Part shown: piece by piece, positions 1-64,000 of the stretch | Layout: every line of letters starts with the position of its first letter | Numbering within the stretch: position 1 is the first letter of the stretch | From: Thermoplasmata archaeon | GTDB taxonomy: Archaea > Thermoplasmatota > Thermoplasmata > Thermoplasmatales > Thermoplasmataceae | Direction: 5' to 3' | Assembly (NCBI GenBank): GCA_021818715.1 | Contig: JAKATN010000003.1 | Coordinates: forward strand, 31,093-95,092 | DNA: 64,000 nt | The notes under the pieces: model-generated | What the model saw: the letters and a program-made list of their open reading frames with translations, nothing else | Told to the model about the DNA's origin: nothing | The model's database searches: none | Made by a program: the position numbers and the translations under genes

Positions 1-158
1 AGTATGTTGCAGAACTTCACCCCTTGTTCGGAGAGTATGACCTGATGGTGAAAATCGATGCAACTGACTTCAGCGAGCTTGGAAAAATTGTAATCGATCA
101 GATCAGGACGATTGACGGAGTGATTGACACGAAGACTTTAACAGGAATTAAATTATGA
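1..158 (+). CDS. Stand-alone Lrp/AsnC-type ligand-binding (RAM) domain protein; C-terminal part only, 5' end lies outside the window
   Basis: Frame 3 reads YVAELHPLFGEYDLMVKIDATDFSELGKIVIDQIRTIDGVIDTKTLTGIKL*. It shares the LFGEYD...KTLTGIK signature with the 77-aa ORF at 44070..44303. Confidence 0.6.
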   Translation, partial: YVAELHPLFGEYDLMVKIDATDFSELGKIVIDQIRTIDGVIDTKTLTGIKL

Positions 159-168
159 GGTAATAAAT

Positions 169-492
169 ATGTCAACAGTGTATCTATGGAACCCTTGGAA
201 TTGGGAAGTCTTTTTTCTCGTAGTGCTGTCGCTAATGGCGATAGCCCTCGTCGTTCTTGGCGCCCTAACCACCTATTTTGGATCGGGCAAGAGCAGAATT
301 GTTGGGGCAGTATTGCTGGTAGTCGGCGTGGTTGTGGGAATCCTGACAATATTTTTGTCGCTTGATATCTTCAAGCCTGACGGTGGACTCATTGAAACCG
401 TAATAATTCCAACTTTCTATTACGCAATTGCAGGGGTTGTTGGCGTTGCCATAGGCCTGCTGGTATTTCTTGCTGCTATCATGAAGACCTGA
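169..492 (+). CDS. Small hydrophobic membrane protein (about 3 TM), unknown function
   Basis: The 107-aa ORF consists almost entirely of hydrophobic helices (LVVLGALTTYFG, GAVLLVVGVVVGILTIFL, AIAGVVGVAIGLLVFLAAI). The overlapping antisense ORFs look like shadows. Confidence 0.5.
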   Translation: MSTVYLWNPWNWEVFFLVVLSLMAIALVVLGALTTYFGSGKSRIVGAVLLVVGVVVGILTIFLSLDIFKPDGGLIETVIIPTFYYAIAGVVGVAIGLLVFLAAIMKT

Positions 493-512
493 TTTTTCAG
501 GATGCATCATAG

Positions 513-1448
513 ATGTTCGACGTCAAGAAATTCATGCAGGACACTGATAAGTACCTTAAGGAGAATCTTAAGGGAACCGGAATTGTTGCATGTTCCGGAG
601 GACTGGACAGTTCACTGCTGGCAGTTCTTTGTTCTCTTTCTGTCAGCGACAGGGTCACGGCAGTGTTCGTGGATACTGGGCTTGTAAGAAAATCTGACGT
701 CACAAACATTAGGGAATTTTTCAGTGCCTATTCGATTAACGGAAAGGTGGTTGACTATTCCGGAAAATTTCTTGAAAAACTTAAAGGGGTTACAGATCCA
801 GAGCAGAAGCGAAAAATAATCGGGAAAACCTTTATTGAGGCATTTGAAGAGATCGCGAAAGAAATTGGCGCAGAATATCTCCTCCAGGGGACCATAGCAC
901 CTGACTGGATTGAAAGCGGTGGAGGAAAGAGAGATACCATAAAGAGCCATCATAATGTTGGCGGACTGCCGGAAAAGATGGATCTCAAGATACTGGAGCC
1001 TCTGCGCGATCTTTACAAGGACGAAGTAAAACTCATATCGGAGACGCTTGGAATGGATACAGCAAGACAGCCGTTCCCCGGACCTGGTCTTGCAGTGCGT
1101 ATCATCGGAGAAATCACCCCGGAAAAGGCTGATCTGCTGAAACGAGTAACAGACGTAGTGGAGGAGGAGGTTTCCAGATCTCCAGACGAGGTTGGGAAAC
1201 CATGGCAATATTTCCCAGTCCTGCTTCCATTCAGGACCACTGGAATTCATGGGGACAAGCGCAGTTACGGACTCACTGTGGGGCTTCGCATCTTCAATTC
1301 AATAGATGGAATGAGCGGTACATTTGCAAGGCCGGACTGGAATTTCCTTGACAGGCTTTCAACGAGAATAACCAATGTGGTGCCTGAAATCAACAGGGTT
1401 CTTTATGATGTAACCAACAAACCCCCGGGAACCATAGAGTGGGAATGA
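513..1448 (+). CDS. guaA: GMP synthase subunit B (ATP pyrophosphatase domain)
   Basis: It has the SGGLDSS PP-loop motif, [10 protein letters not shown], and the characteristic C-terminus PPGTIEWE. The 311-aa size fits the archaeal split enzyme. Confidence 0.9.
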
Positions 1449-1474
1449 TAAATTTTTTACACAGATAGCGCTGT

Positions 1475-2464
1475 TTGAATGTGAAAGCCGCAATCCTGTC
1501 TGAACCAAAGGGGATGGATTTTCTGCAGATCAGGGATGTCCAGGTTGAGCCAAAACGAGAAGGGCATCTGAAAATAAAGGTGAAACTTGCTGGACTGAAC
1601 CCTGTCGATGTAAACCTTATGTCTGGGAATATCAGGTATAACATATGGCCAGTTCCGCACATTCCAGGTGTGGAATTGTTTGGGGAGCTCATGGATAACG
1701 GAAAAAAGCTTCACAAGGGGGACAGGGTTATTGTTTTTCCGAGGCTGTTTGACGGAGTCTGCCGGTATTGCCTGACCGGAAATGAGGAGGTTTGCGAAAA
1801 TGGAGGGCTTTTTGGCGTTTCAACTAACGGGGCATACAGGGAGTTTGCAAACGTTGAAGAAAAATACATTTTCAAAGTACCGGATTCTATCTCTGATGAG
1901 ACGGCTGTAAGCCTCCCGGTGGGTGGCCTCACCGCTATGCATGCCCTGAACGTTGCCGGTGCTTCACATGGAAAGAGAGTGCTGGTTTATGGTGCCTCGG
2001 GGAATACCGGAATATTTTCAGTCATGATTTCCAGCCTGATCGGCGCGGACGTCCACGCGGTATCCAGGAAGCCATGGATTGCTGATTTTGGTGCCAGACA
2101 GGTATTTGAACCTGGCAAAATCCCGTCAGGATACCTGTACGATGTGGTGGTCAACCCTCTCGGTTCGCTTGGATTCGAGGAATCCCTTGATCATCTTGAC
2201 AAAAACGGTAAGTTCGTAACCTTCGGTACGCTTGGAGGGAACCGGATAGAGGCCGATATTGGAAAGATATATACCAGACAGCTAGGTATACTGGGCAGCA
2301 CTGGCGGGAGCAGGAGGGAACTATCTGATCTCCTCGTTCTGCTTGCCGGGTATAAGAAGAATATCCCCGTCGAGAAAACATTCTCTCTCGATCAAATCAG
2401 TGATGCGCTAAAGTCATTCCAGGGCAGGAATAATGGAAGAATCATCATAAAGGTGGGTTCATAG
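1475..2464 (+). CDS. Zn-dependent alcohol dehydrogenase / quinone oxidoreductase family (MDR superfamily)
   Basis: It has a GroES-like N-terminus (VKAAIL...GHLKIKVKLAGLNPVD) and a Rossmann motif VLVYGASGNTG. The true start may be the GTG at 1481. Confidence 0.75.
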   Translation: MNVKAAILSEPKGMDFLQIRDVQVEPKREGHLKIKVKLAGLNPVDVNLMSGNIRYNIWPVPHIPGVELFGELMDNGKKLHKGDRVIVFPRLFDGVCRYCLTGNEEVCENGGLFGVSTNGAYREFANVEEKYIFKVPDSISDETAVSLPVGGLTAMHALNVAGASHGKRVLVYGASGNTGIFSVMISSLIGADVHAVSRKPWIADFGARQVFEPGKIPSGYLYDVVVNPLGSLGFEESLDHLDKNGKFVTFGTLGGNRIEADIGKIYTRQLGILGSTGGSRRELSDLLVLLAGYKKNIPVEKTFSLDQISDALKSFQGRNNGRIIIKVGS

Positions 2465-3100
2465 GCTTTTAAGGAGCGCTATCTTCTCCTCTATCACGCC
2501 TGAGAAAATATAAGAACCCGAGACGAGGATGTCGGCCCCGGCATCCGCAGCCATTTTTCCAGTCACATCGTTTATTCCTCCGTCGATTTCCAGTAACGTC
2601 TTAAGTCCATGATCCTTAATGTATTTCCTCGCCTCTACCAGTTTTCCCAGCGATTCCTGTATGAACTTCTGCCCAGAAAATCCTGGATGTACGGACATCA
2701 CGAGAAGTATCTCTGCGTTTTCCAGAAACGGGAAGGACCGTTCTACAGGGGTTTCAGGGTTGACAACAACGCCGTACTTCCCTCCCTCCCCCTGAATGGT
2801 CTTCAGCAATTCGCCCGTTACAATCGGGGACTCCACATGTATCAGAAGGGTGTCCGAGCCTGATTCCATGAATCTCCTGTAATACCTGTCCGGTCGATCT
2901 ATCATTAGGTGGGTTTCAAGCTTCATCCCTGTGTTCTTCCTTATGGCCCTTATGAAATCGAAACCGATCGTGAGGTTGGGAACAAAGTGACCATCCATCA
3001 CATCAAGGTGAAGGGAATATGAGCCCGCAGAATCGCACCTTGCGACCTGATCCTTGAGATTTCCCATATCTGCAGAGATTATTGATGGCGACACTAGCAC
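2459..3100 (-). CDS. rpe: Ribulose-phosphate 3-epimerase
   Basis: Motifs SIISADMGNL, LHLDVMDGHFVPNLTIG, MSVHPGFSGQKF and EIDGGIN are canonical Rpe motifs. Confidence 0.9.
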   Translation of the reverse strand: MLVSPSIISADMGNLKDQVARCDSAGSYSLHLDVMDGHFVPNLTIGFDFIRAIRKNTGMKLETHLMIDRPDRYYRRFMESGSDTLLIHVESPIVTGELLKTIQGEGGKYGVVVNPETPVERSFPFLENAEILLVMSVHPGFSGQKFIQESLGKLVEARKYIKDHGLKTLLEIDGGINDVTGKMAADAGADILVSGSYIFSGVIEEKIALLKSL

Positions 3101-3224
3101 AGACGCCTATGTAAATTCAAGATAAATACTTCCTTCTGAATTCTGGGGCAATACCCATGGCCTGAATGCTTCGACCAGAAATGGAAGGAAAAAAGTTATA
3201 TCGTGGAGTTGGTTCGATTTTGGC

Positions 3225-3734
3225 ATGGGCAGTAAGAGTGGCAACAGGGAGTCGACTATTTCAGGCAAACCGGGAAAGGAGCTTGCTATATCCATAATGG
3301 AAAGGATCAGGAGGGTGATAGAGAGAATGAATGTTGCCAACGATGAGATCATCAAAGTTTCGCGGCTCACCAACATCAGGGAGATAGTGCTCAATATCAA
3401 GGTCGAATATGATAACATAATCAGCATGATAGAGGATACCATTCGGTCTGACAGCATAGACCTTGCCTCTCCAGAGGAGTACATAAAAGGGACGCGGGCC
3501 ATTGATCATCTGCTCCAGAACATCCCTGAACCGGATCCGAACGATCTCAAGAGTGTGCTGCTCAATGCTGTGAAGGAAAACAAGGAATTGCAGCACATTC
3601 TGAGTCTTATGGCAAGCGAGTACAGGGATAGGTCTGTGAGCAGGGTTGTCGGTTCAATCCTGGAACACCTTGACAATGCGAGGAACAAACTTGAAACGCT
3701 TTATGAAGATCTCATAAACAGGGATTACTGGTAA
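3225..3734 (+). CDS. Hypothetical protein, predicted helical
   Basis: The 169-aa ORF has protein-like composition. The competing minus-strand ORF 3107..3502 is low-complexity (S/L/I/M-rich). Confidence 0.4.
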   Translation: MGSKSGNRESTISGKPGKELAISIMERIRRVIERMNVANDEIIKVSRLTNIREIVLNIKVEYDNIISMIEDTIRSDSIDLASPEEYIKGTRAIDHLLQNIPEPDPNDLKSVLLNAVKENKELQHILSLMASEYRDRSVSRVVGSILEHLDNARNKLETLYEDLINRDYW

Positions 3735-3771
3735 AGATACAGTTCAAATTGTAAATGAACATTGAGCCCAG

Positions 3772-5334
3772 ATGAGATCAAAACCGGAAAATCCGGTAAG
3801 AGGTGTTCTGAGAAGCGAGATCAGGGTGCTCTTAAAGCTATATCCGGTTTTTCGCAGGTACGTGAAGGACCGAAAGCGGATCAAGAGGGAAAAAGAACAC
3901 GTTTACGACCCGAGGATAGAGTACAACGGCCTGAGGGCAATGAACGCATTCGTGGAACTCGGCCCCACCTTCATAAAGCTGGGCCAGATGCTTTCTGCCA
4001 GGCCAGATCTCCTTCCGAATGAATATGTTTCATCCTTCCAGAAGCTTCAGGACGATGTCCCTGCAGCAGATTTTGCGCTTGTGAAGCCAATTCTTGAGCG
4101 CAACCTGGGCGAACTTGGGAAGATCTTTGAGGAATTTGATCAGGACGCGGTGTCAGGTGCTTCCCTTGGACAGGTATATACCGCCGTCTACAGGGGAAGG
4201 AAGGTGGCAGTCAAGGTCAATAGGCCATACGTCAAGCAGAGGCTGAAAAAAGACCTGGTTGTTCTGAAGAGGCTGGTAAAACATGCTAAGAACCGGGTGG
4301 ACAACTTCCTTTACATCTCCCTTGAAAACGTGATCAACGACTTCAGTTCAAGGATCTTTGACGAACTTGACTACAGAAAGGAAAAATCCAACATGGAAAA
4401 GATCAGGAAGAATATATCCAGGAGGGAAAACGTGATAATTCCGGAAATTGTGGAAGAACTATCCGGGGAGGAAGTCCTGGTGATGCAGCATGTGGATGGT
4501 GTGAAGATCACCGATGTGAGGAAACTAAGGGAGATGGGATATGATACTGCCAGGCTCGCGTTCTCCCTTGATCTAATGTTCATAAGAATGGTGCTGAAGG
4601 ATGACATCTTCCATGGCGATCCGCATCCCGGCAATATCTCGGTTTCGGCAGACGGGAAACTGATACTGTACGATTTCGGGATGGTCGGCACGCTTGACGA
4701 GAACACCAGGGAGAACCTCATCGCGTTGTATGTCGGTATGATAACATCGGATGCGGACGTGATCATAGATGCCCTTGTTTCCCTCAATGCACTTTCTCCT
4801 GCTGCCAATCGTGGAGTTATACGAAGAAGCATAGAATTGTCAATCGCAAACCTGAGGGGAATTAACCCGGAGGAGAGCGAAATCAGGGAACTCTTCGCGA
4901 TAGCAAATGAAGTGATCTTCGAGTTCCCATTCCGGCTTCCCAGGGCGCTTGTCCTTTACATGAGAATGGCAAGCCTGCTCGAAGGAATATGCAGGGATCT
5001 GGACAGAGATTTCAGGTTCCTCAGGGTGCTGAGGCAGATCCTCTATAATGAAGGGGTCTTGAACAAGTTCTACCGATCTCAACTTATTAAATTCGCTGCC
5101 AAATCGATCATAAGCATAGAGAAGGGACTGGATGCGTTGCCCCTCATCAAACGGGCTCTAGAAGAAAAAGATGCACCATTGAACGGGAAAAGAAGCGTGA
5201 AGGTTGAAATCTCTATATTCCTTGGTTTCGCCCTGCTTTCTCTGGCTTTGTTCTACAGCTATTTTCCATTTTATTCACTCATCCTCATACTCGTAGTTGC
5301 TGTGGCATTTGCTGCAACCGTACTGAAAAAATGA
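3772..5334 (+). CDS. ABC1/UbiB (AarF) atypical kinase family protein with a C-terminal membrane anchor
   Basis: FIKLGQMLSARPDLLPNEYVSSFQKLQDDVP is the ABC1 family signature. It also has a kinase-like VAVKV lysine, HGDPHPGNI, a DFG motif, and a hydrophobic C-terminus. Confidence 0.85.
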   Translation: MRSKPENPVRGVLRSEIRVLLKLYPVFRRYVKDRKRIKREKEHVYDPRIEYNGLRAMNAFVELGPTFIKLGQMLSARPDLLPNEYVSSFQKLQDDVPAADFALVKPILERNLGELGKIFEEFDQDAVSGASLGQVYTAVYRGRKVAVKVNRPYVKQRLKKDLVVLKRLVKHAKNRVDNFLYISLENVINDFSSRIFDELDYRKEKSNMEKIRKNISRRENVIIPEIVEELSGEEVLVMQHVDGVKITDVRKLREMGYDTARLAFSLDLMFIRMVLKDDIFHGDPHPGNISVSADGKLILYDFGMVGTLDENTRENLIALYVGMITSDADVIIDALVSLNALSPAANRGVIRRSIELSIANLRGINPEESEIRELFAIANEVIFEFPFRLPRALVLYMRMASLLEGICRDLDRDFRFLRVLRQILYNEGVLNKFYRSQLIKFAAKSIISIEKGLDALPLIKRALEEKDAPLNGKRSVKVEISIFLGFALLSLALFYSYFPFYSLILILVVAVAFAATVLKK

Positions 5335-5380
5335 TCCGGGGGCAATCAAAAGCGCAGGATTTTTTCCTTTCGCCCAGTAA

Positions 5381-5761
5381 CTATTCCACCTTGACGGCTC
5401 TGAGCCCCTTGGCGGGTATGGTAAGGGTCAGGACACCGTTCTGGTACTTTGCCGTAATTTCAGCGCCCTGATCCACATCATAAGGAAGGCGTATCCTCTT
5501 GCTGATCTTTTCCGGTCTCTGATCAATGAATGTCGTGCCTGCCTCTTCTTTTTTACGGGACGCATTGATCAACACTGCATTATTGTCGAGCCGCACATCA
5601 ATTTCCTTCTTCTCAAATCCAGGCATGTCGGCTTCGATGATAATGTCAGTGCCTGATTCGTACATTGTGATAGGTGGGTATATAAAGCTCAGTATCTCCT
5701 TTCCCCTGTCTCCTATGTTCTTCAGCATTTCCTGGGCATAGAACTTCAGTGGACTGTACAT
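5381..5761 (-). CDS. hsp20: Small heat-shock protein, Hsp20/alpha-crystallin family
   Basis: The alpha-crystallin domain is visible in IIIEADMPGFEKKEIDVRL...RIRLPYDVD...AKYQNGVLTLTIP. Confidence 0.9.
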   Translation of the reverse strand: MYSPLKFYAQEMLKNIGDRGKEILSFIYPPITMYESGTDIIIEADMPGFEKKEIDVRLDNNAVLINASRKKEEAGTTFIDQRPEKISKRIRLPYDVDQGAEITAKYQNGVLTLTIPAKGLRAVKVE

Positions 5762-5809
5762 AGGTGCAGAGACCCTTAAATTATATAAACATTAAGTCAG
5801 CAGTTAAGC

Positions 5810-6847
5810 TCAAATTTCGCTCCCTACCAGAGAGGTCACCAGCTTCAGTGCCCCGTTGAAAGGATCTATGCCGTCCGCCATCATCCTCTTCATTTCCCTG
5901 TTCAGATCACCTTTCGGGGCACTTCTCTCGAGTATTATCCTGCGAAGTTCGTCCTCTATGTATATGCTCATCTCCTTCATAGCATCGCCATCGCCCCTCT
6001 TCCCTTTACCGTGGGACCTGTGCCGCTCTATCTCGTCGAGGAGTGCATCTATGTTCTCCCCATCAAGCGAATTGACGCCTATGACCTTCCTCTTCCATGA
6101 CCCTCCGGGAAGCATGGAAAGTGAGTCCTCAATATCCTTGATGGCAAGAAAGGCACCTTCCCTGTCGATCTTGTTTACGACGAAGATGTCCCCTATCTCC
6201 ATAATTCCCGCCTTGATCGACTGGAGGATGTCTCCAAGTCCCGGGGCATGCAGCACTACAATCGTGTGTGCAATCTTCATGATGTCTATGTCTGCCTGCC
6301 CGGATCCCACGGTTTCCACAATGACACTGTCGAAACCTGCGGCATCCAGTATCCTTATTGTGCTCAAGGCTGCAGACGAAAGCCCGCCCTTGAAACCTCG
6401 CGATGCGAGGCTCCTCATGTATATGGAGTTCCGATTTATCGATTCCTGCATCCTTACCCTGTTCCCGAGCAGGGTGCCTCCAGTGAAGGGACTCGAAGCA
6501 TCCACTGCAATGATGGAAGTCTTCCTCCCCCTTGTGGCGATTTCCGATGCTAGTTTGCCAATCATAGAACTCTTCCCCACCCCTGGCGGGCCGGTGACGC
6601 CTATAATATGTATGTTGCCGGTCCGGTTGTATATTTTCTTCATGATTTCTGAGGAAAACGAAATCTGCGATCTGTCCTCCACTATCGATATGGCTCTGGA
6701 AACGGAGAGAGTGTCGCCCTTCCTGATGCCCTTAACAATGGCGTCGATATCCAATGCCTCACCTGCCGCCCAGTTTCCTGAGTCTGGCTTCCGAAGCACG
6801 TTTAGTGACGTGATCGATGATTGTTGAGAGCGGCGTGCCCGGCCCAT
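5810..6847 (-). CDS. meaB: Methylmalonyl-CoA mutase-associated G-protein chaperone (MeaB/ArgK)
   Basis: It has the P-loop GVTGPPGVGKSS, a NKID (NKxD) motif, and the DTLSVSRAISIVED N-terminal helix. The open frame reaches 6913. The start is ambiguous (ATG 6913, ATG 6847 or GTG 6799) because it overlaps the 3' end of the B12-domain gene. Confidence 0.85.
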   Translation of the reverse strand: MGRARRSQQSSITSLNVLRKPDSGNWAAGEALDIDAIVKGIRKGDTLSVSRAISIVEDRSQISFSSEIMKKIYNRTGNIHIIGVTGPPGVGKSSMIGKLASEIATRGRKTSIIAVDASSPFTGGTLLGNRVRMQESINRNSIYMRSLASRGFKGGLSSAALSTIRILDAAGFDSVIVETVGSGQADIDIMKIAHTIVVLHAPGLGDILQSIKAGIMEIGDIFVVNKIDREGAFLAIKDIEDSLSMLPGGSWKRKVIGVNSLDGENIDALLDEIERHRSHGKGKRGDGDAMKEMSIYIEDELRRIILERSAPKGDLNREMKRMMADGIDPFNGALKLVTSLVGSEI

Positions 6848-7211
6848 AGTTCCCTGAAATTCCCATCTTTTCCAGCTTTGGTTTATCTGAGTCCGGGATG
6901 GTCCCGCCTCCAACTAGGGCTATGTCATCTATTTTCCTTTTTTTGAGAAGATCGGAAATCTTCTTGAATACTGTCAGATGGGCCCCGTTAAGCAGGCTCA
7001 GTGCAATAACGTCCACATCTTCGCTTACTGCAGTATCTATCACTTCTTCCGGGGTCGGCAGCAGGCCTGCATAGAGAACGTCCATTCCGGCATCCCTGAA
7101 TGCTTTGGCAAGGACAAACATCCCGCGATCGTGCCCGTCAATGCCGGGTTTCGCGAGCAATATCTTTATTGGTTTCTCCTTAAACAATGACTGGCTCTTT
7201 CCAACCGCCAA
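6759..7211 (-). CDS. mcmB: Methylmalonyl-CoA mutase, small subunit (cobalamin-binding domain)
   Basis: KILLAKPGIDGHDRGMFVLAKAF contains the DxHxxG B12-binding motif, and GGGTIP is also present. It overlaps the large subunit by 32 nt. Confidence 0.9.
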   Translation of the reverse strand: MAVGKSQSLFKEKPIKILLAKPGIDGHDRGMFVLAKAFRDAGMDVLYAGLLPTPEEVIDTAVSEDVDVIALSLLNGAHLTVFKKISDLLKKRKIDDIALVGGGTIPDSDKPKLEKMGISGNYGPGTPLSTIIDHVTKRASEARLRKLGGR

Positions 7212-8907
7212 AAACCTTCCTCCCCACGTCCGATATCTCCTGCAGAGTACAATAGCTTTCCACAGCCCTAATGAAAAATGGCATCAGGTTTTCCCCGTCG
7301 TTTTCCATGGCTCGCTCAAGATCAGTCAGGGATTGTTCAACCTTTTGGCTGTCCCTGGACGCTAGCACCTGATTCAACCTTGCGATCTGGTTACTCTGGG
7401 CCTTCTTGCTGATCCTGAGGATGTTAATCGGTTGCTCCTCCTTTTCCGCGTATTTATTGACGCCCACCATGGTTTCCTCACCACTTTCAAGCCTTGTCTG
7501 GCGCCTGTACGAGGTTGCCGCTATTTCCTTCTGCAAGTATCCCTTCTTGATTGCCTCAAGGATTCCGCCAAGCCTTTCGATCTGGTCGAAATACCTGTAA
7601 GCTTCCTCTTCCATTTTGTCTGTAAGCCATTCAAGATAATAGGAACCGCCGAGCGGATCTATGGTGTCAGGAATGCCTGTTTCTTCAGCGATAATCTGCT
7701 GTGTCCTCAGGGCCACCTTTACCGCTTCGTCGGATGGAAGCGCCCATGCTTCATCATAAGAATTAGTATGAAGGCTCTGGGTTCCGCCCAGTACTGCAGC
7801 CATGGCCTCGATAGTGGTACGGATTATGTTGTTAAGCGGCTGCTGCCATGTCAGGGTGTAGCCGGATGTCTGAGTGTGAAACCGCATCAGCATCGTTCTG
7901 CTTTTAGTTGCGCCGTATTTTTCCTTCAGCACCGTAGCCCAGATTCTCCGGGCCGCTCTCATTTTAGCAATCTCCTCGAAGAAATTTATTGATGAATTGA
8001 AGAAGAACGAAAGTCGTGGTGCGAATTCATCTGCCGAAAGGCCATTTTTCAGCCCCATGTCTATATAATAGAATCCATCGGCAAGCGTGAAAGCAAGTTC
8101 CTGGACTGCACTGGATCCAGCCTCCCTGATGTGGTATCCAGAAATGCTGATGTAGTTCCAGCGGGGCATCTTCCTGGTGCAGTAAGTCATCATGTCTCTG
8201 ATAATTCTTAGATGCGCCTCCGGCGGGTACATCCACTCCTTCTGTGCAATGTATTCCTTCAGTATGTCAGCCTGTACCGTACCGGCAAGGGTTCGCTCAT
8301 CATATCCGTTCTTTTTGCCCACTGCCACGTACATAGCCGTCAGTACCGCTGCCGGGGCATTGATCGTCATAGAAGTGCTTATTCTGGAAAGATCTATCCC
8401 TTTGAATATTACCTCCATGTCCTTCAGCGTGGTTACATTGACCCCGCATTTCCCAACCTCTCCCTCTGCCCTTGAATTATTGCAGTCAAAGCCATAGAGG
8501 GTAGGCATATCAAAGGCGATGCTCAAGCCGGTTTCTCCATGTTTAATGAGGTATTTCAGCCTCCTGTTGGTATCCTCAGGAGTGCCGAATCCTGAAAACA
8601 TTCTCATTGTCCATGGCCTGCCCAGATACATATTGGGGTAGACTCCCCGGGTGAACGGGTAAGACCCCGGATAACCCAGTCTTTCGCCCAGGTTGCCGCC
8701 GAGATCTTCTTCCGAAAATATCTCCTTGATTTTTATTCCTGACGAATTCTCCTTTTCCGCCAATTTTGATCCGGTCTGATTCAGCCATGGCTGAAGGGTT
8801 TCCTTCCTCCACTTTTCCTGACCGGGTGTGGAAGACGGAAGCCTGCTTTGGATGGACCCGATTTTCTTCGCCCAAAAGGACTCAGGCTGAGATGACATCT
8901 TTCTCAA
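7180..8907 (-). CDS. mcmA: Methylmalonyl-CoA mutase, large (catalytic TIM-barrel) subunit
   Basis: Typical MCM catalytic-domain blocks are present: YPFTRGVYPNMY, RPWTMRMFSGFG, AFDMPTL and HTQTSG. Confidence 0.92.
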   Translation of the reverse strand: MRKMSSQPESFWAKKIGSIQSRLPSSTPGQEKWRKETLQPWLNQTGSKLAEKENSSGIKIKEIFSEEDLGGNLGERLGYPGSYPFTRGVYPNMYLGRPWTMRMFSGFGTPEDTNRRLKYLIKHGETGLSIAFDMPTLYGFDCNNSRAEGEVGKCGVNVTTLKDMEVIFKGIDLSRISTSMTINAPAAVLTAMYVAVGKKNGYDERTLAGTVQADILKEYIAQKEWMYPPEAHLRIIRDMMTYCTRKMPRWNYISISGYHIREAGSSAVQELAFTLADGFYYIDMGLKNGLSADEFAPRLSFFFNSSINFFEEIAKMRAARRIWATVLKEKYGATKSRTMLMRFHTQTSGYTLTWQQPLNNIIRTTIEAMAAVLGGTQSLHTNSYDEAWALPSDEAVKVALRTQQIIAEETGIPDTIDPLGGSYYLEWLTDKMEEEAYRYFDQIERLGGILEAIKKGYLQKEIAATSYRRQTRLESGEETMVGVNKYAEKEEQPINILRISKKAQSNQIARLNQVLASRDSQKVEQSLTDLERAMENDGENLMPFFIRAVESYCTLQEISDVGRKVFGGWKEPVIV

Positions 8908-9002
8908 AGTGATTCTTCTAATAAAAAGGTTTCAAGAAATTCCATCATAGCAGCAGAACACTCGCTTCATCAATATTTTGCGGCAAAAAGGTTCAAAGGT
9001 CC

Positions 9003-9857
9003 TTATCCCACTTCTTGGGAGACATTTTTTCTCTCCGTTTTCCTGTAATGCCTTATAAAGTCGTCCCCGAAGAACTTGCATACCGCATATCCCACCACGG
9101 CAGAAATACCCCTTATCAACTGCCACACGCCAATCTGGTCTCTTTGAAGAATCGTGGAAAACTTGAAGTGCGACCATACATGCTTGTGTTTATACGTCAG
9201 CTGTTTCCTGCCAAATCCGTTCCAGAATGCCTGCTGAACGAATCCTGAAAAAGTCGTGCGTGTCCTGTGGTATATCAGGCAGTCGTCCACGTACCTGATC
9301 TTTCCGCCGTTCATGACCGCACGGATATTCAGGTCAATATCCTCTGCCGTGATGAAATGCGGATCGAATCCGCCTATCTCCTGGAATATGGATTTCCTGT
9401 AACCCAGGTTCACGGATGGAAAAGTGACCTCAAACCCTTCAAAATACAGTTCCACCCTTCCAAGGTGCTCAAAATGTGACATACCCATCTGAATTGTCCG
9501 CCCTGCAACGATGTCGTAGCCGTCAAGAAATGCCTTTCTCATCCTCTGGATCCAGAATGGGTTTGCTAACGCATCCCCGTCGGTGAAGGCCAGGTACTGA
9601 TACTTTGCGCTGGCTACCCCCAGGTTCCGGCCCTCTCCCCTGGAGCATTTCTTTCTGATGTATTTGATGAATCCATACCTTGTCATGTAATTGGAGATAA
9701 TTTTGTCAGTGCCGTCGTTGCTCATTGAGTCGACAATCACAATCTCAATGGGCTCCTCCTGATTCACGAGACTATCAAGCAGTTCGACTATGTGATCTGC
9801 CTCATTGTAAATTGTTACGATTATCGAGATACCCAGAGGCGAGGTAAATTCTTTCAT
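9003..9857 (-). CDS. Family-2 glycosyltransferase
   Basis: ISIIVTIYNE...VIVDSMSNDGT...AFTDGD are the GT-A fold DxD-type motifs. Confidence 0.8.
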   Translation of the reverse strand: MKEFTSPLGISIIVTIYNEADHIVELLDSLVNQEEPIEIVIVDSMSNDGTDKIISNYMTRYGFIKYIRKKCSRGEGRNLGVASAKYQYLAFTDGDALANPFWIQRMRKAFLDGYDIVAGRTIQMGMSHFEHLGRVELYFEGFEVTFPSVNLGYRKSIFQEIGGFDPHFITAEDIDLNIRAVMNGGKIRYVDDCLIYHRTRTTFSGFVQQAFWNGFGRKQLTYKHKHVWSHFKFSTILQRDQIGVWQLIRGISAVVGYAVCKFFGDDFIRHYRKTERKNVSQEVG

Positions 9858-10063
9858 TATCTTACCCAGTCCAGCCTGTCCAGTTTCCTGTCTTTTTTGG
9901 TCTTCCTCTTGAATTCCTTGTAGTGTTCCCTGCAGAGGTGAATCTTTGTCTTTTCCTCCTTCAGCGGGAAAAGATCGCGAACTTTGTCTGCTGACACTGT
10001 CTGAAAACTTTCCTTGTCACACCCCTTCACGCTGCAGATTTTTTCAGGCATTCCGGTTATCAT
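9857..10063 (-). CDS. Small Cys/His (zinc-binding-like) basic protein, unknown function
   Basis: MITGMPEKICSVKGCDKES...IHLCREHYKEFKRKTKK. The longer 102-aa version (to 10165) would run into the 3' end of the RNase P RNA, so an internal ATG (10063 or 10051) is preferred. Confidence 0.4.
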   Translation of the reverse strand: MITGMPEKICSVKGCDKESFQTVSADKVRDLFPLKEEKTKIHLCREHYKEFKRKTKKDRKLDRLDWVR

Positions 10064-10099
10064 ATTGCTGGTGGCGTATATAATTGTTCGTTTGCTGGA

Positions 10100-10434
10100 A
10101 ATGAAACAGGAACAAATGCCCGGAATAAGCCCCCTTCTGTTACCCCTTTGACGGGATGGCAACATTTAACTATGGGCCTGAGCCCCGTCTTACCCGATCC
10201 TCGCGGCAGCGTCATTGGATCTTCTTAGACTTTCTCCTTCCGGGAAGGTTTTCCATCGGGTCCCCCGGAAACGTCATTTTTCAATCATCCTTTACCGGGC
10301 CCGTATTTTTCTTTTACCTTTACCAGTTCTCTCGGACTATCAGCTTGCGCTGATCGGACCTGCCAGTGGAGGGGGGACTTTCCTCACCTCAAAAGGCGTC
10401 GGTTGCCCTCGGGCTTTTTGTTCCTGCTTTCATT
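10100..10434 (-). ncRNA. rnpB: RNase P RNA (archaeal type A-like), about 335 nt
   Basis: The minus strand contains CR-I GAGGAAAGUCCCCCCUCCA (E. coli has GAGGAAAGUCCGGGCUCCA). It also contains CR-V ACAGAAGGGGGCUUAU (E. coli has ACAGAACCCGGCUUAU). The two form P4 with the bulged U. A CR-IV-like AGAUCCAAUGAC is present. A long P1 forms between AAUGAAAGCAGGAACAAA..GCCCG (10434..10412) and CGGGCAUUUGUUCCUGUUUCAUU (10122..10100). The ends are defined by P1, within a few nt. Confidence 0.85.
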
Positions 10435-10458
10435 ATGCAGGGCTGGACTTAATCTTTA

Positions 10459-11091
10459 TCAGGCGTTCTTCCTTATAGCTATCTCCGTTGCGATCTTCCT
10501 CTTTACAAGGAGTTCCGCGAATCTTTTCCTGAGGAACACAATCTCGCCGTCCCTGAAATAGTAATTCCTGTCCGTCTGCGCGATGGGGGGCTGGTCTCCA
10601 AGGATCCTCACAGCAGTAAATTCCTCCGGGGATTCATCCCTTTTAGGCTCGTTCTCGGTTTTCTGATCACCCTTTATCACTATGGGCTTCTCGCTGACCT
10701 GAACAGGCTGTATACCAAGCAGCTGGTTGTACTGTTCCTTGACTTCCGAATAAATGCGATCTACAAATTCCCTTTCGTCCTCGGTGAGATTGATCATTTC
10801 GTCCGTATTATTGTCAAAAACCGGAACCCTCACAATCTTGCTGTACCTGATCTGGAAGAGAGTCTTGAATGCCCTCTCTATCTGTCTCAGCCTGTCCTTG
10901 ATCTGAATGTATCTGTCTATGTCCACGGCCGCATTTTTTTCCGCCTCTGTATTCAGGAATTTTATCAGCTGCGGTATTGTGTTGAATACTGACTGATCTA
11001 TCTTTCTAATCTTCTTGGTGTTCTTCTCTGCCCTGATGGCGCTTTGAAGCTCCAGAAAAGCATTTTCTACATCCTGGGGTGAGAAGTTCAT
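10459..11091 (-). CDS. GINS subunit (Gins51/Gins15-like) of the replicative CMG helicase
   Basis: The helical A-domain ends in the LFQIRYSKIVRV (R..KI) motif. The C-terminal B-domain is like VRILGDQPPI...DGEIVFLRKRFAELLVKRKIA. The architecture matches archaeal Gins51 from memory. Confidence 0.6.
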   Translation of the reverse strand: MNFSPQDVENAFLELQSAIRAEKNTKKIRKIDQSVFNTIPQLIKFLNTEAEKNAAVDIDRYIQIKDRLRQIERAFKTLFQIRYSKIVRVPVFDNNTDEMINLTEDEREFVDRIYSEVKEQYNQLLGIQPVQVSEKPIVIKGDQKTENEPKRDESPEEFTAVRILGDQPPIAQTDRNYYFRDGEIVFLRKRFAELLVKRKIATEIAIRKNA

Positions 11092-11290
11092 TACAAGTAA
11101 ATTGTATAACTATTTATTAATGATACCCGAAGGGACGATGAGACATAAATCACTGACGCTTAAGCAAATTCCACAAACACGCTGCTTCTGTTGCTTTCCA
11201 GTAATGGCCAAGTGGAGTGCCTCCGCCTTTCACGGGACTGCTGTTCCGTCCTGATCGTGATCTTTTCGTTAATCTTGGATAAATCTCCCT

Positions 11291-11572
11291 ATGAAAGGAT
11301 TAGTACAGGAAGAGATTCTGTACTGGATTCAATCAGATTCTCAGTACCTCGATAACAGATTGGAAGGAGTATATGAGGAGTTAAAAAGGTTTGATCAATG
11401 TTGTAGGGGAACTGGGGAAAAGATTGAAAGTTTTTCCACGATGTCAACAGAATTTCTAAGAGGCCATGAATGCATCTTTGAAGCGATTTTGGCAGATTTG
11501 ATAGCTCTAGGATTTTCGGGTTGCACGGATGGAGGACTTTTGTCCTGGTGCCATTCTAAGAAAAATATTTAA
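11291..11572 (+). CDS. Small Cys-containing protein, first clear ORF of the E1-like/protease cassette (possible substrate or partner)
   Basis: The 93-aa ORF lies 22 nt upstream of the E1-like gene on the same strand. Its C-terminal segment is GFSGCTDGGLLSWCHSKKNI. I recognise no family. Confidence 0.4.
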   Translation: MKGLVQEEILYWIQSDSQYLDNRLEGVYEELKRFDQCCRGTGEKIESFSTMSTEFLRGHECIFEAILADLIALGFSGCTDGGLLSWCHSKKNI

Positions 11573-11594
11573 AGCTCTGAAGTTACCTGCGTAA

Positions 11595-12734
11595 ATGTCA
11601 GAAGCTATGGATTTAGGCCTTTCAATTCCTAAAATTCGGGTCCCCTACTATAGCCCAACGCTGGCTAAAGATGGAACAATAAGGATGGGGACCCAGTACC
11701 CACTCGAAGTGGAGATTAATGACCCAAGAAATGAGGACATTTGGGAGATCATGGAATTGATTGATGGAAAGAGAAGCGTTCTTCAGATAATTGAGGAGCT
11801 TCAAGGAAAAATTGAAAACCCTAGGGAGTTGGTTCTCGGACTAATAGAAAGCCTTACCAAAAGGGGGATTATTTATTACGCAAATTCCAAAGCGGATATC
11901 GAAGGATTGGATCCGGTGGAAGTGGAAAGATATGCCAGGAACTCATATTACTTTTCCTGGATACTTCCTACAGATAAAGAGCTTAATTATGAGCCGCAAT
12001 TGAAACTCAAGAACGCGAGAGTGACAATCGTGGGGATGGGTGGTATTGGATCATCTGTTGCTGTGAGTCTTGCGGCAACCGGAGTTGGGCATATACATTT
12101 AGTGGACTTCGACATCGTTGAAATATCCAATTTGAATAGACAAATACTGTACTCGGGAGATGACATTGGAAAATCAAAAGTCAAACGTGCATCTGAAAAA
12201 CTGTCCAGGATCAACTCTCTCATTGACGTTACATATGAAGAGCGCAAAGTGAATGGAGTAAATGATTTTGCGGAGCTTATGAAGAACGCAGACGTTCTTG
12301 TTCTTGGTGCTGACAAACCCGTGGGAGTCACCTCCTGGTGCAATGAAGCTGCATTGGAAGTTGGCACGCCATGGATTACAGGAGGCTATTTTGGGCCAAA
12401 ATACCTGTGCGAAGGGTACATACCGCACCAAACAGGGTGCACAGAATGCTATAAGATCAGATACATGAATGAAGTAAATGCCTCAATAAAATTTCCCTAT
12501 GGAGATTATGATTATAATGCATCAATAGCTCCAACTTCGATAATTTCTGCCCAACTAATTGCTCTGGACGTGATTCATTATATAGTGGGATTTAAGACAC
12601 AATTTTTCGGTAAAAGATATATCGGAAATGCCCTCTCAATAGACCTGTCTGTTTTTCAGGATATAGATAGAGTGCCTTCATGCCCCAAATGTGGCGAATC
12701 TGTAACTTATGCTGTAAACAAGAAACGGGACTAG
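11595..12734 (+). CDS. ThiF/MoeB/HesA (E1-like) adenylyltransferase with an N-terminal PqqD/RRE-like peptide-binding domain
   Basis: Residues about 40-95 (NEDIWEIMELIDGKRSVLQIIEELQGKIENPRELVLGLIESLTKRGII) fit the PqqD/RRE pattern. Residues about 140-379 carry VTIVGMGGIGSSVA (Rossmann), LVDFDIVEISNLNRQ, and the CxxC...CxxC zinc motif (CTEC...CPKC). Confidence 0.85.
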   Translation: MSEAMDLGLSIPKIRVPYYSPTLAKDGTIRMGTQYPLEVEINDPRNEDIWEIMELIDGKRSVLQIIEELQGKIENPRELVLGLIESLTKRGIIYYANSKADIEGLDPVEVERYARNSYYFSWILPTDKELNYEPQLKLKNARVTIVGMGGIGSSVAVSLAATGVGHIHLVDFDIVEISNLNRQILYSGDDIGKSKVKRASEKLSRINSLIDVTYEERKVNGVNDFAELMKNADVLVLGADKPVGVTSWCNEAALEVGTPWITGGYFGPKYLCEGYIPHQTGCTECYKIRYMNEVNASIKFPYGDYDYNASIAPTSIISAQLIALDVIHYIVGFKTQFFGKRYIGNALSIDLSVFQDIDRVPSCPKCGESVTYAVNKKRD

Positions 12735-12738
12735 TTCA

Positions 12739-13956
12739 GTGGATCAGATAGAACCCAACAGCTGCCTGAGATTTCACAAGCTTGAGGTCAGGAGGGAAAA
12801 AATAGGTCTCGTTGTTGGGAGAAAAGAAACTGGGGAATTTGTCTCCCTTGACAGTCTGGGTGAGGAAACTCTCAGATTATTGATGGATGGAGCGACAATA
12901 TCAGAGGTAGAGTCGGTTCTAAAATCAAGGGGGAGAGATATCAATGTGGCAAGTTTCGCCTCTAATATCATAGACCTTGGATTTGCGAGCGTTTCAGATT
13001 CTCCTCATAAAAATCCCAATGGGCTGACCATAGAGTCGGAAAACGATCTCGGGCGTTATGGGTTACCGTTCCTCGTTGTGATCATTTGCTGGATTATATT
13101 CCTGTCAGTGGCATTTTTTAGAACTGCATTGCACCCTTCTGCTCTGTACGCTGCTGTGGATTCTCTCTGGAAGTTGAATTTCATGGTCTTTTACGTGTTG
13201 ATTTTTGGGATCTTTTTACTGGATGGGGCGATCCATGAAAGTTTTCATTATCTCTCTGCGAAGCTTTTTGGAGTGCCTGCCAAGATTGGGTTAAGCGTCA
13301 GGTTATTTGAGCCGGTTTTTCAGACTGAACTTCATGCGCTCTGGAGCGTGAATAGAAAAAAACGTTACATAGTTCTATTTGCAGGATTGATGTGGGAATC
13401 ATTAGCACTTTCCTTGTTCCTGCTCGTGAAGAGTGCGTTCCAGCTTCCTCAACCGTTAAGCCTGTTTCTCAGTGGCTACATCTTTCTTAACATTATGGTG
13501 ATTATTTCTGAGTTTGCGTTCTTCACCAAAACAGATGTATATTTCATACTGGTGACGGCATTAAACTGCGGTAACTTAAGAGACGACTCAATTAATTATT
13601 TGAAATATCTTTGGAGACGTGCTTTTGGAAAATTATCTGGAAAATATAGGTCTTCACCTGCCACAGACCCTTTAAAAGTACTTCCAGCATGGGAGAAGAA
13701 GACCGTGAAATGGTACACATGGTTTATGATTGTTGGCTCACTGGCTTTCCTGATATTCAGCTATCTGATTTCCTTTTGGGGAGTCGTGAGTGTAATCGCT
13801 TTAACGGTTGCCCAATTCATGAATGGCCTATTGGCTTCAAATATCCTGGAGTTTGGGCTTGGGGCAGCAGGCTTAGGAATATTGGGTTTTAACGTTCTTT
13901 TCCCTGTTTATTTTTACATTAGAAAATGGAGAAAAACAAATTCCTTGATAAATTAG
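12739..13956 (+). CDS. Polytopic membrane HExxH zinc metalloprotease (M50/S2P-like) with an N-terminal PqqD/RRE-like domain
   Basis: The N-terminus FVSLDSLGEETLRLLMDGATISEVESVLKSRGRDINVASFASNIIDLGFA fits the PqqD pattern. HESFH at 13234..13248 sits at a TM helix, followed by at least 6 hydrophobic helices. The GTG start lies 4 nt after the E1-like stop. Confidence 0.7.
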   Translation: MDQIEPNSCLRFHKLEVRREKIGLVVGRKETGEFVSLDSLGEETLRLLMDGATISEVESVLKSRGRDINVASFASNIIDLGFASVSDSPHKNPNGLTIESENDLGRYGLPFLVVIICWIIFLSVAFFRTALHPSALYAAVDSLWKLNFMVFYVLIFGIFLLDGAIHESFHYLSAKLFGVPAKIGLSVRLFEPVFQTELHALWSVNRKKRYIVLFAGLMWESLALSLFLLVKSAFQLPQPLSLFLSGYIFLNIMVIISEFAFFTKTDVYFILVTALNCGNLRDDSINYLKYLWRRAFGKLSGKYRSSPATDPLKVLPAWEKKTVKWYTWFMIVGSLAFLIFSYLISFWGVVSVIALTVAQFMNGLLASNILEFGLGAAGLGILGFNVLFPVYFYIRKWRKTNSLIN

Positions 13957-14201
13957 CAGCAAATCCTATCATTAAGAAATTTGAATTTGTGTAAAGTACA
14001 CCCAAAAAAAAAATTAAGGTTAGACCCAAAAGTGTTCAAAATTATCTGGGGCAATCTATATTTAGTGGTGGTCCCGAAAAAATTGTGGCTTCGAATTTCT
14101 CGAGGTTCCTTATTTTAATCTCTTCCAGATATATCACCTCCACGACTTTATGCGACAATATATATATAAATTTGGCTCTTCCCACTTTCATGTTGGTAAT
14201 T

Positions 14202-14345
14202 TTATCTAATGTTTGGATATATTATTTCATGGACGAATGCCACCAGATACCTAGATTCCTCCTTCACCTTTCCATTATCACGGTAAGATCTGACTTCATA
14301 CTGGTAGGTCCTGCCGTTCTTAACCATCCTCCGGATATAGGTCAA
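14202..14345 (-). pseudogene. Truncated N-terminal fragment of a transposase-like gene
   Basis: The minus strand reads LTYIRRMVKNGRTYQYEVRSYRDNGKVKEESRYLVAF..*, about 41-47 aa. The K-N-G-R/K-x-Y-x-Y...R-x-x-G-K motif is one I associate (from memory) with N-termini of IS1634/IS4-type archaeal transposases. Confidence 0.45.
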
Positions 14346-14433
14346 TGTAGTGATAATAACACTACAACATACATAGATCGTTTCTCATAAAATCCCGCAA
14401 AAATTCTGCATCAAACAAGGAATGCCGTGTTAA

Positions 14434-14724
14434 GAAAGGGTAAAGTCAGGTTGGAGAGAGAAGAGAAAGAACGGAAAGGAACATTACAAGCTTTATGGAT
14501 CAAAGCGTGTCAGTGGAAAGCCAGCGACAAAATACATCTGATACCTCTGGAAGGATATGCTTCCATACTTGGAGAGGCTCCTTGGCACAGAGATATCGGA
14601 CGCCGGGATAGTGGATATACTGAGGGAGAATGGGATAGACTGTGACATTTCACCCATAACTAAGATGGTGCTGGAGAATGACAGGAAACTGAAATGCGGA
14701 TCGTATACTGCACTCACCTATTGA
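14434..14724 (+). pseudogene. Second transposase-like N-terminal fragment with an in-frame stop
   Basis: One frame reads ERVKSGWREKRKNGKEHYKLYGSKRVSGKPATKYI*YLWKDMLPYLERLLGTEISDAGIVDILRENGIDC...TALTY*. The in-frame TGA is at 14539..14541. It carries the same KNGK-x-Y...GKP motif as the fragment at 14202..14345, in inverted orientation. Confidence 0.45.
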
Positions 14725-14855
14725 GATGCTACGACTGCGACAATAAACTTAAGGCCTGCAGGACCAGAACAGGGCGTGTGACATCCGTTGAGTACGGATC
14801 GTTCGAGGCAGTCTATCGCGTCAGGAAATGATACACGCCTATTTCTGCCATAGGG

Positions 14856-15722
14856 CTAGAATGAAATTGGAGCAAAACCATAAGCGATCCTTGGCGTCTC
14901 GACAAAAATTCTTTCAAGAATTTCCTCCCAGTTCCCATATTCCTGCTTTATCATTTCACACCGCTTCGGGACTGAATCCGCAGGTAGGAATTTGCTTTTG
15001 TTCGACGGGTCATCTATGTAATCGGTTTCCAGCATAAACCTGTGGTCAGATCCTGCGCCCAGCCTGACATTTTCCCTTGTGGCTGGCATTGAGATGGTCA
15101 TTCCAGGTAGATTTGATAGCAGATCGGGGGTACCATGGTGTTTTACAACGCTGCTGGGCTTCATTCCTGCACTTACAGCCCTTCTGCACAAGGATTCCAC
15201 ATTGGACAGTGACAGGTCGCCTGTGTGCAGAACTACAGGTATTTCCATGTCCCCGCATACATCAAATGCGTGGGAAAGCACTTCCTCGATCGGTTCCATC
15301 ACACCTGGTTCCACCTTAAAATGCGGTAAACCGATTTCCCCGATCGCAGAAATTTTTCCCTGGCTGTGCAGCCTTGCCGCAAGGTCTATTCCATCGAACA
15401 TATTCTGCTTCGGGTCTTTGCCATGTTCCCTGAAAAAGAAGTAATCCAACGGATACGGGCCAATGGTAACCATAACGAAGATTCCCGTCTCCCTCCTGAT
15501 CACCTCGGCCATGCCCAGGGTTCTGTCAAAGATCTTCTCATAGTATTCATCAGTTCCGAGCGAGTAGTCAGGCAAATTAGTGAGATTTATCGCTGTTCCT
15601 CCTGCAAGGCTGAACTTCCTGACCGCCTCAAGGAAGTTCCCGTCATGCCTGAGGTGGAAGTGGTTGTCGAACACTACAGGGTAGGGCTGACGATTGCTCA
15701 TCTGTATGGTAAACAGGATCAC
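14856..15722 (-). CDS. TatD-related metal-dependent hydrolase/DNase family protein
   Basis: It has the FDNHFHL N-terminal HxH metal motif, later VVLHTGD, and an amidohydrolase-like layout. Confidence 0.75.
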   Translation of the reverse strand: MILFTIQMSNRQPYPVVFDNHFHLRHDGNFLEAVRKFSLAGGTAINLTNLPDYSLGTDEYYEKIFDRTLGMAEVIRRETGIFVMVTIGPYPLDYFFFREHGKDPKQNMFDGIDLAARLHSQGKISAIGEIGLPHFKVEPGVMEPIEEVLSHAFDVCGDMEIPVVLHTGDLSLSNVESLCRRAVSAGMKPSSVVKHHGTPDLLSNLPGMTISMPATRENVRLGAGSDHRFMLETDYIDDPSNKSKFLPADSVPKRCEMIKQEYGNWEEILERIFVETPRIAYGFAPISF

Positions 15723-15776
15723 TGAGAATAATAAATATAAAGGGTGCGTATGTAGGTCAACCTTAGAAGTGATGAA

Positions 15777-16379
15777 ATGTCTGCAGAAAGCCTGCTAATA
15801 TCAGAGGAGGAATATCAAAAATCCGGTGTACATATTGGTACGCAGGTCAAGTCAAAGGATATGGAGAAGTACATTTTCAAGATAAGAAACGATGGCCTCT
15901 ATATTCTTGACCTGAAGAAGACCAATGACATGCTTGTGATAGCGGGCAAGATGCTTTCACGATTCAAGCCCGAGGATATCCTGGTGGTTGCCCAGAGGCA
16001 ATATGCCTTCAGACCGGTCTCAAAATTCGGTGAGGTCACCGGATGCAGATCAATTACGGGCAGGTTCGTGCCAGGAACGCTGACAAATCCACAGCTTGAC
16101 AGATATCTGGAAGCGAAGGTGATTCTCGTCACCGATCCTCTCGCAGATATACAGGCAATGGGCGAGGCGATCAGGGTGGGCATACCGGTGATAGCGCTAT
16201 GCGATGCCAACAACAAAACGACGAACGTCGACCTGGTCATTCCTAGCAATAACAAGGGAAGGAGATCGCTTGCTGTGATATACTGGATTCTAGCCAGGGA
16301 AGTACTGAAGAACAGAGGGGCTTTGAAAGATTACGCGGACTTCCATTTCACGATTGAGGATTTCGAGGCTCAGGTCTGA
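15777..16379 (+). CDS. rps2: 30S ribosomal protein S2 (uS2)
   Basis: GVHIGTQVKSKDMEKYIFKIRNDGLYILDL, a VTDP-type block and ALCD are typical archaeal uS2 blocks. Confidence 0.92.
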   Translation: MSAESLLISEEEYQKSGVHIGTQVKSKDMEKYIFKIRNDGLYILDLKKTNDMLVIAGKMLSRFKPEDILVVAQRQYAFRPVSKFGEVTGCRSITGRFVPGTLTNPQLDRYLEAKVILVTDPLADIQAMGEAIRVGIPVIALCDANNKTTNVDLVIPSNNKGRRSLAVIYWILAREVLKNRGALKDYADFHFTIEDFEAQV

Positions 16380-17275
16380 TTCTTCAGGTATTCCTGCGAA
16401 ATTCTTGTGATCCTGACGTACCGGATCTTCCCATTGACCTCGCCCGCAAATACCATAGACTTTCTCACAGCATGGGCAAGCCGGACTGCTCTGCTGACCT
16501 TGAACCATTCTTCCCTTTCTCTCAGAGTAGAGACAAGCAGTTCAGCATGATCCTCCAGGGATTTCAGGTATACCCTGAAATTGCAACCATACTTGAATCC
16601 AGTCTTTACAATGCACCGGCGGCTCACCAGATCGGCAAACACTGCAGCTTCAATGGTCTTTTGCTTTCCCTGAAAATATTCGCGTTCGTTCCTGTTCAAA
16701 AGCAGCAGACCATAGAACTCTTCCCCCATCCATGTGCCTAAGTTTTTGTCAAAAAATGCTATTTCCCCAACTTCAACCATCGACTGCCCCTGTCCTGGGG
16801 GATCAACGGCGCCCACAGGCTCCCATGGTTCCGAAATGAAATAAGTTATATCGCCCTGGTCATCTAGCGTTGCCCAAGTTGTTGGTAGCATGCAGTTTAG
16901 TTCCGCAAAGCTGACGAAACTGTCCTCCATTGCTATCCTGATCGGCCTCGAATATTCCCTCCTAGAGTCCCTGCGAAAAGACAGGCCATCGGGTTCCTTC
17001 CTGACGTAAAATCCCAGAGATTTCAGGTTTGCATATACCTGCAGATCCCTTATGTCGGATTCAGACTTCAGCAGCTTAAACAGCGATCCTTCCTTAGCCG
17101 TTCCGTCAGCTGGAGCTATAAGCCCCTTTGTCAGGAGATACAGCGCCTCCAGTTCCGTGAGTATAAGTTCATTACGAAGAACCCGGCCCACTTTGTGCCT
17201 CTGCCGGATACTGTCTGGGGATTTGGCACAGGCAAAGCGATGCTGGCCACATACGGCTACCGCTGACGTCGTCAT
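16370..17275 (-). CDS. endA: tRNA-splicing endonuclease, duplicated-unit (alpha'2) type
   Basis: The C-terminal catalytic unit reads KYGCNFRVY...HAELLV...RLAHAVRKSMVFA. An N-terminal degenerate repeat and the 301-aa size fit the two-unit Thermoplasma-type enzyme. Confidence 0.85.
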   Translation of the reverse strand: MTTSAVAVCGQHRFACAKSPDSIRQRHKVGRVLRNELILTELEALYLLTKGLIAPADGTAKEGSLFKLLKSESDIRDLQVYANLKSLGFYVRKEPDGLSFRRDSRREYSRPIRIAMEDSFVSFAELNCMLPTTWATLDDQGDITYFISEPWEPVGAVDPPGQGQSMVEVGEIAFFDKNLGTWMGEEFYGLLLLNRNEREYFQGKQKTIEAAVFADLVSRRCIVKTGFKYGCNFRVYLKSLEDHAELLVSTLREREEWFKVSRAVRLAHAVRKSMVFAGEVNGKIRYVRITRISQEYLKNQT

Positions 17276-17787
17276 TTCTTTACGAACACTTCAATCATTT
17301 TATCCGTTACGTACCCATATAACTTTTCCCAGTCGTCCCTCGAGTTGTTGCTCAGGATGAAGTAAGGTATCGCGTAATCTTTTGAAACGCGTTCCAGTTC
17401 ATCCTGCCAGAACTGGGCTTCGTAGCGCCTGTCAAGCTTGGTAGCCACCAGGACCCTGACGGTCTTGTTGTTGAGGGCACTAATGAATTTCAGAACATTT
17501 TCAGCATAGTCTAGCGATCGGATGCTGGTAAGGTCCGCAACAACCAATATGCAGTTGGAACCAGTCAGAAGTTTTTCGCTTTCCTGTTCGCTGTTTATTT
17601 CAAGGAAGAGGAGTTCTGCCGTTATCCTCCTGTTGCGTGCATCAAGGGTGACTATTTTGCGCTGAATAGGCCTGAGCTGTGAACTCACCGTATTCGTATT
17701 GTATACCAGCCTGGAGATCAGAGTACTTTTCCCGGAACCGTTGAGCCCCGTAACGCTTATCTTCCAAGTAACTCTCGAATTCTCCAT
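17272..17787 (-). CDS. Divergent Ras-superfamily small GTPase-like protein
   Basis: G1 is GLNGSGKST, G4 is TKLD (an NKxD variant), and G5-like is LSN. The G3 position reads LEINSEQE instead of DxxGQE. The stop overlaps the endA start by 4 nt. Confidence 0.6.
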   Translation of the reverse strand: MENSRVTWKISVTGLNGSGKSTLISRLVYNTNTVSSQLRPIQRKIVTLDARNRRITAELLFLEINSEQESEKLLTGSNCILVVADLTSIRSLDYAENVLKFISALNNKTVRVLVATKLDRRYEAQFWQDELERVSKDYAIPYFILSNNSRDDWEKLYGYVTDKMIEVFVKK

Positions 17788-17914
17788 CTGCCTTCGATAA
17801 ATAGCCCTGTAAAATACTTTTCCCTGTCACTAATCCACAGAGCCACATCACACTGAAGATTTCATGGCGGGTATCATCATTTATATCCGTTCAAACCATT
17901 CTGTGCCGATCTAT

Positions 17915-19126
17915 ATGCAGTTTAAGTTTTCGGCTCTCGCGGATGCCATGAAACCGTCTGAAATCAGGGAACTGCTGAAATATGTATCTGTTCCCGGACT
18001 GATATCGTTTGGTGGAGGGATGCCACATCCTTCATCTTTTCCTGTGAATGATATTAACACCATTACTTCTGACCTTCTGTTGGAAAAGGGCAGGCAGCTT
18101 CTGCAGTACGGTTCAACGCAGGGGTATGAAGACCTCAGGGTTCAGCTTGTGAAGTTGGTTAAAGAGACAGAAAACATCAGCACAGACAAGGATCATTTTG
18201 TGCTGACAGCCGGATCCCAGGAAGCACTCTATTCCGTCTCGAAGATAATGACAACACCAGGAGAGGAGGTTCTCTGCGAAGCGCCGACTTATATAGGCAC
18301 CATTTCAGCTTTCAGGGCTAACGGCACGGTGATGAGGGGGATACCGATGGACGAGAATGGGATCCTGACGGAAAAACTGGAGGAAAAGATCAAGACCATG
18401 AAGGCTGCGGGCAAGCTGCCCAAGTTCATTTACCTTATACCGACCTTTCAGAACCCTTCCGGTATTTCCCTATCTCTGGACCGAAGAAAGCACGTGCTAG
18501 AACTGGCATCCCGGTATCAGATCCCGATTGTCGAGGACAACCCTTACGGAGAACTCAGGTATTCCGGCAATAAGCTGCCAAGCCTGAAATCGCTCGACAA
18601 AGAGGATCTTGTGATATACATGAGCACGTTTTCAAAGATTCTATCGCCTGGCCTGAGAGTAGGGTTTACCTGCGCACCCGATGCCGTCGTGAACAAGATG
18701 AACCTGCTAAAGCAGGCAACAAACCTGGCGACAAATACACTCGCCGAGGCTATTGCTGCGGAATATCTCAAGAGGGACCTGATGAGGAAGAATATGCCCG
18801 CAGTTGTAAAGATGTACAGGGAAAAGCGTGATACAATGATCGATGCCCTTGAAACAAATTTCGGAAGCGATGCAAATTGGTCTCACCCTGACGGTGGAAT
18901 GTTCCTCTGGCTGGCGCTGAATGACAAGATCAACACCACCGATATGCTCAAGAGAGCCATTGAAAAGAAAGTGGCGTACGTGAGCGGAAGCGCATTTTAT
19001 CCTAACAACCCCACCTTCAACACCATGAGACTGAATTTCACTTATTCAGACAACGATCAGATAGTTGACGGCATCTCCAGACTGGCCAAGGTCGCGAAGG
19101 AAGAGATTTCATTGATCGCGCCTTAA
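17915..19126 (+). CDS. PLP-dependent class I/II aminotransferase (2-aminoadipate/aromatic aminotransferase-like)
   Basis: MKPSEIRELLK...ISFGGGMPHPSSFP is the N-terminal signature, and STFSKILSPGLRVG carries the PLP lysine. The frame is open from 17864 but the ATG at 17915 (MQFKFS) is preferred. Confidence 0.8.
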   Translation: MQFKFSALADAMKPSEIRELLKYVSVPGLISFGGGMPHPSSFPVNDINTITSDLLLEKGRQLLQYGSTQGYEDLRVQLVKLVKETENISTDKDHFVLTAGSQEALYSVSKIMTTPGEEVLCEAPTYIGTISAFRANGTVMRGIPMDENGILTEKLEEKIKTMKAAGKLPKFIYLIPTFQNPSGISLSLDRRKHVLELASRYQIPIVEDNPYGELRYSGNKLPSLKSLDKEDLVIYMSTFSKILSPGLRVGFTCAPDAVVNKMNLLKQATNLATNTLAEAIAAEYLKRDLMRKNMPAVVKMYREKRDTMIDALETNFGSDANWSHPDGGMFLWLALNDKINTTDMLKRAIEKKVAYVSGSAFYPNNPTFNTMRLNFTYSDNDQIVDGISRLAKVAKEEISLIAP

Positions 19127-19139
19127 GCGAATTTGCCAG

Positions 19140-20108
19140 ATGACAGTCATCATTGCAGGCACTTTCAGCGCACTCCACAGGGGCCATAAGGATCTGTTCG
19201 CCGCAGCGCTGTCCACAGGGGAGAAGCTCATTTTAGGGCTCACCACTGACAGTTTCGTTTCCAGTAGCAAGGAGTACAAACTTCCCGGTTACGATTTCAG
19301 GAGAAGGGCGCTGGAAGATTACCTCAGGAGCACCGGCATTGAATTCGAGATAAAGCCTCTTGGTGACACATGGGGGAATTCCACCACTTCTGACAAATAT
19401 TCCACAATAGTTGTATCCCCGGAATCCGCAGGAAACGCCAGATTGATTAATGCGGAGCGGGAGAGGAATGGCCTGAAAAAACTCAAAGTGATTGTAGTGC
19501 CGTTTGCACTGGGTGACGATTATTTCCCGATCAAGTCTTCCAGGGTACTGGAAGGCGAGATTACTCCGGAAGGAAAGAGAATCAAACCCATCAGGATTGT
19601 TGTGCCCACCTCAAACCGGTACAAGGCCAATGCCGTCAGGGAATTTTTTCACACCCGGATTCCTGGCGCAGAAATGTCCGTGAGCAAAGAATACTCAACC
19701 CCATCTGAACAGCCCTTTGGGGAAGACACATACAGATATGCAGAGGAAAGGGCCAGACAGGTTATTGGGGAATCGGATTATGCCGTCTCAATTGAAAGCG
19801 GACTGTTCAGGATCAACGGAGAGGAGAAGTATCTTGACGTGCATTTCTGCTACATCCTAGACAGATTCGGTAAATCGTCTGTTGGCACCAGCAGCGGTCT
19901 GATGATCCCACCGGAGATCATTGCTGAGATAAAGAAGGGCTATGACGAAGGGAAGGCTTACGTGAGACTATACGGCGACAGCAGCATATATTCAGCCGGT
20001 GGGATAGCAGGTGCGCTTTCCGGTGATTCCCTCAAAAGGATCGAACTTTTTTCGGAAGCGGTCAGGAATGCGTTTGTGCCAAGGATGCGCCCTGAATTCT
20101 ATTTATGA
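19140..20108 (+). CDS. Fusion protein: archaeal phosphopantetheine adenylyltransferase-like cytidylyltransferase domain + DUF84/YjjX-type (d)ITP/XTP NTPase domain
   Basis: The N-terminus GTFSALHRGHKDLF is the (H/T)xGH nucleotidyltransferase motif. The C-terminal half (IRIVVPTSNRYKANAV...PSEQPFGEDTYRYAEERA...AVSIESGL) matches the DUF84 NTPase pattern. Confidence 0.7.
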   Translation: MTVIIAGTFSALHRGHKDLFAAALSTGEKLILGLTTDSFVSSSKEYKLPGYDFRRRALEDYLRSTGIEFEIKPLGDTWGNSTTSDKYSTIVVSPESAGNARLINAERERNGLKKLKVIVVPFALGDDYFPIKSSRVLEGEITPEGKRIKPIRIVVPTSNRYKANAVREFFHTRIPGAEMSVSKEYSTPSEQPFGEDTYRYAEERARQVIGESDYAVSIESGLFRINGEEKYLDVHFCYILDRFGKSSVGTSSGLMIPPEIIAEIKKGYDEGKAYVRLYGDSSIYSAGGIAGALSGDSLKRIELFSEAVRNAFVPRMRPEFYL

Positions 20109-20200
20109 TTTCTGCCCTTTGTGGAAAACGCGCAGTCAGCCCAGTTTATAGCGCCTAAAAATTAAAAACAGTTAAGTAAGCTTTAGCGATCTCATACGGG

Positions 20201-20506
20201 ATGGAAATGGTGACAAAGGAGGAGATACTTGAGCAATTGAAAGTGGTCTCCGATCCGGAAATAGGGATGGACATTGTCAACCTGGGGCTGGTTTACGAAG
20301 TCACCATCAATGGGGACCGCGTTTACATAAAAATGACCATGACTGCTCCGACCTGCCCCGTAACCCCATGGATACTGTCTGAGGCACAGAAGGTGGTGGA
20401 AAACATTGAAGGAGTGGAAGCAGCGGACGTGGAACTTGTCTGGGAACCCCCGTGGAACCCTTCCATGATGACGGATTTTGCCAAGGAAGCCCTGAACATG
20501 ATGTGA
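20201..20506 (+). CDS. DUF59/MIP18-family Fe-S cluster assembly protein
   Basis: The reading L..V.DPEIGMDIVNLGLVY...MTMTAPTCPV is the canonical DUF59 motif with its conserved Cys. Confidence 0.85.
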   Translation: MEMVTKEEILEQLKVVSDPEIGMDIVNLGLVYEVTINGDRVYIKMTMTAPTCPVTPWILSEAQKVVENIEGVEAADVELVWEPPWNPSMMTDFAKEALNMM

Positions 20507-20628
20507 TTCACCGTCCTATGCACTGACCAATTGCATTAAATTTCAGGCGCATTCCCAATATTTGCCAGTTAAATCCACCCATGAAGGGCGCCATGCTTCA
20601 GGGCTGACGTCACTTCAAATTGAGCTGT

Positions 20629-20648
20629 ATTTAAATACATTTAAATAC
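20629..20648 (+). promoter_or_regulatory. Tandem duplicated TATA-box-like element upstream of tbp
   Basis: ATTTAAATAC occurs twice back-to-back (20629..20638 and 20639..20648). The distal copy lies about 30 nt upstream of the tbp ATG cluster, consistent with a short-leader or leaderless transcript. Confidence 0.5.
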
Positions 20649-20676
20649 TGTCTAAAAATCCAACTCGCTTGTGGTT

Positions 20677-21234
20677 ATGATGAGTGAGCGCGAAAAAATA
20701 AACATAGAGAATATTGTGGCATCCACCTCTCTTGCGGAGCATCTGGATCTCAGCAAGATAGCACTTGCCCTTGACGGTTCAGAATACGAGCCTGAGCAAT
20801 TTCCAGGGTTGATTTACAGGCTGCATGAGCCAAAGACTGCCGTCCTCATATTCAGGAGCGGAAAAGTGAACTGCACTGGTGCAAAGAATCTGGAGAATGT
20901 CAGACTTACGATTGAAACGATAATAAAGAAACTTAAGAGCGCAGGAATCGAGGTATATGACAAGCCAGATATTGTTGTACAGAACATTGTTGCCGTTTAC
21001 GACCTCGAATCCGACCTGAATCTGACAGACATCGCAATGTCCCTGGGTCTTGAAAACGTGGAATACGAGCCGGAGCAGTTTCCGGGCCTTGTGTACAGGG
21101 TCGAGGAGCCAAAGGTGGTTCTGCTGCTCTTTGGATCCGGGAAAGTTGTATGCACCGGAGCAAAGGAAGAGAGTGAAATTGAACAGGCTGTTATAAAGGT
21201 CAAGAAGGACCTGCAGAAAGTGGGACTGATCTGA
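20677..21234 (+). CDS. tbp: TATA-box binding protein
   Basis: Two direct repeats are present (NIVAS..L..I..A....EYEPEQFPGLIYRL..PK.A.LIFRSGK.NCTGAK and the second copy ..EYEPEQFPGLVYRV..PK...LLFGSGKVVCTGAK). The frame is open from the GTG at 20671. Confidence 0.95.
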   Translation: MMSEREKINIENIVASTSLAEHLDLSKIALALDGSEYEPEQFPGLIYRLHEPKTAVLIFRSGKVNCTGAKNLENVRLTIETIIKKLKSAGIEVYDKPDIVVQNIVAVYDLESDLNLTDIAMSLGLENVEYEPEQFPGLVYRVEEPKVVLLLFGSGKVVCTGAKEESEIEQAVIKVKKDLQKVGLI

Positions 21235-21266
21235 TCCCCTGCATTAGGTAATTTTCCTGGCAGGGG

Positions 21267-22523
21267 TCATGGACCGGAATACACCGTCATATCGGGATTC
21301 CTCAGGAATTCCCGCATTACGGAGGTAGCGTACATCCCCTTTCCAAGGGCAAATGAGACCCAGTTCCCGTCAGAAGATTGAAAATCTGCCAGTACCCCAC
21401 TTATCGACCTCCTGCTTCCTTTGGAGCTGAGTTCCGGGTGCCCCTCTATGCTGAAGCTGGAATGGCTGATCATTTCCATCTCGAGCAGTTCCCTCTCAAT
21501 ATCTCCCTGCAGGCCACCTTCAATGGCAGACTCGTATCCCGGTAGGGGTGCAGTTATTGCTGCCTTCCCGCTCCTGACTAGGCCCGCAATCTTCTGTTGG
21601 TTGAATGGGGTGACTTTTATCTGGTCGTTTCCAGGGTTTCCGAAGCCGTCCACCGGTACACACACATCTCCGATCTGCGTTTCCAATACGGATCTGGTGA
21701 CTTCAAACCTCTTTGACACGATCCTGTTGAAAATGTATGACTGGTAGGCATGGACGAAGAGCATCTTCAACTGCATTGGCAGGTAATCAAACGCTTCGGA
21801 TTTCCTTCCCTCCAGAATTTTCTGAAGCAGGACCCTTTCGTTAGACAGATGCAGGGGAAAATTTTTCAGTGCTTCCCTGGCATCCCTGCTCTTTTCATAT
21901 TCCAGCCTGAACCATTCAGTGTCGATTGCCGGATCACAGATATACTCGTCTACGGCATCTTCATATTTTCCCATCAAAAGGAGCTTCCCCACCCTGTGTG
22001 TGATCGGCCTCTGAGCGCCAAAACGCTGCGGACCGAAGAAGTTTATGAAGCCAGCTTCGCTGAGATCACGTGAAATGGACATTATCCTGTCCGAAAAATT
22101 AGCGTTTGCCTCAATCCTAATGCTAAAACGGTTTCCAAGAAGGTCGCCAAGCCTAATCATGGCTGGTGATCGGTACTGCTCTATAACCTCCACGTCCTTC
22201 ATCGCCGGTTGAATATCGCTAACATCGGCGTTAATGCAGAACCACTGCGTCGTGACTCCTCTTTTGTCCTTTGTGCCGGCATAGGAAATCCTTTTCCTGC
22301 TTATCCTGAGCATCCCGGCCAGCTCACCCAGGAAATGGTTGGTGTCCCAGTTGGTCAACCTCACCTTGATGTGCAGGTACTTTCCGTTTGGGTCCCTCGG
22401 GAAATCCAAAGGGATTTCATCCACAATAAAATCCGCCGGCGAATCCTTTATGTGACCAGGAATTCCCTCACCGGAGGTGGTATATCCGGCAATACCTATT
22501 TCTGTTTCCGAGAACCCTTTCAA
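21267..22523 (-). CDS. truD: tRNA pseudouridine synthase D (Pus7-like)
   Basis: It has GTKDKRGVTTQ (the catalytic Asp motif) and NFFGPQRFG. Confidence 0.9.
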   Translation of the reverse strand: MKGFSETEIGIAGYTTSGEGIPGHIKDSPADFIVDEIPLDFPRDPNGKYLHIKVRLTNWDTNHFLGELAGMLRISRKRISYAGTKDKRGVTTQWFCINADVSDIQPAMKDVEVIEQYRSPAMIRLGDLLGNRFSIRIEANANFSDRIMSISRDLSEAGFINFFGPQRFGAQRPITHRVGKLLLMGKYEDAVDEYICDPAIDTEWFRLEYEKSRDAREALKNFPLHLSNERVLLQKILEGRKSEAFDYLPMQLKMLFVHAYQSYIFNRIVSKRFEVTRSVLETQIGDVCVPVDGFGNPGNDQIKVTPFNQQKIAGLVRSGKAAITAPLPGYESAIEGGLQGDIERELLEMEMISHSSFSIEGHPELSSKGSRRSISGVLADFQSSDGNWVSFALGKGMYATSVMREFLRNPDMTVYSGP

Positions 22524-23620
22524 TATACCTTTACCGTCCTGTAGAGATTGTCCCGTTCCACCGGTACCTTTCCTATCTCCCTTAGGGCATCAATTATGAT
22601 CTCCCTGCCGAGGTTTCCAACATCCTTGCCCGTCGCGGGAATAACTTTCTCGTCGTATATTGTGCCTCCCCAGTCGTTTGCTCCGGAAAGCACGCTGAGT
22701 TGTCCCATCTGTATCCCGTTGGTAAGCCATGAACTCTGGACTATGGGAAGTTCTCTACCGAAGGCGATCCTTGAGATCGCAATGTTCCGGATGACTTCGT
22801 CGCCCCCGCTGCGAAACTTCACCAGACCGCTTTCTTCCAGCTTGGTCTTTCCCGGTTCGAAATTCCATGGTGTGAAGGAAAGGAATCCATGGTATTTCTT
22901 CTGCAGGGAGAGTATTCTATGCAGGTGATCAGCCCTGTGATAACTGTTTTCAACGTGCCCGAACATCATTGTGGCTGTGCTTTTTATCCCGATCCTGTGA
23001 GCAGTTTCCATGACATTTATCCATTCGATTTCACTGCCCTTCGGCCTGCCAAGGATTTTTCTGACGTCCTCATGGAATATCTCAGCACCTGCTCCCGGTA
23101 TTGTTTCAAGTCCGGAATCCCTGAGTTGTTTCAGGAGTTCTTCAACCGTGATCCTTGCCTTTTTCGCTATGAAGGATATCTCAGACGTGGAGAGGCCGTT
23201 TATCCCTATCCTCGGGAATTCTTCCTTTATCCTCTTGAAGAGTTCGAGGTAATAACCAATGTCAAGTGAGGGATTCACGCCTCCCTGGATCAGGAGCTGT
23301 GTTATCCCGTATTTGTCGTAATATTTTTCTATCTCCTCTATGACCCTGTCGATGGAGAAGGTGTAGGAATCGCTTTCCTTCCCGGTTCTGTAGAAAGCGC
23401 AGAAATTGCACCTGACATTGCATATGTTGGTGTAGTTCAGAATCAGGTTCGATACAAAGGAAACTCTGTTTCCGCTGATCTCGTCCGAAACTCTGGAAGC
23501 TATCTCCGAAAGCGTCGGCGTGTCCACCTCGTCGTACAGGTATTCAACATCCTCCAGTTTCAACTCGCCTCTGAGGGAAGCTGTAACAAGATCCTCAAGA
23601 TCCATTTCCAGAATTTGCAC
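22520..23620 (-). CDS. Radical SAM enzyme of the CofH/MqnC/MqnE family
   Basis: It has CNVRCNFCAFYR (CxxxCxxC), LIQGGVNP and MMFGHVE, plus the length and layout of the FO-synthase / futalosine-pathway family. Exact function is not resolved. Confidence 0.75.
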   Translation of the reverse strand: MQILEMDLEDLVTASLRGELKLEDVEYLYDEVDTPTLSEIASRVSDEISGNRVSFVSNLILNYTNICNVRCNFCAFYRTGKESDSYTFSIDRVIEEIEKYYDKYGITQLLIQGGVNPSLDIGYYLELFKRIKEEFPRIGINGLSTSEISFIAKKARITVEELLKQLRDSGLETIPGAGAEIFHEDVRKILGRPKGSEIEWINVMETAHRIGIKSTATMMFGHVENSYHRADHLHRILSLQKKYHGFLSFTPWNFEPGKTKLEESGLVKFRSGGDEVIRNIAISRIAFGRELPIVQSSWLTNGIQMGQLSVLSGANDWGGTIYDEKVIPATGKDVGNLGREIIIDALREIGKVPVERDNLYRTVKVY

Positions 23621-23676
23621 TTTCTAAAATGATAAAAGGTTAAATAAAGTTTGGACAGAGCCGATAATCGGCCTGT

Positions 23677-24288
23677 CTAAACCTTGACTCTCTTCAGGTA
23701 CCAGCGCTCTGCCCCCTCTTTCTCCCTCTTGGCAGCCTCCTCGATTGTTACGGGGGCGCCCTGGATGCCTTCCATGCCTTCGGTCCAGTTTGCAGGAGTC
23801 GCGAGTTTGTGGTCCCAGTTGAATTTCAGCGCCTTGATGACCCTGATGATCTCGTCAATGTTTCGCCCGGTTTCAGCAGGATAATAGATCATCCATCTCA
23901 CAATCTGGTTTGGATCGATTATGAACACTCCCCTGACGGTAAGGCCGGCTTTCTCCTCAATCAGGTTGTAAGCCCGCGCCACTTCCTTGTCTATGTCGGC
24001 TATCACTGGGAACGGTATGTCCACTTTGTAATGCTCCTTGATGTCCCGAAGCCAGGCCAGGTGACTGTAAATGCTGTCAACGCTCAGCCCTATCAGTTCA
24101 ACACCGAGTTTCCTGAAATCTTCGTACCTGCTGGCAAACGCCATGAATTCTGTGGTGCATACCGGCGTGAAGTCGGCCGGGTGCGAAAAGAGCAGAACCC
24201 ACTTTCCTTTCAGTGATGAGAGCACAATTGGACCCTTAGTAGTATTCGCCGTAAAGTCCGGTGCCTTTTGTCCTAGATATACTGGCAT
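23677..24288 (-). CDS. Peroxiredoxin (archaeal Prx6/1-Cys-like type)
   Basis: It has APDFTANTTKG, FSHPADFTPVCTTE (the peroxidatic Cys motif) and DPN.IVR. The frame is open to 24315 and the ATG at 24288 (MPVYLG) is preferred. Confidence 0.9.
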   Translation of the reverse strand: MPVYLGQKAPDFTANTTKGPIVLSSLKGKWVLLFSHPADFTPVCTTEFMAFASRYEDFRKLGVELIGLSVDSIYSHLAWLRDIKEHYKVDIPFPVIADIDKEVARAYNLIEEKAGLTVRGVFIIDPNQIVRWMIYYPAETGRNIDEIIRVIKALKFNWDHKLATPANWTEGMEGIQGAPVTIEEAAKREKEGAERWYLKRVKV

Positions 24289-24365
24289 ATTTTTCCTCAG
24301 CATACGAATGCCCATCTTACTTTATAATCTTTCTAAATGCGCAAACTGTGCTCACATGCCAAAAC

Positions 24366-24602
24366 TTAAATATCATTGAATGCGGAGTAGCAATAATAAC
24401 GCCTTCTCGAATCGTTCAGACATATCTGGACAAAGACAAGCCCTCTTTCCTTCAACTCGTGCAGGGCGTACATGATGGTCCTTCTCGAAAGCCCGGTTTC
24501 ATCCTGTATGGACTCGATTGTCGCAACCTTCAGATCCCTCAGAACCCTTATCACGTACCTGGAAGAGTTGGGAAGCCCGGGATAGGCGAAAGTGGAATCC
24601 AT
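24366..24602 (-). CDS. Small winged-helix (TrmB/ArsR-like) transcriptional regulator
   Basis: VIRVLRDLKVATIESIQDETGLSRRTIMYALHELKERGLV fits an HTH plus wing. It is divergent from the ABC transporter pair. Confidence 0.6.
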   Translation of the reverse strand: MDSTFAYPGLPNSSRYVIRVLRDLKVATIESIQDETGLSRRTIMYALHELKERGLVFVQICLNDSRRRYYCYSAFNDI

Positions 24603-24783
24603 GTGATCCTATCATTTTGCCCGCATATAAATATGAATTGTGACGTTGTGATGAAATTGGTTGACAGCCGCATTTTTGATCGAAGTAATCGGGTATCCGC
24701 TAGAACGAATAATCCACGGTTTCGTAAGGTCTGGTGCGATCATAAACCAATCATGTTTAATTATCCTGCCTTAATGCAGGAAA

Positions 24784-25698
24784 ATGGTTGTTCCCCTTCT
24801 CGTTAAAGATCTCAGGAAGGACTACCTGGTCAAGGGGAAAGTTACCAGCGCTCTGCGGGGACTCTCGCTAACTGCATCCAGGCCGATGATACTATCTATA
24901 CTGGGAAGAAATGGATCCGGCAAGACCACTTTTGTCAAGATAGCCACGGGACAACTGATTCCTGGCTCAGGGACAGTGGAGATATTCGGGCATGATGTCA
25001 TTTCTTCTCCGGCATCGGTAAAAGGACTTATTTCCCTAGTTCCACAGGAATGCAGGCCATGGGGACACATGACTCCAAGAGAGCATATCTATCATTACCA
25101 GCGAATACTTGGAAATTCACGCGAGGGGGCAAGGGATCGTGTTCAGTTCATCAGCGACATGCTGCGCATCGGCTCCTTCATGGACACTGAGGCGGTGAAC
25201 CTCTCCGGAGGGCAGAGGCAGCTCATAGTGGTCGGCATGTCTCTCTCAGCTGAAGCTGACATTTATTTTCTCGACGAACCAACGATTGGGCTGGACGTAA
25301 TCACCCGGAAAAACGTCTGGGAAGGGATCAGATATTTCAGGAAACTTGGGAAGACAATCGTGCTTACCACCCATTACCTGGACGAGGCTTCGGCGCTGAG
25401 CGACGAGATTGCGGTTGTCAGCGAGGGGAGACTGCTGGCCCAGGGTACGCTTCAACAGCTCCAGAACATGCTCGACTACAACACCAGAATCAGGATCCCT
25501 GCAGGCTTCGCTAAAGGCAGTCTGGAACCTTACGGGAAGGTTGTCAGCGAAAGCCAGTACGAAATCCTGTATACCGACGAGAAGAGGGTAGAGGAGATCA
25601 TCCTCTCTGCAGGACTGCTTAAAACAAGGATCGAGATAGGTCCTGTGGGTCTGGACGACGTGTTTATTTCGCTGGTGGGTGGTAGCATTGAAGACTAG
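24784..25698 (+). CDS. ABC transporter ATP-binding protein (ABC-2 type system)
   Basis: It has Walker A GRNGSGKTT, signature LSGGQRQ, Walker B IYFLDEPT and an H-loop TTHY. Confidence 0.9.
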   Translation: MVVPLLVKDLRKDYLVKGKVTSALRGLSLTASRPMILSILGRNGSGKTTFVKIATGQLIPGSGTVEIFGHDVISSPASVKGLISLVPQECRPWGHMTPREHIYHYQRILGNSREGARDRVQFISDMLRIGSFMDTEAVNLSGGQRQLIVVGMSLSAEADIYFLDEPTIGLDVITRKNVWEGIRYFRKLGKTIVLTTHYLDEASALSDEIAVVSEGRLLAQGTLQQLQNMLDYNTRIRIPAGFAKGSLEPYGKVVSESQYEILYTDEKRVEEIILSAGLLKTRIEIGPVGLDDVFISLVGGSIED

Positions 25699-26437
25699 CA
25701 TCATAAGGGACATCCGGGCCTGGCAGAGCTTCACCATGCTAAATGGACTGATACCAATCTTCAGGAGACCGCTTGCACTTGTCGCAATTCTCTCCACTCC
25801 GCTCTCTTTCCTGTTCTTCGTGGACATTTTCAGCCACGGCACTCAGCTTCTGGTGGGATCCATAGGCGGCCTTATTTTCACTGTGATAAACGCAGCCACG
25901 ATGCTGCAAAGCGACCTGCTTTTCGGAAAGATTGACCTCAAGTTCCAGCAGATGATAGCTACCACCGGAATCAGCCCTCTGGTCTATGTAATGGGGATGG
26001 CCACCGGCGACATAGTGTTCATCCTTCCAGGAGCCATATTCTTTCTTGGGGTTATAGTGTACCTCACGCCCGTTACAGTTCTGGATGTCGCATTGATCAT
26101 CTTTGCTGCGTTCCTTACCTGGGTGTTTTTCTCCCTATTTTCCTACATGATTTCAAGGAAAGTTAGGGAGATGAGGGAAATATGGCCGATTTCTGTCATA
26201 TTTGGGATAGTCTTTGCCGTGATACCTCCAATATACTATTCCCTGAATTCCATTCCCGTACCATTTCAGTATTTCGCATACTTGGTGCCCACCACATTTG
26301 CAGCCCTGATCATAAAGGACGCGGTTGCAAACTCACTGGGTTCCTTGCCTATTCCGTTGTTCGTGTATTTTGTGGAAACCGTCCTTATGGTCGTCTTTGC
26401 AACGCGAATATCTGACTGGAGACAGCAGACAATATGA
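25679..26437 (+). CDS. ABC-2 type transporter permease
   Basis: It is a 6-TM hydrophobic protein that overlaps the ATPase gene by 20 nt. Confidence 0.7.
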   Translation: MVALKTSIIRDIRAWQSFTMLNGLIPIFRRPLALVAILSTPLSFLFFVDIFSHGTQLLVGSIGGLIFTVINAATMLQSDLLFGKIDLKFQQMIATTGISPLVYVMGMATGDIVFILPGAIFFLGVIVYLTPVTVLDVALIIFAAFLTWVFFSLFSYMISRKVREMREIWPISVIFGIVFAVIPPIYYSLNSIPVPFQYFAYLVPTTFAALIIKDAVANSLGSLPIPLFVYFVETVLMVVFATRISDWRQQTI

Positions 26438-26792
26438 CATTATTGTTTTGCTTATAGGGACTTATTCAATGCATGATCAGTGGTTACACGGAACGCTTTG
26501 AGGTTCAAATTTTGTCATATGCAGAAGACGGATCCTGGACTGTTCTGTGCGGGCATACGTGTCCAGTGATTCGCCGAAACCTGCTGCATTCACCAGCTTT
26601 AAGAAAGAAGCCTGCGAATGGGAGCTTATATCCTCTCGATATATGGCTGGTACATAGCTTAAAGCTATTGTTGCAGTTGGAGTATTCAATCCCTATGGTA
26701 TCAGGAATATCAAAGCATCAAAGACAATTTATCTGCTGCTTTCCCGAAATAACCCTATCCTTTAACATACTATGATGCGGTAATGCCGGTTT

Positions 26793-27440
26793 TCAGGGGT
26801 AAATGAATTCCTGATCATACTGATAGTTGAATGACAGTGGCTGTCCGTTGAAATAATATGGGCCGATCTCAAGGATTGGGGTCAGGGTGACGGTAAAGTT
26901 GAAGGAATAGTTTCCGGCATTTATGTATGAGGCTTCAAGAACCGTATCGTTTGTGTTTATAATATATGAACCACCTGCCGTGGAGTCATAAGTCCCCTGA
27001 TAAACAAGGTTCGCGGACTGGAGTACATTATCCCTGTTGAAATTGGGAAGATTTAAATACGTGCCGTTAACTGTGAGGATGGAACTGGCTATCTGAAAAG
27101 CTATTCCGGTGTAGGGCCAGTGAAGTGTCTCTCCTTGGAGCCAGAAATAGTCTATCATGAGCCACCATGAAAGATTTGAGTTCAAGTCCATTACAGGGAT
27201 GCCTCCTGCCGGCTGGATAAAATACCCGATGCTTACGAGGTTCCCGTTTACGGTAAAGTTGCTGTAGGCAACTTTAGTAAGGGGCCAACCTAGAGGGACG
27301 TTTTTATAATACGTGTAATAGTGCGACTCCACATTCCATTTTGGAGGTTCGTGCAGGTATTCAAGGGTGCTGAAAGTTCCAATGCCTATCAATGCAAACG
27401 CGACGGCGGCGGTAATTATAACTTTCGTTAGGTACTTCAT
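26793..27440 (-). CDS. Secreted/cell-surface protein, N/Y/S/T-rich, unknown function
   Basis: It has the N-terminal signal anchor MKYLTKVIITAAVAFALIGIG followed by a beta-rich Asn/Tyr-rich sequence. Its ATG overlaps the upstream stop (ATGA at 27437..27440). Confidence 0.4.
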   Translation of the reverse strand: MKYLTKVIITAAVAFALIGIGTFSTLEYLHEPPKWNVESHYYTYYKNVPLGWPLTKVAYSNFTVNGNLVSIGYFIQPAGGIPVMDLNSNLSWWLMIDYFWLQGETLHWPYTGIAFQIASSILTVNGTYLNLPNFNRDNVLQSANLVYQGTYDSTAGGSYIINTNDTVLEASYINAGNYSFNFTVTLTPILEIGPYYFNGQPLSFNYQYDQEFIYP

Positions 27441-28246
27441 TTTGCTCCCCCGGATTCCCAATGAAAATAGTTATCAGCTTGCACGTGAAAGTTCATTATA
27501 ATCGTTATTCTCCCTCCGCCATGCCCAAGATACTCCTCTGGTAATATGACTGGATCTATTGAATAGGTTTCATTGGGGGAAAGGGATAATGGGCCAAACC
27601 AAAGGGAAGTCGTCTCATGGCCAATTCCCGAATAGATTAGACCACCGTTGAAAATAGGTTGCTCGTCCATCCATGAAATTGAGATATTTCCCTGTCGTAT
27701 TCCCCAGAATGATGATGGTATATTACACACGGTGTTTGACATACCTTTGCCATGAAGTAATCCAGCATAATTGAATCCTGAAAGTAGGCTGAAATTGTCC
27801 TGTTTTTGCTGAATTGAAAACGTTGGAATCATTGTTGCATTGGTTGGGTTAAAATTGGTCATGGCCAAACTTGCATCGATACCATTAGGCAGGAAGGTAT
27901 AAATTTCGGCTATCCTTTCGCCACGATTCCACATTATGAGTACGACAGAATTCTGGCCAGAGTTCTCGATTCTGTTGGTTTTATAATTCGAGAATTCCTG
28001 CTGCACAATTGGACCGGAAGTAGACGGAGTAATCTGGGAAGTCGATGAGGTCGCGGCCGGAACATACTGGAGCACCTTCCACGAAACAGGGTACATGTTT
28101 CCGCCGAAACCAATAGATACACTTGTTCCCTGAATCTCCACGATTTCGTTTCCAGATGAGTAAACTTCCGTTGCGGCGGTTTGCGATCCGTAATGAAACA
28201 GCATCGAAACCGGTGAAATCATAAGTACTGATACCATTGTGACCAA
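27437..28246 (-). CDS. Secreted/cell-surface protein, unknown function
   Basis: It has a hydrophobic N-terminus (MVTMVSVLMISPVSMLF) and a Ser/Thr/Asn-rich body. It is translationally coupled to the downstream ORF. Confidence 0.4.
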   Translation of the reverse strand: MVTMVSVLMISPVSMLFHYGSQTAATEVYSSGNEIVEIQGTSVSIGFGGNMYPVSWKVLQYVPAATSSTSQITPSTSGPIVQQEFSNYKTNRIENSGQNSVVLIMWNRGERIAEIYTFLPNGIDASLAMTNFNPTNATMIPTFSIQQKQDNFSLLSGFNYAGLLHGKGMSNTVCNIPSSFWGIRQGNISISWMDEQPIFNGGLIYSGIGHETTSLWFGPLSLSPNETYSIDPVILPEEYLGHGGGRITIIMNFHVQADNYFHWESGGAK

Positions 28247-28518
28247 ATAATAGTCAGGATTTTGCGGTAATCTGCCTGGAAGGATGATTGAGAATACCCG
28301 AATTCAACCACTAATAAATGAGCTTTTGGAAATATATATATTTTTGCATAACAATATTTATGCCATTTTCACATACATGAAAGGCCGATTGAAATGCGGT
28401 AGAGCTCAAAATTGAATGTGGAGTGTTTCCATTTAGGCAGGACGTCCATATCCAGGCATTTCCGAACGTTAAGAACAAACAGACAATCGTTTTAATATCC
28501 GGTTAATATCGCTGCAAA

Positions 28519-29355
28519 ATGAGCACCAAAGTCTCGGAGATAATGACCAACAAGCCGTTCTGTTTCCATGTTCCAAGCATGGTTGAAGACCTGGTTGGGT
28601 TCCTGATAAAAAGAAACCTCACTGGCGCACCCGTAACAAACGGCGAGGGAAAATATGTTGGAATGGTCTCCAGGCGCGATGTCTTCTCCAACCCCTCCGA
28701 AAGCCAGACTGCGATGCTCATGAGGAAGGAGAAGGCCGTAAGACCTGACGACACTGTCGAAGCTGCGGCCAGGGAGATGGTCCTGCAGCACAGAAGGCAT
28801 GTCGCCGTTGTCGGTGATGACGGGACAGTTGTTGGAATACTCACTCCGCAGAACTTCCTTGATTATGTATCTGAGACAAAGGGAAAGGAAAAGATAGCCA
28901 GCGTGATGAAGGGCCCTTCATTCGCGCTCTGGGAAAAGATGCCTGTGAAACTTTTCCTTACAATAACGAATCTCTCCAAGATCTATGCTTTTCCTGTTCT
29001 TGATGCCGAAAGCAATTTCAAGGGCATAATAACTGACAGGGATGTGTTCAACATCATGAAGTTCAGCAGTTCTGAACTGTCAATGAAGAGGGATATGCAG
29101 GAGGATGATCCATGGAGCTGGGAGGGAGTCAGGAATTTCACGTCTTATGCTGTGTACAAAAACATAATGGAAATTCCAAATGTGCCCGTGGAACGCTGCA
29201 TGATTACCGAACCCAAGACCGTAGAGATCGATGACGAGGTATCTAGCGCAGTCGACATAATGAAGGAACACAATTTCAACCAGCTGCCTGTACTCAGGGG
29301 AACCAGGCTGGTGGGGATGCTTTATGATCTCGAGCTACTAGGGGTGATTTCCTGA
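28519..29355 (+). CDS. CBS-domain protein (four CBS repeats)
   Basis: Repeated CBS signatures are present (GAPV..GEGKYVGMVSRRDV, HRRHVAVVGDDGTVVGILT, FPVLD..NFKGIITDRDV, NQLPVLRGTRLVGMLYDLEL). Confidence 0.85.
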   Translation: MSTKVSEIMTNKPFCFHVPSMVEDLVGFLIKRNLTGAPVTNGEGKYVGMVSRRDVFSNPSESQTAMLMRKEKAVRPDDTVEAAAREMVLQHRRHVAVVGDDGTVVGILTPQNFLDYVSETKGKEKIASVMKGPSFALWEKMPVKLFLTITNLSKIYAFPVLDAESNFKGIITDRDVFNIMKFSSSELSMKRDMQEDDPWSWEGVRNFTSYAVYKNIMEIPNVPVERCMITEPKTVEIDDEVSSAVDIMKEHNFNQLPVLRGTRLVGMLYDLELLGVIS

Positions 29356-29372
29356 GTCGTTTTGACGACGTT

Positions 29373-30827
29373 GTGGAGATCGCTAAAAGAAGAGGATTTT
29401 TCTGGCCTTCGTTTTCTCTGTATGGCGGGGAGTCCGGCTTCTATGATTTCGGACCAGTTGGCACCCTGCTGAAGGATAGGTTCCTGAGGCTGTTCAGGCA
29501 AAGTTACCTGCGCGAAGGCGGGATATTCATAGACACACCCACTGTCACGCCGAAAAGGGTTTTTCAGGCCTCAGGGCATCTTGAAAAATTCGAGGATCTC
29601 GCAGTAAAATGCTCCAGGTGCGGCAGGTATGACAGGATCGATTCCTCGCTGAAAAAATCAGGCATTGCAAGGGAAACTACGACACTGGAAGATGCCATTT
29701 CTCTGATCGATGAGGGGAAACTTATCTGCGCATATTGCGGCGGAAAGATAGTTTCTGCTGAGATGATGAGCCAGATGTTCAGGGTGGAGAGAGGCAAAGG
29801 CTATGAGCCGTATTACCTGAGGCCGGAGACCGCACAGGGTATATTCGTGAATTTCAAGCTTCTCCTGAACCAGAACAGGGGGAAACTGCCTATGATCGTC
29901 TGCCAGTACGGGAAGGGCTACAGGAACGAGATATCTCCGCGCCAGGCACTCCTGAGGCAGCGCGAATTCTTTATGGCAGAGGTGGAGGTTTTCCTGGATC
30001 CGGAAGCAGGTTGGACCAGAGATCCACCGGAAGACGTTGTGCTGACGCTATTGCAAAACAGCGGTAATAAGCTGCGGGCATCTGCGAAGAACGCGCATGA
30101 GAGCGGGGTCATAGCGAACAGAGGGATGGCATACTTCATTTACATCACTTACTCCATCCTCAGGAAATGCGGAATTCCGGAAGATGGAATAAGGTTCAGG
30201 CAGCACAGGAAGAGCGAGCTTGCCCACTACGCCAGGGACGCCTGGGATGCCGAGGCGGTAATAGACGACGACTGGGTGGAGATAGTGGGAATTGCCGATC
30301 GCGGCGATTATGATCTCAGGAAGCATTCAGATTTTTCAGGTGAGCCGCTTTCAGCAGAGGGTGGGGCAGTACCGGTGGTTGTTGAACCCGCTTACGGCGT
30401 GGACAGGATCACCATGGCAGTTCTTTCATCCTCATATTATGTCAGGGAAAACGGATTCAAGGTAATGCGCCTGGCGCCAGAGATATCCCCTTACATTGTT
30501 GCCGTACTGCCGCTGCAGATCAGGGACGGGCTTGATGCTATTGCAAGGGAACTTTTCGCAAAGCTCATGAACCTGAACGATTACGTTGCCTACGATGAGT
30601 CCGGATCAATAGGAAGGAGATACGCGAGGCAGGATGAGATAGGGACGCCTTATTGCATAACAGTGGATTACCAGACCAAGGAGGACTCCACGGTAACAAT
30701 AAGGGAAAGGGATAGCACCTCCCAAATCCGGGTGAAGATCGATGATCTTACCGGATACCCCATTCTTCAGAATACGAAATTGATGAAGGAGCTAAGTGCT
30801 CTCAGTCTTTCTGCATCAAAGAAATAA
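29373..30827 (+). CDS. glyS: Glycine--tRNA ligase (archaeal/eukaryotic class II type)
   Basis: It has RRGFFWPSFSLYGGESGFYDFGPVG, YLRPETAQG and FRNEISPR, plus a C-terminal anticodon-binding domain. GTG at 29373 is the first canonical start after the in-frame stop at 29325. Confidence 0.92.
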   Translation: MEIAKRRGFFWPSFSLYGGESGFYDFGPVGTLLKDRFLRLFRQSYLREGGIFIDTPTVTPKRVFQASGHLEKFEDLAVKCSRCGRYDRIDSSLKKSGIARETTTLEDAISLIDEGKLICAYCGGKIVSAEMMSQMFRVERGKGYEPYYLRPETAQGIFVNFKLLLNQNRGKLPMIVCQYGKGYRNEISPRQALLRQREFFMAEVEVFLDPEAGWTRDPPEDVVLTLLQNSGNKLRASAKNAHESGVIANRGMAYFIYITYSILRKCGIPEDGIRFRQHRKSELAHYARDAWDAEAVIDDDWVEIVGIADRGDYDLRKHSDFSGEPLSAEGGAVPVVVEPAYGVDRITMAVLSSSYYVRENGFKVMRLAPEISPYIVAVLPLQIRDGLDAIARELFAKLMNLNDYVAYDESGSIGRRYARQDEIGTPYCITVDYQTKEDSTVTIRERDSTSQIRVKIDDLTGYPILQNTKLMKELSALSLSASKK

Positions 30828-31005
30828 CCCTGGCAGGACACAGGGAAGCCGCTTCCTGCAGATCATTGTCCTTTCCTTCTACCGCTCCCGCAAGATATGC
30901 CTTCCCTTCACTGTCCATTTCAAAGACCCCTGGCAGAATTGCCGTGCATATTGCATCCCCAAGGCAACTCTCCCTGTCCAGCTTGACCTTAAGGTGCAGT
31001 TCCAT
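30802..31005 (-). CDS. Small single-cluster ferredoxin-like protein at the end of the suf operon
   Basis: MELHLKVKLDRESCLGDAICTAILPGVFEMD...EAASLCPARVI has a CxxxxC...CP ferredoxin pattern. The frame is open to 31083 but that would overlap sufU heavily. Confidence 0.55.
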   Translation of the reverse strand: MELHLKVKLDRESCLGDAICTAILPGVFEMDSEGKAYLAGAVEGKDNDLQEAASLCPARVISLMQKD

Positions 31006-31369
31006 CACCCGCGATCGCCTTCCTGAGGGCATTAAGGGAGAGGAGGGCGCATCTTTCCCTTGCAGGTCCCAGGCTGACTCCAAGATCCATAAGGTATTTC
31101 TGGTCAGTGAGATCGTTCAGGCTTGATATGCTCTTCCCCTTTACCGTTTCAGTGAGAATTGATGCAGACGCCTGGCTGATGGAACAGCCGCGACCGACGA
31201 ACTTGATGTCTTCTATCCTTCCCTCGTTTATGATCATTTCCAGGTGGACGGTGTCCCCGCAGATTGGGTTATACTCCGTGATCCTGTTGGTTGCATTTTC
31301 AATTGTTCCATAGTTGTGAGGATTACGGTAGTGATCCATCATCACTTCGTATGCGATGTCTTCGCTCAA
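30989..31369 (-). CDS. sufU: SufU/IscU-type Fe-S scaffold / sulfurtransferase
   Basis: It has HYRNPHNYG, NPICGD, GRGCSISQAS and RERCALLS, with the three conserved Cys. Confidence 0.85.
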   Translation of the reverse strand: MSEDIAYEVMMDHYRNPHNYGTIENATNRITEYNPICGDTVHLEMIINEGRIEDIKFVGRGCSISQASASILTETVKGKSISSLNDLTDQKYLMDLGVSLGPARERCALLSLNALRKAIAGDGTAP

Positions 31370-32652
31370 TGCCCAAACCTCGCCGTCGCATTTTGCAAAC
31401 CTATAAAGAGCTTGTCGATCTCCTCCTTGGAATTGTATATGTAGAACGAGGCTCTTGCGGTTGCCTGAACGTCAAGTCTTGCCATCAGCGGCATTGCACA
31501 GTGGTGTCCGGATCTTATCGCTATCCCTTCCTTGTCTATCTCAGAAGCGACGTCATGAGGATGCATGCTTGCCCTTGAAATGCGTATGCTGTTCGCCTCC
31601 AGTTCCCTCTGGATGTTGAACGATGGTATATCTCCGATGTTGAATGAATAGACGCCGCCTCTCAGATGCAGGCTCCTTGGGCCGAAAGATTTCAGGTTCT
31701 CCATATATTTTTCCTCCTGGAATGCATAGAGGATCATCTCGCTCTCATGCTTTCTCACTTCCTTCATCCCGATGTTCTTCAGGTAGTCCACCGCAGCCGA
31801 GAGCCCGATGGCATCTGCCACGTTTGGGGTCCCTGCCTCAAACTTCAGTGGGATATCAGCCCATGTGGAACCCTCGGTTGTCACGGTGTTGATCATTTCT
31901 CCACCACCCATATACGGAGGGAGCTTGCTGAGCAAATCAGGCTTGCCGTATAGTCCCCCTATACCCATGGGCCCAAGCATCTTATGGCCCGAAAAGGCGA
32001 CGTAATCACAATCTATGTCCTTCACGTCTACCGGCATATGAGGCACACTCTGTGCACCGTCAAGTATGAAAGTCGCTTCCTTTTCATGCGAAATTCTGGC
32101 AAGCTCCTTCGCATCGTTTATTGTGCCGAGAACATTTGAGACATGGGTAACGGAGACAACTTTTGTGTGCTGAGTGATCTTGGAAGTGAAATCCTCCATG
32201 TTCAGAGTTCCGTCTTCCTTCAGGTCAGCGTACTTGATTTTCACCCCCTTGCCCATAAGGAATTGCCATGGAACGATGTTAGAGTGGTGTTCCATGAGAG
32301 TGAGGAGAACCTCATCGTCCCTCTTCAGGGATTGCCCTATCGAGGATGCAAGAAGGTTCAGTGCCTCAGTGGCGTTCCTGACAAATACAAGGCCGTTCTG
32401 GTCATTTCCTCCTATGAAATCAGAAACGTTCTTCCTGGCCTTTTCGTACATGTCAGTAGCTTCCTCACTGAGTTTGTAAATACCCCTGTGGACGTTACTG
32501 TTGAAATTCTCATAATAATCCTTGATTGCGTCAATGACGGATTTTGGTTTCTGGGTGGTCGCTGCATTGTCCAGGTAGATGATCTCCTTTCCGTCTATCT
32601 TTCTCCTGAAAATTGGAAAATCATTCTTCACTTTAGTGGGATTCAACATCAC
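31366..32652 (-). CDS. sufS: Cysteine desulfurase, SufS (class II)
   Basis: It has YLDNAATTQKP, AFSGHKMLGPMGIG (the PLP Lys) and RSGHHCAMPL (the catalytic Cys loop). Confidence 0.92.
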   Translation of the reverse strand: MMLNPTKVKNDFPIFRRKIDGKEIIYLDNAATTQKPKSVIDAIKDYYENFNSNVHRGIYKLSEEATDMYEKARKNVSDFIGGNDQNGLVFVRNATEALNLLASSIGQSLKRDDEVLLTLMEHHSNIVPWQFLMGKGVKIKYADLKEDGTLNMEDFTSKITQHTKVVSVTHVSNVLGTINDAKELARISHEKEATFILDGAQSVPHMPVDVKDIDCDYVAFSGHKMLGPMGIGGLYGKPDLLSKLPPYMGGGEMINTVTTEGSTWADIPLKFEAGTPNVADAIGLSAAVDYLKNIGMKEVRKHESEMILYAFQEEKYMENLKSFGPRSLHLRGGVYSFNIGDIPSFNIQRELEANSIRISRASMHPHDVASEIDKEGIAIRSGHHCAMPLMARLDVQATARASFYIYNSKEEIDKLFIGLQNATARFGH

Positions 32653-33881
32653 AGCTCAACATGTCGGGAAAGTTCATGGACTTTATTAATTAACCTGTCT
32701 GACCCTGACTGTTCGACTGCAGAAACCATGAAACCCTCGGTGATTATAGATCTGGCACTGTTCCTGTCCACACCCCTGCTCTGAAGATAGAACAGCTCTT
32801 CCTCGTCGACGCTGCTTATTGCCGATCCGTGCTTTGATCTTGTGTTGTTGTTAAGGATTATCAGTGCAGGCTTTGAGTTCGCGTATGCCTTGTCGGAGAG
32901 AAGTAGCAGCTTTGAGTCATAGAAACCGGTTGACTGAACGCTGGCTTCCTCTATATCGATGTTTCCGCGGTGCATCGTTATGCTCTCGCCGGTCACCGCC
33001 CCCTTGACCGAGATGTCGGCATGAGTGGAGAGCCCGGTCTGAAAACTGCTGTCTCTTATGTCCATCCCCTGCTTATCCGAGGAGAAACTCACACCATGCG
33101 TTCGGAATGTGGAGTTGTCTCCAATCATTTCTGACTCGTTATGGAATATTACCTTTGATGATCCGCTGTTCAGGTGGAATATCATGAATTCCGCGCCCTC
33201 GGAAAGGAATGACCTGACGAATGTAATATCGGTGCTGTGATCAGCCTTGTCCTGAATGTAGTTATATGTTACCTTCGAATTTTTTCCGACAACTATGTAA
33301 ATGTTTTTTCCGAAAACGTTGCTGTTGTCCTTCACGGAACTGTAGCTGTCAGTAATGATGACGGAGTTGTTGTCGCCGCATTCTATGAAGGATTTCGTAG
33401 GTATGCTGAAATCCCCGGAATAGACATTTTCTATATCGAGATTCACCTTTCCTGCATTGTCCTCGATCTGCACATAATAGCCGTTCTTCCAGGAGGCGTT
33501 GATAAGGTGTTCCTCCCTCTCCTTCCCGACCCGCATAAAAACTTCAGTTCCGCGGTTCGCATTGCATGAGACGGAGTTGAGATCGGCAATAGTCACCTTG
33601 CTTATCTCCCTCACCGGCCGTAGCTCTCCATCGAAGAGCTGAATGTCAGTGCCCGGAGACATAGAATGGGTTCCCTTTAGAGGGGATGCGGACACTGGCT
33701 CCGCACTGCTTCCCATCAGTATTTCTAGTTCGTCCTCGGATATGCTGACATAGTCCTTTGTGGTCGGGCTCTCCTTGTATTCCCTGGGCTTTGCCCTTAG
33801 AAACTTCTTGAAGCTTTCCAGCCTGAATTCGTAGGCTGAATTCCCAAAACGATCCCTGAGTGCATCGACAAACGTTTCCAT
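32649..33881 (-). CDS. sufD: Fe-S cluster assembly protein SufD
   Basis: It has the SufB/D beta-helix family C-terminus SKHGSAISSVDEEELFYLQSRGV...A..IITEGF. It sits between sufB and sufS. Confidence 0.85.
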   Translation of the reverse strand: METFVDALRDRFGNSAYEFRLESFKKFLRAKPREYKESPTTKDYVSISEDELEILMGSSAEPVSASPLKGTHSMSPGTDIQLFDGELRPVREISKVTIADLNSVSCNANRGTEVFMRVGKEREEHLINASWKNGYYVQIEDNAGKVNLDIENVYSGDFSIPTKSFIECGDNNSVIITDSYSSVKDNSNVFGKNIYIVVGKNSKVTYNYIQDKADHSTDITFVRSFLSEGAEFMIFHLNSGSSKVIFHNESEMIGDNSTFRTHGVSFSSDKQGMDIRDSSFQTGLSTHADISVKGAVTGESITMHRGNIDIEEASVQSTGFYDSKLLLLSDKAYANSKPALIILNNNTRSKHGSAISSVDEEELFYLQSRGVDRNSARSIITEGFMVSAVEQSGSDRLINKVHELSRHVEL

Positions 33882-33899
33882 CCGGTTCCCCTTCCTGCC

Positions 33900-36428
33900 T
33901 TATCCGACTGCGCCGAATTTGCTCATTTCAAGCTTTATCAGCCTATTCATCTCTACAGCGAATTCCATCGGAATCTCCTTCATAACGTCGTCAAGGAATC
34001 CCAGCACTATCATTGAACTGGCCTCGTCCTCCGAAAGCCCTCTGGATCTTAGGTAAGTCAACTCCTCTGTGCCAATCTTTCCCACGGACGCCTCATGGGA
34101 GAAAGTCGCAGTTGGTTCATAAATCTCGTCATGGGGGAAAGTGAGCGACGATGACTGATCGTTTATCAGAAGAGCGTCACACTGCACTTTGCTCTTGGAG
34201 TGCACTGCTCCCTTGTTCATCCTGAGGAGGCCCCTGTATATGGCCTTTCCATCCTCTATGCTGATGCTCTTGGCCACTATCCTGGAACTGGTGTACGGTG
34301 CAAAGTGAAGCGCCTTGGCGCCGGTGTCCTTGTAGGTTCCTGCACCGGCAAGTGCTATGTTCAGATTGGATGCCGAGGAATGCGCACCCCTCAGATATGA
34401 AGACGGGTATAGCATGGTGACCTTGGAACCAAGAGAACCGCCCACCCATTCCATCTGGGCGTTCTCGTCCACCCATGATCGTTTTGTGGGCATGTTGTAG
34501 ACGCTCTTTGACCAGTTCTGGACGCTCGTATACCTTGCCCTGGCATTCTTCTTCACGTAAATCTCCACTATTGCGCTGTGTAACGAATCCCTGTCATACC
34601 TTGGGGCTGTGCAGTTGTGTACGGCAAAACCCTTGGCCAGATAGGTGTTTTCCCCGCTCACTTCAAGGTTGTACACGAGATCGTTGTAGTCCTCGCTGGT
34701 GATGTTCTTTATTGGAACAAAGAAAATGTTACCTGATCTTCGCACCTCGGAGAATTGCCTGTTCTCACGGTATTGCACTACGTACTGCGCCTTACTGCCG
34801 CCGTCTGTGTCATGAATAGCCCTGTTTTTGACCCTTCCAGGAGTTATGGTGGCAAATGTTCCTATTCGTGCCAGCATTTCCTGCAGCTGGAAGGCCATTG
34901 TCTCGCCGGCAGCGGAAAACCTCACTACTGAAGGTAAACTGCGATCCCTTCCCTTGAATGCCGAAACGGCGCCATGGTATTGATCAATGATAAGTTTCTG
35001 TTTCTGAGGCGGCAGGAGCATAATGCGCTCGGAGAATTTCTTGCCATTTCCAACTTCCCTAACCAGGTCATTCAGCAGGCTTATTAGGTCTCCTGATTTT
35101 GATGATACAGTGGTGAGCCCGTTATCCGATCTGGCAATGATTGCTTCTCCTCCAAGGAATTCTATGAGATTGGCTGTTTCCATGGCCAGAGTTTTTGCAA
35201 TGCCTGGCCTTCCGTACCTGAAACTGACTTCCCTGATCCCTGATGCCTGGTCAGTGTGCAACGAACCCGCGGCTGCATAAAGCCCGATTAACCTCAAAAC
35301 CGGTTCGTTTATCGAAGGATCATCAGTTGTCTCGGTGGGGGCAACGTACACAATGAAATCCCCCTCCTTCAGCTCATCCGCCCTGATGAAATCGGGTTTG
35401 CAGGCCGGAAGCCTCCCGTCTGACAGCCTCTTCATTTTTCCATTCCTTGGTGCACAGGCATCAACGTCGGATCTCCTCACGGCTAGAACCGGGTGCTCAA
35501 CCGTGAGCCTGAACGCATTGCCCATGGAAAGCGGAGTCACTGTCAGCATCCTGCCCTCGTAAGGATGGATGAATGTCCTGGTGACCTGCGATTTCCTGCC
35601 GGAGTGTGTCATGACGCTGTCCAGTAGATTGACAGTGCTGATGGGAGTGAATGTATCTCCCCTGCTTACTATTTCATCAGCGGGAAGGCAGCCTTCAACA
35701 TAGTGGACCTTTGAACCTTCGTCTGCAACGACTATGGTGTGCTCGAACTGCCCCGTAGCCTCTCCGTTCATGCGGAAATAGGTCTGCAGGGGCATGTCTA
35801 TCTGCACCCCCTTTGGAACGTACAGGAACGATCCGCCGCTCCAGACTGCCCCGTTAAGGGCTGCAAATTTGTTGTCAGTAATTGGAACAGCCTTGCAGTA
35901 ATAGTCCTTCACCAGGTCAGGATATCTCTGAATCGCCGAATCCAGATCCATGAAGACCACGCCCTTGTCCTCCCAGACCTTCTTCAGGTTGTGATATACT
36001 CCCTCGCTGTCGTATTGGGCAACTGAACCTGCTAGGTACTTCTGCTCAATCTCTGGAATTCCAAGTTTCTGGAAAGTCTCCTTTATCTGGTCAGGGACTT
36101 CATTCCAGTCATTCACCCTTCTCTCATCCGGCCTGTTATAATATGAGGTGTTTTCCCAGTCAATACCGGACAGATCCGGGCCCCATGTGGGTACGGGCTT
36201 GGACTGGAACACTTCCAGCGCCTTCAGCCTTGCCCTCCGCATCCAGTCCGGTTCCTTCTTTATTTCGGATATCTCCTCAACCGTCTCCCTGGTCAGCCCT
36301 TTTCCGGTGGAATATACTGGCTTAAGATTGTCATGGAATTCATAATCATTCTGCTTCAGGTTGTTCAGCTCCTTAAGCAGCTGTTCCAGTTCCTCGTCCT
36401 TCTTGAAATCTACATCCATTTCAAGCAC
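33900..36428 (-). CDS. sufB: Fe-S cluster assembly protein SufB, interrupted by an in-frame intein (842 aa precursor, 483 aa after splicing)
   Basis: The exteins read ...FEHTIVVADEGSKVHYVEG | CTAPRYDRDSLHSAIVEIY..., which is a contiguous canonical SufB sequence once residues 247-605 are removed. Confidence 0.92.
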   Translation of the reverse strand: MLEMDVDFKKDEELEQLLKELNNLKQNDYEFHDNLKPVYSTGKGLTRETVEEISEIKKEPDWMRRARLKALEVFQSKPVPTWGPDLSGIDWENTSYYNRPDERRVNDWNEVPDQIKETFQKLGIPEIEQKYLAGSVAQYDSEGVYHNLKKVWEDKGVVFMDLDSAIQRYPDLVKDYYCKAVPITDNKFAALNGAVWSGGSFLYVPKGVQIDMPLQTYFRMNGEATGQFEHTIVVADEGSKVHYVEGCLPADEIVSRGDTFTPISTVNLLDSVMTHSGRKSQVTRTFIHPYEGRMLTVTPLSMGNAFRLTVEHPVLAVRRSDVDACAPRNGKMKRLSDGRLPACKPDFIRADELKEGDFIVYVAPTETTDDPSINEPVLRLIGLYAAAGSLHTDQASGIREVSFRYGRPGIAKTLAMETANLIEFLGGEAIIARSDNGLTTVSSKSGDLISLLNDLVREVGNGKKFSERIMLLPPQKQKLIIDQYHGAVSAFKGRDRSLPSVVRFSAAGETMAFQLQEMLARIGTFATITPGRVKNRAIHDTDGGSKAQYVVQYRENRQFSEVRRSGNIFFVPIKNITSEDYNDLVYNLEVSGENTYLAKGFAVHNCTAPRYDRDSLHSAIVEIYVKKNARARYTSVQNWSKSVYNMPTKRSWVDENAQMEWVGGSLGSKVTMLYPSSYLRGAHSSASNLNIALAGAGTYKDTGAKALHFAPYTSSRIVAKSISIEDGKAIYRGLLRMNKGAVHSKSKVQCDALLINDQSSSLTFPHDEIYEPTATFSHEASVGKIGTEELTYLRSRGLSEDEASSMIVLGFLDDVMKEIPMEFAVEMNRLIKLEMSKFGAVG
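34614..35690 (-). mobile_element. SufB intein (359 aa) with a LAGLIDADG-type homing-endonuclease-like insert
   Basis: It starts with Cys (CLPADEIV, codon at 35688..35690). Block B is LTVEHPVLA. DOD-like blocks are LRLIGLYAAAGSL and LIIDQYHGAVS. Block F/G is VYNLEVSGENTYLAKGFAVHN. The +1 residue is Cys (34611..34613). Confidence 0.85.
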
Positions 36429-37161
36429 CCCTTATCCAGTCGTATCCCTCTTCCTCAATACGAAGGGATATTGAGTTGTCCCCCTCCATTGCCATCTTTC
36501 CGTTCATAAGGATATGAACGAACTGTGGTTCTATGTTCTTGAGAATCCTCTGGTAGTGGGTAATAATCAGGAACCCAACTTCCTGGTTGTAGTACTCCTT
36601 TATTTCTTCTGCGACCATTTTGAGGGCATCAACGTCCAGGCCAGAGTCGATCTCATCGAGTACAACAAATTTCGGCCTCAACATTACCATCTGCAGTATT
36701 TCGAATCGCTTTCTTTCACCGCCGGAAAAACCATCGTTCACCGATCGGGAGATGAAGGATTCGTCCAGCCCAACCTTCCTCATGTGCTGCTTCATCCTGT
36801 CGTAGAATTCCTGGATGGAGAGCTTCTCGCTCGGATGCACCTGGTTATAGGCAGTCCTGAGGAAGGATGAAAGCTTCACTCCCTGCACTGCTACCGGGTT
36901 CTGGAAAGCAAGGAAAAGACCGGCTTTGGCCCTCTCTTCCGGGTACTTCCCGATGAGTTCCACGCCATCTATCTTCACAGACCCGGAGGTAACCTCATAA
37001 TTCGGATGACCCATTAGCACGTATCCCAGAGTGCTCTTGCCTGCACCGTTCGGGCCCATCAGGGCGTGTATTTCGCCACCCTTGACAGTCATGGAAACAT
37101 CTTTTAGGAGCTGTTTGTCCTCCACCCTTGCTGATAGGTTTCTGATTTCTAGAGTCGGCAT
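36421..37161 (-). CDS. sufC: Fe-S cluster assembly ATPase SufC
   Basis: It has Walker A GPNGAGKST, FSGGERKR, Walker B VLDEIDSGLD and ITHY. It overlaps sufB by 8 nt. Confidence 0.95.
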   Translation of the reverse strand: MPTLEIRNLSARVEDKQLLKDVSMTVKGGEIHALMGPNGAGKSTLGYVLMGHPNYEVTSGSVKIDGVELIGKYPEERAKAGLFLAFQNPVAVQGVKLSSFLRTAYNQVHPSEKLSIQEFYDRMKQHMRKVGLDESFISRSVNDGFSGGERKRFEILQMVMLRPKFVVLDEIDSGLDVDALKMVAEEIKEYYNQEVGFLIITHYQRILKNIEPQFVHILMNGKMAMEGDNSISLRIEEEGYDWIRGA

Positions 37162-37249
37162 AACGTCTCTTTAATCGTCATAACCTATTTAAACAATTTT
37201 GTATGTTTTTAATAACTAAATTCTTATACTGCGCATCAATAGCTGTCTA

Positions 37250-37915
37250 TTGACGGAATCTGAGGTCAGCCTTGTGGAATCGGTATTCGGAGGAGTGAAA
37301 GCTTCAGCCCTAGAGGCACTGTGCAGGGAGGATAAGAGCGTAGATGATCTTTCCTCAATGATGCGCATCAATAAGACTGCAGTAAATGAGCACATGGATT
37401 ACCTGGAGAAAAGGGGCTATGTCAAGTCATTTTTCAGGAACAGCGGAAGGGGCAGGCCAAGGAAATATTTTGGCCTCACTGAGAAGGGTTATGAACTTTT
37501 CCCGAAAAAATACAGCCTGTTTGCATCACTGATGGTTGAAACCCTTGAGGAAGAATTTGGATCCGAAAAGGTGGGGGAGCTGCTTGACATGGTTGCCCTG
37601 AAAATCCTGAAATCTTCCGCTGGAGACGGTTTCCTGCATGCCGACGCCAGCAGGGAAGACAAGATCAGGAGCCTGGAAAGCTTTGTTTCCACCCTTAACA
37701 GGCTTGGGTATTATGCAAGGCTGGAGGTCTCCGGCAACAAGGTCCGGATAGTGAGGAGCAACTGCGTATTCTACGAGCTGGCAAAGGGCCATTCCGGCCA
37801 GATCTGTGGAGTTCTTGAGTCCGACATCATAAAGAGGTCGACGGACGCCGATTTCACCATCGCAGAAAAGTTCACTGACGGATCAAGGAAATGCGTTATT
37901 GAACTGGATATCTAA
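37250..37915 (+). CDS. Winged-helix (ArsR/DeoR-like) regulator divergent from the suf operon, with a Cys-containing C-terminal domain (SufR-like candidate)
   Basis: The HTH reads VDDLSSMMRINKTAVNEHMDYLEKRGYVKSF..GRGRPRKYF. The C-terminal domain has C-x13-C-x28-C (SNCVFYELAKGHSGQIC...RKC). It has a TTG start. Confidence 0.6.
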   Translation: MTESEVSLVESVFGGVKASALEALCREDKSVDDLSSMMRINKTAVNEHMDYLEKRGYVKSFFRNSGRGRPRKYFGLTEKGYELFPKKYSLFASLMVETLEEEFGSEKVGELLDMVALKILKSSAGDGFLHADASREDKIRSLESFVSTLNRLGYYARLEVSGNKVRIVRSNCVFYELAKGHSGQICGVLESDIIKRSTDADFTIAEKFTDGSRKCVIELDI

Positions 37916-37968
37916 GATGGTTCGCCTGTCCCCGGCGTTTGGGAACAGGTAATTACGGCGGTACCAGA

Positions 37969-39468
37969 TCACCTGTATGCCGGATCTTCCGGATTGTTGG
38001 TAAAGGTGTAGTAATATTCTTCCGGCTTCTGCGACAGCGTTGATTCCGAGGAAACTGCAGACTGAAGATTTCCGTAGCTCCTCTTTATCTTTTCTTCCAC
38101 GGGAAGGTATATTTTCAGTGCTTCCCTGACATGGGATGCTTCTATAATCCTGGAACCCTCGATGAAGGCGATGTCTCCAGAGACCCTTACAAGACCCCCC
38201 ATCTCCCTGAGCCTGAGCGTCAGGGCGTTGTCCTTTTTGTCAACGATTTTTGCACGTCCTTTGCCTTCCTCTATGACTATGTTCATTCCTTCAACGCTCA
38301 TTGGCGGTATTTTGCCGTCTACGGCGATTTCCTGCGCTATGAACTGGAGGTACTTGTATCTGTTCGCAGGTGTATCAGGCATTGAGGTCTCCATCAGCAC
38401 CTCATAACCATTCCCGAGGATTCTTGATCTCAGCGGGCTGAGAATAGACTGCAGATCCTGTATGTTGCAGGCCGCTACCAGTATGAAATCGCAGGGCACC
38501 CTATCCACCCTCACGCTCGCACCGGCACTTTGGGGATTCCTTCCCGTTATCGGGAATGTCTTCTCCTGCATTGCAGTGAGAATGAATCTCTGTAGCTGTC
38601 CGAGGTGTGTAATTTCGTCAATGAAAAGCACGCCCTCATGCGCCTCGTGAATTGATCCTGCAATCACCCTCTCGTACGGAAGTGTCCCGAGTTGGGGATG
38701 GCTCCCGTAGGGATCGTGCCTTACATCGCCCAGCAGTTCCGTTTCGCTTGCGCCTGTGGCCAACACGAACGGGTTCCTTTCCAGCAGAACGATGGCTTTG
38801 CTCGGGTTCTTCTTTTCCATCTTTCTCCTTCTTTCGAGTGTACGTTCATCCAGCAGCCTCACCATTTCTCCAGCACGCTCGTAGACCACTATTTCAGATC
38901 TGTCTCCGACTCTCCGTGTCGAAGTCACCCTCTCCTGATTGTTCTGGACACCAAATGCTGCGCCAATCACATTGAAGACATCGCCAAAAGGCCCCTGCCC
39001 TGGCCCCTGCGCCTTCTGGGACGAACAGTGGGGGCAGATGGCCTCCGTATAGGAAGAATACTGACCGCATTTGGGGCACCTGTAACCCAGGCGCTCGGCG
39101 ACTGATGGTGGAATCTGCTTCGGGTCTGAGAGGAAGCCTTCCGCTGAAAAATTCTCTTCCCCTTCAGCAATGATCTCTTCCGCTGTCTTCACTTCAAACA
39201 GCGGTCTTTCCGGCTGCTGAGGATTGTGGACTACCCTTATCTCCTCTTTCGGTCTCTGTATATAGAAAGACAGTGCCTGCGCTATCATGGATTTTCCGAT
39301 GCCGGGCGGACCGACAAGCAAAAGGTTTCTGCGCTGTTTGGCCGCTACCATTGCAAGCCTGACTGCCTCGGGTTGACCTACAACCCTCTCCAGAGGCGAT
39401 GTGGGAATGTTTACGTTTGATGAATCTACGATTTCAGACTTATCTGCATTCAGAAACGACGATCCCAA
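37969..39468 (-). CDS. Lon-related AAA+ ATPase lacking a protease domain, with an inserted zinc ribbon
   Basis: It has a LonB-like N-terminus (VGQPEAVRLAMVAAKQRRNLLLVGPPGIGKS) and Walker B VLFIDEI. CPKCGQYSSYTEAICPHC sits between the Walker motifs, where LonB has its TM insert. The protein ends at 499 aa without a Ser-Lys protease domain. Confidence 0.65.
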   Translation of the reverse strand: MGSSFLNADKSEIVDSSNVNIPTSPLERVVGQPEAVRLAMVAAKQRRNLLLVGPPGIGKSMIAQALSFYIQRPKEEIRVVHNPQQPERPLFEVKTAEEIIAEGEENFSAEGFLSDPKQIPPSVAERLGYRCPKCGQYSSYTEAICPHCSSQKAQGPGQGPFGDVFNVIGAAFGVQNNQERVTSTRRVGDRSEIVVYERAGEMVRLLDERTLERRRKMEKKNPSKAIVLLERNPFVLATGASETELLGDVRHDPYGSHPQLGTLPYERVIAGSIHEAHEGVLFIDEITHLGQLQRFILTAMQEKTFPITGRNPQSAGASVRVDRVPCDFILVAACNIQDLQSILSPLRSRILGNGYEVLMETSMPDTPANRYKYLQFIAQEIAVDGKIPPMSVEGMNIVIEEGKGRAKIVDKKDNALTLRLREMGGLVRVSGDIAFIEGSRIIEASHVREALKIYLPVEEKIKRSYGNLQSAVSSESTLSQKPEEYYYTFTNNPEDPAYR

Positions 39469-40805
39469 GTGATCACCCTCATTTCTGCGGGTTTCTTTGT
39501 CACATGGCCAAGGCGGACACCGTACACGTTCTTGATCCCTGCATTCAGGGCAGCGTCTATCAGCCTCTGCGATATTACTCCGCCAGAAATTATTGTCTGC
39601 CCGTCATTCACGCCGTTGAGTTTATCGACTGCTTCAGCCAGGGGTATGCTTGCCACAACCTTTCCATCCTCGGAGTAAACCTCGAGGAGCTTTTCCTTCA
39701 GAAGGTGCTCTGCCCTGCCTTCAATGAACTTGTAGTTCTGCAGGTCAATCTTATCATTTTCATGAGATCCGTTCGCCTCCTGCTTGGTTTCCACCGCTTC
39801 CTCTCTTGCCCTTGCAGGCTTCCTTGCTGCAGGCTCTTCCGGATGCGGGGATTCTTCCAAGGCAACATCTTCTTCAATATCCATTGATCGCTCAATCACC
39901 ACTTTCTTCGTGCTGCCCGTCTTCTCGCTCTCATTCTTCTGGTTGAGTTCCTTCAACTCCTCAGACATCCCCCTCACGGAAAGATACTGGGCTATAGGCA
40001 TCTTGTATCTCAGGGCCTTCACTATCTGTTTGTACGTAAGCTCCTCCACTTCAGTCCCTGGAGGTGCCCTTGCAACAAAATCAACGTCCGCAACCTGCAG
40101 CATCTCCTTGAGAATGAGGTCTCCTCCCCTGTCCCCGTCCAGGAACACAACAACTGTCCTCTCCCTGGAGAGATCCTGGACCGTCTTTGGAATGTTGGTA
40201 CCCTGAACTGCAATGGTATTTTTTATCCCGTACTTCAGCAGATTCAGGACGTCATTTCTGCCTTCCACTACTATGATTGAGTCGGAGTCCTTTATGGCAG
40301 GGCCCGCTGGCAGCTTTTCGTCGCCGTATGAAGTGATCTCTGCCCTCTCCACATCCTCCCTGACAGCCTGGACTATGTTTTCAGAGACGTTTTTCCCTAC
40401 CTGTGACATTTTCTTGTAGAGAGCTTCTGCGCGTTCAATCACTTTCTGTCTCTTCTGGACTCTTACGTCCTCAACAGATTCTACGTCCATCTTTGCCTTG
40501 CATGGGCCTATCCTGTCAATTGTCTCAAGGGCTGCAGCAAGGATTGAACTCTCGACCTGGTCCAGGCCGGAAGGTATCAGGACGAATCCTTCGGTCTTTC
40601 CCTTCTTGCTGTCGATCTCGACCTCTATCCTCCCTATCCTGCCTCCCTTCTGGAGGTCCCTTAAGTCTAATTCCTCACCGAGTAATCCTTCAGTCTGCCC
40701 AAAAATAGCCCCTACTACGTCAGGTTTTTCCACCACTCCATCGGCCGTTATTCTTACTTTGATCAGATATTTTGTTAGATTCGGATCCACGTTCATTGTG
40801 TCCAC
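39450..40805 (-). CDS. dnaG: Archaeal DnaG primase-like protein (TOPRIM; exosome-associated)
   Basis: The N-terminus KYLIKVRITADGVVEKPDVVGAIFGQTEGLLGEELDLRDLQK.GRIGRIEV is highly characteristic. TOPRIM motifs IIVVEGRNDV...FLDGDRGGD are present. Confidence 0.9.
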   Translation of the reverse strand: MDTMNVDPNLTKYLIKVRITADGVVEKPDVVGAIFGQTEGLLGEELDLRDLQKGGRIGRIEVEIDSKKGKTEGFVLIPSGLDQVESSILAAALETIDRIGPCKAKMDVESVEDVRVQKRQKVIERAEALYKKMSQVGKNVSENIVQAVREDVERAEITSYGDEKLPAGPAIKDSDSIIVVEGRNDVLNLLKYGIKNTIAVQGTNIPKTVQDLSRERTVVVFLDGDRGGDLILKEMLQVADVDFVARAPPGTEVEELTYKQIVKALRYKMPIAQYLSVRGMSEELKELNQKNESEKTGSTKKVVIERSMDIEEDVALEESPHPEEPAARKPARAREEAVETKQEANGSHENDKIDLQNYKFIEGRAEHLLKEKLLEVYSEDGKVVASIPLAEAVDKLNGVNDGQTIISGGVISQRLIDAALNAGIKNVYGVRLGHVTKKPAEMRVITWDRRF

Positions 40806-40989
40806 CTAATTTTGCGTTATTTGCGAAGTTCGGTAAATGAATTGTATTGCTTCCACTCACCATTCCACATATAGATTTCTAAAGAATATTTAATCTATTC
40901 GTTAATTTATTTAAAATTAATGATAAAATAAGGGACATTGTTAAAAGAACGAACTAATTAAATAATTTCATATCATTGGCATTAAACTT

Positions 40990-42009
40990 ATGATCAGATT
41001 TGGGATAGCGGGTATTCCTCTCACCAGTAAAGGCAGAACGCTGGTTGATTCTATAATAGATTCGCATTTTCTCGGCCTGAATGCGCTGGAAGTCCAGCTT
41101 TTAAGGGTGAATGTTGAGGAAGCTCCCGCAATAGAATACTCAGGTAAGTATCCTAAGGATGTTGACGATTCCATTATCGTAAATATACTGAGGCCGGACG
41201 AAAACGGAAACTACCAGAGTGTGGGAATTGATACCCAGATAGAGTCTGAAGACATTTTGCAGGAACTGTTCTGGAACATGGCCAAGAATTATGATGAGAT
41301 CGTTGAGGGCGGGGAAATTGCGAAGGAGCTGGACGTCCAGCTTTCCCTGCATGCCCCTTACTATATGGACCTCCTGTCTCATGAAGAAATATCAGAAAAA
41401 TCATTCGATCACCTGAAATGGTCTCTCACCATTGGCAGAACCATGGGTGCCAGAAGGGTCGTATCCCACACTGGCTTTTACCGGGGCAACAAAAAGGACA
41501 GCCTCATGTCCGCCCAAAAAATTTACTCAAGAATAACAAAGGAGTTTTCGCACGAACAGGGGTTTCCCTACGTTGGCGTGGAGACTGCAGGCAAACCGGA
41601 ACTGTTTGGCACAACCGCCGAACTCATTTCCCTGGCCAAGAAGATACCGGGTGTGGAACCAATACTGAATTTCCCCCATGTACATTCACTCGCGGGAGGG
41701 GGCCTGACTGACATTGCCAGTTTTGAGGCGGTTATAACTGAATATGCCAAGTATGCCAAAGGCGATCTGTACACTGAATTCTCCGGCGTAGAGCACAAGG
41801 ACGGGAGCGAGATAAAGATGACGGCCATCAAGCATGGCGACCTTAAGTTTGAGACGCTTTCCGAATACCTGCAGGATTATTCAGGGGACATGACGATCAT
41901 ATCAATGTCTCCGCTTCTGGAGCACGACGCTCAGTACATGGATGTTATTTTCCTCAGGGCGATAGCAAAAAGGCTTCAGCGGAAGAGTGCATTAAAAGCA
42001 GGTGCTTGA
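40990..42009 (+). CDS. Endonuclease IV-like / xylose-isomerase-like TIM-barrel protein
   Basis: LSLHAPYYMDL, VVSHTGFY, VGVETAGK and NFPHVHSL resemble the Nfo (AP endonuclease 2) metal-ligand blocks. The assignment is tentative. Confidence 0.5.
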   Translation: MIRFGIAGIPLTSKGRTLVDSIIDSHFLGLNALEVQLLRVNVEEAPAIEYSGKYPKDVDDSIIVNILRPDENGNYQSVGIDTQIESEDILQELFWNMAKNYDEIVEGGEIAKELDVQLSLHAPYYMDLLSHEEISEKSFDHLKWSLTIGRTMGARRVVSHTGFYRGNKKDSLMSAQKIYSRITKEFSHEQGFPYVGVETAGKPELFGTTAELISLAKKIPGVEPILNFPHVHSLAGGGLTDIASFEAVITEYAKYAKGDLYTEFSGVEHKDGSEIKMTAIKHGDLKFETLSEYLQDYSGDMTIISMSPLLEHDAQYMDVIFLRAIAKRLQRKSALKAGA

Positions 42010-42301
42010 AAAAGTGAGAACCTACCCGGTGAAGAGGACAGTGAAGCTCAGCCAGGATACACTCCTGGAAAAAACACTTAAGACCTTCGGCAATGGAAAG
42101 GTTGAAGGGGATACCGTCGTTGCTACCTTCCCCGGACTCAAATCCGTATCATCCAGGATTGAGAAAGGAAAGCTTTGCATCGAGACCGTCACGGAGAAGT
42201 GCGACGACCCCATGGAAGCTATCAGAAAATTCAATGCATTCCTTGAGGACGTTACCGGCTACAGCGTGAGCGAAAGAAAGAAGCTGATGTCGAAGGTTTG
42301 A
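42002..42301 (+). CDS. Hypothetical small protein
   Basis: The 99-aa ORF (GTG start) overlaps both neighbours by a few nt (8 nt upstream, 4 nt downstream), suggesting co-translation with the GHMP-like gene. No family is recognised. Confidence 0.35.
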   Translation: MLEKVRTYPVKRTVKLSQDTLLEKTLKTFGNGKVEGDTVVATFPGLKSVSSRIEKGKLCIETVTEKCDDPMEAIRKFNAFLEDVTGYSVSERKKLMSKV

Positions 42302-43284
42302 TCCAATTGCCCGGACTGTTCTGTGAAGTGAAGGCTTATCCGACAATAGGAATCGTGTTGTTAGGCGGAATCTCTGACAAGATTGAAAGGATACCTCTCC
42401 ATGATTCCGCAGGCATTGCTTACACGCTTGCTGACGAAAATGGTGGTTACGTCCTTACCAGGCTACTGTCGTCACATATATGGCAGGGATTCGTGAATGG
42501 AAAGGAGATAGATCCAGGCGATACCAGATCACCGTTCAAGGTGATCAGGCATTACCGCGAGAAAATGAAAAGAGACGGAATGTCTCCACACGATGCATCA
42601 TTTTCTTTCTTTTCCGAGAACATACGGATACTCAGCGGTAGTTCAGACGCCGCAGCAGCCTCGTTCGGGAAGTGCATACTGGAATTTTCCGATGGCAACA
42701 TAGATCGTGATGACCTTGAAAACAGGCTCAGAGGGATTTCAGAAAGTGCCGGAAGAAGTTTCCGGGGCGGCCTCACCTGCACGACCAGGCAGAACGGGAG
42801 GATGGTGACGGAAAGATTGCTTGATCCTGAGGACTTCTCAGAGTATCGTGTGGTGGGCTGTAATTTCTCCTCGTCAAGGAACCCGTCCGACAATATACAT
42901 TCAAACATTGTCATGGACCCGGAATACGGCACCAGGGTGGAAACTGCCTCAGCGAGAGTAAGAAAGCTGAGGGATCTGGCACGTGAAGTAGACGTACCGG
43001 GCATCTTTGAGCTTGCTGAAAGAGATACCGGGGATTACCACAGGATCATAGAAAGATGCGGTGTTACGGTCATCACTGGTGAGATGCGCAGATATATAGA
43101 ATACCTCACGAAGCTAAAGAAAACGATGTGGGTTACGTATATTGTGACCGGAGGTTCCAATGTTTTCACCGTTGTGGAAAAGGACAGGACCGATATCATC
43201 ATGGAGAAGGCAGGCGAATTCCACTTCACTCCAAGTGTACTCAAAGTGGCAGGCGAACCTGTCACAGTCAGCAAGAATTTCTGA
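42298..43284 (+). CDS. GHMP-kinase-fold, diphosphomevalonate-decarboxylase-like protein (candidate enzyme of the Thermoplasma-type mevalonate pathway)
   Basis: The N-terminus AYPTIGIVLLGGISDK..RIPLHDSAGIAY parallels the MDD pattern A.pNIAlIKYWGKrd...P...S.s. It also has a GHMP motif-like GSSDAAAAS. It cannot be assigned to mevalonate-3-kinase versus bisphosphate decarboxylase by eye. Confidence 0.5.
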   Translation: MIQLPGLFCEVKAYPTIGIVLLGGISDKIERIPLHDSAGIAYTLADENGGYVLTRLLSSHIWQGFVNGKEIDPGDTRSPFKVIRHYREKMKRDGMSPHDASFSFFSENIRILSGSSDAAAASFGKCILEFSDGNIDRDDLENRLRGISESAGRSFRGGLTCTTRQNGRMVTERLLDPEDFSEYRVVGCNFSSSRNPSDNIHSNIVMDPEYGTRVETASARVRKLRDLAREVDVPGIFELAERDTGDYHRIIERCGVTVITGEMRRYIEYLTKLKKTMWVTYIVTGGSNVFTVVEKDRTDIIMEKAGEFHFTPSVLKVAGEPVTVSKNF

Positions 43285-44055
43285 TCACTTTTTATTTTCT
43301 CTTTCCCGTTTTTTATGCAATATGGATGGAGATAGTACAGCCAGGGTAACAGCAGAAATGAGAAGGAGGAGAAAACCGTATGAATTCAACGGAGCAGGAT
43401 TTTGTGGAATTGCGAGATGCAGTTCCCACATCGGCCACAGTTTCAGCAACCCAAGCCATGGAAGGTCTGCCATGGCGACTCCGACGATTTCGTTCCCCTT
43501 GACAGGCGGGTCGTAAAAGCCAAGGACCTGATCCTGATCTGCAACAGGGGAAGGGTTAAGATTGCTGTTTCCAAGGTTGTAATCACCGCATGTGATAAAT
43601 CCGGAGAGCCCCCTTATAGGTGCCAGGTATAGGATCAGGTTCTTTCCGGCGTACCCGATGCCGAACAGCGTGATTGAGATGTTTGTGATCTTTATCCAGG
43701 GCTGGCCGGAGTAACCATAGACTATGGGTTGTGTTCCGTTCCAGCCAAGGTAGAACATCGCCCTGTGTATTATCTGGTATCCGCCGTAGTCGTAGACTAT
43801 CACATTCCCGTATTCGCCAAATGTAGTGTACCCGGTTGAACTGCCATTTATGTAGGTCACTATGGCAGAGTTATCCGGCACTTTCTTCAGATATACGACA
43901 TCCCCGGTGGTTATTATACCCGGTGTCCAGCTTCCTGAGTGCTGCATGCTGCCGGACGAAACTATGGTCAATGGGGGCCATATGCCTGAATACAGTGTGA
44001 TACCCACAAAGAAGATAACAACAATGATTGCGGGAACTGCAGCGGATTTTTTCAT
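43285..44055 (-). CDS. Signal peptidase I (archaeal Sec11/S26-type)
   Basis: It has an N-terminal TM, the catalytic box VSSGSMQH, TTGDVV and IIHRA (His box), and a C-terminal TM. Confidence 0.75.
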   Translation of the reverse strand: MKKSAAVPAIIVVIFFVGITLYSGIWPPLTIVSSGSMQHSGSWTPGIITTGDVVYLKKVPDNSAIVTYINGSSTGYTTFGEYGNVIVYDYGGYQIIHRAMFYLGWNGTQPIVYGYSGQPWIKITNISITLFGIGYAGKNLILYLAPIRGLSGFITCGDYNLGNSNLNPSPVADQDQVLGFYDPPVKGNEIVGVAMADLPWLGLLKLWPMWELHLAIPQNPAPLNSYGFLLLLISAVTLAVLSPSILHKKRERENKK

Positions 44056-44069
44056 TCCCGGAAAGATAC

Positions 44070-44303
44070 CTAGAACTTTATTCCCGTGAGTGTCTTGGTC
44101 TCAAGTATCCCGTGGATTGTCCTTATTTTACGGATCACCGTCTCTTCAATTTCAGAATAGTCCTTCTTTTCCAGCTTTGCGATTATGTCATATTCTCCGA
44201 AAAGCGTGTAAACTTCCACCACGCCATCAATGGCAGAGAGTGCGCTGTTCACTTCAAGTTCCTTGCCTGGTAACGTGTTGACCAAAACGTAGGCTATGAC
44301 CAA
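44070..44303 (-). CDS. Stand-alone Lrp/AsnC-type ligand-binding (RAM) domain protein (no HTH)
   Basis: The 77-aa sequence is MVIAYVLVN...VVEVYTLFGEYDIIAKLE...ILETKTLTGIKF. It is a paralog of the partial ORF at 1..158. Confidence 0.7.
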   Translation of the reverse strand: MVIAYVLVNTLPGKELEVNSALSAIDGVVEVYTLFGEYDIIAKLEKKDYSEIEETVIRKIRTIHGILETKTLTGIKF

Positions 44304-44394
44304 GTCTTATCGGGTGAAGATATTATTTGGAAGATATTAACCTATCTGATTTACTGGCGAGGAAATCAGTCTTTTATAGGTTTTGGAGATCAAT

Positions 44395-44979
44395 ATGCGC
44401 TTGCTCTTCTACCTGATACTTCTGGGTGTTGCTCTTGGTATTTCCCTGGCAGGCCCTCCGGGTCCTGTCACATCGGTAATTGTGCTTCGTGCAAGATCCA
44501 GTGCCCTTTCAGGATTCCTGGTAGGGCTCGGGGCAATGACTGCGGATTTCATCCTCATGATACTGGTTTTCCTCTTTTACGGGGAAATTTCGGGATATCA
44601 CATAGATCTCATTCTTTACCCGGTGGGGGCAGGAATATTCTTCCTGATGGCTGCCCTTATCCTCCAGGGCAATGAACCTTCCAGCGCAGTGTTGCTGGGG
44701 AATGGTTATATCCTGGGTTTGGAGATGGGAATTGTCAATCCGTTCCAGATTGCCTGGTGGGCTGGAGCAGGGTTGAGCGTTCTGGGCACCTTTGGAATCT
44801 TTCCATTCTATTTTCTGTTTCTCGGCATTACACTATGGATTTCTTTCCTCTCGATATCAATAAACAGGAGCGTGGTTAAATATGGAAGGAAACTCTCCCA
44901 GGTCATCAGGTTCGTATCGGCGGCTATCCAGATTGGATTTTCCGCAACCTTCCTGTATCTATGGATACTGCTGCTTTAG
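44395..44979 (+). CDS. LysE/RhtB-family amino-acid exporter
   Basis: It is a 6-TM protein with a G(P)PGPV motif near the N-terminus (LAGPPGPVTS) and NPFQIAWW. The frame is open from the TTG at 44383. Confidence 0.75.
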   Translation: MRLLFYLILLGVALGISLAGPPGPVTSVIVLRARSSALSGFLVGLGAMTADFILMILVFLFYGEISGYHIDLILYPVGAGIFFLMAALILQGNEPSSAVLLGNGYILGLEMGIVNPFQIAWWAGAGLSVLGTFGIFPFYFLFLGITLWISFLSISINRSVVKYGRKLSQVIRFVSAAIQIGFSATFLYLWILLL

Positions 44980-45536
44980 TCTGGACTCTTCAATTTCTTC
45001 GAGAGTGACACAAGATTGAAAAGCAGTTTCCTGATGAGTTCCTTGGAATTCTCATCCCTGAGCTCCAGGTTCTCGTTGAACTTCTGGTTTGCAAATGTGA
45101 TGAACACTTCAGGCCTTCCTACAGGGATCATGTCGAGAAAAACGAACACCTGCCGGAGATGATACTGGGCTCTCGCACCACCGAGCATTCCAGTAGAGGC
45201 GCTGAGCAGGGCTACTGGCTTGCCTGGAAACGGATTCCTTTCTGCCGGCAACGAGGCGGCGTCAAATACGTTCTTAATGTATCCAGGCACCGAATAATTG
45301 TATTCCGGGGTCGCGACAAGGAGTCCATCTGCTTTTCGAATGGCATCCTGAAAATCCATTACCGTCCTTGGAGGGTTGGAAGATTGTTCAGGATCGAACA
45401 TTGGGATGTTGCTTATATCATGGATTTCGAGCCTGGAACCGTCCGGCATAAGCTGTGCCGCAGTCCTGAGAAGGGCTGAATTGTAAGAACCTTTCCTTCG
45501 GCTGCCCCCAAAACCGAGTATGTTTATCATAGCCAT
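44976..45536 (-). CDS. NAD(P)H-dependent FMN reductase family protein
   Basis: It has INILGFGGSRRKGSYNSALLR, ATPEYNYSVPG and a flavodoxin-like fold signature. The upstream in-frame extension to 45653 is judged spurious. Confidence 0.8.
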   Translation of the reverse strand: MAMINILGFGGSRRKGSYNSALLRTAAQLMPDGSRLEIHDISNIPMFDPEQSSNPPRTVMDFQDAIRKADGLLVATPEYNYSVPGYIKNVFDAASLPAERNPFPGKPVALLSASTGMLGGARAQYHLRQVFVFLDMIPVGRPEVFITFANQKFNENLELRDENSKELIRKLLFNLVSLSKKLKSPD

Positions 45537-45629
45537 CGCCACACATTCTTTGGGCTCATTAAATCTTAAGCTTAAGCATGGTTCACCAGCTATCGCCATG
45601 GGTTCTATATCACTCCAAGAAAAACTTAA

Positions 45630-45821
45630 ATGCTGTGTTCTGATGAACAACAAGTGGCACAGAAGAACAACGAGGGATTCCAGTCCGGCGCAGGACTGAT
45701 TAGGTATTTCGAAGAAGAGGAGATTAATGGGCCTGCACTTGATCCCAAGCTTGTAATCTATCTGGGCATTATGGTGGCAGTGGTTGTTGAGCTTATCAAA
45801 TTCTTCTGGCCCATAACATGA
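45630..45821 (+). CDS. secG: Preprotein translocase subunit Sec61-beta (archaeal SecG)
   Basis: GAGLIRYFEEE......LDPKLV is followed by a single C-terminal TM (IYLGIMVAVVVELIKFFW). The real start may be the GTG at about 45654. Confidence 0.75.
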   Translation: MLCSDEQQVAQKNNEGFQSGAGLIRYFEEEEINGPALDPKLVIYLGIMVAVVVELIKFFWPIT

Positions 45822-45899
45822 TGCTGGCTGTTTTCCATTATTGATTTCTGATCATGCAGGAAAAACAATAAATCCAAATTGCCAATGCCGCGAAGAAAA

Positions 45900-45974
45900 G
45901 CTCCGGTGGTGTAGCCAGGCCAAGCATAAGGGACTCTCAATCCCTCGACTCGGGTCCAAATCCCGGCCGGAGCA
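45900..45974 (+). tRNA. tRNA-Glu (anticodon CUC)
   Basis: A manual cloverleaf fits. The acceptor is GCTCCGG/CCGGAGC plus discriminator A. The anticodon stem is AGGGA/TCCCT with loop CT-CTC-AA. The T arm is TCGGG-TCCAAAT-CCCGG. It is 75 nt with no intron and no encoded CCA. Confidence 0.92.
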
Positions 45975-46073
45975 TGCTAAAACACCTCTCCTGTTGACCG
46001 GCGTTATAATCGCCACAGTGATGGTCGATGGAAGTTCCGATAGCTTTTTAATTGGAGGATACTTAACTTCTTT

Positions 46074-46328
46074 ATGTGGCCATTTAAAAGAAAAACGAAG
46101 GCTGTTTCCGAACCTGCGAAATCCGCTCCAGAATCCGGCAAGAATCAATCCGCTGGATCTGCCAAGGCACCCCCCAAACCTGCAGCAGCAACTCCTGCAG
46201 CACCGGAACCATCGTCTACTACGCCAGACACTGCAAAACCAAAGAAGACAACCAAATCCACAACCTCTTCAAAGGGATCAGGCAGTAAGGCATCAGGAAC
46301 TAAAAAATCACCTAAGAGCGGAAAATAG
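46074..46328 (+). CDS. Possible low-complexity, Lys/Ser/Pro/Ala/Thr-rich basic protein
   Basis: The 84-aa ORF reads MWPFKRKTKAV...KPKKTTKSTTSSKGSGSKASGTKKSPKSGK. A GGAGG lies about 15 nt upstream. Coding status is uncertain. Confidence 0.25.
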   Translation: MWPFKRKTKAVSEPAKSAPESGKNQSAGSAKAPPKPAAATPAAPEPSSTTPDTAKPKKTTKSTTSSKGSGSKASGTKKSPKSGK

Positions 46329-46395
46329 TATCATTTAACCAGGTCGTCAAATTTTTCAACCTTTAAATTAACAAGACTCTGTTATTCCTCCCTAT

Positions 46396-47034
46396 TCATG
46401 CGATAGTCTGTACAAGGGTAGTTATTCCTTCCACTATAAATGATACTCCGATTGCGGCAATCAGCAATCCCATTATTCTCGACAGCAGCAATGAACCTGT
46501 CCTTCCTATCTTCTCGAATATCCTGACCGAATATACCAGGATCACGAAGGACACTACTAGCACCGCCAGAATGGCAGAAATCACTGCAAACCTTTCATAG
46601 AGCGTGACGCTCTTGAGATTGAAGTATATGATGGAGGTCGTGATCGAACCTGGACCGGCCAGCAGCGGAGTTCCTAGAGGCACCACGCCGATGGAATCCT
46701 TCTGCAGAGATTCCTCCTCTTCAGTTGCAGTGAATTTGGTGTTTGAGGTTTTTCCCTGCATCATGTCAAAGGCCACCTTGAAAACCAGTATACCGCCGGC
46801 AATCTGAAAATCCGAAATATCAATACTCAGCCCCTCGAATATGTAAATCCCGAGCAGCATAAATCCAAAAAGCATTCCTGCCGCCACCATCAGGCTCTTC
46901 TTGATGACCCGCACCCTTTCCTCCCTGGTGTATCCCTCAGTCAGGGAAACAAGGATTGGTACTGCACCTATAGGATTCAGGATTGAGAATATGGCCACAA
47001 ATACGGTCACGAAGAACAGGACTATCTCAAACAT
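46396..47034 (-). CDS. MarC-family (UPF0056) integral membrane protein
   Basis: It has FSILNPIGAVPI near the N-terminus and a 6-TM layout. The upstream extension to 47106 is non-hydrophobic and probably not translated. Confidence 0.8.
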   Translation of the reverse strand: MFEIVLFFVTVFVAIFSILNPIGAVPILVSLTEGYTREERVRVIKKSLMVAAGMLFGFMLLGIYIFEGLSIDISDFQIAGGILVFKVAFDMMQGKTSNTKFTATEEEESLQKDSIGVVPLGTPLLAGPGSITTSIIYFNLKSVTLYERFAVISAILAVLVVSFVILVYSVRIFEKIGRTGSLLLSRIMGLLIAAIGVSFIVEGITTLVQTIA

Positions 47035-47232
47035 CTTTTGAGGGGGAAGTTTCGTTGGTCTCTTAATCCTTTCAGTCCCGAACGTCGCGTAACAGGTCTC
47101 CCTCAATCATGCATTAATAATTCGGGAAAGTGGGGAAATTCCCCTCCAGACCGCAAGGTTGCAGGCAAATCAGCAAGATCAATGAAAATGTTTAAGGGAT
47201 GTTTCCATTAAGTTGCCGGGGACGTTTAAGTC

Positions 47233-49089
47233 ATGTTTATTGGGGACAAGTCTGATTTTGTCAAAGATGGTGATGGTTACAGGGAGATGATAAGCAAGAG
47301 CAGTTTTATCTCCTCCGTGAAATCTTACAACAACCAGGTTGCCGACTCGCTTGAGTCCGACATCATTGAGATCGCAGGGCTTCTCGAACCTGACAGTGTA
47401 TTGGTCATGGATGATGATGATCGCTCTGATCTAATCTACCAGATGCTTGATTCCGGGATGCTGATCAGGCTCAACCAGGAGCATTTTCCTGGCAGTTACC
47501 TGCACAGGAGCAATATCAATGACGTTGCCCGCAGTGAAAAGGACACTTATATTTGCACAGAGGGAACAGACAGGGATGTTGGTCCTACAAATAACTGGCT
47601 GCACACGAAGAAGGCGCTGGAAATTCTCACGCCCATCCTTCGCAGGTCAATGAAGGGAAAGACAATGTATGTTGTCCCGTACTGGCTTGGACCCATTGAA
47701 TCGGAATTCGGCGATGCAGGGGTGGAGATCACAAACAATCCATACGTCGTACTGAATCTCAAGATAATCACAAAGGTGGGTACTCAAATTGCGCATTCTT
47801 TCGCTGCCAAGAACGGGTACGTTCTGGGAGTGCATTCCACCTGCAGCCTCGATGCCAGTGAACGCTACATTTGCCACTTTCCCGAACTCAATAACCGAAA
47901 GGGACTGCTGATTAGCGTCAACACTGACTACGGGGGAAATGCACTTCTCAGCAAGAAGTGCCATGCGCTGAGGATTGCCAGCAGACGGGCCAGAGACGAA
48001 GGCTGGATGGCCGAACACATGATGCTCATTGGGGTGAATGAACCAGGAGGCGGGAAAACCTACATTGCAGGTGCATTTCCCAGCTCCAGCGGAAAGACGA
48101 ACCTTTCGATGATCGATCCTACGCCGGACCTCAAGAAGAAAGGATGGTCCACGGAATTGATAAGCGACGACATCACCTGGATAAATGTAGTCAAAGGAAT
48201 GCCAATGGGTATCAACCCTGAAAGCGGCTTCTTCGGCGTGGTACCGCACACCAGCTACAAAACCAATCCAAATGCAATGAAAACCATAAACAGAGACACT
48301 GTCTTCACCAATGTCGCAGTCGACGCGGAAGGCATCCCATTCTGGGAGGGAAAGGAAGAAAATGTTCCGGTAAGCCTCTGGGACTGGACTGGAAACAGGT
48401 ATGCAGGCAAAGGAAATGCCGCACACCCCAATTCCAGGTTTACAACCTCGGTAAAACAATATCCTTACCTCTCGCGGGAGTTCGACAACCCCGGCGGTGT
48501 ACCAATTTCTGCAATTCTTTATGGCGGGAGGAGGAAAGACCTGATTCCGCTTGTGTTTGAGACATTTTCATGGGACGAGGGCGTACTCATAGGGGCAATG
48601 CAGAGGGTCGAAACTACCGCGGCAACCACCGGCCAGGTGGGAGTACTGAGAAATGATCCCATGGCTATGAGACCGTTTACCGGCTATAACATGGCTGCCT
48701 ATTTCGACCACCATCTGAAGATGGGGGAAAGGATGGAAAGGAAGCCGAGGATTTACAACGTTAACTGGTTCCGTAAGGATGAGACGGGCAAATTTCTCTG
48801 GCCTGGTTACTCTTACAACATGTACGTGCTCAGGTGGATAGTGAACAGGGTGAATGAAAAGACCGGGGCTACGGAGACGCCAATTGGATATGTCCCAAAC
48901 GCGGAAGAGTTTTCAGATATCAACGGGGTATCTGCAGGTACCATTTCTTCCCTGCTTCATGTGGATACGGCCGGATTCAGGAAAGAGCTCGAGGAAGCAG
49001 AGAAATTCTTCCGCTCATTTGGAGATGCATTCCCTGAGAGGCTCTGGCAAGCCTTCCACAATATGAAGGAAAGGATCGAGAGTTACTGA
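47233..49089 (+). CDS. pckG: Phosphoenolpyruvate carboxykinase (GTP)
   Basis: It has GGNALLSKKCHALRIAS, the kinase-1a loop AFPSSSGKTNLSM, HPNSRFT and the NWF motif. Confidence 0.95.
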   Translation: MFIGDKSDFVKDGDGYREMISKSSFISSVKSYNNQVADSLESDIIEIAGLLEPDSVLVMDDDDRSDLIYQMLDSGMLIRLNQEHFPGSYLHRSNINDVARSEKDTYICTEGTDRDVGPTNNWLHTKKALEILTPILRRSMKGKTMYVVPYWLGPIESEFGDAGVEITNNPYVVLNLKIITKVGTQIAHSFAAKNGYVLGVHSTCSLDASERYICHFPELNNRKGLLISVNTDYGGNALLSKKCHALRIASRRARDEGWMAEHMMLIGVNEPGGGKTYIAGAFPSSSGKTNLSMIDPTPDLKKKGWSTELISDDITWINVVKGMPMGINPESGFFGVVPHTSYKTNPNAMKTINRDTVFTNVAVDAEGIPFWEGKEENVPVSLWDWTGNRYAGKGNAAHPNSRFTTSVKQYPYLSREFDNPGGVPISAILYGGRRKDLIPLVFETFSWDEGVLIGAMQRVETTAATTGQVGVLRNDPMAMRPFTGYNMAAYFDHHLKMGERMERKPRIYNVNWFRKDETGKFLWPGYSYNMYVLRWIVNRVNEKTGATETPIGYVPNAEEFSDINGVSAGTISSLLHVDTAGFRKELEEAEKFFRSFGDAFPERLWQAFHNMKERIESY

Positions 49090-49211
49090 GCTATTTCTGA
49101 TCCGGTAGATGTACCGTTTGCCGAGAGATTGGCTATGATACTTCATTAGCTGTCAAACCTGTTACCAAATGTTTATTATTTGAATGGGATTCCATTGCCC
49201 GGTGAAATTAT

Positions 49212-49913
49212 ATGCAACAGGGACAAATGGCCTACGATCGTGCAATCACGGTGTTCTCGCCTGATGGCAGGTTGTTTCAGGTAGAGTACGCCAGAGAAGC
49301 AGTCAAGAAAGGTTCAACTGCACTTGGGATTAAGTTCAAGAACGGAGTGGCCCTGATTTCAGAAAAGAGAGTAAGGAGCAGATTGGTGGAACAGAATTCT
49401 GTGGAAAAAATACAGCTTATTGATGATTTTGTCGCCACTGTTACGTCTGGGCTTGTTGCTGATGCAAGAGTCCTGATTGACTATTCTAGAGTAGCAGCCC
49501 AGCAGGAAAAGGTCACGTACGGAAGGATGGTCAATCTCGAGAGCCTCGTAAAAAAGGTCGCTGATCAGATGCAACAGTATACCCAGTATGGAGGAGTCCG
49601 TCCCTACGGTGTTTCGATGATCTTCGCCGGAATGGATCAGATTGGACCCAGGGTGTTTGACTGTGATCCCGCCGGCACGATCAACGAGTACAAGGCTGTT
49701 GTCGTTGGCGCTGGAAAGGATCAGGTTACCGCATATCTTGAGCAGAAATATTCAGAGGACTTGAAGGAATCCGAGGCCATTTCGCTGGCAATCGCAGCTC
49801 TGAAGACATCACAGGAAGAGGAAGCTGCGAAATCTGTTCCGGAGGTCGCTGCTGTTACATCTGGCAACAAGTACAGGGTTTACGGCCGGGACGAAGTCTC
49901 GAAGTTAATGTGA
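49212..49913 (+). CDS. psmA: Proteasome subunit alpha
   Basis: It has [32 protein letters not shown]. Confidence 0.95.
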
Positions 49914-50044
49914 ATTCTCCCCGTTTTTAAATCGGATGCCGAGTGGCCCACGTTAAGCTAGGGCCATAAATTTCTTACCCATCCCTTTGACTTTGTGCAG
50001 TATGAGTAGCAAAATATTTGTAATAGCAGGGTGATCAAAGGCGG

Positions 50045-50884
50045 ATGAGTTACGAAGCTGAAATCAGCAGAACAAATCCCTCACTAGTTGTGTTCATGAT
50101 TGATCAATCCAGATCCATGAGCCATAAGATACCGGGCAGCGACAATTCCAAGGCCAGAGAAGGTGCAGATGCAATAAACAGGCAGATTGGAGAATTTATA
50201 GGCCGGTGTACTAAGGCAGACGGCATCAGAGATTACTTCTATATCTCCGTCATAGGGTATGGGTTCCGCGCTGGAACTGCACAGGCAATTCTTAAGGGAG
50301 ACCCGGTGCAGCCAATTTCTGCACTCGCAAACAATCCGTTGAGGACTGAGAAGAGGGTTACCAAAGTATCTGACGGCGAGGGCGGGTTGATAGACGTTGA
50401 TTATGAGCTGGGGATATGGTTTGATCCGGTAGCCGCAAGCGACACCCCGATGGTCCATGCGCTCAAGCTTGCCAGGGATATGGTTAAAGACTGGGTGGAA
50501 AAGAGACCTGACACCTACCCTCCAATCGTGATCAACATTTCTGACGGGCAGGCCACAGACGGCGATCCAACGGAACTGGCCAAGGAGATAATGAATATTG
50601 CTTCCACGGACGGGAATACGCTTCTCTGGAATTGCCATGTCTCGAGTTCACCGGGCACTCCCATTACGTTCCCTTCCAACCCAGAGGGGCTGCCAGATGA
50701 TAAATACGCGAGGATTCTCTTTGATATTTCCAGCCCGCTCCCGGAGCAGTACATGGGTTACGCAAGGGAAATGTCCTACAACATATCGGAAGGCGCCAGA
50801 AGCTATGTGTATAACGCCCAGCTTGAACAGCTCATCCAGTTCATTGACATCGGCACCAGAGGACCTTCCGGACAGATGCAGTAA
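50045..50884 (+). CDS. von Willebrand factor A (vWA) domain protein, TerY-like
   Basis: The MIDAS motif D-x-S-x-S occurs in VVFMIDQSRSMS (50102..50116), followed by ISVIGYG and NISDGQATDG. Confidence 0.8.
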   Translation: MSYEAEISRTNPSLVVFMIDQSRSMSHKIPGSDNSKAREGADAINRQIGEFIGRCTKADGIRDYFYISVIGYGFRAGTAQAILKGDPVQPISALANNPLRTEKRVTKVSDGEGGLIDVDYELGIWFDPVAASDTPMVHALKLARDMVKDWVEKRPDTYPPIVINISDGQATDGDPTELAKEIMNIASTDGNTLLWNCHVSSSPGTPITFPSNPEGLPDDKYARILFDISSPLPEQYMGYAREMSYNISEGARSYVYNAQLEQLIQFIDIGTRGPSGQMQ

Positions 50885-51601
50885 TTGACCTCCGTCCGGT
50901 ATCTCTCAGTCCCGAAGGTCGGGAACCGCCCCAACGAGAACGAGGATTCGTTCGCCTTTTCCGAAGATCGGGGGATATTTGCCGTTTCAGATGGCGCCAG
51001 CGATTCGAGTTTCGCCGGGCAATGGGCAAGGGCCCTCACGGCCACATTTTCTGAGATAGGGGGAGTTCATGAAAGCGGGGATTTCATAACTCTCGTAAAG
51101 AGAAGCAGGGAGATATGGAAGAAAAGCGTGGACTGGGGATCGCTACCATGGTTCGTGAAAAACAAGGTAACAGGCGGTGCTTACGCAACCTTTCTCGGCG
51201 TTCATGTCAATACTTCCCTTTACGAGTTCACCGTGACTTTTGTTGGAGACTCGTGCCTGTTCCATCTGGATGAATCCGGGTACACGGTCTACCCCAACAT
51301 GAAGCCCGAGGATTTTAAGTTCAACCCCAAGTTGATCTGGAGCGGGTATGGGTACCCCTCCCTGGAAAAGGTGTCTCCAATAAAGACTGAGGCCTCCATT
51401 GCAAGGAGGAAATGGAAGAACGGAGATTCGTTCATCCTCGCCACGGATGCCATGTCAAAATGGCTTCTTGAAGATGATCCGATGGAAAAGATAGCCTCAG
51501 TGATTGAAGGATTCGATACCTTCGGGGAGAAGGTCGATCAGCTTAGAAAGGAGAAGATCATGAGGAATGACGACGTTACCGTCATGCTGCTTAACCCCTG
51601 A
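50885..51601 (+). CDS. PP2C-family Ser/Thr phosphatase-like protein
   Basis: It has NEDSFAF, AVSDGASDS, LATDAM and the C-terminal NDDVTVMLL. The TTG start follows the vWA stop codon with no gap. Confidence 0.7.
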   Translation: MTSVRYLSVPKVGNRPNENEDSFAFSEDRGIFAVSDGASDSSFAGQWARALTATFSEIGGVHESGDFITLVKRSREIWKKSVDWGSLPWFVKNKVTGGAYATFLGVHVNTSLYEFTVTFVGDSCLFHLDESGYTVYPNMKPEDFKFNPKLIWSGYGYPSLEKVSPIKTEASIARRKWKNGDSFILATDAMSKWLLEDDPMEKIASVIEGFDTFGEKVDQLRKEKIMRNDDVTVMLLNP

Positions 51602-51604
51602 AAA

Positions 51605-53323
51605 TCAGACCTTAAGGATCCTTTCCGGGGAAATCTGGTCCCACAGGGGTTCATGGTCGATCGCCTTGTAAACCAGGTTTGATAACTTTCCAACAATACC
51701 ATTCTGCTTCGTCAGCTCCCCGATGAGCGGCGAGCTGCCTGGGTCCCTGAAATCGTTATGCCGGAATACGAGGCAGTCATAATCGCCCTTGTTGTACCTG
51801 TTCCAGAGCTCAGGCTTGGAGGAAACGGCCAGCAGGGAAGTATAGATGATCAGGCTTGAAAAATTGTCAAGATCCTCGGAAAAATGGATTATGGATCGAT
51901 CAGGGTGCTGGAAATGCTCGTGCCCCTTTTCCGGAGCCTTTTCACCGCGGAAGGCGGGAACGTACATTCCGTCATAATCAATAAGCGCGATGCTGTCCTT
52001 CGGTGTGACGATTATGTTGTCGCCTGCAAGGTCCCCGTGAGATATCCCGAGCCTGTGGAGTTTTGCTGAAGTTTCCAGGAACTGCTGTGCCAGGTTTTTC
52101 AGGACCGATTGTTTCTTCACATTTGCCGTAATGAAGCTGTTCAGTACGGAACCTTCGATCCAGTCCATTTTAAGAACCGGGTAAAAGAAGGAGGGATCCT
52201 TCATCGTCCTCACGCACTGGTTCAGGTACTGAAAATTCTTAAGTGCTTCAATATTGTATTTTCCCTGTATTTCCTTAAGGTATCTGCTTATCTCATAGTA
52301 TCGGCGCTGTATGTCCTGGCTGGACTTGGTAAAGCATTTTATGGCGTATGGCAGCCCGCCAACATCCATCTTGAATATTGTTCCGTAGTTCCCGCTGGAA
52401 TAGACTATGTTTCCGGGCACGTTGACATTCGGGTTGCTGAGTACTTTTCCCGCCTTTATATCCGGATATTTTGCCGAAATGGAGAACTTGAGATTCTGGA
52501 AGGCCCTCTGGTAATCTCCCTGGGATGGCCATGTCTTGATTACCTTGAAGCTTGCCTGCTGGGGCTGGGATGGCTGTGAAACCGCAGGTTTATACCCGAA
52601 CTGGTTGTCATTCTTGGTTGCTGGCTGTTTCGGTGTCTGCGCCATTTTTGACTGAGACGGCGGTATTGTTGCCGTTATAGGTGACGTGTTGACGGGCGAG
52701 GATCTGGCAGGAGCAGGAGTGGGAGGCTGGCTGTTCTGTTTAGCCGCAGTCTGTGCTGAGGGCGAGTTACTGGCCTGTTTGGGTGCAACCTGCTGAACAG
52801 GTACCGTTGAAGGTTTTGGTCCACTGAATTCATAAAACATTGCCAGCCCAAACAGAACTATGCCGATCATCATGAAATATGCGGAAATTACTGGCAAGGC
52901 CAGTGAAATGGAAATTGTCAGCAAGGGGATAATGGCAACCCAGGCCTGGTATCTCTTCCTGGAGATATCGTATCCCACTGCGAAAACAAACAGGATGGTT
53001 GAAAACAGATATCCAAGCACTATCTCCGAAAACGTGGGGGAGGCGACATAAAGCATGCCGATAAAAAGAAGGTACACCCCGGATAACCCTGCTGTTTTCC
53101 CCCGACCCCTGATTTCCCTGCTTGTGTAAAGGAAGATGGTGAACGCCGCGGCTGCTATCCCTCCCAGGGCAACGGTAAGGTACGGATATGCAGTCCAGAG
53201 GAAATCTGCAATGTCGACCACAATATATCCCGGAATTGAGAATACGAGGACAAGTGCCATGAGGGCGATAAACAGCCTTAGCCGAAGTTTCATCTTGCGG
53301 AGCGATAAGTATGCCACAGGCAT
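51605..53323 (-). CDS. Membrane-anchored eukaryotic-like Ser/Thr protein kinase
   Basis: It has about 5-6 N-terminal TM helices, then a P/Q/S/A-rich linker. The kinase domain has YAIKCF (VAIK Lys), HGDLAGDNIIV (catalytic loop) and IDYDG (DFG-like). Confidence 0.8.
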   Translation of the reverse strand: MPVAYLSLRKMKLRLRLFIALMALVLVFSIPGYIVVDIADFLWTAYPYLTVALGGIAAAAFTIFLYTSREIRGRGKTAGLSGVYLLFIGMLYVASPTFSEIVLGYLFSTILFVFAVGYDISRKRYQAWVAIIPLLTISISLALPVISAYFMMIGIVLFGLAMFYEFSGPKPSTVPVQQVAPKQASNSPSAQTAAKQNSQPPTPAPARSSPVNTSPITATIPPSQSKMAQTPKQPATKNDNQFGYKPAVSQPSQPQQASFKVIKTWPSQGDYQRAFQNLKFSISAKYPDIKAGKVLSNPNVNVPGNIVYSSGNYGTIFKMDVGGLPYAIKCFTKSSQDIQRRYYEISRYLKEIQGKYNIEALKNFQYLNQCVRTMKDPSFFYPVLKMDWIEGSVLNSFITANVKKQSVLKNLAQQFLETSAKLHRLGISHGDLAGDNIIVTPKDSIALIDYDGMYVPAFRGEKAPEKGHEHFQHPDRSIIHFSEDLDNFSSLIIYTSLLAVSSKPELWNRYNKGDYDCLVFRHNDFRDPGSSPLIGELTKQNGIVGKLSNLVYKAIDHEPLWDQISPERILKV

Positions 53324-53380
53324 TAAAGGTTTCTTATGCTGGAATCAAAGCGTTTTTTAAAGGAATAAACATATATTTCC

Positions 53381-54076
53381 ATGGTCAGGGTGGAAGATGC
53401 CATAGTCGCACGTCTTGAGTCCCATGGTCACAAATTCGAGATACTCATTGATCCAGCCTCCGCAGACAGGATAAGATCAGGCGAGATTGATCTAGACCGG
53501 GATCTTGCGATAGATCAGGTTTTCAAGGACGCACGCAAGGGCGAAAAGATAGGTAACGACACCTTGATGGAAGTATTCAAGACCACTGACCTCAAGGAAG
53601 TCGTAACTGCCATAGTCAGGAAGGGGCAGATACAACTCACCACGGAGCAGAGGAGGGAGATGCTTGACCGAAAAACAAAGCAGATCATCAACATCATTTC
53701 CCGCGAAAGCCTGAACCCGCAGACCAATCTGCCCAACCCTCCGAACAGGATTGCACAGGCGATGGAGGAGGCGAAGGTGCATATTGACCCTTTCAAGTCG
53801 GTGGAGGAGCAGATGCAGGTTGTCCTTAAGGCAATCAGGCCACTGATCCCGATAAAGATGGAAAAGAGCAAGATTGCCGTGAAACTGAAGGGGGATGCTT
53901 ATGGAAAACTGTATGGTGATATTGCCAAGAGCGGGTACCTTCAGAAGGAAGAGTGGGGGAATGACGGAAGCTGGATTGGCATGCTGGAAGTTCCCTCCGG
54001 AATCATGGGGGAATACATAGATCACCTGTCGAACAAGGCCAAGGAGAATATCGAAGTACGCATTCTCAAACAGTGA
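53381..54076 (+). CDS. sdo1: SBDS-family ribosome maturation protein (Sdo1)
   Basis: It has [26 protein letters not shown] and [12 protein letters not shown], plus a C-terminal ferredoxin-like domain. Confidence 0.9.
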
Positions 54077-54094
54077 GTTCCCGTATCCTGGCTG

Positions 54095-55111
54095 TTGGGA
54101 TTGACAGAACTTGCACAAAACCGCAGGTTGATTATCCTCGTTCTGGCTATTGCGACGCCCGGAATTCCTGAGTATCTCACCGGGTCTTCAAATTTTTCAG
54201 AAATTGTCTTTTCCCCACCGTCCTTTTTTGTGACCCTTTTTTTTAACATAGGGATGTACACTGCTGGAGCACTCCTGATCAGGGAGTTCTCAGTTAGATT
54301 CGGGAAGGGATGGGTATCCATACTCCTTCTGGGCTGTGCCTACGGGATCATGGAGGAAGGGATAGCGGTCCACTCCTTCTTCCTGTCCTCCACAGACAGC
54401 ATTGCCTCGACCCTGGCAGTGTATGGCAGGTTTGCCGGGGTGGATTGGTCCCTGGTGCTGGGAATAGATCTGTTCCATTCAATATTCAGCATTGCCCTGC
54501 CTTTGCTTCTGCTGAAGCTGGCTTATCCTGAAATTTCCGGCAAACCACTGCTGGGAAAGCGCGGGTTGCCGCTGACCCTTATCGTTTACCTGGCGGATAT
54601 TGCACTGATCAATTTCTCTCAGATATCCGTAACGGGAAGTGCCCCGACTCCGGGCGAATATTTACTGTTTATTGCTGCTGCCATTGTTCTGGTAATGATT
54701 GCCTATATAGTCCCATCTGGCTTCGGCATGCACACAGGGATCGGATCGGCCTGGCCGGCAGGGAGATTCTATGATCTTGGGATCGTTGTATTTCCAGTCT
54801 ATATTTTTTATGCATTCCTGATCCCTAATCTGTCCGGAGGGTTGATTCCACCATTCGTGGATGCGATTCTCTATGCAGGATCATACCTGTTATTGCTCGC
54901 CACACTTATCCGCCATCTCCCTGTTCATGGGAACGAGCTTTTGATCAAGAATTTTGCCCTTGGCCTTGTAATTGGCCTGCTCTTTATATCTGCATTCGAG
55001 GAGATATTCCTGATTTCACCTTTGATTGTTGTGCCAATGGTCATCGCAATTTACATGATGAACAGGCTGAACAGATCCGTGAAAGAGAGATGGAAATCTG
55101 ATAGTAAATGA
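54095..55111 (+). CDS. Polytopic membrane protein, unknown function
   Basis: The 338-aa ORF has about 8 hydrophobic helices and a TTG start. No family is recognised. Confidence 0.45.
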   Translation: MGLTELAQNRRLIILVLAIATPGIPEYLTGSSNFSEIVFSPPSFFVTLFFNIGMYTAGALLIREFSVRFGKGWVSILLLGCAYGIMEEGIAVHSFFLSSTDSIASTLAVYGRFAGVDWSLVLGIDLFHSIFSIALPLLLLKLAYPEISGKPLLGKRGLPLTLIVYLADIALINFSQISVTGSAPTPGEYLLFIAAAIVLVMIAYIVPSGFGMHTGIGSAWPAGRFYDLGIVVFPVYIFYAFLIPNLSGGLIPPFVDAILYAGSYLLLLATLIRHLPVHGNELLIKNFALGLVIGLLFISAFEEIFLISPLIVVPMVIAIYMMNRLNRSVKERWKSDSK

Positions 55112-55181
55112 AATAATCAATTTCTGCTGCGCCTCATAAAAAAACAGATAAATATCGCCAACGCATCCCAAACTTTCCGGT

Positions 55182-56111
55182 ATGCATATGAGGATTCTGA
55201 TAGCACTTGGAGGAAATGCACTTATTTCGGAGAATGCTGAGAGGACCTACGAAGCCCAGTTCAACGTCGCCCGGCAGGCAATGGCCAAGCTGAACGGCAT
55301 TCTGCAGGACAATGAGGTTGTGGTGACCCATGGGAACGGCCCCCAGGTGGGGGATATCCTCTTGCGGAACGAACAGCCGGCGGATGGGGTACCGGCCATG
55401 CCTCTGCATGCATGCGGGTCAATGTCACAGGGGCTGATATCAGAGATTATATCAAATGCCTATAATTCCGTCACCAAGACTGGCAAGCAGATTGTGTCGG
55501 TTTTTTCAAGGTCGCTTGTCTCTGCCGATGATCCTGCCTTTGCTTCCCCGTCGAAGCCGATAGGTAGGTTTTACAAGGAGAACGAGGCCAGGGGGCTTGC
55601 CGAGAAGTACCATTGGTCCCTGGTCAACAGCAAGAACGGGACCTGGAGACGGGTGGTTCCATCCCCGATGCCATTGAGAATACTGGAAGAAAATGCGGTG
55701 CTCGAACTACTCAGGAATAAATTTATCCCCATCAGTGCCGGCGGTGGCGGGACTCCCGTAATTGAAAGAAACGGAATGATTGAGGGCGTCGAGGCTGTGA
55801 TCGACAAGGACCTCGCATCCTCGGTGCTGGCAAAGGGAATAGGGTGCCAAAAACTCATAATTTTAACCGACGTGAAGGGTGCATACAGGAATTATGGGAC
55901 GCCCGAGTCTGAGTTGATCGGCAGGATAACAGTGTCTGAGGCTGAAGAACTTTCCAGGCGTGGTGAATTCTGGTCCGGGAGCATGGGGCCCAAGGTCAGG
56001 GCGTCTGTGCTGTTCATCAGGGGTGGCGGAAAGGAGGCCGTTATAGCCTCTCTAGATGATGCTGCTGAAGCCGTTAGCGGAAGGTCTGGAACCGTTATAG
56101 TTCCGGATTGA
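55182..56111 (+). CDS. arcC: Carbamate kinase
   Basis: It has RILIALGGNAL, VVTHGNGPQVG and GGGGTPV. Confidence 0.92.
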   Translation: MHMRILIALGGNALISENAERTYEAQFNVARQAMAKLNGILQDNEVVVTHGNGPQVGDILLRNEQPADGVPAMPLHACGSMSQGLISEIISNAYNSVTKTGKQIVSVFSRSLVSADDPAFASPSKPIGRFYKENEARGLAEKYHWSLVNSKNGTWRRVVPSPMPLRILEENAVLELLRNKFIPISAGGGGTPVIERNGMIEGVEAVIDKDLASSVLAKGIGCQKLIILTDVKGAYRNYGTPESELIGRITVSEAEELSRRGEFWSGSMGPKVRASVLFIRGGGKEAVIASLDDAAEAVSGRSGTVIVPD

Positions 56112-56756
56112 TTATTCTGTCACCCAAGCAGATCTTTCCTTCTTTATCTTCCCGAGCTGCACCAGGTCTGCAAGAACCGAATCAAGAACCTCCAGGCTGA
56201 TGTTGAGGTCATATTGATCCTTCAGGATTTCCAGTATTTGGCCAGTGCTGAATTTCCCGTGGCAGGATTTCACTATGAGATTGTTAAGGTCTTCGTGGAT
56301 ATTCCATGGAAAGATGAACCATGTCCATTCCGATCCGCTTACCCCCCTGGCGAAGAAATCCGGTACGTGCTTTGACCGGTCAATGTGGAGCATCGTTGAG
56401 GTCTTCAGGGCAGCAGGGCCAAGGGATTGCACGTACTTCTTTGCGATGTCCATGCTCTCGCCTGTGTCTGTTATGTCGTCGACAATCAGGACTCTCCTCC
56501 CCTTCACGTTCAGGGAATCCGGCTTCCTGAGCACGGCCTGTCCATCCACATTCGCCGTCATTCCCCAGTGCTCGGTTTTCAGCGTGAACAGATCTTTTAT
56601 AAGGAGGCTGTCCGATAGTATACGGGCCGGCACCAGCCCTCCCCTTGATAACCCGATTATGAAGTCTGGATCAAAACTCCCGATTATCCTGCTTCTGAGT
56701 GTGTCGCACCAGTCAACTATCTCCTTCCATTCCACAAGTCTAGCTTTGAACTGCAC
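56112..56756 (-). CDS. Purine (hypoxanthine/guanine-type) phosphoribosyltransferase with a C-terminal extension
   Basis: It has the PRPP-binding motif VLIVDDITDTGES and GLSRGGLVPARIL. Confidence 0.8.
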   Translation of the reverse strand: MQFKARLVEWKEIVDWCDTLRSRIIGSFDPDFIIGLSRGGLVPARILSDSLLIKDLFTLKTEHWGMTANVDGQAVLRKPDSLNVKGRRVLIVDDITDTGESMDIAKKYVQSLGPAALKTSTMLHIDRSKHVPDFFARGVSGSEWTWFIFPWNIHEDLNNLIVKSCHGKFSTGQILEILKDQYDLNISLEVLDSVLADLVQLGKIKKERSAWVTE

Positions 56757-56791
56757 CGGGGTTAATGCAGAGCAGGTGATTTATTCTTTTT

Positions 56792-57391
56792 CTATAGTCC
56801 AGGGAACAGGAAAAGGAACATGGCGGTGCCAAATAGCATGGCGGCTACTGCGTAATCCATCCTGTTTGGCTTAAGGCGTGACAGGCGCAATCCTATCTGG
56901 CTGCCGGAAAAGCCGATTATCAGTGCCAGCGATAGGACGGTGGCTGCAATGAACGACAGTAGGATTGCTGATATCTGATATAACGGCAAACCTGCACCTG
57001 AGAGCAGGATCGGCATGAGCGCAAGGTCTGGAAAGATACTTACAAGCAGCAGTGAATTTCCGGTGCCAGGGCTGCCCTCGTGCCCGCCTTCCCTGTAACC
57101 GATCAGAACGAAGTATATCCCGATGATCACCAGAAGGGCTTCAGATACATAAAAAAGGTCAGAAATGAAAGGGCCAAGGAAAGTAAGCCCGGCTGACAGT
57201 GCCACAACTGCAATCAATGCCGAGGAGGAGGAGTGCCCCAGGCCGATTGCGGCGGCCATTTCATATTTCCTTCTCCTGCTGTAGTTTCTGCCGATTGATA
57301 CCGTGATGAGCGGCACCCAGTGATCAGGTGCTGCCATGTGCAGCCCTGCTACTGCTATCGCCACGATGAGCAGCAACAGGAATGATCCCAT
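56792..57391 (-). CDS. NicO/NiCoT-like metal (Ni/Co) transporter family membrane protein
   Basis: H-x4-D-H-like GLHMAAPDHW and LGHSSSS resemble the HX4DH and GHSS(V) NiCoT signatures. It has 6 TM helices. The call is tentative. Confidence 0.5.
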   Translation of the reverse strand: MGSFLLLLIVAIAVAGLHMAAPDHWVPLITVSIGRNYSRRRKYEMAAAIGLGHSSSSALIAVVALSAGLTFLGPFISDLFYVSEALLVIIGIYFVLIGYREGGHEGSPGTGNSLLLVSIFPDLALMPILLSGAGLPLYQISAILLSFIAATVLSLALIIGFSGSQIGLRLSRLKPNRMDYAVAAMLFGTAMFLFLFPGL

Positions 57392-57522
57392 GGCACCCGA
57401 TCAACTGGATCTATTTAACACGAAATCATCAAATTATCACCGCCCACATAAGCGCCCGTATCTTTTCGCAGACGAGTAATGCTGATTGGAACAGTTTAAT
57501 AATGACGGTATAATTCATTCAC

Positions 57523-58368
57523 ATGGATGCAACGTACTATTACCTTGGAGGCTTCCTGCTTTTCATTGTCATAATTATCCTGCTGTCCGGTATACATGTA
57601 CTGAAGGAGTGGGAAAGGGCTGTTGTCCTTACCCTTGGACGCTATGGGGGAATAAAAGGGCCGGGAATTATATTTGTCACGCCGATAGTCAGCAAAATAA
57701 CCAAGATTTCAACAAGGATACAGGTGGTTGCCTTCAAGAGTGAAGCATCTTTCACCAAGGATAACGTTCCCGTCAACATCGATGCCGTCATGTATTACCA
57801 GGTGGTCGATGCCCAGAAGGCTGTGCTGAACATCGAGAGTTATTATAACGGTACAAATCTTTCAGCGCAGACCACGATAAGGGAGGTTATTGGAAAATAT
57901 TCCTTCGACGAGGTCCTTTCCGAAAGAGAGAAAATTGCGGTCAGCGCAAGGGAGATCATCGACGAGAAAACGGAACATTGGGGAGTCAAGGTTTCTGGCG
58001 TGGAAATTAGGGATGTGCAGGTCCCCCAGTCGCTTCAGGAAGCCATGTCCAGACAGGCTTCGGCAGAGAGGGAGAGGAGATCGAGAGTTACCCTCGCCAT
58101 AGCAGAAGTGGAGGCTTCACAGAAGATGTCAGAGGCGTCAAACCAGTACCTGAACAATCCAATAGCTTTCCAGTTGAGGTGGATGAATATCCTTTACGAA
58201 ATCGGGCTGGAAGGGAAGGGGAGCCTCATGATGATACCGATGCAGGTTGCTGCAGCGGCCGACATCAATGCTCTTTCTGCGCTCGGGCTAAAGTCTGTAG
58301 CTCAGGCGAACAAATCAGCATCCGGCGACAGAAGTGCCACGTCCCAGCAGCCTGGTACTCAGCAGTAA
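57523..58368 (+). CDS. SPFH/band-7 (stomatin-like) protein
   Basis: It has an N-terminal TM, EWERAVVLTLGRY, FTKDNVPVNIDAV.YYQV and a coiled-coil A/E/R-rich tail. Confidence 0.9.
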   Translation: MDATYYYLGGFLLFIVIIILLSGIHVLKEWERAVVLTLGRYGGIKGPGIIFVTPIVSKITKISTRIQVVAFKSEASFTKDNVPVNIDAVMYYQVVDAQKAVLNIESYYNGTNLSAQTTIREVIGKYSFDEVLSEREKIAVSAREIIDEKTEHWGVKVSGVEIRDVQVPQSLQEAMSRQASAERERRSRVTLAIAEVEASQKMSEASNQYLNNPIAFQLRWMNILYEIGLEGKGSLMMIPMQVAAAADINALSALGLKSVAQANKSASGDRSATSQQPGTQQ

Positions 58369-58387
58369 GCACTCCGTGATGCCTGTT

Positions 58388-59371
58388 TCAGAAAGCGGAG
58401 GATACCCGGTCTATTACAAGAAGAGACAGATCCATAAGGGTGTCCAGTGAAGGGGATTTGCCTGTCTTTCCCAGGTATTCAATTGATTTCTCAGAGTGAT
58501 ATTTCGCACGTTCAAAAGAGTAGTCCAGTGCCCCGGTGTTAGCCAGGGCTTCCTTGATTCTTTTATTCCTTTCCTCAGCGGGAATGTTCGAGGTGAGGAT
58601 CTTTCTGAACTCGCCGCCTCTTTCGCCGTCCCTGGCAAGCGCATAGATGATCGGAAGCGTGATTGTGCTCTGCTTAAGATCGTTAAAGATAGGTTTCCCA
58701 GTTTCGCTCTGGTCCCCAACTATGTCAAGTATGTCGTCTGTAATCTGAAATGCCAGTCCCATCTGATAGGCAAAGTTGTGCATGTCCTGCTGGATTTCCT
58801 TGCTTGCACCTCCAGCCATGGCGGCTGCCTTTGCGCACGCGGCAAAGAAATTGGCAGTCTTGTCCGAAATAATCCTGATATAGGTATCCTCTGACATTTC
58901 TAGGTTTCCCATGTTGAAGTATTCCCTTACCTGGCCCTCTGCCAGTTTAGATGCACCCCATGCCAGGACCTTAGCAACCTCCTGCCCATACTGCGACGCC
59001 AGCTCGAATCCTTTGGTAAAAAGGTAGTCGCCGACAACGATGGCATTATAGATGCCGTACTTGTGGAAGAGAGTTTCCCGTCCCCTTCTCAGGTCGGACT
59101 TGTCCATAACGTCATCATGTATAAGACTGGCAGTGTGGACCAATTCATTGCTGACGGCAAGATCTATTGCATCTTCGTACCCGCCATTACCGGCTACGCT
59201 GTAACTTAGCAGTGTGAGGATTGGCCTGACCCTCTTTCCACCCGCTTCAATGGTATATTTTGCCATGGAGTCGAGATGTGGCTCTACGGAAGATACGACT
59301 TCTATCAGTCGGTTGTTGATTATGAAGATCTTATCCGCAAGGCTGAGTTCCCACTCCCTGATGTCTTTCAT
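58388..59371 (-). CDS. idsA: Polyprenyl (geranylgeranyl) diphosphate synthase
   Basis: The FARM is LIHDDVMDKSDLRRG and the SARM is FQITDDILD. Confidence 0.9.
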   Translation of the reverse strand: MKDIREWELSLADKIFIINNRLIEVVSSVEPHLDSMAKYTIEAGGKRVRPILTLLSYSVAGNGGYEDAIDLAVSNELVHTASLIHDDVMDKSDLRRGRETLFHKYGIYNAIVVGDYLFTKGFELASQYGQEVAKVLAWGASKLAEGQVREYFNMGNLEMSEDTYIRIISDKTANFFAACAKAAAMAGGASKEIQQDMHNFAYQMGLAFQITDDILDIVGDQSETGKPIFNDLKQSTITLPIIYALARDGERGGEFRKILTSNIPAEERNKRIKEALANTGALDYSFERAKYHSEKSIEYLGKTGKSPSLDTLMDLSLLVIDRVSSAF

Positions 59372-59431
59372 GAATCACGGTTACCTTGATGCGGAATTGC
59401 TCCATCGGTTATAAGTTTGAATAATGGGGTT

Positions 59432-59701
59432 TTACCTTTTAAGGGTTATCTCTATCGACGAAACGTTTGAGTCCCCCCTATCGCTGTGTACCACTTCTGT
59501 TTCGAGGTTTATCTTGTCATACTTCACTTCCTGGATAAATTTGTGCCTTGTGATCTCCGCGATGTCCACGGCCTTGCTGATTGCCTTCCCCCTGGCCTTT
59601 ATTACGATGTGGTCAACGTGGTTGTTGAATTGCGTAACGATTGCAAGCACGTAGTTCATTGTTGGTTTTTTACCGACATAGATGATGTTTAGCTCAGGCA
59701 T
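59432..59701 (-). CDS. albA: Chromatin protein Alba
   Basis: It has NIIYVGKKPTMNYVLAIVTQF......IVIKARGKAISKAVDIAE. Confidence 0.92.
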   Translation of the reverse strand: MPELNIIYVGKKPTMNYVLAIVTQFNNHVDHIVIKARGKAISKAVDIAEITRHKFIQEVKYDKINLETEVVHSDRGDSNVSSIEITLKR

Positions 59702-59984
59702 GCTATGACCTCCTGGTAAGATTTGATTTTCTTATTTAATCGTATCGCCAATCAAGCGAATTTTGAGAAATTATACTGCCTCTCTCCCCCCGAGCAAACA
59801 TTGAATGTCGGGTGAAAACGGTTGACGAAGGATCAAGGAATATCGTACGAAGAGCGATTAACCGGATGCTGAAACTACAATGTTGGAGATCTTTCAATCT
59901 TCGCCCTTGCAGATGAAGGTGGGATAATTTGGTGTTTCTTGCATAATGTCTAATCCTTTTGTTTTCTGAATAATCGTGATAAAT

Positions 59985-60923
59985 TCATATCCATTTCCAC
60001 AGTTCCTCGTCCAGTTCCGAATAATATTCCAGCAGGGGATGCGATCCATGATCCGCCATGAGTGAATTCATCATTATGGAAACGTATTCATCTGCTTCCG
60101 CAGCAGGTACGAATGTGGTATCGTAAAGCCTGTCTCCATCAAGCGTCAGGAAGAAAGCTATCCTTGGGATTCGTGCTTCATTCCCCATTTTTCTACCTTC
60201 CATCAGGGACTTCTCGTACACGTACGTTTCGTATACATTATCGTCCTTAGATATTGCCCTGACCAGATCGCTCTTCAATGATGAGGACGCGTAAAGCAGC
60301 ACCTTTATGCCACCATCGGAGACTGACCTGCCTTCTATTTCTGCGACTGTATCCGCGTGGCTTTCGGCAATGTATTTCATCAATGGATTCTCAAGCGGTA
60401 CAGGTATGGATATCCTCACGACTGCAAGAGGAGTCTGGGAATGCATCTCTTCCATTCTCTCCCTGAGATTCCTGGCATGCGTGAGCTTGGCAATCCTGAA
60501 ATTCTGGTTTTTCCCGATCACCGTTGAAAGTATGTCGTTCAACTCGTGCAGTTTTTTGCTGTGAAACCTGAAATCCAGGAAGAGTTCATCCTTAAGCATA
60601 TAAGTATTGTTCAACGCTACCGATGGCGCATCCAGCAGTTCGCCTATGGACTTCATTCCCTCAATGTTGTTGATTCTCTCGCTTATGGAATAGTATGATC
60701 TCTTCTCAATGAGATCCTTCCTTGAAAGAACCGGTGTCATCGCCTGACCGGGCTTTCCTGACTTCGGGAAGAACAGCTGAATGTATGTTTTTTCTTCCTC
60801 GGCGTATACATAAGCTGGGATCACTTCATTCATCCTTGCAAGCAGATCAAATATTCCCTTGTGCTGCCTAATTGCAATTACACATCTTCTATCCAGTTTT
60901 GTGTGAATTTCGCTTATTTTCAT
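59985..60923 (-). CDS. Hypothetical protein
   Basis: It is a clean 312-aa ORF with ordinary globular composition. No motif is recognised. Confidence 0.45.
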   Translation of the reverse strand: MKISEIHTKLDRRCVIAIRQHKGIFDLLARMNEVIPAYVYAEEEKTYIQLFFPKSGKPGQAMTPVLSRKDLIEKRSYYSISERINNIEGMKSIGELLDAPSVALNNTYMLKDELFLDFRFHSKKLHELNDILSTVIGKNQNFRIAKLTHARNLRERMEEMHSQTPLAVVRISIPVPLENPLMKYIAESHADTVAEIEGRSVSDGGIKVLLYASSSLKSDLVRAISKDDNVYETYVYEKSLMEGRKMGNEARIPRIAFFLTLDGDRLYDTTFVPAAEADEYVSIMMNSLMADHGSHPLLEYYSELDEELWKWI

Positions 60924-61245
60924 GGGAACTCTTTTCTCATTCTTTGCAACAATTAATTATCCTCCGGTGGAAAACCGCACGACCTGTATTTTATGGGTTC
61001 AATGGACTCAAATATAGGGGCCAATATTGGATACACCTTTTATCACATACTAAATGATATTAAATAAAACTTTTTATAGATTAGTAACAGACAATGCATC
61101 GATCACATAACTCGAACCTGTTTGAACGCACGAGTCATACAACCTGCCTGTTGACCACCAGCCTTGACGATCTGACTGAAAATCTGAATCTGGTTAGCAT
61201 CCCCTGCCAGAGTCAGGCAGCAATTATACTGCTGTGACTTTAGCG

Positions 61246-61665
61246 CTATGCCTTTCGCCTGAAATAGTTGAGTTTGATCATCGAGTCCGTGGACTTTACG
61301 CCCTCAATCTCCCTGATGTCATTTATGATCCCGTTCAGTTCCTCAGATCCGTTGCACCATAGCTGAATCGCAAGGTCGTACTTCCCTGAGATCTCATATA
61401 TATCCTTGAACAGGCGGGAAAGTTCAGCCGTAACCCTTTCCGTCTCCTTTGGATCCACCTTCACCAGAATTATTGCGGATATACCCTTTGTACCCCTCAA
61501 CATTGTGAATTTACTGATGTATCCATCCTTAACCAGTCTTGAGATCCTGTTCCTGACAGTGCCTTCTGAAATTCCAATTGCCTCTGCAATTTCCACGTTT
61601 GAGGCCCTGGAATTCACTTCAAGTAATTCCATTATCCTGTTGTCTATTTCATCCGGATCAGTCAT
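61246..61665 (-). CDS. lrp: Lrp/AsnC-family transcriptional regulator (full length, HTH + RAM)
   Basis: The HTH reads DNRIMELLEVNSRASNVEIAEAIGISEGTVRNRISRL, followed by a RAM domain. Confidence 0.9.
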   Translation of the reverse strand: MTDPDEIDNRIMELLEVNSRASNVEIAEAIGISEGTVRNRISRLVKDGYISKFTMLRGTKGISAIILVKVDPKETERVTAELSRLFKDIYEISGKYDLAIQLWCNGSEELNGIINDIREIEGVKSTDSMIKLNYFRRKA

Positions 61666-61902
61666 GGACAGCGTATAATCAGAGACGGGCTATATATCTT
61701 TTCCAGAATATTTATCAAAGGTCGGACCCGCTTGGCGTTTGGGATTGGATGATGCCGATCAGCAATATGCACCAGGCCTTCCAAATTATCAGGACTCATT
61801 TCTGTTTCCAAAACCTTATGCGTGGTTGCCTGTCGATTCATGGCCTGTCACTGCGGAACCTTAAGGCAAAATTATAGGCCCGGTTCCCACATTGGTACTT
61901 GC

Positions 61903-62178
61903 TCACCGGTAAAGCGACTGCCCTTTTGAGTCGTCTGCTTTTTTCTTCTGAATAAGCTCCTTTGGAACTTTCTTGACCCTTATTATGTTGGTCGCCTGAA
62001 CCATGTAAAGCGGTAAACCATTATTGGGATCGTTGCCTCCTTTCATAATTGAGACTATTTCCATCTTTATCTGAATGACGGAACCGTCGCCCAGGTTCAC
62101 AGTAATCCATTTGGGTTCCTCCTCAAGCTCAAAATCAACAACTTCTCCATCAGCCGGGAAGTTTGGATTGTTCATCAT
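61903..62178 (-). CDS. Hypothetical small protein
   Basis: The 91-aa ORF has a beta-rich core and a basic tail (KKVPKELIQKKKADDSKG). No family is recognised. Confidence 0.35.
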   Translation of the reverse strand: MMNNPNFPADGEVVDFELEEEPKWITVNLGDGSVIQIKMEIVSIMKGGNDPNNGLPLYMVQATNIIRVKKVPKELIQKKKADDSKGQSLYR

Positions 62179-62410
62179 TCGTGTGTATTGGGATTCACGT
62201 TAATAATGTTCAGCATCGGAAATCCAGCAGACATATCGGGATATTTGGAAAGGGAGAAATCGTTGCTATCCCTCCAGAACAGTGTTACCCCGGGTTTGAA
62301 TACTTTATCATAATCCCAAAAGTCGGGGCAAATTTCAGGAAGTATAGTTCTGAGTTCCAGTTATTGATGCCGCTTGCTTTGCATATTCTTCCGATGGCAG
62401 GGGTTTTAGA

Positions 62411-62420
62411 TTTATAATAT
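62411..62420 (+). promoter_or_regulatory. TATA box of the tRNA-Leu promoter
   Basis: TTTATAATAT is centred about 31 nt upstream of tRNA position 1 (62447). Confidence 0.5.
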
Positions 62421-62446
62421 ACCGCTTGGGTATTTACCAGAACTAT

Positions 62447-62531
62447 GCGAGGGTAACAAAGCCTGGCCAACTGTGCAGGACTTAAGATCCTGTCCCGTAG
62501 GGGTTCGTGGGTTCAAATCCCATCCCTCGCA
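62447..62531 (+). tRNA. tRNA-Leu (anticodon UAA)
   Basis: The acceptor is GCGAGGG/CCCTCGC plus A. The anticodon arm is CAGGA-CT-TAA-GA-TCCTG. It has a long variable arm (CCCGTAGGG) and a T arm GTGGG-TTCAAAT-CCCAT. It is 85 nt. Confidence 0.93.
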
Positions 62532-62540
62532 TCGCGTTAC

Positions 62541-62549
62541 TTTCTTTTT
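62541..62549 (+). terminator. Oligo-T tract downstream of tRNA-Leu
   Basis: TTTCTTTTT begins 10 nt after the tRNA 3' end. Archaeal terminators are typically T-runs. Confidence 0.4.
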
Positions 62550-62835
62550 CATGCATATCGCTGGATGTCCGATAAAAGCCTCCGGGAATTCCCATCAAGG
62601 CTCATTGTTTCCTGAACTGTCAAACTGGGGGCAGAAACCTGAACCTCTGACGCGTTTCATGGATCCCTGAGCCTTCTGCGACCTAGCATAAAAAAGCCAA
62701 TCACTAACACATACTGTTCTTTTGAAATTTTTTGTGAAAACTTCAATCCCTAAATCGATGTCCCCATAAACTGCCAGAAGTCTGATGCTAGATACAGAAA
62801 GGTAATCCTGGAAAAAGATGAAATTTGGAAATCCC

Positions 62836-62946
62836 ATGGAGTTTACGCAGGAAGAAGAGTTTGTGGCATGGTTACAAAGACTTCGTGCACAATCAAGGAA
62901 AACCCACATGGAAATTGGATCGCACTTCAGTAATCTCGCTCTCTAA
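62836..62946 (+). pseudogene. Short fragment resembling the N-terminal SAM-like domain of a tyrosine recombinase/integrase
   Basis: The 36-aa ORF MEFTQEEEFVAWLQRLRAQSRKTHMEIGSHFSNLAL* resembles the F..WL......S..T...Y...L pattern. It lies about 300 nt downstream of tRNA-Leu in an otherwise non-coding stretch. This is weak evidence. Confidence 0.3.
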
Positions 62947-63380
62947 AATAGCAATGAACGGTGTTTTGCAAAGCGGGAACCTCAGTGAGCATAAAAATTA
63001 TAGCCTCCCTAACTAATATGGCATCATCGTTGATCGGGAGGCAAACATTTTGGCGAGATTAAATTTTGGAATGTGCAAGAATTGTGGGCATCAGCTCGCC
63101 ATGGTGGATTCGGCCTGGCTGCATCATATCACCCGTAGCAGGCTCCGGAGTCTCCCACACTGGCCTGCTGGCCATATTATCACGGTGGATTGCAAGTGGC
63201 ACTGCGAATGCAAGAATCCCGAAGTAGATCGCACCAAGCCTGTGAAATCGGGATTTGTGTACCTGGGTAAGAATAGCGATAGATAGGCAACACCGGAAGT
63301 GTTTGGCAATTGCCTGCATTATTTTGTAATTTTCACATTCATTGATTAAGCCGATAGCTTGCGCGCATGGCGATTTGTTT

Positions 63381-64000
63381 TCAACCTCCCTCTTTCTGAT
63401 CCCTGTTTGCAGACTGTTCTGGCAATTCCATCTCCCGGTTTATTTCTGCAAGCAGCTCTTCATAGAGGTGGGATTCGTCAGGGTTCTCCCTTAAGGCATC
63501 TATAAAGGAGGAGGGCCGGCCCTTCCAATCCAGGATTGCCCCAATTTTGCTCTTGAGCTTTTCAAGCTGCTTGTCAGGAGTTTTCTGGAATGTAATCTTG
63601 AAAGACGGCGGTTTCCCTCTGTTCACCGGGTTTCTCAGTGCTATGTACCCTATGGCAGCTTCTATGTTATTTTCCGGTATACCGGTGGTGCTTGAGTAAA
63701 GCCGTCTGTACGCCTCAAGCTGCACCATATGATCATTGGAATATCCTTCGTTTTTGGAGGTCTTCCAGTCGAGAATCAGGTATTTGGAGCCGTTGCTCAG
63801 GATGAGGTCAGCGGCGCCCCGGAAAGTAATGTCTTGGTCCATCCCAAGCAGTTTGTCGAGGGATACCTCCATCCATTTTTCTGCAGCGCTCACTTTGGGG
63901 AACTCCCTCTGTAACGTCCCGATGACCGAGGAAATGTTCATCGCATAAGGCTTATCCTCAGGCTTCACTTCTATGAGTTCTCCGTTTGCTATTTTCTGGG
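63381..64000 (-). CDS. PD-(D/E)xK (RecB/AddB-like) nuclease domain; C-terminal part of a larger protein whose 5' end lies beyond the window
   Basis: It has GAADLIL...YLILDWKTSK (D...D/ExK) and QLEAYRRLY (QxxxY). The frame stays open upstream of the GTG at 63968 to the window edge. Confidence 0.6.
   Translation of the reverse strand, partial: QKIANGELIEVKPEDKPYAMNISSVIGTLQREFPKVSAAEKWMEVSLDKLLGMDQDITFRGAADLILSNGSKYLILDWKTSKNEGYSNDHMVQLEAYRRLYSSTTGIPENNIEAAIGYIALRNPVNRGKPPSFKITFQKTPDKQLEKLKSKIGAILDWKGRPSSFIDALRENPDESHLYEELLAEINREMELPEQSANRDQKEGG

Follow-up and report, generated by a model that had tools for sequence, protein, structure and literature searches.

Three genes of a Thermoplasmata archaeon probably form a minimal RiPP-type cassette (we put the probability at roughly 0.7). 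These are an RRE-fused ThiF-like adenylyltransferase (gene A), an RRE-fused membrane metalloprotease (gene B), and a small precursor gene. The cassette is made up of known module types, namely a MccB/PaaA-like enzyme and a daptide-like RRE-protease. We found no literature description of the combination of A, B, and precursor, of the precursor family, or of its archaeal occurrence, though each part has known relatives. The novelty claimed in a preliminary description of this DNA therefore stands for the combination and for its occurrence in archaea, but not for the RRE-fused site-2-type protease, which is known from daptides as MpaP (10.1101/2023.03.08.531785).

Organization of the cassette

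The coordinates of all features are given in Table 1. They refer to the window, i.e. the whole stretch of 64,000 nucleotides analysed.

Table 1. Features of the cassette and their positions in the window.
Feature	Position	Strand	Basis
Gene A, RRE-fused ThiF-like adenylyltransferase, MccB/PaaA type, 379 aa, ATG start	11595..12734	+	
N-terminal RRE-like peptide-binding domain of A, residues ~21-116	11655..11942	+	PaaA homology
ThiF/E1 adenylation domain of A, residues 132-364, two CxxC pairs	11988..12686	+	PF00899
Gene B, RRE-fused polytopic HExxH membrane metalloprotease, 405 aa, GTG start	12739..13956	+	
N-terminal RRE domain of B, residues 9-86	12763..12996	+	AlphaFold model, Foldseek
HESFH zinc-binding motif of B (H166, E167, H170), transmembrane helix	13234..13248	+	
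D266 of B, R-T-D-x-Y motif, candidate third metal ligand	13534..13536	+	invariant column
Precursor gene, 31 codons + stop, GTG start, MIYLEEIKIRNLEKFEATIFSGPPLNIDCPR	14042..14137	-	sequence conservation
Leader recognition motif stretch, EEIKIRNLEKFEA	14088..14125	-	degenerate pattern match
TATA-box-like element TTTATATA, ~26-30 nt upstream of GTG start	14163..14170	-	sequence
T10 run, 28 nt past precursor stop, candidate archaeal terminator	14004..14013	-	sequence

The two adjacent open reading frames of the preliminary description are both present, with a gap of 4 nt between the stop of A and the start of B; the same spacing occurs in the homologous pair of locus L001 (59–63% identical). The motifs named there were all found as well: GMGGIGS, DFDIVEISNLNRQ, and CTEC...CPKC in A, and HESFH in B. 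The upstream part of the originally proposed interval (11138–11594) is not supported. Its ORFs, including one of 93 aa (11291–11572), gave no match in Pfam and NCBIfam searches, and nothing corresponds to them 5' of the homologous A–B pairs of L001, L002, and L011. The precursor gene had been missed; it is located just downstream of B, on the opposite strand and outside that interval. The cassette is flanked by genes for GINS, a TatD-like hydrolase, and ribosomal protein S2; within the window cassette itself, genes for transport or immunity were not found.

The ThiF-like adenylyltransferase

The adenylation domain of A is complete, as had been proposed: the Pfam ThiF profile matches it with an E-value of 9.4e-47 over profile positions 12–237 of 238. 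The suggestion that A follows the logic of MccB and PaaA also agrees with our data, since these proteins are its closest solved relatives. Searches of solved structures gave MccB (7.8e-36), PaaA (6.4e-27), and MoeB (1.1e-19) with the sequence of A and MccB (6e-62), PaaA (6e-55), and ThiF/MoeB (~1e-43) with the family profile. Residues G147/G149/G152, D173, N179, R182, Q183, K195, and D240 are invariant in 11 full-length relatives (A6), and so are C282/C285/C363/C366; conservation of C363/C366 falls to at least 90% when four fusion proteins are added to the alignment. Outside the Thermoplasmatota lineage, identity to the nearest full-length relatives is only ~35%.

As judged from its sequence, the N-terminal domain of A is homologous to the RRE domain of PaaA, in line with the RRE/PqqD-like segment originally assigned to this end of the protein. 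PaaA was the top PDB match of the N-terminal 120 aa alone (E 0.015; residues 21–116 vs 16–109). A family profile of this domain (~110 residues) matched residues 6–105 of PaaA (5ff5) at E 8.4e-9, followed by weaker matches to LynD, MusD, and PqqD. The Pfam PqqD match was sub-threshold (E 0.028 for the whole protein and 0.004 for the N-terminal domain alone). Because single-sequence structure prediction of A reached a pLDDT of only 32, the RRE assignment is one by homology of sequence.

The membrane metalloprotease

The AlphaFold model of B, based on a 123-sequence alignment, has a mean pLDDT of 92.7 and a pTM of 0.89. Its N-terminal domain consists of four strands (residues 9–12, 16–20, 23–28, and 33–37), three helices (39–49, 54–63, and 70–79), and a further strand (83–86). 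The best PDB match in Foldseek was a lasso B1 RRE with bound leader (6jx3_B; probability 1.00, target-normalised TM 0.75, rmsd 2.5 Å, 85 columns), which bears out the earlier placement of an RRE at the start of B. Further matches included TbiB1 (0.99), PqqD (0.87), SuiB, SkfB, and McbB. The B family profile, compared with PDB sequences, matched TbiB1 (E 0.0015) and TfuB1 (E 0.028).

The membrane domain is probably a distant relative of M50/site-2 proteases. The earlier M50/S2P-like assignment is sound insofar as HESFH is invariant and falls within a transmembrane helix (148–176 in the model), but B itself scores below the Pfam M50 cut-off (E 0.014; 15.2 vs 27.2 bits) and its similarity to canonical M50 proteases is marginal. 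The HExxH stretch aligns to the HExxH helix of the MJ0392 S2P (E 0.023) and RseP (E 0.03); no S2P structure was present among the top 50 Foldseek matches. Across 123 family representatives, H166, E167, H170, R188, R209, G216, and D266 are invariant, and D266 may, by analogy with M50 proteases and the Asp of their LDG motif, provide the third metal ligand. Among 81 relatives of B, 39 match M50 at E≤0.01 (best 3.4e-8) and 17 match PqqD. The only NCBIfam match of B was daptide_HExxH (NF041824; 5.9e-7, residues 123–299), with a score of 29 bits, below the equivalog cut-off of 300. One homologue is labelled in RefSeq as 'site-2 protease family protein', and relatives of B carry the JGI label 'putative peptide zinc metalloprotease protein'. 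The family comprises 1100 representatives at E≤1e-3. Its more distant members adjoin TPR and MacB/FtsX genes and occur without ThiF, so that B represents a general module and not a pathway-specific one.

The predicted precursor peptide

The small gene encodes the leader IKIRNLEKFEAT, whose conserved part reads I-K-I-R-x-L-E-K-F-E-A-T, and, C-terminal to it, a short core of variable sequence, IFSGPPLNIDCPR, which ends in ...DCPR. The family leader motif is I-x-I-R-x-L-[D/E]-K-x-E-[T/A]-T, and a Thr at the leader/core junction is near-invariant. The cores share no single conserved nucleophile, and the C-terminal residue may be R, N, S, Q, Y, D, A, G, or V. The window peptide shares 65% identity over 23 aa with its counterparts in L011 and L001 (E 4e-7) and is also conserved in L025, the locus of a sister strain.

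A degenerate leader pattern had a single match in the window, with 0.00 expected by chance, and five of its six matches among 241 million metagenome records were true precursor genes. The motif was found in 15–16 further loci, 13 of them beside A–B pairs or fusions and two at contig ends. In every locus with available flanks, a short ORF with this motif adjoins the A–B pair or fusion; such peptides are encoded beside ThiF-B in Streptomyces, Nocardia, and Actinacidiphila plasmids and in soil metagenome contigs. Tandem precursor copies also occur (two in L026). An Rfam search at the precursor gene gave no match. The archaeal cassette has a GC content of ~41%, and the actinobacterial loci are much GC-richer by eye; since the motif is conserved at the amino acid level across this contrast, an RNA or DNA element is excluded.

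Translation probably starts at the GTG within GGAGGTG; in L011 and L025, no usable start precedes it. The TATA-like element suggests a promoter and a leaderless or near-leaderless mRNA; AT-rich elements are present at equal distance in L025 and L011. The T10 run, a putative terminator, is kept in L025 and is represented by a T6 run in L011.

Distribution and origin

Genes A and B lie side by side in the window and in L025, L001, L002, L011, L012, L008/L009, L017, L021, and L026–L031, and in at least four metagenomic sequences (P0219, P0241, P0242, and P0260) they form a single, fused protein. Wherever the A and B clades co-occur they are neighbours, i.e. in Thermoplasmatota contigs, an unassigned metagenomic lineage, Streptomyces chromosomes, and six of the six actinomycete plasmids inspected. 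The pairing thus recurs well beyond the window, the absence of which would have spoken against the preliminary description. Its archaeal framing needs correction: the cassette is not restricted to archaea, most members found are actinobacterial, and the trio is also present in actinobacteria from soil.

The flanks of the window cassette and of L025 are 98.5% identical. Between these two strains the leader is retained and the core is swapped (IFSGPPLNIDCPR vs MTTYYEGCIPR). Such retention of the leader with replacement of the core is typical of RiPP precursors, whose cores are hypervariable.

A TnpB 5' remnant is located upstream of the A–B pair in L001/L011, and an IS66 element sits between B and the precursor gene in L025.

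The cassette seems to be an island of the archaeal genome that was acquired horizontally; its GC3 is 0.40–0.45 vs 0.55–0.61 in the adjoining genes. Such an island amid IS activity could be a decaying or silent passenger whose product is no longer made. The deviating GC3, the IS66 element and TnpB remnant just mentioned, and the excess of nonsynonymous over synonymous differences in B between the window and L025 (26 vs 15) would fit this explanation. We consider it unlikely, however, as none of the three frames is interrupted in the window, L025, or L011, and all catalytic and metal-binding residues are kept. Gene A differs from its L025 counterpart at one synonymous position in 1140 nt, the precursor retains its leader, promoter-like TATA element, and T-run terminator, and the clustered differences resemble recombination or diversification more than decay.

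Comparison with known systems

Like A, PaaA (pantocin A) and MccB (microcin C7) combine an N-terminal RRE with an E1/ThiF domain carrying a structural Zn Cys4 site, and a short precursor gene is adjacent. The window precursor lacks both the C-terminal Asn found in MccA and the Glu-Glu-Asn located inside PaaP. MccC/D/E/F and PaaB/PaaC are absent, and the partner of A is instead an RRE-fused membrane metalloprotease. The MFS exporter and self-immunity gene of microcin C are lacking in the window cassette, although more distant A relatives do have an MFS_3 neighbour.

A microcin C-type function, in which A would make a nucleotide-linked (N-P) 'Trojan horse' peptide with B as an accessory factor in processing or export, is nevertheless suggested by several observations. 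MccB is the closest solved relative of the catalytic domain of A, two bacterial precursors (L017 and L019) end in Asn (...PSGN), and an MFS_3 exporter gene follows related A-clade genes of archaea and bacteria that have no B, an arrangement comparable to mccB-mccC. Yet the Asn side chain is essential for the MccB mechanism (PMC11256085, PMC12596934), and the window precursor ends in Arg, Asn being one of nine C-terminal residues in the family. The absence of MccC, MccD, MccE, and MccF-type genes from the cassette and the leader-plus-core design with a dedicated leader peptidase, unlike the 7-residue MccA, make this function quite improbable, a little more so than silent carriage.

The ThiF-like macrocyclases IndF, EnfB, and GrcB, characterised recently from RiPP pathways, also act on leader-plus-core precursors; they modify at or near the C-terminus by carboxylate adenylation, intramolecular attack, and water loss (PMC12150305, PMC11256085, PMC12596934). 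The ind cluster is similarly minimal, with a precursor, a ThiF-like enzyme, a Zn peptidase, and a transporter. These systems are from Bacillota and have conserved C-terminal motifs with Trp or Cys, and the peptidase, where present, is a soluble M16 enzyme. In the cassettes described here, the core is unconserved, the protease is an RRE-fused intramembrane HExxH enzyme, no transporter is encoded, and the hosts are Actinomycetota and Thermoplasmatota.

Gene B finds its counterpart in daptide MpaP, which has an N-terminal RRE and a polytopic HExxH membrane protease for leader removal (10.1101/2023.03.08.531785). In place of a ThiF-like enzyme, genes for an oxidative decarboxylase, an aminotransferase, and a methyltransferase are found in daptide clusters. 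No daptide-type tailoring genes adjoin the window cassette, and its precursor family has the motif IxIRxL[D/E]KxE[T/A]T and a variable C-terminus. EpeP/YydH of epipeptides and TglG/TmoG of pearlins are, like B, membrane HExxH metalloproteases that process ribosomal peptides; the review text consulted (PMC10885120) makes no mention of an RRE in them, whereas B has one. The best structural and sequence matches of the B N-terminal domain, TfuB1 and TbiB1, are discrete RREs of the lasso B1/E type. In lasso systems, the leader peptidase receives the leader from the RRE, and the cleavage site has a conserved Thr nearby (PMC10885120). Lasso peptidases are transglutaminase-type cysteine proteases, unlike B, and no lasso cyclase is encoded in the window cassette.

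The small ORF might not be the substrate, A and B acting on some other peptide or protein and the motif peptide being a regulator or an unrelated micro-protein. Its position and orientation indeed vary (upstream, downstream, same strand, or convergent), but the placement of precursor genes is usually variable in RiPP clusters. It is the only element besides A and B common to all loci, across two domains of life, and it has the build of a RiPP precursor: the N-terminal motif is conserved, the C-terminal tail is hypervariable, and tandem copies occur now and then. These features make a role other than that of substrate very improbable.

Hardly credible, finally, is a Ubl/sulfur-carrier module with A as a UbaA/MoeB-type E1 for SAMP/MoaD/ThiS and B as a protease for processing or deconjugation: A is a member of the E1 superfamily, MoeB, ThiF, and UbaA models match it at 1e-25 to 1e-34, and PADLOC Cap2-type E1-E2 models match its Rossmann part, but A is not the ordinary UbaA/MoeB ortholog considered in the preliminary description, as all these NCBIfam models remain far below cut-off (UbaA, NF047750: 89.9 vs 450 bits) and MccB and PaaA are closer; solved ThiF/MoeB align only from profile position ~95–110, past the PaaA-like N-terminal domain; rhodanese and E2 domains and a nearby beta-grasp gene (SAMP, ThiS/MoaD-type) are absent; the 31-aa ORF has a RiPP-style leader and no Gly-Gly end; and B is M50-like, not JAMM.

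CBASS Cap2, an E1-E2 fusion encoded beside a CD-NTase, was also considered and rejected: B had no PADLOC match, and those of A were limited to Rossmann segment 129–258.

Proposed mechanism

As a RiPP enzyme, A would bind the leader via its PaaA-like RRE and, again by homology, would adenylate a carboxyl of the core using ATP. Its most likely target is the C-terminal alpha-carboxylate, since the family cores have no other carboxyl in common. Capture of the acyl-adenylate by a nucleophile would then yield a cyclised or otherwise C-terminally modified peptide; candidate nucleophiles are the near-invariant junction Thr, a backbone amide, or the new N-terminus formed after cleavage. Adenylation of a peptide carboxylate, followed by attack of an internal nucleophile on it, is common to all known ThiF-like RiPP enzymes (PMC12596934, PMC12150305).

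Gene B would dock on the same leader via its lasso-B1-like RRE at the cytoplasmic face and would separate leader and core at its HExxH...D site, close to the inner surface of the membrane. Daptide pathways are documented to use intramembrane S2P leader peptidases with a fused RRE (10.1101/2023.03.08.531785). The RREs of A and B revealed no sequence similarity on comparison, and recognition of a shared leader is therefore an assumption; docking of both on one leader is plausible because a single conserved leader motif exists. Also, B may release the product across the membrane, as no transporter is encoded. Both cleavage and export have been proposed for the M50 protease EpeP (PMC10885120), and a similar dual role of B would explain why the cassette manages without a transporter.

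Genomic context of the cassette

The cassette comprises three genes within ~2.6 kb: one for a ThiF-like adenylyltransferase (A), one for a membrane protease (B) and one for a small precursor peptide. ORF reading confirmed the two same-strand genes of the preliminary description, with their boundaries, their 4-nt spacing and all motifs quoted for them. The cassette is flanked by archaeal housekeeping genes: a GINS subunit gene lies upstream on the opposite strand, while genes for a TatD-like hydrolase, ribosomal protein S2 and tRNA-splicing endonuclease are located downstream. The GC content is 0.414 in the cassette versus 0.484 in its surroundings. Third-codon-position GC is 0.40 in A and 0.45 in B versus 0.55–0.61 in seven flanking housekeeping genes (window 11595–14140 versus flanks). 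Owing to the low GC and this third-position contrast with its neighbours, the cassette looks like a horizontally and recently acquired island. A defence-system reading was rejected, as PADLOC shows generic E1 similarity only.

Features of the cassette and precursor peptides in related loci
Feature	Source	Position	Strand	Remarks or sequence
A	window	11595–12734	same as B	ORF, 379 aa
B	window	12739–13956	same as A	ORF, 405 aa; GTG start; 4 nt from A
Precursor gene	window	14042–14137	−	MIYLEEIKIRNLEKFEATIFSGPPLNIDCPR; read from GTG inside GGAGGTG
Precursor 31-mer	window			IYLEEIKIRNLEKFEATIFSGPPLNIDCPR
Leader peptide	window			EEIKIRNLEKFEAT
Precursor	L011 (Thermoplasmatota)			MKCLDEIKIRKLEKIEATMITGYSGSGVPR
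Precursor	L025 (sister contig)			MILLEEIKIRKLEKFEATMTTYYEGCIPR
Short ORF with motif	metagenome			...PIEIRKLDKIETTMNVSNPSGN
Short ORF with motif	metagenome			...IEIRKLDKIETSSPSNPSGN
Short ORF with motif	metagenome			...IKIRKLDKIETTGGPLPSNPSGS
Short ORF with motif	metagenome			MEEIEIRKLDKIETTNDCGNSS
Short ORF with motif	metagenome			...IEIRKLDKIETTQISRGTAQ
Precursor	L026 (plasmid)	5313–5393		
Precursor	L026 (plasmid)	5445–5522		
Precursor	L027 (plasmid)	2644–2766		
Precursor	L028 (plasmid)	1510–1626		
Precursor	L029 (plasmid)	1620–1688	−	
Precursor	L030 (plasmid)	4275–4340		

The ThiF-like adenylyltransferase

Residues 132–364 of A match Pfam ThiF at 9.4e-47, and PqqD matches residues 50–93 below threshold. 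Among solved structures, MccB ranks first (7.8e-36), followed by PaaA (6.4e-27) and MoeB/ThiF (1e-18 to 1e-19). A family profile built from 11 full-length relatives gave the same order: MccB (6e-62), PaaA (6e-55) and ThiF/MoeB (1e-43). The alignment with PaaA extends through the N-terminal domain of A. Since the single-sequence AlphaFold model was unusable (pLDDT 32), the RRE of A, i.e. its peptide-binding domain, was assessed by profile searches against PDB sequences. The first ~110 residues alone, used as a family profile, matched the peptide-binding domain of PaaA at 8.4e-9 and, weakly, the RRE-bearing LynD, MusD and PqqD. Conserved in A are the nucleotide-binding glycines, D173, N179/R182/Q183, K195, D240 and two CxxC pairs. 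Given that MccB and PaaA rank first, that the N-terminus is PaaA-like and that these residues are kept, we assign A as an intact RRE-fused ThiF-like adenylyltransferase of the group acting on ribosomal peptides, which bears out the RRE-ThiF fusion proposed for it in the preliminary description. An orthologue of MoeB, ThiF or UbaA was rejected. A does match the NCBIfam models for ThiF, MoeB, MoeZ and the archaeal SAMP-activating UbaA at 1e-25 to 1e-34, but far below their curated cut-offs (89.9 versus 450 bits for UbaA), and MccB and PaaA are closer.

The RRE-fused membrane protease

A word-indexed protein search found two relatives of B and an alignment query found 11; the family became visible when 1.84 billion cluster representatives were scanned exhaustively with HMMER. 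This gave 1100 matches at E ≤ 1e-3, of which 570 reach E ≤ 1e-10; almost all of them are 390–440 aa long and align end to end. Seven residues are invariant in 123 relatives: H166, E167, H170, R188, R209, G216 and D266.

The AlphaFold model computed with the family alignment (pLDDT 92.7, pTM 0.89) comprises four short strands, three helices and a closing strand at residues 9–86, and helical membrane segments at residues 108–400. HESFH lies within helix 148–176 and is followed by a beta-hairpin (182–197). The top Foldseek match in the PDB is the leader-bound lasso-peptide RRE TfuB1 (6jx3_B; probability 1.00), all 85 residues of which superpose with an rmsd of 2.5 Å and a target-normalised TM of 0.75. 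Next come TbiB1, PqqD and the RRE domains of SuiB, SkfB, McbB and CteB; no PDB entry gave a convincing match to the membrane part in this search. The family profile matched PDB sequences of TbiB1 (0.0015), the site-2 protease MJ0392 (0.023), TfuB1 (0.028) and RseP (0.03), the only others being a PqqD protein and a 'Bft' deposit (E 1.6). Pfam Peptidase_M50 is matched by 39 of 81 relatives (best 3.4e-8) and PqqD by 17 of the 81. The sole NCBIfam match of B itself is the daptide intramembrane metalloprotease model (5.9e-7; 29 versus a cut-off of 300 bits). On the strength of these structural, sequence-profile and family matches, B consists of an RRE and, C-terminal to it, what is probably a divergent metalloprotease of the M50/site-2 type, in agreement with the domains first suggested for it. 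When the sequence is read against the model helices, most Lys and Arg residues fall in the N-terminal domain and in residues 177–205 and 259–316. By this reading, the cytoplasmic side would hold the RRE, D266 and that end of helix 148–176 which carries HExxH.

The precursor peptide

Six-frame comparison of the flanks in the window and L011, a Thermoplasmatota relative, revealed one significant block (65% identity over 23 residues; E 4e-7), which corresponds to a small minus-strand ORF. The interval of the preliminary description took in the stretch upstream of A; the conserved precursor lies downstream of B. The same GTG is the earliest possible start in L011 and in the sister contig L025. In all three loci, a TATA-like element is found 26–30 nt upstream of the start and a T-run follows the stop codon. 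An RNA explanation for the block was rejected: there is no Rfam family and no tRNA, and conservation is at the amino-acid level.

In Streptomyces, the gene that immediately precedes ThiF encodes 46 residues ending in ...EHIEIRLLDKIETIQNKQIDS, which shows the same motif. A degenerate DNA pattern of the motif matched once in the window (0.00 expected) and six times in the metagenome collection. One of these six was rejected as a chance occurrence inside a giant protein; the other five are short ORFs, three located directly after ThiF-B or B and two at contig ends. Motif peptides also accompany all six plasmid pairs inspected and precede both A–B fusion genes examined (L023, L024). Streptomyces sp. 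NBC_00464 carries two tandem copies with Cys-rich cores, AQSCPRCA and AVCHEDVPCS. In total, 17 peptides of the family were recovered. The leader consensus is I-x-I-R-x-L-[D/E]-K-[I/F/L]-E-[T/A]-[T/S], followed by 4–13 residues rich in Gly, Ser, Pro and Asn, often with Cys. The C-terminal residue varies across the family. Archaeal cores all end in Pro-Arg; in the Bacillota 'VEGR' clade, a C-terminal Arg is obligatory (PMC11256085). None of the Pfam and NCBIfam models matches the motif peptides. The plasmid precursor genes are absent from the PLSDB gene tables inspected for these RefSeq/GenBank plasmids, tables that are incomplete, and the Streptomyces chromosomal precursor is annotated as 'hypothetical protein' only.

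Upstream of A, no conserved element was found between the window and its Thermoplasmatota relatives L001, L002 and L011. The candidate peptides there (a 93-aa ORF at 11291–11572, 44–50-aa ORFs at 11102–11355 and a 21-aa ORF at 11529–11594) were ruled out, having neither family matches nor counterparts in these relatives, and no plausible MccA-type tiny ORF ending in Asn precedes A. Directly upstream of the ThiF gene, L001 (6595–6780) and L011 (~4590–4800) carry MEALQVRLYPKEDQKALLEKQFGSCRWVWNHFLEIRTKY, then a frame-shifted continuation, which, judging by its N-terminal motif, may be a TnpB/IS605-OrfB 5' remnant.

Distribution of the gene pair

Besides the window and L025 (98.5% identical), A and B are adjacent in two Thermoplasmatota-type lineages (L001/L002/L011; A 63% and B 59% identical). 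The gap between them is the same 4 nt in L001 and L002, and L011 derives from 'MAG: Thermoplasmatota archaeon FK_Sedi_B_Bin.205'. L001, L012 and L025 stem from the ENA ERZ2723xxxx series. In a further lineage (L012–L014), B is 35% identical and a truncated upstream ThiF ends in CPKC. The pair also occurs in soil metagenome contigs (L017, L021) and on Streptomyces chromosomes (L008, L009), where B has a homologue with 28% identity across 347 residues (E 2e-29). Of 27 actinomycete plasmids with a B homologue, six were inspected and all six carry the pair: those of Streptomyces sp. NBC_00464, NBC_00376 and NBC_01650, S. viridifaciens pKVP1, Actinacidiphila glaucinigra and Nocardia sp. NBC_00511. 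Their A genes are annotated in RefSeq/GenBank as 'ThiF family adenylyltransferase' and their B genes as 'hypothetical protein' or 'site-2 protease family protein'. Four representatives (P0219, P0241, P0242, P0260; 722–859 aa) are single A-then-B polypeptides. A locus search seeded with four close B sequences had returned one genome locus and none in metagenomes. The neighbourhood of the two genes thus recurs in other genomes; the emphasis of the preliminary description on archaea holds for the Thermoplasmatota and has to be widened to actinomycete chromosomes and plasmids.

Distant B relatives (25% identity; L015 4490–10195, L016 111–5910) have no adjacent ThiF gene. The genes downstream of them encode a ~650-aa TPR protein and a MacB/FtsX-type permease, which suggests that the RRE-HExxH membrane protease serves other, uncharacterised peptide systems too. 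In the nearest B-less relatives of the A clade, an MFS_3 exporter follows. Because distant relatives have other neighbours, A and B each belong to a wider module family, with the A–B combination as a defined sub-group.

Directly upstream of the Streptomyces cassette in L008 lies a separate small-peptide cluster (2005–5723). It encodes a Cys-rich 56-aa ORF (...AAGCGGCETFRKSSGGQIYFVKCCWTPSCVLRCP), MauE and a 191-aa protein whose CSGC motif is thioredoxin-like, together with an ABC transporter and an S26 signal peptidase.

Variation between the window and its sister contig

Alignment of the window with L025 over 3806 positions shows 57 differences, which are very unevenly distributed. There are no differences in the 503 nt of the upstream spacer, which makes this comparison uninformative on the candidate peptides there, and one, synonymous, in the 1140 nt of A. 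B has 41 differences, 26 of them nonsynonymous, in three clusters. The difference blocks (12786–12941, 13060–13191 and 13806–14170) cover three parts of B (the RRE, the first membrane helices and the C-terminal helices), and the last block extends into the precursor gene. Identity in the precursor region is 74%, with the leader kept and the core replaced. As read from this alignment, the pattern does not fit decay; the clustering suggests recombination tracts or exchange, or co-diversification of core and protease.

The intergenic stretch that separates the precursor gene from the TatD-like gene is unstable. L025 carries an IS66-family element between B and the precursor gene (L025 3807–5252), and the 683 nt of window 14171–14853 are absent from it. 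This segment gave no Pfam, Rfam or repeat signal; transposase remnants were rejected for it, as Pfam support and terminal repeats are lacking.

Proposed pathway and comparison with known systems

With the parts list, domain identities, genetic linkage and precursor architecture established, a pathway can be proposed from the protein families. A would bind the leader and adenylate a carboxylate, as does every characterised ThiF-like RiPP enzyme (PMC12596934). Asp and Glu are both missing from several cores of the family (e.g. MNVSNPSGN), which leaves the C-terminal alpha-carboxylate as the sole core candidate shared by all members; alternatively, the invariant Glu of the leader motif may be the target. 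AMP would then be displaced by a nucleophile: the near-invariant junction Thr, a backbone amide (reportedly proposed for EnfB) or the amine that cleavage liberates. B would dock on the leader via its own RRE and remove it at the inner membrane face. Since minimal clusters have no transporter gene (in L019, acetate kinase and Pta genes follow directly), release of the product may also fall to B; cleavage plus release has been suggested for EpeP (PMC10885120).

A shares its architecture with the recognised and growing RRE-ThiF RiPP group (MccB, PaaA, GrcB, EnfB, IndF), and 27,400 candidate fusions are known from bacterial RefSeq (PMC12150305). About five reaction types have been worked out for ThiF-like RiPP enzymes, all in Proteobacteria or Bacillota (PMC12596934). 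B has the same architecture, RRE plus intramembrane protease, as MpaP of daptide clusters (10.1101/2023.03.08.531785). In the searchable full-text literature, outside which most subscription papers lie, we found no paper on the leader motif, on a ThiF-like RiPP enzyme combined with a site-2/M50 protease or on a ThiF-type RiPP system in archaea, nor one joining 'site-2 protease' with ThiF-RiPP terms. The claim that no archaeal system of this architecture had been described stands within that literature. Two ThiF-RiPP reviews do not mention M50, 'membrane' or archaea, and a survey of archaeal RiPPs (PMC12144867) mentions no ThiF or RRE system.

The initial interpretation is supported overall, with the substrate relocated and the host range corrected. 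To the most far-reaching reading of the cassette we give a probability of roughly 40%: an undescribed RiPP family with new C-terminal chemistry and protease-coupled export, acquired between domains, with cores diversifying within strains and, if true, the first documented archaeal ThiF-dependent RiPP pathway. It would combine a precursor with an IxIRxL[D/E]KxE[T/A]T leader, an MccB/PaaA-like enzyme and an RRE-site-2-type protease, the two sometimes fused, in Actinomycetota (often on large linear plasmids) and Thermoplasmatota. The chemistry would lie outside the five types known for the ThiF-like group, e.g. macrolactone or macrolactam closure of the junction Thr or new N-terminus onto the C-terminal carboxylate, and the membrane protease would couple leader removal with export.

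The ThiF-like RiPP catalysts form a growing group that is defined by its enzymes, and a further family of it is delimited here. This family would bring ThiF-dependent peptide modification to archaea, in which RiPPs have hardly been explored. The complete small parts list, the DNA-searchable leader motif, natural gene fusions and natural core variation make the family easy to test experimentally. Such clusters may be missed by annotation-based genome mining, because in the RefSeq/GenBank records inspected their precursors are unannotated (plasmids) or listed as 'hypothetical protein' (Streptomyces chromosome).

ThiF loci with exporter genes

The nearest B-less relatives of A (31–32% identity) are found on two archaeal contigs, L003 and L004, where ThiF precedes genes for an MFS_3 exporter and an AAA_16/TPR regulator. 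Upstream, both contigs encode a conserved peptide of 28 residues (L003 6174–6260, MNSKQKVRIRVQPLTKAQTSPVPTPVRR; L004 7753–7839, MNTNENVRIRLQPLTKAQSEPVPSPVRR) that ends in Arg-Arg and contains a related motif of leader type. These peptides probably represent a sister RiPP family with export in place of proteolysis.

ThiF and MFS_3 clusters were also detected on Salmonella enterica contigs with plasmid-type genes (ParD/ParE, KfrA; L005–L007) and on a Logan contig (L010), the ThiF protein of which (P0011) is assigned by NCBI to an Alphaproteobacteria MAG. Their upstream short ORFs (L005–L007 5882–5935; L010 5879–5935) were rejected as MccA-like, having no terminal Asn, and fall outside the motif family too; they end in Gly (MKFTKHATSNAKLALVG; MNIFSFKASSSSLSDEG), and each is followed by a hairpin.

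What the first reader, a model, noticed from the sequence alone, without database searches (positions are those of the whole stretch)
50045..53323. vWA + PP2C phosphatase + membrane Ser/Thr kinase triad (TerY-P-like signalling module) in an archaeon
A vWA protein with an intact MIDAS motif (DQSRS) is followed with no gap by a PP2C-like phosphatase (TTG start at 50885). A convergently oriented kinase has about 5-6 N-terminal TM helices, a P/Q/S-rich linker and a eukaryotic-like kinase domain (YAIKCF, HGDLAGDNI, DYDG). The vWA-PP2C-kinase combination is the TerY-phosphorylation triad that comparative genomics defined in bacteria, where it is linked to stress and conflict systems. Here it occurs without any ter genes, wedged between housekeeping psmA and SBDS. 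Its function in archaea is, to my knowledge, untested.
Basis: partly seen in the sequence, partly recalled or inferred. Interest (0 to 1): 0.6.

Follow-up and report, generated by a model that had tools for sequence, protein, structure and literature searches.

The report
Archaeal TerY-P kinase-phosphatase switch variant
The three genes are a real, catalytically intact vWA / PP2C phosphatase / membrane kinase module of the known "TerY-P" type, in a rearranged form that nearly all Thermoplasma-family archaea carry; what it does there is untested.

Summary
All three proteins match the three PADLOC TerY-P models: TerY E=8e-88, PP2C 2e-32, kinase 9e-62. The MIDAS, PPM metal-binding and kinase catalytic residues are invariant across relatives. 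AlphaFold models give a vWA fold and a PPM fold.

- The triad is single-copy and occurs in 17 of 20 genera of Thermoplasmataceae, including T. acidophilum and T. volcanium. It forms one clade apart from bacterial triads.
- In this clade the kinase gene is inverted, and its 3' end abuts or overlaps the PP2C gene.
- The kinase domain is C-terminal. The known OB-fold or Zn-ribbon tail is absent, and an N-terminal input module stands in its place. Three types exist (6-TM here, PH-like, Ig-like), and they follow the triad's own phylogeny.
- In this genus the unit sits as a 3.5-kb insertion inside the otherwise adjacent psmA-SBDS pair.
- The triad tree conflicts with a DnaG tree, and one transfer to another order is evident.
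- No conserved fourth gene and no TerD were found.

I read it as a self-contained phospho-switch, a new variant of a known kind. Whether it serves antiviral defence or stress signalling remains open.

The parts
50045..50884 (+). TerY-type cytoplasmic vWA protein (279 aa) with a complete MIDAS (D20, S22, S24, T134, D167), an inserted beta-hairpin (about aa 100-124) and a C-terminal extension ending in the invariant I-G-T (269-271)
   Evidence: PADLOC TerY PDLC02224 E=7.8e-88, positions 1-273 of 277. Invariant columns in A2. AF2 pLDDT 87. Foldseek vWA/integrin I domains, E down to 4e-6, prob 1.0.
50885..51601 (+). Minimal PPM/PP2C phosphatase (238 aa). The TTG start abuts the TerY stop, which suggests translational coupling.
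   Evidence: PADLOC PP2C PDLC02222 E=1.8e-32. Invariant E20, D21, G37, D122, D188, D229 and D230, with D36 nearly invariant. AF2 pLDDT 94. Foldseek PstP, PppA, tPphA and Stp1 at E about 1e-11.
51605..53323 (-). Membrane-anchored Ser/Thr kinase (572 aa; possibly 562 aa from Met11 at 53293)
   Evidence: Pfam Pkinase E=7.4e-10, above the gathering score. PADLOC STK_OB PDLC02223 E=9.2e-62, aa 264-551 on model positions 2-277 of 562 only.
52826..53275 (-). Six predicted transmembrane segments (aa about 17-166), N-in/C-in, with outside loops of about 13, 6 and 1 residues: a membrane anchor or intramembrane input module
   Evidence: Hydropathy peaks and K/R counts of 5/0/4/0/3/0 in successive loops. 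No homologue of aa 1-170 among 1.8 billion representative proteins.
52541..52825 (-). Low-complexity P/Q/S/T/A-rich linker (aa about 167-261)
   Evidence: Read directly from the sequence. Its length and sequence are not conserved among relatives.
51608..52540 (-). ePK-like kinase domain (aa about 262-572): G311, K329, H429/D431, N436, D449-Y-D-G452, the family signature E465-x-G-H-x-x-F-Q-H-P-x-R476, and D486 (alphaF-like)
   Evidence: Conservation in 44 kinases. Weak PDB sequence matches to Ser/Thr kinases that align HGDLAGDN with HRDxKxxN.
51599..51607 (.). Tail-to-tail junction: PP2C stop TGA, 3 nt, kinase stop (TCA on the + strand). There is no room for a terminator between the convergent genes.
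   Evidence: The genes are convergent in all 32 loci of the archaeal clade, and in most the 3' ends overlap by 8-23 nt.
49914..50044 (+). 131-bp intergenic region upstream of TerY, with an A/T-rich TATA-like stretch (AAAATATTT, 50011-50019) and GGTGA 9 nt before the ATG: a presumed promoter and ribosome-binding site
   Evidence: Read by eye. This is inference only.
53324..53380 (.). 57-bp A/T-rich divergent intergenic region between the kinase start and the SBDS start
   Evidence: This is inference only.

Best explanation
This is a complete, functional member of the TerY-P (TerY-phosphorylation triad) class, in a lineage-specific archaeal architecture. Shown here: a cytoplasmic TerY-type vWA protein with an intact metal-ion-dependent adhesion site; a translationally coupled minimal PPM phosphatase with all metal-binding aspartates; and a convergently encoded kinase with a complete catalytic core. 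The kinase is held at the membrane by six N-terminal helices and a long disordered linker. Inferred mechanism: a cue at or in the membrane activates the tethered kinase, probably through proximity or oligomerisation and autophosphorylation. In this wall-less acidophile family that cue would be membrane or metal stress, or virus attack. The kinase then phosphorylates TerY and/or proteins that TerY recruits through its MIDAS metal. The PP2C removes these phosphates and resets the switch. In sister lineages the same kinase core carries a soluble PH-like or Ig-like N-terminal module instead of the membrane anchor, so the N-terminal module sets the input or location while TerY, PP2C and the kinase core form the constant engine. 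The 3' ends of the kinase gene and the TerY-PP2C operon abut or overlap, so their transcripts probably run into each other. That could make kinase and phosphatase expression mutually antagonistic. No effector gene is attached, so the output must lie in phosphorylation itself or in a partner encoded elsewhere.
For: Identity: the three PADLOC TerY-P models match at E=7.8e-88, 1.8e-32 and 9.2e-62. Folds: PPM and vWA, from confident models. Catalytic and MIDAS residues are invariant. The three genes are always together: 31 of 31 related archaeal loci, and only these three genes recur across the genera sampled. Purifying selection: within the genus TerY diverges about as slowly as psmA and SBDS (97/92/80% against 98/93/85% and 99/87/83%). 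PP2C and the kinase diverge faster, at or above the rate of the neighbouring metabolic enzymes. Prevalence: 78 of 103 genomes and 17 of 20 genera of the family, one copy each. Modular input: three N-terminal types map one-to-one onto three 99%-supported clades of a tree built without those regions. Topology puts the kinase domain in the cytoplasm. Precedents: TerY-P-like triads act as stand-alone anti-phage systems, and the triad was predicted to be a metal-sensing phospho-switch (PMC10542128; PMC7699616). In E. coli, the kinase YegI of the yegL-pphC-yegI set is an active membrane kinase whose activation follows second-order kinetics (bioRxiv 10.1101/819920).
Against: No experiment exists for any archaeal member. 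That TerY is the substrate is inference. The alphaC glutamate that normally pairs with the beta3 lysine is not conserved, so the kinase is atypical, although E. coli YegI is active despite missing motifs. The membrane module has almost no external surface and no detectable homologue, so it may be only an anchor. The signal and the output are unknown.
Confidence: 0.6

Rival explanations
1. It is a dedicated antiviral (abortive-infection type) defence system, like the TerY-P-like triad that protects E. coli from T7-like phages. Virus attack at the membrane would trigger the kinase, mass phosphorylation would arrest the cell or block the virus, and PP2C would act as the safety catch.
For: It is homologous to the tested system's models (literature). 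The unit moves: in this genus it is inserted into the ancestral psmA-SBDS pair, it sits in different neighbourhoods in other genera, and it was transferred to another order (f14 nests as sister of genus g2 with 98-100% support, although f14's DnaG is only 50-52% identical). The triad tree and the DnaG tree reject each other (p=5e-113; p=0.017, 0.006 and 0.0015). Swapping of input modules is typical of immune sensors.
Against: Presence in 17 of 20 genera with exactly one copy per genome is unlike the patchy, strain-level distribution of defence systems. The flanks are housekeeping genes with no integrase, no defence genes and no flanking repeats. TerY evolves as slowly as the proteasome alpha subunit. 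The OB fold of the tested anti-phage kinase is missing. The species proxy is a single gene, and the groups tested were named after the trees had been seen.
Confidence: 0.3
2. It is a housekeeping or stress signalling module of the family. It would be the main Hanks-type signalling device in organisms without two-component systems, reporting membrane, pH or metal status to cellular targets.
For: The triad is near-universal, single-copy and under purifying selection. The three genera that lack it form one clade in the DnaG tree, which is compatible with a single loss or a later gain. In T. acidophilum and T. volcanium the triad kinase is the best Pkinase match in the genome. Thermoplasmatales are reported to lack two-component systems (PMC5007285). 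Partial synteny with an Nre/radical-SAM pair in five genera spans two triad clades, which suggests an old shared locus. The triad was originally predicted to sense metal (PMC10542128).
Against: The phylogeny is incongruent, and there is one clear inter-order transfer. No conserved target gene lies beside it. A whole clade of acidophiles does without it.
Confidence: 0.3
3. It is functionally tied to its neighbours psmA and SBDS, that is, to regulation of the proteasome or of ribosome maturation.
For: The only support is adjacency in this genus, in 4 of 4 genomes.
Against: psmA and SBDS are directly adjacent without the triad in genera g2, g6, g7, g12 and g15 and in families f5, f6 and f14, even though several of those genomes carry the triad elsewhere.
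Confidence: 0.03
4. It is a decaying relic of a transferred bacterial island.
For: There is no effector, no OB fold and no ter genes.
Against: The frames are intact, and the catalytic and MIDAS residues are invariant across the clade's loci sampled from 18 Thermoplasmataceae genera and family f14.
Confidence: 0.02

Closest known systems
TerY-P anti-phage system (Gao et al. 2020; PADLOC models TerY, PP2C, STK_OB)
   Same: The same three protein families, with strong matches to all three models. It is a stand-alone three-gene unit with no attached effector.
   Different: Only the kinase half of the kinase model is matched (positions 2-277 of 562), so there is no C-terminal OB fold. The kinase domain is C-terminal, behind a 6-TM anchor and a linker. 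The kinase gene is inverted and tail-to-tail with PP2C, whereas all 10 bacterial loci examined are colinear. The host is archaeal, and the module is family-wide rather than sporadic.
TerY-P triad of Anantharaman, Iyer and Aravind 2012, including the triads attached to type II/III-A CoCoNuT McrBC systems and the H. pylori island
   Same: The same vWA + PP2C + kinase logic, predicted to be a metal-sensing phospho-switch (PMC10542128; PMC4978471).
   Different: Those triads sit beside DNA/RNA-processing, McrBC, T7SS or ter genes, and the kinase carries a C-terminal Zn ribbon. Here there is no associated module, no TerD in the genome and no conserved fourth gene. The 2012 paper itself could not be read.
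E. coli yegL - pphC - yegI (vWA, PP2C-like phosphatase, membrane Ser/Thr kinase)
   Same: The same three kinds of protein in one locus. YegI is an active kinase anchored in the inner membrane with both termini cytoplasmic, and PphC is an active PP2C (bioRxiv 10.1101/819920; 10.1101/303594, listed).
   Different: It is only a distant relative. The PADLOC TerY and PP2C models found nothing in the E. coli control genome. In YegI the kinase domain is N-terminal (aa 1-302) and two transmembrane helices follow it.
Sulfolobus ArnA/ArnB archaellum network (vWA protein ArnB, ePKs, PP2A)
   Same: It is the best-studied archaeal case in which a vWA protein is the phosphorylated hub of a kinase/phosphatase circuit (PMC5007285). 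It is a functional analogy for 'TerY as substrate/adaptor'.
   Different: The families differ (an FHA partner, a PPP-type phosphatase, a different vWA clade), and the components are not a compact triad. No homology was tested here.
T. volcanium PPM phosphatase of Dahche et al. 2009
   Same: It is the only biochemically studied archaeal PPM, and it comes from the same family of organisms (PMC5007285).
   Different: I do not think it is the triad's phosphatase. T. volcanium has a second, more canonical PPM gene at about 708 kb (PF13672 E=1e-15, PF07228 2e-5) that T. acidophilum lacks, whereas the triad PP2C lies at 570.5 kb. Equating the 708-kb gene with the published enzyme rests on my recollection of its ORF number (TVN0703) and on gene order. 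The published length is 218 aa, against a 243-aa open frame at 708 kb and 232 aa for the triad PP2C.

Membership tests
TerY-P triad (generic, Anantharaman 2012 sense) | TerY-type vWA protein with a MIDAS | tested here: met
   PDLC02224 E=7.8e-88 over its full length. D20, S22, S24, T134 and D167 are invariant. The model has a vWA fold.
TerY-P triad (generic, Anantharaman 2012 sense) | PP2C/PPM phosphatase with its metal-binding aspartates, encoded beside TerY | tested here: met
   PDLC02222 E=1.8e-32. D21, D36, D122, D188, D229 and D230 are conserved. PPM fold at E about 1e-11. The gene abuts TerY.
TerY-P triad (generic, Anantharaman 2012 sense) | Ser/Thr kinase of the triad-associated clade in the same locus, co-conserved with the other two genes | tested here: met
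   PDLC02223 E=9.2e-62. K329, D431, N436 and D449 are conserved. Co-located in 31 of 31 related archaeal and 10 of 10 bacterial loci.
TerY-P triad (generic, Anantharaman 2012 sense) | Association with ter genes or DNA-processing/restriction modules | tested here: not met
   No TerD in the genome. The flanks are housekeeping genes. No fourth gene recurs across genera. Association is frequent but, as far as I know, not obligatory for the family.
Anti-phage TerY-P (Gao 2020 / PADLOC) | Kinase with a C-terminal OB fold (STK_OB) | tested here: not met
   Only model positions 2-277 of 562 are matched, and the protein ends with the kinase domain. The extra modules are N-terminal.
Anti-phage TerY-P (Gao 2020 / PADLOC) | Colinear three-gene operon | tested here: not met
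   The kinase gene is convergent in all 32 loci of the archaeal clade and colinear in the 10 bacterial loci. That colinearity defines the system is my assumption.
Anti-phage TerY-P (Gao 2020 / PADLOC) | Protects against virus infection | not testable with these tools
E. coli YegL-PphC-YegI type | Close sequence relationship to YegL and PphC | tested here: not met
   The PADLOC TerY and PP2C models do not ring in the E. coli control genome.

The most novel reading that the evidence does not exclude
The triad is the principal environmental signalling device of the wall-less, two-component-free Thermoplasmataceae. It would be a constant TerY/PP2C/kinase engine onto which three interchangeable input modules (membrane, PH-like, Ig-like) have been grafted, and which lineages of the family have exchanged among themselves. 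The obligatory overlap of the convergent 3' ends would form an antisense toggle that makes kinase and phosphatase expression mutually exclusive. This would give a bistable, membrane-triggered stress or virus alarm unlike any described TerY-P system.
Probability: 0.2. Interest if true: 0.65.

Novelty: new variant of a known kind. Interest (0 to 1): 0.45.

Why it matters
TerY-P triads have been shown to defend bacteria against phages, but their mechanism is unknown. Archaeal Ser/Thr signalling outside Sulfolobus is almost unexplored. This clade offers a minimal, effector-free version of the triad in culturable organisms (T. acidophilum and T. volcanium). In those two species the triad kinase is the best canonical protein-kinase match in the genome. 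The clade also provides three natural input-module variants of one kinase core, which is a ready-made comparative experiment on what the triad senses. Near-universal, single-copy retention in 1.4-2 Mb genomes also bears on whether 'defence systems' found by homology are always defence. The family itself is already known, so this extends existing knowledge and does not change the picture.

Tried and rejected
(1) Lead: the characterised T. volcanium PPM is the triad's PP2C. Rejected, because a second, more canonical PPM gene lies at about 708 kb and is absent from T. acidophilum. The term TVN0703 occurs in no paper of the library.

(2) A functional link to psmA and SBDS. Rejected, because that pair is adjacent without the triad elsewhere.

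(3) A conserved fourth component. None was found: only the three triad genes recur across the genera sampled, and the fourth large cluster is an antisense shadow ORF inside TerY.

(4) Mobile-element signatures at the insertion borders. No flanking direct repeats were found, and no integrase was seen in the flanks examined.

(5) Identity of the 6-TM module. No Pfam match, and no homologue among 1.8 billion representative proteins.

(6) Naming the soluble N-terminal modules. Only sub-threshold hints came back (GRAM E=0.18; Filamin 0.003; Big_6 0.04; DUF7489 0.003), so 'PH-like' and 'Ig-like' are provisional labels.

(7) Single-sequence PDB searches for TerY and PP2C found nothing. A PP2C profile reached plant PP2C 57 only weakly, at E=0.004.

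(8) ProRS as a second species marker. Unusable, because genera g2 and g5 carry a different ProRS type at 38% identity.

(9) Apparent in-frame stops in some PP2C genes. The one I checked (L073) is intact.

(11) Anantharaman et al. 2012 (PMC4104200) is not held, so statements about it come from papers that cite it.
Full report
**What is there**

The region holds three intact genes, as described.
- A 279-aa vWA protein lies at 50045-50884 (+).
- A 238-aa protein lies at 50885-51601 (+). Its TTG start follows the vWA stop without a gap.
- A 572-aa protein lies on the opposite strand at 51605-53323. Its stop codon is 3 nt from the stop of the second gene.

Generic libraries see the first two only weakly. 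Pfam gives VWA E=0.002 and PP2C_2 E=0.008, both below their gathering scores. Pkinase scores 7.4e-10, which is above its gathering score. NCBIfam gives nothing near a cut-off.

The three models that PADLOC uses for the TerY-P system match strongly:
- TerY, E=7.8e-88, over positions 1-273 of 277.
- PP2C, E=1.8e-32.
- STK_OB, E=9.2e-62, over model positions 2-277 of 562 only. That is the kinase half without the OB fold.

**Catalytic competence**

In an alignment of 35 TerY homologues from archaea and bacteria, the MIDAS residues D20, S22, S24, T134 and D167 are invariant. Mean column identity is 58%.

In 30 PP2C sequences, E20, D21, G37, D122, D188, D229 and D230 are invariant, and D36 nearly so. 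A profile of these sequences aligns the ED, DG and GDS motifs with those of a solved plant PP2C, though only at E=0.004.

In 44 kinases, G311, H429, D431, N436, D449 and D486 are invariant. The beta3 lysine K329 is present in every member of the archaeal clade. No alphaC glutamate is conserved.

AlphaFold2 models built on these alignments are confident: PP2C has pLDDT 94 and TerY has pLDDT 87. Foldseek puts PP2C among bacterial PPM phosphatases (PstP, PppA, tPphA, Stp1) at E about 1e-11. It puts TerY among vWA and integrin I domains at E down to 4e-6. The TerY model shows an inserted hairpin and a C-terminal extension.

The kinase N-terminus has six hydrophobic segments. K/R counts in successive loops are 5/0/4/0/3/0, so both ends are cytoplasmic and very little is exposed outside. 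Residues 1-170 have no detectable homologue among 1.8 billion representative proteins.

**Who has it**

Named database relatives include T. acidophilum, T. volcanium and Thermogymnomonas. The nearest genomes are hot-spring and sediment Thermoplasmata MAGs. The 1.39-Mb genome holds one copy.

- In the family, the triad's PP2C is present in 78 of 103 genomes and 17 of 20 genera, essentially once per genome.
- It is absent from all sampled members of three genera. Those three genera form one clade in a DnaG tree.
- No TerY was found in 16 genomes of other families of the order.
- Across 401 genomes of the class (105 genera), TerY occurs only in this family, in one other family (f14, two genera) and as a weak divergent hit in a third.

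In every related archaeal locus examined, the order is TerY, PP2C, then an inverted kinase. The PP2C and kinase 3' ends are convergent in all 32 loci of the clade, counting the window. In most they overlap by 8-23 nt. Ten bacterial loci (Planctomycetota, Campylobacteraceae) are colinear. In at least the Planctomycetota loci the kinase domain starts within the first few residues, with C-terminal extensions after it.

**Evolution**

A TerY tree places the family plus f14 in one clade with 99% support on a long stem, apart from all bacterial sequences and a Bathyarchaeota sequence.

A tree of TerY, PP2C and the kinase core concatenated gives three clades, each with 99% support. They coincide exactly with the type of N-terminal module on the kinase:
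- multi- or two-pass membrane;
- a roughly 100-aa soluble domain with faint GRAM/PH-like similarity;
- a roughly 100-aa beta-rich domain with faint filamin/Ig similarity.

f14 nests as sister to genus g2. Its DnaG is only 50-52% identical to the window's, against 68-69% for g2. I read this as a transfer between orders.

Within the family, the triad data reject a clade that DnaG supports (p=5e-113). DnaG in turn rejects each of the three triad clades (p=0.017, 0.006 and 0.0015). This points to exchange within the family, or to old paralogy with differential loss. Two caveats apply: DnaG is a single-gene proxy for the species tree, and the groups were chosen after the trees had been seen.

psmA and SBDS are directly adjacent in five other genera and in three other families. 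In this genus the triad is therefore a 3.47-kb insertion between them, conserved in all four congeners. No flanking repeats mark the insertion. Elsewhere the neighbours differ and are housekeeping genes. Only the three triad genes recur across the genera sampled. An Nre/radical-SAM pair lies 1-4 kb away in five genera that span two triad clades.

Within the genus, TerY diverges about as slowly as psmA and SBDS. PP2C and the kinase diverge faster, at or above the rate of the neighbouring metabolic enzymes.

**How it probably works**

The parts are shown here; the wiring is inferred. I read it as a self-contained phospho-switch.
- The kinase, tethered to the membrane through a long flexible linker, is activated by a membrane-proximal cue.
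- It phosphorylates TerY and/or proteins that TerY binds through its MIDAS metal.
- The co-translated PP2C resets the state.

The N-terminal module would define the input or location. The abutting or overlapping convergent 3' ends suggest antisense interference between kinase and phosphatase expression.

Whether the physiological role is antiviral defence or stress signalling cannot be decided from sequence.
- For defence: homology to a tested system, mobility of the unit, incongruent trees and swapping of input modules.
- For stress signalling: near-universal single-copy retention, housekeeping context and slow evolution of TerY. In addition, in Thermoplasma the triad kinase is the best Pkinase match in the genome, and the order is reported to lack two-component systems (PMC5007285).

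**Comparison with what is known**

It belongs to the TerY-P class (PMC10542128; PMC7699616; PMC4978471). It fails two features of the experimentally tested anti-phage form: the C-terminal OB fold and colinearity. It also lacks the ter or DNA-processing neighbours of many bacterial triads; in particular, the genome has no TerD.

The E. coli yegL-pphC-yegI set is a looser analogue with a membrane kinase. The PADLOC models do not detect it.

The one characterised archaeal PPM, from T. volcanium, appears to be a different gene at about 708 kb.

I found no paper that describes this Thermoplasmataceae clade or its architecture.

**Verdict**

This is a new variant of a known kind and is of moderate interest.

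Noticed in passing
G000:C1:126021-127638 (own genome, outside the window): A second, much stronger Pkinase match (E=6e-42, in a 915-aa open frame) lies about 500 bp upstream of a PP2C_2 match (E=1.8e-10). The genus therefore has a second kinase/PP2C pair or fusion besides the triad; congener G003 has the kinase too.
   Followed up: no
window 33900-36428 (-): An 842-aa SufB carrying an intein (SUFBD_core plus an Intein_splicing match at aa 348-605). An earlier first-reader note mentions the same feature.
   Followed up: no
L100, L101, L106 (genomes G023, G004, G118): The class II aminoacyl-tRNA synthetase at window 29373-30827, which I took to be ProRS, is 50-56% identical in most genera of the family but only 38% identical in genera g2 and g5. 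This suggests replacement by a different type.
   Followed up: no
L151 (G097, T. acidophilum, 1342590-1343281): The SBDS gene of the T. acidophilum reference genome is split by an in-frame TGA or a frameshift near residue 188. It is either a sequencing error or a disrupted gene.
   Followed up: no
L013:11574-13666 and the equivalent genes in L015, L020, L023, L076: An archaeal Nre (Nre_N + Nre_C) gene and a radical-SAM gene form a pair that lies 1-4 kb from the triad in five genera (g2, g8, g12, g14, g16). In g2 the pair is inverted. This may be a remnant of an ancestral neighbourhood.
   Followed up: partly
G100:C1:708276-708857 (T. volcanium): A canonical PPM/SpoIIE-like phosphatase gene that is absent from T. 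acidophilum. It is probably the enzyme characterised by Dahche et al. 2009, and it is unrelated to the triad.
   Followed up: partly
window 3772-5334 (+): An ABC1/UbiB-type atypical kinase (E=3e-66), a further kinase-like gene in the window.
   Followed up: no
L070 (G400:C54:243000-259000, family f17): A very divergent vWA (30% identity), PP2C and kinase-like set in a different arrangement, in another Thermoplasmata family. It is probably an independent, distant triad-like locus.
   Followed up: no
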